From: a virus
Taxonomy: Duplodnaviria; Heunggongvirae; Uroviricota; Caudoviricetes
Reading direction: 5' to 3' (one strand)
Length of the DNA stretch: 4,258 nucleotides
IMG/VR virus record: IMGVR_UViG_2706794694_000006
Made by a program: the position numbers and the translations under genes. This document shows, in pieces, positions 1 through 4,258 of the stretch (positions are counted from its first letter, which is position 1; every line of letters begins with the position of its first letter). Below the pieces are notes generated by a model. The model had not been told where the DNA came from, made no database searches, and saw only the letters and a program-made list of their open reading frames with translations.

Positions 1-78
1 GGTTATCGCTCGCCACGGGAATATCTGCGGCAGCGGGCTTGTAATGGGTTAAGTGATAACAGATGTCTGGAAATATAG
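1..78 (+). CDS. insD: IS2 transposase OrfB (InsD), C-terminal 25 codons only; 5'-partial, runs off the window start
   Basis: Frame 1 is open from position 1 to the TAG stop at 76-78. The peptide GYRSPREYLRQRACNGLSDNRCLEI matches the recalled end of InsD. Not in the ORF track because it has no start codon in the window. Confidence 0.7.
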   Translation, partial: GYRSPREYLRQRACNGLSDNRCLEI

Positions 79-89
79 GGGCAAATCCA
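1..89 (+). mobile_element. Right terminus of insertion sequence IS2 (IS3 family): 3' end of the transposase ORF plus the right inverted repeat; the body of the element lies upstream of the window
   Basis: Positions 1-89 match my recollection of the IS2 right end, which terminates in ...GTTAAGTGATAACAGATGTCTGGAAATATAGGGGCAAATCCA. Frame 1 translates as GYRSPREYLRQRACNGLSDNRCLEI then TAG at 76-78, the remembered C-terminus of IS2 OrfB/InsD. Sequence character changes immediately after position 89. Confidence 0.8.
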
Positions 90-257
90 ATCGTCGCCGT
101 ATTCCCGTATTAACAGAGACCGTAGCCCGACGGGGAACTCCTTCTGCGCGAGTGTGCGGGAATAATCAAAAACGATGCACACCGGGGTTACCGGGTACAC
201 ATATTTCATCATGCCAGCGAGTCCGGTTCTGGCACGGAAGAAACCGGACGTTATGAT

Positions 258-668
258 TTAGTGCGGAAATATTTGTGTAGTGTTCTGTATGTTCTCAGTA
301 AAGAGTAATGAATTATCAAAGGTATAGTAATACCTTTTGTTTTCGTGGATATTTGTAATCCATCTGAAAACCCCTGCTGTAGCAAGATTTTTCCTGTATT
401 CGTAAAATGATAACTCTCCTGATTTGAATCCTTTTAAGGTGGCTTCTATAAGGCATTTATTTTTTGAAAATCTTACATTTACAACCTTACCCTGTCCTTT
501 TATTAAAACCGTATTATCGTTTTCAAGAACAAGATGAATATTCTCTGTGGCTAAATAGTAAATGTAATGTGAGACATTGTGACGTTTTAGTTCAGAATAA
601 AACCAGTGATAGTTTAAATTATTTCGCACTTTATCGAATATTTGTTTAAAAATGGCAACCTGAGCCAT
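258..668 (-). CDS. Hypothetical protein, 136 aa (141 aa if the upstream ATG at 681-683 is used); AT-rich, moron-like accessory gene of unknown function
   Basis: A 142-codon open frame on the minus strand in DNA of roughly 30% GC, where stop codons are frequent, so an ORF this long is unlikely by chance. The second ATG (666-668) is preceded by GGAAGG with a 7-nt spacer, a good Shine-Dalgarno; the first ATG (681-683) has none. Stop is TAA at 258-260. No transmembrane segment or recognisable catalytic motif seen by eye; rich in Tyr, Asn and Lys. Confidence 0.55.
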
Positions 669-725
669 TGTAGTACCTTCCATGTGATATGAGGGGGCGT
701 AGTCTGCACGATTATCTAAATTGCT

Positions 726-959
726 TCAATCTGGTCTAACCTGTTTTCTGAGCAATTCAGTAATGTCACTCTTTTCTTTGTTTGCTTCAGGCGAAACTCT
801 TTTTTCTGAGCACAGTCTCCGGCGGCAGGCTTCAATGACCCAGGCTGAGAAATTCCCGGACCCTTTTTGAACAAGAGCGATGTTAATTTGTTCAATCATT
901 TGGTTAGGAAAGCGGATGTTGCGGGTTGTTGTTCTGCGGGTTCTGTTCTTCGTTGACAT
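726..959 (-). CDS. Arc/Mnt-type ribbon-helix-helix (RHH) DNA-binding protein, 77 aa
   Basis: Minus-strand ORF with ATG at 957-959 and TGA at 726-728. Residues 13-47 (RNIRFPNQMIEQINIALVQKGSGNFSAWVIEACRRRL) fit the Arc/Mnt pattern of N-[IL]-R-[FW]-P beta strand, helix A, G-[RS]-x-[NS] turn and helix B (compare P22 Arc FNLRWPREVLDLVRKVAEENGRSVNSEIYQRVMESF). Basic N-terminal arm (KNRTRRTTTR). Lies 42-57 bp upstream of the 136-aa gene on the same strand. Confidence 0.65.
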   Translation of the reverse strand: MSTKNRTRRTTTRNIRFPNQMIEQINIALVQKGSGNFSAWVIEACRRRLCSEKRVSPEANKEKSDITELLRKQVRPD

Positions 960-1106
960 GAGGTTGCCCTGTATTCAGTGTCGCTGATTTGTATTGTCTG
1001 AAGTTGTTTTTACGTTAAGTTGATGCAGATCAATTAATACGATACCTGCGTCATAATTGATTATTTGACGTGGTTTGATGGCGTAGATGCACGTTGTGAC
1101 ATGTAG

Positions 1107-1123
1107 ATGATAATTATTATCAT
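1107..1123. repeat. 17-bp perfect palindrome ATGATAAT-T-ATTATCAT just upstream of cosQ
   Basis: Read directly: 8-bp arms at 1107-1114 and 1116-1123 are exact reverse complements around a central T at 1115. Function unknown; could be a protein-binding site. Confidence 0.6.
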
Positions 1124-1128
1124 TTTGC

Positions 1129-1135
1129 GGGTCCT
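1129..1135 (+). other. cosQ-like element (GGGTCCT) of the lambda-type cos site
   Basis: GGGTCCT lies 23-29 bp upstream of the predicted top-strand nick, the same spacing I recall for lambda cosQ. Flanking sequence GGGTCCTTTCCGGCGATCCGACAGGTTACG resembles the lambda right end. Confidence 0.5.
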
Positions 1136-1158
1136 TTCCGGCGATCCGACAGGTTACG

Positions 1159-1170
1159 GGGCGGAAGGCG
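1159..1170 (+). other. cosN: 12-nt segment between the two terminase nick positions (cohesive-end sequence), here GGGCGGAAGGCG
   Basis: Sits between lambda-like flanks CGACAGGTTACG (right-end side, ending at 1158) and CGCGGGTTTTCGCTATTTATGA (left-end side, from 1171). The 12-mer differs from the canonical lambda overhang GGGCGGCGACCT in its right half. Nu1 start is 189 bp downstream, as in lambda. Confidence 0.7.
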
Positions 1171-1210
1171 CGCGGGTTTTCGCTATTTATGACAATTTTC
1201 CGGTTTAAGG

Positions 1211-1327
1211 CGTTTCCGTTCTTCTTCGCCGTAACCTAATGTTTTTATTTAAAACACCCCCTGAAAAGAAAGGAAACGACAGGTGCTGAAAACGGGCTTT
1301 TTGGCCTCTGTCGTTTCCTTTCTCTGT
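1211..1327 (+). promoter_or_regulatory. cosB: terminase small-subunit (Nu1) binding region with R3, IHF site I1, R2 and R1 elements
   Basis: R3 CGTTTCCGTTCTTCTT at 1211-1226; A/T-rich IHF-like segment at about 1231-1258; R2 in inverted orientation (AGAAAGGAAACGACAG, 1268-1283); R1 (CTGTCGTTTCCTTTCT, 1308-1323). R2 and R1 are a perfect 16-bp inverted repeat separated by 24 bp. Arrangement and position between cosN and Nu1 match lambda cosB. Confidence 0.75.
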
Positions 1328-1347
1328 TTTTGTCCGTGGAATGAACA

Positions 1348-1867
1348 ATGGAAGTCAACAAAAAGCAGCTGGCTGACATTTTCGGTGCGAGTATCCGTAC
1401 CATTCAGAACTGGCAGGAACAGGGAATGCCCGTTCTGCGAGGCGGTGGCAAGGGTAATGAGGTGCTTTATGACTCTGCCGCCGTTATAAGATGGTATGCC
1501 GAAAGGGATGCTGAAATTGAGAACGAAAAGCTGCGCCGGGAAGTTGAAGAACTGCGGCAGGCCAGCGAGACAGATCTCCAGCCAGGGACTATTGAGTACG
1601 AACGCCATCGACTTACGCGTGCGCAGGCCGACGCACAGGAGCTGAAAAATGCCAGAGACTCCGCTGAAGTGGTGGAAACCGCATTCTGTACTTTCGTGCT
1701 GTCGCGGATCGCAGGTGAAATTGCCAGTATTCTCGACGGGATCCCCCTGTCGGTGCAGCGGCGTTTTCCGGAACTGGAAAACCGACATGTTGATTTCCTG
1801 AAACGGGATATCATCAAAGCCATGAACAAAGCAGCCGCGCTGGATGAACTGATACCGGGGTTGCTGA

Positions 1868-1893
<26 letters not shown>
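1348..1893 (+). CDS. nu1: Terminase small subunit Nu1 (lambda gpNu1 family), 181 aa
   Basis: ORF-track protein MEVNKKQLADIFGASIRTIQNWQEQGMPVLRGGGKGNEV... is recognisable as lambda gpNu1, with the N-terminal winged-helix DNA-binding region and GGGKGNE nucleotide-binding segment. Same length as lambda Nu1, a few substitutions relative to my recollection. Stop TAA at 1891-1893. Confidence 0.95.

Positions 1894-4258
<2,365 letters not shown>

Follow-up and report, generated by a model that had tools for sequence, protein, structure and literature searches.

The window is a 4,258-nucleotide stretch of DNA from a Caudoviricetes record (IMGVR_UViG_2706794694_000006). As originally predicted, an IS2 end (1-89) and cos (about 1158/1159) flank two co-directional minus-strand genes. 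ORF calling places them at 726..959 (77 aa) and 258..683; both are present in the window. The left boundary of the region is the right end of an IS3-family element (1..89, plus strand), which from its terminal sequence we take to be IS2, 170 nt past the nearer gene. In a near-identical genome, a CDS annotated 'IS3 family transposase' covers window positions 1-78, and base 90 is where the matches of most genomes start. To the right, the end of lambda (J02459, position 48502) aligns opposite window position 1158 and cosN therefore starts at 1159. The cosN-equivalent of 12 bases (1159..1170, plus strand) reads GGGCGGAAGGCG, its lambda counterpart GGGCGGCGACCT. The packaging operon opens with an ORF at 1348..1893 (plus strand), a terminase small subunit gene of nu1/nohD type that is labelled nohD or DNA-packaging protein in matching genomes. 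The prophage here still has nu1, W and most of A (interrupted by N bases).

The two genes are separated by 57 nt and differ in composition. GC content is 31.4% (GC3 30.7%) in the gene nearer IS2, which belongs to the DUF1398 family, 44.4% in the second, ribbon-helix-helix (RHH)-like gene, 52.7% in nu1 and 54.0% in A, so the earlier figures of about 30, 45 and 55% were correct. Of 5426 complete E. coli genomes, 2446 contain the entire block. Rfam run over the sequence gave only sub-threshold matches to microRNA models, on the cosB inverted repeat.

The original prediction had called for profile searches of both proteins, and these place each in a named family (DUF3950 and DUF1398). The product of the AT-rich gene matches Pfam PF07166 over the full profile (positions 1-119 of 119; E 3e-43, 147 bits against a cut-off of 22 bits). 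It shares 78% identity with YdfO of E. coli K-12 and matches 2hh8_A (PDB 2HH8) over residues 1-140 (E 1.4e-69). The gene is thus a member of the ydfO/ybcV/ycgX family. The mechanical ORF runs to ATG 683 (141 aa); the likely start is ATG 668, giving a gene of 136 aa at 258..668 (minus strand). This start is favoured because a Shine-Dalgarno-like GGAAGG (676..681, minus strand), conserved in the window, Qin, DLP12 and lambda, lies 7 nt before ATG 668 and overlaps ATG 683, because lambda and DLP12 have a 1-nt indel that leaves the upstream ATG out of frame, and because K-12 ydfO and ybcV are 411 nt in RefSeq.

The DUF1398 protein has no hydrophobic or membrane segment (maximum KD19 0.39) and no signal peptide. 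Residues invariant in the family are mostly hydrophobic or aromatic, with no enzymatic or sensor motif. A structure model is poor (pLDDT 50) and its fold comparison uninformative. A HEPN reading, raised by a match to HEPN_AbiA_CTD (15.8 bits against a cut-off of 27 bits, E 0.014), was dropped because the N-terminal R-x4-H is not conserved in distant DUF1398 members. Two misleading database names can also be corrected. The labels 'head protein' (PHROG 413, RefSeq) and 'envelope protein' (an older lambda/COG name) are unsupported, since the gene is antisense to the late operon, lies outside the head cluster and encodes no hydrophobic segment. What proteins make up the lambda virion is well established.

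A candidate control block for the DUF1398 gene (701..745, minus strand) sits within the 3' end of the RHH-like gene. It combines a PdhR-type box, AACAGGTTAGACCAGAT (745-729, minus strand; agreeing with the PdhR consensus at 10 of 14 positions), with two alternative promoter-like readings from a promoter scan, TAGACC-16-GATAAT (738-711) and TTGAAG-17-CAGACT (729-701), both on the minus strand. Upstream homology between ydfO-type and ybcV-type genes begins about 85 nt upstream of the ATG and takes in a GGTnAGACC box, found at -77/-78 in all four of the window, Qin, DLP12 and lambda. A 14-nt repeat is common to 741-754 and 799-812. Genomic SELEX identified a PdhR site, AAcaGGTcagACCAgaT, at Qin ynfO-ydfO and another between ybcV and ybcW (PMC7660256). 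These sites would correspond to the boxes seen here, an equation made by similarity and not by coordinates. In the same study ybcV and ybcW mRNA was about 10-fold lower in a pdhR mutant (PMC7660256). Overexpression of T4 MotB raised ybcV and ybcW more than 1000-fold, which its authors link to altered H-NS repression (PMC7827196), and ydfO is reported to be responsive to [C2mim]Cl (PMC4077768). By analogy with the K-12 and BL21 prophages, PdhR and H-NS would be expected to control this allele too.

Nine nucleotides past the DUF1398 stop is a stem-loop, GTCCGGTT...AACCGGAC (221..249, minus strand), with no U-run. It is conserved in lambda, DLP12 and ev099, and in Qin a compensatory T-A to C-G change makes it GTCCGGCT...AGCCGGAC. 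Taken by itself, the fold z-score (-0.67) is not significant. The hairpin possibly marks the 3' end of the transcript or stabilises the mRNA.

The 77-residue product of 726..959 (minus strand) belongs to the YlcI/YnfO family, with matches to Pfam DUF3950 (E 2e-20, 72.8 bits against a cut-off of 25 bits) and to NCBIfam NF041551 YlcI_YnfO_N (35.2 bits against 30 bits). It differs from K-12 YnfO at two residues, and the gene is separated from Qin ynfO by a dS of 0.015. Its position is that of the family: in lambdoid elements, adjoining the packaging genes and divergent from them. In the lambda RefSeq record the gene is unannotated. The protein consists of a conserved core (codons 1-50, 810..959, minus strand) and a variable C-terminal tail (codons 51-77, 726..809, minus strand).

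The core comprises a basic N-terminal arm, a putative strand RNIRF, a helix, a GSGN turn and a further helix. It has a pI of 11.8 and is near-invariant among homologues, with the GSGN turn conserved. Compared with Stx-phage homologues, codons 1-50 show dN/dS of 0.07-0.11 at dS of 0.74-0.90, an unusually strong constraint; the DUF1398 gene shows dN/dS of 0.18-0.35 at dS of 0.38-0.67. Both genes are therefore real and under purifying selection, not chance ORFs. Within the RHH-like gene, the tail has 5 non-synonymous and 2 synonymous variable codons, the core 2 and 6.

The original prediction described this protein as a clear Arc/Mnt-type RHH protein. That assignment is plausible, with moderate support. 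The AlphaFold2 monomer model (pLDDT about 83) has an extended segment at 13-18 and helices at 19-32 and 34-52, reproducing the RHH layout, in which an N-terminal strand is followed by a helix, a tight G-x-S/T/N turn and another helix in about 45 residues. With hhalign, TRNIRFPNQMIEQINIALVQKG falls in register with the strand and helix A of Arc (pairwise P 0.012), and the best Foldseek matches of the model, to ParD antitoxins, are not significant (E 3-4). These matches are weak and concordant; a profile of the RHH-like alignment found no relevant match among PDB sequences, and hhalign of the alignment against CopG and ParD gave no match. The core is probably a ribbon-helix-helix DNA-binding domain, and the protein would be a small DNA-binding regulator.

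A promoter scan upstream of the RHH-like gene gave no convincing sigma-70 promoter. An inverted repeat, ATCAATTAATACG / CGTCATAATTGAT (1029..1061), lies 70-102 nt upstream of the start and is a candidate operator only. Exact ATCAATTA...TAATTGAT occurs in 71 of 80 IMG/VR loci of lambda cos type and also in lambda, Qin, DLP12 and ev099. The repeat is missing from the Stx-type loci L008 and L009, and at locus L076 it is lost and the RHH-like gene kept. The putative DNA-contacting residues are identical in Stx-type phages, where the candidate operator is absent. An operator common to lambda-type and Stx-type RHH-like genes was considered and rejected: their upstream regions are non-homologous and share short similarities at chance level only.

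The two genes are modular and uncoupled in their distribution. Among phage records the RHH-like core is found in 151 and DUF1398 in 43; of 5426 E. coli genomes, 4184 have the core and 5376 have DUF1398, so that at least 1192 have DUF1398 and lack the core. Stx phages carry the RHH-like gene adjoining HNH-terS, without DUF1398 and with no cargo behind it. Distant DUF1398 genes stand alone in the chromosomes of several genera, beside sopE, a fimbrial operon or an aryl-polyene cluster, and ycgX, another homologue of the prophage gene, adjoins bluR (PMC3509220). In lambda and DLP12 a divergent ybcW separates the two genes. A survey of the locus, which the original prediction had proposed, shows variable cargo behind the RHH-like gene, where related phages have DUF1398, ybcW, bor, other genes or none at all. 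The earlier view of the AT-rich gene as accessory, variable cargo is borne out by these counts, by the replaced slot and by its own upstream control block. The gene is present in some relatives and absent from others between conserved flanks, and its GC is deviant (31.4% against 53-54% for terminase), two features of morons. The RHH-like gene is near-identical to that of Qin and the adjoining DUF1398 allele is 75-78% identical (dS 0.38-0.67). Such mosaicism could be explained by recombination next to cos: in lambda-DLP12 recombinants 10 of 19 crossover junctions adjoin cos (PMC3945230). Recombinants of lambda selected with DLP12 ybcV::kan were all active where tested (PMC3945230).

The tail of the RHH-like protein follows the downstream cargo. 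Among 80 sampled IMG/VR loci, every 77-aa form has DUF1398 directly downstream, at +275/+276; tails of the 63/64-aa forms occur with ybcW, bor or, at one locus, no tested gene, and INEK-type tails accompany other cargo. The RHH-like gene ends in a TGA (726-728) that shares its frame with the DUF1398 ORF, and rare TGA-to-TGG changes yield fusions of 233 aa. Programmed read-through of this TGA was rejected, as few fusions exist, in 6, 37 and 2 contigs where the separate forms number about 1000 or more. In 3 of 65 DUF1398-bearing IMG/VR loci the offset differs by 1 nt, which would break the frame if real. The tracking of tail with cargo and the single in-frame TGA with rare natural fusions would also agree with the two proteins being functionally linked.

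We consider it probable that these are two separate, already catalogued lambdoid genes that are neighbours by chance. The RHH-like gene is a near-constant fixture of the lysis/packaging junction, antisense to late transcription. The variable slot downstream of it would here be occupied by DUF1398 as a self-contained, AT-rich moron cassette made up of PdhR-type box, promoter-like site, ribosome-binding site, 136-aa ORF and 3' hairpin. This cassette would be under host control, activated by PdhR and probably silenced by H-NS. Since its protein has neither a membrane segment nor invariant residues of catalytic type, it may bind a host or phage macromolecule in lysogens.

The two genes could instead form a type II toxin-antitoxin-like module, an autoregulated two-gene operon in which the tail of an RHH-like antitoxin neutralises a DUF1398 toxin. 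Such a layout was suggested in the original prediction, and a small RHH-like gene followed on the same strand, after 57 nt, by a 136-aa gene has that appearance. The constant association, in the sampled loci, of the 77-aa tail form with a DUF1398 gene directly downstream, the in-frame ORFs and the rare fusions would also suit it. However, the obligate co-inheritance of type II modules is not found: each gene occurs without the other (151 against 43 phage records), and DUF1398 stands alone in several genera and in K-12. In lambda and DLP12, the partner of ybcV is a 64-aa YlcI without this tail, and ybcW lies between the two. DUF1398 also has a control block of its own, a promoter-like site and a PdhR-type box being carried at the 57-nt gap. 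No toxin or antitoxin family in Pfam, NCBIfam or PADLOC matches either protein, the HEPN-like R-x4-H is not conserved across DUF1398, and we found no report of toxicity of a DUF1398 protein in the literature. The tail is under relaxed constraint and is not acidic (pI 8.2, against 9.4 for its partner). With the activity of the ybcV::kan recombinants added, the toxin-antitoxin proposal is not supported and must be regarded as highly improbable. A constant RHH-like gene ahead of a variable slot could also point to a dedicated repressor of whichever gene fills that slot, here DUF1398. The position of the DUF1398 control block, within the RHH-like gene at its 3' end, and the 14-nt repeat would agree with this. 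Yet Stx phages keep the RHH-like gene, its putative DNA-contacting strand unchanged, with no cargo behind it; the DUF1398 genes of lambda and DLP12 have the same control block 0.6 kb away, beyond ybcW; and the only regulator of the block reported from experiment is the host PdhR (PMC7660256). We regard dedicated repression as unlikely.

A role in anti-phage defence or superinfection exclusion, in which the DUF1398 protein, by itself or jointly with its RHH-like neighbour, protects the lysogen from other phages, would suit the position, orientation, AT-richness and variable slot, which are typical of prophage accessory genes expressed in lysogens, and DUF1398 is very common in E. coli. In PADLOC-DB 2.0, however, DUF1398 matches only Csx23 (E 0.025) and the RHH-like protein nothing; the literature that names DUF1398 gives no link to defence, the protein has no enzymatic or sensor motif, and many homologues lie in ordinary chromosomal contexts. 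In one phage-resistant APEC mutant (n=1) ydfO was lost, which if anything points against protection (PMC8711792). Protection of the lysogen is thus distinctly unlikely. Little credence can be given to a further proposal, that the core is a lysogen-expressed DNA-binding protein with a phage-level role, for instance excluding related phages or satellites through cos-proximal or host DNA, or acting with DUF1398 through the cargo-specific tail. If true, it would give the lambda right end a function nobody has assigned.

Two separate genes thus remain our preferred reading, and the pair is ordinary prophage content, already known and carried by about half of the complete E. coli genomes. The caveat in the original prediction that the ORFs might be annotated already was correct, as they are ynfO/ylcI (DUF3950) and ydfO/ybcV (DUF1398, PDB 2HH8). 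Near-identity with conserved, characterised lambda genes had been named as grounds for abandoning the idea of accessory cargo. The genes are conserved and annotated but not characterised, so that objection is half upheld. Neither family has an established function, though one sits in lambda and has a solved structure; the analysis removes a tempting toxin-antitoxin label. Two published claims about ydfO were set aside. The only phenotype published for it is that its over-expression raises oxidative-stress resistance (PMC4077768, citing PMC3105296). The main text of PMC3105296 names YfdK, YfdO and YfdS of CPS-53 and contains no 'ydfO'. The phenotype thus probably belongs to a different gene, through a mix-up of YdfO with YfdO. 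The gene has been scored essential by TraDIS only (PMC5821084); we do not accept it as essential on that sole support, and suspect that AT-rich DNA misled the method.

The closest known counterpart is K-12 Qin ynfO-ydfO (b4533-b1549), which has the same order, strands, 57-nt spacing and nohA/cos-side position. The PDB 2HH8 structure is that of Qin YdfO, to which the window allele is about 78% identical (dS 0.67). At the lambda/DLP12 right end the order is bor - ybcV (lambdap78) - ybcW (lambdap79) - ylcI - cos. It shares with the window the RHH-like core (98% amino-acid identity), DUF1398 (76%), the control block, the 3' hairpin and the cos-side position, and differs in the divergent ybcW between the genes and in a short YlcI of 64 aa. 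P22 Arc/Mnt, ribbon-helix-helix repressors of immI, resemble the RHH-like protein, a putative small phage-borne regulator, in their similar size and in being encoded antisense to neighbouring late genes, with an N-x-R-x-P strand motif, helix and G-x-S/N turn that is in register with Arc. They differ in having no significant sequence or profile match to the window protein, and lambda has no adjacent antirepressor. The bor and lom morons share with the DUF1398 gene the character of a small, probably autonomous cassette of deviant composition, antisense to late transcription and patchy in presence. Bor and Lom are, however, envelope proteins with known phenotypes, whereas the DUF1398 protein has neither signal peptide nor membrane segment.

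The region between the right end of an IS3-family element (1-89), which bounds it, and cos holds two minus-strand ORFs: an RHH-like ORF (726-959, 77 aa) and a DUF1398 ORF (258-683, 141 aa, or 136 aa from the ATG at 668). Going by its terminal sequence, the element is presumably IS2; in a near-identical genome an 'IS3 family transposase' CDS covers 1-78, and base 90 is where matches start in most E. coli genomes. Position 1158 aligns with the last base (48502) of lambda record J02459, and the cos nick is therefore placed at 1158/1159, followed by the cosB repeats, nu1, A and W. Judged by sequence, both ORFs are real genes. Against Stx-phage homologues, the first 50 codons of the RHH-like gene have dN/dS of 0.07-0.11 (dS 0.74-0.90); the DUF1398 gene has dN/dS of 0.18-0.35 (dS 0.38-0.67). 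ATG 668 is the likely start of the latter: GGAAGG lies 7 nt before it, the alternative ATG 683 falls within that ribosome-binding site, the equivalent upstream ATG is out of frame in lambda and DLP12 through a 1-nt indel, and the K-12 annotation gives both ydfO and ybcV a length of 411 nt. On this evidence the 136 aa of the original prediction is correct, as are its GC figures of about 30, 45 and 55% (measured: DUF1398 gene 31.4%, RHH-like gene 44.4%, nu1 and A 52.7-54.0%).

As a feature, the pair is neither new nor out of the ordinary. The suspicion that these might be annotated genes was well founded, since both are conserved and catalogued (Pfam and NCBIfam families, K-12 ynfO and ydfO), and uncharacterised; in the literature we found no paper giving a function to the YlcI/YnfO (DUF3950) or DUF1398 family. 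The RHH-like protein matches Pfam DUF3950 at 72.8 bits (cut-off 25) and NCBIfam YlcI_YnfO_N at 35.2 bits (cut-off 30). Its neighbour covers the entire Pfam DUF1398 profile (147 bits) and shares 78% identity with YdfO of E. coli K-12 (PDB 2HH8, NMR; E 1.4e-69). Of 5426 complete E. coli genomes, 2446 contain a DUF1398 - YlcI/YnfO - DNA-packaging protein block at ≥80% coverage, and the exact proteins occur in about 1000 or more contigs, Shigella sonnei among them.

Lambda RefSeq NC_001416.1 does not annotate its YlcI/YnfO-type gene (about 48109-48303, minus strand) despite conservation and strong purifying selection, and its entry for the lambda DUF1398 gene, lambdap78, is too long at 177 aa and bears the name 'head protein'. 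For DUF1398, neither 'head protein' (PHROG 413, RefSeq lambda record) nor 'envelope protein' is a supported label: its gene runs antisense to the late operon, and the protein lacks any hydrophobic segment. With some gene callers the RHH-like ORF continues upstream through 960-1230 (minus strand) to give a 168-aa 'phage protein' (P0137), an over-call across non-coding cos DNA. The RHH-like gene ends in a single TGA (726-728) that shares its frame with the DUF1398 ORF (intervening 669-725), and natural TGA-to-TGG variants, rare and found in a few dozen contigs, yield 233-aa fusion proteins (P0013, P0146, P0149).

By distribution, the two genes are not a unit. The RHH-like core is present in 151 records of the phage collection and DUF1398 in 43; in complete E. 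coli genomes the counts are 4184 and 5376. In Stx phages, BP-4795 among them, the RHH-like gene occurs without DUF1398, between Rz and an HNH-terS-terL module unrelated to the lambda terminase. Just 41 nt separate its start in these phages (BP-4795, 3094-3728 of its locus) from the divergently read HNH endonuclease gene, so that its promoter would have to be within the HNH gene. Among 80 IMG/VR loci picked for the closest RHH-like cores, DUF1398 follows in 65, the rest having ybcW without DUF1398, bor, or other genes. Distant DUF1398 genes (Salmonella, Pseudocitrobacter, Kluyvera and relatives) are solitary, beside sopE, a fimbrial operon or an aryl-polyene cluster, and none of those examined has a DUF3950 neighbour. 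K-12 ycgX, described as a further homologue, adjoins bluR (PMC3509220).

A toxin-antitoxin module, one of the readings originally offered, would fit the order of the genes, the association of the 77-aa tail form with DUF1398 among the sampled IMG/VR loci, and the one in-frame TGA between the ORFs with its rare TGA-to-TGG fusions. It is nevertheless very improbable: the two distributions are uncoupled, ybcW is interposed in lambda, and DUF1398 has a separate control block. Neither protein matched any toxin, antitoxin or PADLOC model; the HEPN_AbiA match of DUF1398 is weak and its R-x4-H is not conserved. Constraint on the RHH-like tail is relaxed (non-synonymous/synonymous variable codons 5/2, against 2/6 in the core), and tail and DUF1398 lack charge complementarity. 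An anti-phage role, though conceivable, has no support. Of the original prediction, the observation holds and the interpretation survives in part, as accessory cargo, in keeping with a variable slot and a cassette.

By sequence comparison, the DUF1398 gene is a cassette. Upstream regions of the ydfO type (window, Qin) are homologous to those of the ybcV type (lambda, DLP12) from about 85 nt ahead of the ATG onwards; this shared block comprises a promoter-like site and the ribosome-binding site as well as a GGT(C/T)AGACC box at -77/-78, and the DNA beyond it differs (RHH-like tail versus ybcW intergenic region). Beyond the stop, a stem-loop (221-249) is common to lambda, DLP12 and ev099, and in Qin one of its pairs shows a compensatory change; lacking a U-run, it is not a canonical terminator. 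Compared with Qin, dS is 0.015 for the RHH-like gene and 0.67 for the adjoining DUF1398 coding sequence, and alleles are therefore swapped inside conserved flanks. Lambda-DLP12 recombination is consistent with such exchange: identity is 98% across 3.3 kb of this region, 10 of 19 junctions adjoin cos, and all tested recombinants selected by DLP12 ybcV::kan were active phages (PMC3945230). A 14-nt direct repeat (CTGTTTTCTGAGCA / CTTTTTTCTGAGCA, 741-754 and 799-812) within the stretch of the RHH-like gene that encodes the tail is translated in two different frames on the coding strand, and may be a scar left by recombination at the edge of the cassette.

The upstream protein is probably a ribbon-helix-helix protein, though support for the clear Arc/Mnt type first described is modest. 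An AlphaFold2 model (pLDDT about 83) has an extended segment at 13-18 and helices at 19-32 and 34-52; the GSGN turn and RNIRFP strand are invariant or near-invariant among homologues. With hhalign, TRNIRFPNQMIEQINIALVQKG aligns weakly in register with Arc QFNLRWPREVLDLVRKVAEENG (pairwise P 0.012). The top Foldseek matches are ParD antitoxins at a non-significant E of 3-4, and a profile search of PDB sequences gave no match. The core has a pI of 11.8. Our committed view is of a putative small DNA-binding regulator with a fixed place where the lysis and packaging genes meet. A promoter scan upstream of its gene identified none; an inverted repeat (1029-1061) is conserved in cos-type phages and absent from Stx-type phages, and is therefore only a candidate operator.

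Genomic SELEX placed PdhR sites at Qin ynfO-ydfO (AAcaGGTcagACCAgaT) and between ybcV and ybcW, whose mRNAs fall about 10-fold in a pdhR mutant (PMC7660256). Window 745-729 reads AACAGGTTAGACCAGAT and matches the PdhR consensus at 10/14, as does the Qin site; the published sites would be the boxes seen here, equated by similarity and not coordinates. T4 MotB overexpression raises ybcV and ybcW >1000-fold, which its authors link to altered H-NS-dependent repression (PMC7827196), and ionic liquid induces ydfO strongly but transiently (PMC4077768). By analogy, we infer that PdhR, H-NS-dependent and ionic-liquid inputs would act on the window genes. The only phenotype credited to YdfO, oxidative-stress resistance on over-expression (PMC4077768), appears to come from confusing ydfO (Qin) with yfdO: the cited work names YfdO of CPS-53, and 'ydfO' is absent from its main text (PMC3105296). 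The DUF1398 structure model is poor and its fold search uninformative. We commit to the view that this is a putative binding protein, non-enzymatic and brought in on a host-regulated moron; the sole basis for 'non-enzymatic' is that the invariant positions of the family are mostly hydrophobic or aromatic.

At the cosN position (1159-1170) the 12 bases are GGGCGGAAGGCG, against GGGCGGCGACCT in lambda (6/12 differ); 7 of the 80 IMG/VR loci share this variant, the remaining lambda-type loci have the lambda sequence and one locus (L076) is divergent. CGTTTCC(G/T)TTCT repeats lie at 1211-1222 and 1312-1323, with one more copy in inverted orientation at 1266-1278, and an inverted repeat of 26 nt lies at 1267-1323; we take them to be cosB R sites for the small terminase subunit, and sub-threshold Rfam microRNA matches to them are spurious. 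A 179-N run (2492-2670) splits gene A, the terminase large-subunit gene, whose sequence is not readable there. The deposited phage ev099 genome (NC_049953.1) opens at 1-33 with TCGTCGGCAGCGTCAGATGTGTATAAGAGACAG, which we take to be a Nextera transposase adapter, an assembly artefact, so its record ends do not fix cos exactly.

The closest known arrangement is that of K-12 Qin, where nohA is followed by ynfO (77 aa) and ydfO (136 aa), these last two spaced by 57 nt as in the window. DLP12 and lambda, in contrast, have ylcI (64 aa), a divergent ybcW and then ybcV.

What the first reader, a model, noticed from the sequence alone, without database searches (positions are those of the whole stretch)
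1159..1170. Variant cohesive-end sequence at cosN (GGGCGGAAGGCG) within otherwise lambda-like flanks
The sequences immediately flanking the nick region (…CGACAGGTTACG on the left, CGCGGGTTTTCGC… on the right) match what I recall of lambda, but the 12-nt stretch between the nick positions differs from the canonical lambda overhang GGGCGGCGACCT at 5 of 12 positions, all in the right half. cosN is the terminase nicking substrate and the overhang sequence determines end annealing, so a clustered change there with conserved flanks is unexpected. It could be a genuine cos variant or a local assembly or consensus error.
Basis: partly seen in the sequence, partly recalled or inferred. Interest (0 to 1): 0.45.

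Follow-up and report, generated by a model that had tools for sequence, protein, structure and literature searches.

The report
Common alternative lambda sticky-end sequence
The odd 12-base "sticky end" in this lambda-like prophage is real, but it is a recurrent natural allele in the half of the cutting site already shown to tolerate sequence change, so it is ordinary.

Summary
Window 1159-1170 reads GGGCGGAAGGCG. Lambda reads GGGCGGCGACCT. The five differences are at overhang positions 7, 8, 9, 10 and 12, and the flanks are identical to lambda for 16 bp on the left and 22 bp on the right.

It is not an assembly error. The same 12-mer, with at least 16 exact flanking bases, occurs at 169 places in 158 of 5,426 complete E. 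coli genomes. The canonical allele occurs at 8,148 places. The variant is also in 14 IMG/VR contigs, 23 PLSDB plasmids and two GenBank phage records.

All other cos parts are intact and correctly spaced: cosQ, the CG dinucleotides flanking both nick sites, R3, R2 and R1. Nu1 has 3 substitutions against lambda and gpA has 4.

No terminase residue is fixed between allele classes, and one variant-cos prophage encodes a gpA identical to that of two canonical-cos contigs.

Feiss et al. 2015 (PMC4669245) report that bp 7-12 of cosN vary naturally (N15, phiD326, Gifsy-1). They also report that mutations there barely affect cleavage, because Nu1 bound at R3 anchors gpA for bottom-strand nicking.

Verdict: a genuine, probably functional cosN allele, and a new member of a known kind. 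Nick positions and the viability of this particular prophage are inferred. Interest is low.

The parts
1129..1135 (+). cosQ (GGGTCCT), the packaging-termination element
   Evidence: Exact match to lambda 48473-48479 by position. It lies 23 bp upstream of the top-strand nick, as in lambda. PMC4669245 describes cosQ as a highly conserved 7-bp site.
1157..1172 (+). cosN, 16 bp: CG + 12-bp overhang + CG. Inferred nicks are on the top strand between 1158 and 1159 and on the bottom strand between 1170 and 1171.
   Evidence: Aligned to the lambda end junction. The CG dinucleotides flanking both nick positions are conserved. The nick positions are inferred by homology and were not measured.
1159..1164 (+). 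[quoted passage not shown]
   Evidence: The literature says this half is under selection.
1165..1170 (+). [quoted passage not shown] The variant block is AAGGCG, against lambda CGACCT. Only C at overhang position 11 (window 1169) is retained.
   Evidence: These five positions are the only sites from -100 to +720 that are fixed between 14 variant and 58 canonical loci.
1208..1223 (+). cosB R3, the critical Nu1 (TerS) binding site, equivalent to lambda bp 50-65 and identical to lambda
   Evidence: Exact match and unchanged distance from cosN. The R3 coordinates come from PMC9026076.
1267..1282 (-). cosB R2 (AGAAAGGAAACGACAG on the + strand, inverted relative to R1 and R3)
   Evidence: Exact match to the lambda R2 16-mer.
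1308..1323 (+). cosB R1 (CTGTCGTTTCCTTTCT)
   Evidence: Exact match to the lambda R1 16-mer. A 1-bp deletion relative to lambda lies between R2 and R1.
1348..1893 (+). Nu1 (terminase small subunit, 181 aa)
   Evidence: 178 of 181 residues are identical to lambda Nu1. The differences are K48R, A75T and L132I, none of them within recognition-helix residues 17-24.
1868..3948 (+). A (terminase large subunit), interrupted by a run of 179 N at 2492-2670
   Evidence: The readable parts correspond to lambda gpA aa 1-208 and 217-641, with 4 substitutions: T151S, D185E, L404R and T466I.

Best explanation
This is a functional lambda-type cohesive-end site carrying a natural alternative allele of cosN. 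Nu1 dimers bind R3, R2 and R1 of cosB, which is unchanged. That anchors one gpA protomer over the right half of cosN so that it nicks the bottom strand between bp 12 and 13 largely regardless of sequence. A second gpA protomer reads the conserved left half (ACG^GGGCGG) and nicks the top strand. The product would be a virion chromosome with 12-nt 5' overhangs: GGGCGGAAGGCG on the left end and its complement CGCCTTCCGCCC on the right end. Both ends come from the same allele, so they anneal normally on infection. Predicted duplex stability is -17.8 kcal/mol against -18.2 for lambda, and both overhangs have 10 of 12 G+C. The five changes are therefore neutral or nearly so for packaging. They behave as one discrete block that has spread by recombination among Escherichia lambdoid prophages and N15-like phage-plasmids. 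What is shown: the sequence, its recurrence, the intact subsites and spacing, and the absence of co-varying terminase residues. What is inferred: the nick positions, cleavage efficiency and the viability of this particular prophage.
For: (1) The allele is real and recurrent. Its exact 12-mer sits inside a megablast 28-mer word at 169 places in 158 of 5,426 complete E. coli genomes, against 8,148 canonical places in 4,283 genomes. It is also in 14 IMG/VR contigs, 23 PLSDB plasmids from E. coli, E. fergusonii, E. albertii and Shigella sonnei, the phage records YDC107_1 and PhiR46_1, and Escherichia sp. E1V33.

(2) Every element that the literature marks as constrained is intact: cosQ, the flanking CG dinucleotides, overhang bp 1-6, R3, R2, R1 and the cosN-R3 spacing.

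(3) No amino-acid position in gpA (12 variant against 35 canonical sequences) or in Nu1 (14 against 67) is fixed between allele classes. The gpA of variant locus L143 is 100% identical to the gpA of canonical loci L055 and L120.

(4) Twelve of 14 variant loci with enough sequence have full-length Nu1 (181 aa) and A (641 aa), against roughly 35 of 60 canonical loci. One of the two exceptions is this window's own N gap. PhiR46_1 is deposited as a complete phage genome with a named host and a full virion module.

(5) Published experiments (PMC4669245) report four things. Many mutations in bp 7-12 have minimal effect. C11G has none, while the symmetric G2C costs about 10-fold. Lambda carrying cosN-N15 yields 132 pfu per cell against 120 with cosN-lambda. 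The authors conclude that maintenance of bp 7-12 is not under selection.

(6) Between the allele classes only positions 7, 8, 9, 10 and 12 are fixed across -100 to +720. The closest complete-genome relative, strain TO6 at 99.2% identity over 2.4 kb, has the canonical allele. So it is a block allele in a shared background.
Against: No virion DNA ends have been determined for this allele. No phage record starts at it, so the nick positions and the 12-nt length are inferred. Five of six right-half positions changed is more than any case tested experimentally: N15 has two changes and Gifsy-1 three. Rotational symmetry of the 16-bp core drops from 10 to 8 bp, losing the 3:10 and 6:7 pairs. The run GGCGCGCGGG offers alternative CG steps where a nick could shift. 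The window is only 4.3 kb with an N gap in gene A, so the intactness of this particular prophage is unknown. I could not read the survey by Vahanian et al. 2017, so I cannot say whether this allele is already tabulated there.
Confidence: 0.85

Rival explanations
1. Local assembly or consensus error in a draft genome, so the true sequence is canonical lambda cosN.
For: The source appears to be a draft. There is a run of 179 N in gene A where only 24 nt are missing, and no complete E. coli genome matches the window fully (best 99.2%).
Against: The identical 12-mer occurs in 158 independently assembled complete genomes, 23 plasmids, 14 IMG/VR contigs and 2 phage records, with at least six different sequences left of cosQ. 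A random error would not reproduce the same five-base block.
Confidence: 0.01
2. A decayed, non-functional cos in a cryptic prophage, with mutations accumulated in the absence of selection.
For: Most E. coli lambdoid prophages are defective, and about 25 of 60 canonical loci sampled have a disrupted A gene. Whether this window's prophage is complete is unknown.
Against: Decay would scatter different substitutions over cosQ, the left half, R3 and the genes. Instead the same five changes are fixed in all 14 variant loci compared, the constrained elements are untouched, and terminase genes are full-length in 12 of 14 variant loci. The allele also sits on about 46-kb phage-plasmids and in deposited phage genomes with complete virion modules.
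Confidence: 0.05
3. A distinct cleavage specificity: the allele needs a co-evolved gpA endonuclease, which would define a new cosN specificity group.
For: gpA T466I is enriched with the variant (11 of 12 against 8 of 35). L404R is seen only with the variant (the window plus 2 of 12 loci, against 0 of 35).
Against: Neither residue is fixed. One variant locus encodes a gpA identical to that of two canonical loci. Lambda TerL showed no cosN specificity between the lambda and N15 alleles.
Confidence: 0.05
4. The nick position on the bottom strand is shifted, for example by 2 nt within GCGCGCG, so the overhang is not 12 nt.
For: The variant creates repeated CG steps (GGCG|CGCGGG), and the nick-adjacent base changes from T to G.
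Against: The cosN-R3 spacing that positions gpA is unchanged. N15 also has G at position 12 followed by CGC, and its record annotates a 12-base 5' extension. The literature says spacing, not the local right-half sequence, sets the nick site.
Confidence: 0.04

Closest known systems
Bacteriophage lambda cos (cosQ-cosN-cosB with Nu1/gpA terminase)
   Same: cosQ, the flanking CG dinucleotides, overhang bp 1-6 and 11, R3, R2, R1 and the spacing are the same. Nu1 is 178/181 identical and gpA 629/633 identical over the readable residues.
   Different: Overhang bp 7, 8, 9, 10 and 12 differ (AAGGCG against CGACCT). There is a 1-bp deletion between R2 and R1. Rotational symmetry of the 16-bp core is 8 bp instead of 10.
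Phage N15 / phiD326 cosN (GGGCGGCGTCCG)
   Same: A natural right-half variant of a 12-nt 5' overhang with the left half conserved. It shares G at position 12 and C at 11. It has been shown experimentally to be cut by lambda TerL as well as cosN-lambda.
   Different: N15 differs from lambda at only 2 positions, 9 and 12. It has a simple cosB with a single R3, and its TerL is about 65% identical to lambda's. Here five positions differ while cosB and the terminase are lambda-type.
cosN of an ~11-kb capsid-encoding satellite inserted in gene E of lambda-like prophages (GGGCGTCAGGCG)
   Same: It shares the right-half AGGCG at positions 8-12, plus cosQ and the flanking CG.
   Different: It also differs at position 6 (T) and position 7 (C). 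It has its own TerS-like gene. It is found behind both variant-cos and canonical-cos prophages, so it has no exclusive link to this allele.
Natural cosN variation surveyed by Vahanian, Oh, Sippy and Feiss, Virology 2017;509:140 (not readable here)
   Same: The same phenomenon. Citing papers report conserved nick-flanking bases and a conserved left part with a variable remainder, for example mEp213/LLS GGGCGGCGCGCT.
   Different: I could not check whether GGGCGGAAGGCG is listed there. No paper in the searchable library contains this 12-mer in a phage context.

Membership tests
Lambda-type cos site (12-nt 5' cohesive ends, sensu Feiss) | cosN left half GGGCGG and CG dinucleotides flanking both nick positions | tested here: met
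   ACG|GGGCGG......|CGC at window 1156-1173 is identical to lambda apart from bp 7-10 and 12.
Lambda-type cos site (12-nt 5' cohesive ends, sensu Feiss) | 7-bp cosQ at the lambda distance upstream of cosN | tested here: met
   GGGTCCT at 1129-1135, corresponding to lambda 48473-48479.
Lambda-type cos site (12-nt 5' cohesive ends, sensu Feiss) | Complex cosB with R3, inverted R2 and R1 at lambda spacing from cosN | tested here: met
   R3 at 1208-1223 (lambda bp 50-65), R2 at 1267-1282 and R1 at 1308-1323 are exact matches. There is one 1-bp deletion between R2 and R1. The IHF site I1 was not scored separately.
Lambda-type cos site (12-nt 5' cohesive ends, sensu Feiss) | Adjacent Nu1 and A terminase genes of lambda packaging specificity | tested here: met
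   Nu1 is 178/181 identical to lambda with no change in residues 17-24. gpA is 629/633 identical over the readable residues.
Lambda-type cos site (12-nt 5' cohesive ends, sensu Feiss) | Terminase actually nicks here to give 12-nt 5' overhangs | not testable with these tools
   This needs virion DNA end sequencing or in vitro cos cleavage. No deposited phage record begins at this overhang.
Canonical lambda cohesive end (GGGCGGCGACCT) | Identical 12-nt overhang, and therefore end-compatible with lambda, 21, 434 and phi80 | tested here: not met
   5 of 12 positions differ.
N15-type cos | Overhang GGGCGGCGTCCG with a simple cosB (single R3-N15, rR2 inside gene 1) | tested here: not met
   The overhang differs at positions 7-10. 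cosB is the tripartite lambda type and the N15 right flank is unrelated.

The most novel reading that the evidence does not exclude
The five-base block defines a second cohesive-end compatibility type among Escherichia lambdoid elements. Chromosomes cut from heteroallelic concatemers (variant cos at one end, canonical at the other) would carry five clustered mismatches. Those ends would probably fail to cyclize or ligate, so the allele would act as a transient barrier to recombinants between otherwise freely exchanging phages. The sharp boundaries of the block at the nick sites could arise from heteroduplex formation confined to the annealed 12-nt ends, which would let a cosN allele move between genomes without its flanks. 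The 40-fold enrichment on N15-like phage-plasmids would then point to the lineage in which the allele arose.
Probability: 0.12. Interest if true: 0.4.

Novelty: new member of a known kind. Interest (0 to 1): 0.15.

Why it matters
It matters little for mechanism. The finding agrees with the established picture that TerS anchoring at cosB makes right-half cosN sequence nearly irrelevant to cleavage, and it extends natural tolerance from 2-3 changes to 5 of 6.

It has some practical value. About 2% of lambda-type cos sites in complete E. coli genomes, and about 44% of those on plasmid replicons, carry this overhang. Tools or oligonucleotides that assume GGGCGGCGACCT will miss or mis-handle them. 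That includes cos-end annotation, end-labelling or ligation handles, and prophage boundary callers.

The allele is also a convenient natural substrate for testing how many right-half changes lambda terminase tolerates, and how many cohesive-end mismatches cyclization tolerates.

Tried and rejected
1. Assembly error. Rejected after exact-word searches in complete E. coli genomes, plasmids, phages and IMG/VR.

2. Terminase co-evolution. Position-by-position association of gpA and Nu1 with the allele found no fixed difference and found identical gpA across alleles.

3. Linked haplotype. DNA association over -100 to +720 found only the five cosN positions fixed. Positions 71, 97, 134 and 137 are only partly linked.

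4. Stepwise intermediates. IUPAC scans of IMG/VR for other alleles with lambda flanks found only rare single-base variants: GGGCGGTGACCT twice, and GGGCGGAGACCT, GGGCGGCAACCT, GGGCGGCGACCG and GGGCGACGACCT once each. They also found the satellite allele three times. Nothing bridges canonical and variant except possibly the A7 allele.

5. Exclusive link between the variant and the capsid-gene satellite. Rejected, because the satellite also sits behind a canonical-cos prophage (L040).

6. Presence outside Escherichia and Shigella. Two scans of the GTDB species representatives gave one real hit (Escherichia sp. E1V33) and six chance matches in GC-rich genomes.

7. Literature. The 12-mer appears in no phage paper in the library. 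The source paper for the PhiR phages was not found. Vahanian et al. 2017 is not held.

8. Local inversion origin. The reverse complement of CGACCT is AGGTCG, not AAGGCG, so this was dropped.

Full report
**Observation.** The window is a lambda-type late-region and packaging junction. It contains a DUF1398 gene (258-683, minus strand), a YlcI/YnfO-family gene (726-959, minus strand), cos, Nu1 (1348-1893), A (1868-3948), W (3945-4151) and the start of B (from 4148) (annotation of a 99.2% identical relative). Window 1159-1170 reads GGGCGGAAGGCG. I fetched lambda NC_001416 rather than rely on memory. Its first 12 bases are GGGCGGCGACCT and its last bases are ...CCGACAGGTTACG. An ungapped alignment of 200 bp on each side shows the five differences at overhang positions 7, 8, 9, 10 and 12, and no other difference from -16 to +34.

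**Not an artefact.** A 42-nt query centred on the site needs an exact 28-mer to seed megablast, and every 28-mer in that query contains the whole 12-mer. It matched 169 places in 158 of 5,426 complete E. coli genomes. The equivalent canonical lambda query matched 8,148 places in 4,283 genomes. So about 2% of lambda-type cosN sites in complete E. coli genomes carry this allele.

- It is also present in 14 IMG/VR contigs.
- It is in 23 PLSDB plasmids from E. coli, E. fergusonii, E. albertii and Shigella sonnei.
- It is in the GenBank phage records YDC107_1 and PhiR46_1.
- It is in one GTDB species representative, Escherichia sp. E1V33. The six other hits there are chance matches in GC-rich genomes.
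- The sequence left of cosQ differs completely among at least six carriers, so these are independent contexts and not copies of one assembly.

**Anatomy.** Everything else in cos is lambda-like and in register.

- cosQ GGGTCCT lies at 1129-1135.
- The 16-bp cosN core lies at 1157-1172 and keeps the CG dinucleotides on both sides of the nick positions.
- R3 is at 1208-1223 (lambda bp 50-65), inverted R2 at 1267-1282 and R1 at 1308-1323. All three are exact matches.
- A single 1-bp deletion lies between R2 and R1.
- Nu1 differs from lambda at 3 of 181 residues, none in recognition-helix residues 17-24.
- gpA differs at 4 of 633 readable residues.
- Predicted annealing stability of the overhang is essentially unchanged: -17.8 against -18.2 kcal/mol, with 10 of 12 G+C in both.
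- Two-fold symmetry of the 16-bp core falls from 10 to 8 bp. The pairs -2:14, -1:13 and 2:11 are retained, as they are in N15 and in the satellite allele.

**Does the terminase co-vary?** From IMG/VR and fetched loci I extracted full-length gpA (12 variant, 35 canonical) and Nu1 (14 variant, 67 canonical). No position is fixed between the classes. The strongest association is gpA T466I, at 11 of 12 against 8 of 35. L404R occurs in the window and in 2 of 12 variant loci only. One variant prophage (L143, E. coli AR_0089) encodes a gpA identical to that of two canonical-cos contigs. At the DNA level, only positions 7, 8, 9, 10 and 12 are fixed between 14 variant and 58 canonical loci across -100 to +720. 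The closest complete-genome relative of the window (strain TO6, 99.2% over 2.4 kb) carries the canonical allele. The variant is therefore a discrete six-bp block sitting in shared backgrounds.

**Allele census.** I scanned IMG/VR with IUPAC patterns that fixed the lambda flanks.

| Overhang | Contigs |
|---|---|
| GGGCGGAAGGCG (this allele) | 14 |
| GGGCGTCAGGCG | 3 |
| GGGCGGTGACCT | 2 |
| GGGCGGAGACCT | 1 |
| GGGCGGCAACCT | 1 |
| GGGCGGCGACCG | 1 |
| GGGCGACGACCT | 1 |

This allele is the commonest non-canonical one. No chain of intermediates was seen, which suggests a single origin followed by spread through recombination rather than repeated point mutation. That reading is an inference.

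**Function.** Twelve of 14 variant loci with enough downstream sequence have intact 181-aa Nu1 and 641-aa gpA. One of the two exceptions is the window's own N gap. About 35 of 60 canonical loci are intact by the same measure. PhiR46_1 is deposited as a complete phage genome with a named host, a telL site, a large primase and a complete lambda-like head and tail module. These facts argue against decay in a dead prophage. No virion end data exist for the allele.

**What is known.** Feiss et al. 2015 (PMC4669245) make the following statements.

- Differences in bp 7-12 of cosN are common among lambda-like phages. N15 and phiD326 differ at 9 and 12, and Gifsy-1 at 8, 9 and 11.
- Many mutations in bp 7-12 have minimal phenotype. 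C11G has no effect, whereas the symmetric G2C lowers yield about 10-fold.
- This asymmetry reflects the proximity of the right half to cosB. TerS bound at R3 anchors TerL, so bottom-strand nicking is insensitive to sequence.
- The flanking CG dinucleotides, the left half and cosQ are conserved.
- Lambda carrying cosN-N15 yields 132 pfu per cell against 120 with cosN-lambda.
- Ends mismatched at two positions still cyclize, with about a 4-fold loss.

I confirmed the N15 overhang GGGCGGCGTCCG directly. A dedicated survey exists (Vahanian et al. 2017, Virology 509:140; cited), but it is not held in the library. The 12-mer itself appears in no phage paper that I could search.

**Mechanism proposed.** Nu1 binds the unchanged cosB. 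One anchored gpA nicks the bottom strand between 1170 and 1171 irrespective of the AAGGCG sequence. A second gpA reads the conserved ACG^GGGCGG and nicks the top strand between 1158 and 1159. The resulting overhangs are self-complementary and as stable as lambda's, so the phage life cycle is unaffected. The sequence facts, recurrence, intact subsites and lack of terminase co-variation are shown. The nick positions, efficiency and viability are inferred.

**Verdict.** The option of a genuine cos variant is supported and the assembly-error option is refuted. The premise that such a change is unexpected is not supported by the literature. This allele has more changes (5 of 6 right-half positions) than any experimentally tested case, and it is frequent enough to matter for annotation, but it fits a known and explained pattern. 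I file it as a new member of a known kind, with low interest.

Noticed in passing
window 2492-2670: There is a run of 179 N inside terminase gene A. The flanking frames correspond to lambda gpA aa 1-208 and 217-641, so only about 24 nt are really missing. The N run is therefore an arbitrary-length scaffold gap or mask, and it breaks the apparent reading frame.
   Followed up: yes
L142 (E. coli APEC E14033, NZ_CP126948.1) 26556-37660; also L121, L147, L149, L040: An ~11-kb satellite is inserted in the major capsid gene E of lambda-like prophages. It carries an integrase, an Icd-like gene, a primase, SSB, its own major capsid and decoration proteins, an HTH protein, its own cosQ-cosN and, in the related copy L121, a Nu1-like TerS gene. 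Its cosN is a third allele, GGGCGTCAGGCG, which shares AGGCG with the window's allele. It occurs behind both variant-cos and canonical-cos prophages.
   Followed up: partly
L144 (PhiR46_1, PV340565.1) and L141 (pAH01-1, NZ_CP055252.1); counts: The variant allele is about 40-fold enriched on plasmid replicons: 16 of 169 variant places against 20 of 8,148 canonical places (Fisher p = 2e-18). Most carriers are about 46-kb non-mobilizable plasmids. PhiR46_1 shows a telL site and a large primase, that is an N15-like phage-plasmid, combined with a lambda-type Nu1/A and cosB.
   Followed up: partly
window 3077-3079 (gpA codon 404): gpA L404R is present in the window and in 2 of 12 other variant-cos loci but in 0 of 35 canonical loci. 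T466I is enriched with the variant (11 of 12 against 8 of 35). Neither is fixed, so neither is required for the allele.
   Followed up: partly
window ~1296 (between R2 1267-1282 and R1 1308-1323): There is a 1-bp deletion relative to lambda (GAAAGCGAGGCTTTTT against GAAAACGGGCTTTTT), so the Nu1 ATG lies at +190 rather than +191 from overhang base 1.
   Followed up: no
L004 (PhiR70_1, PV340577.1) 720-731; L161: A single-substitution allele, GGGCGGAGACCT, shares A at position 7 with the window's allele. It occurs in one GenBank phage and one IMG/VR contig, and in the latter it has a non-lambda cosB. It could be an intermediate or an independent change.
   Followed up: no
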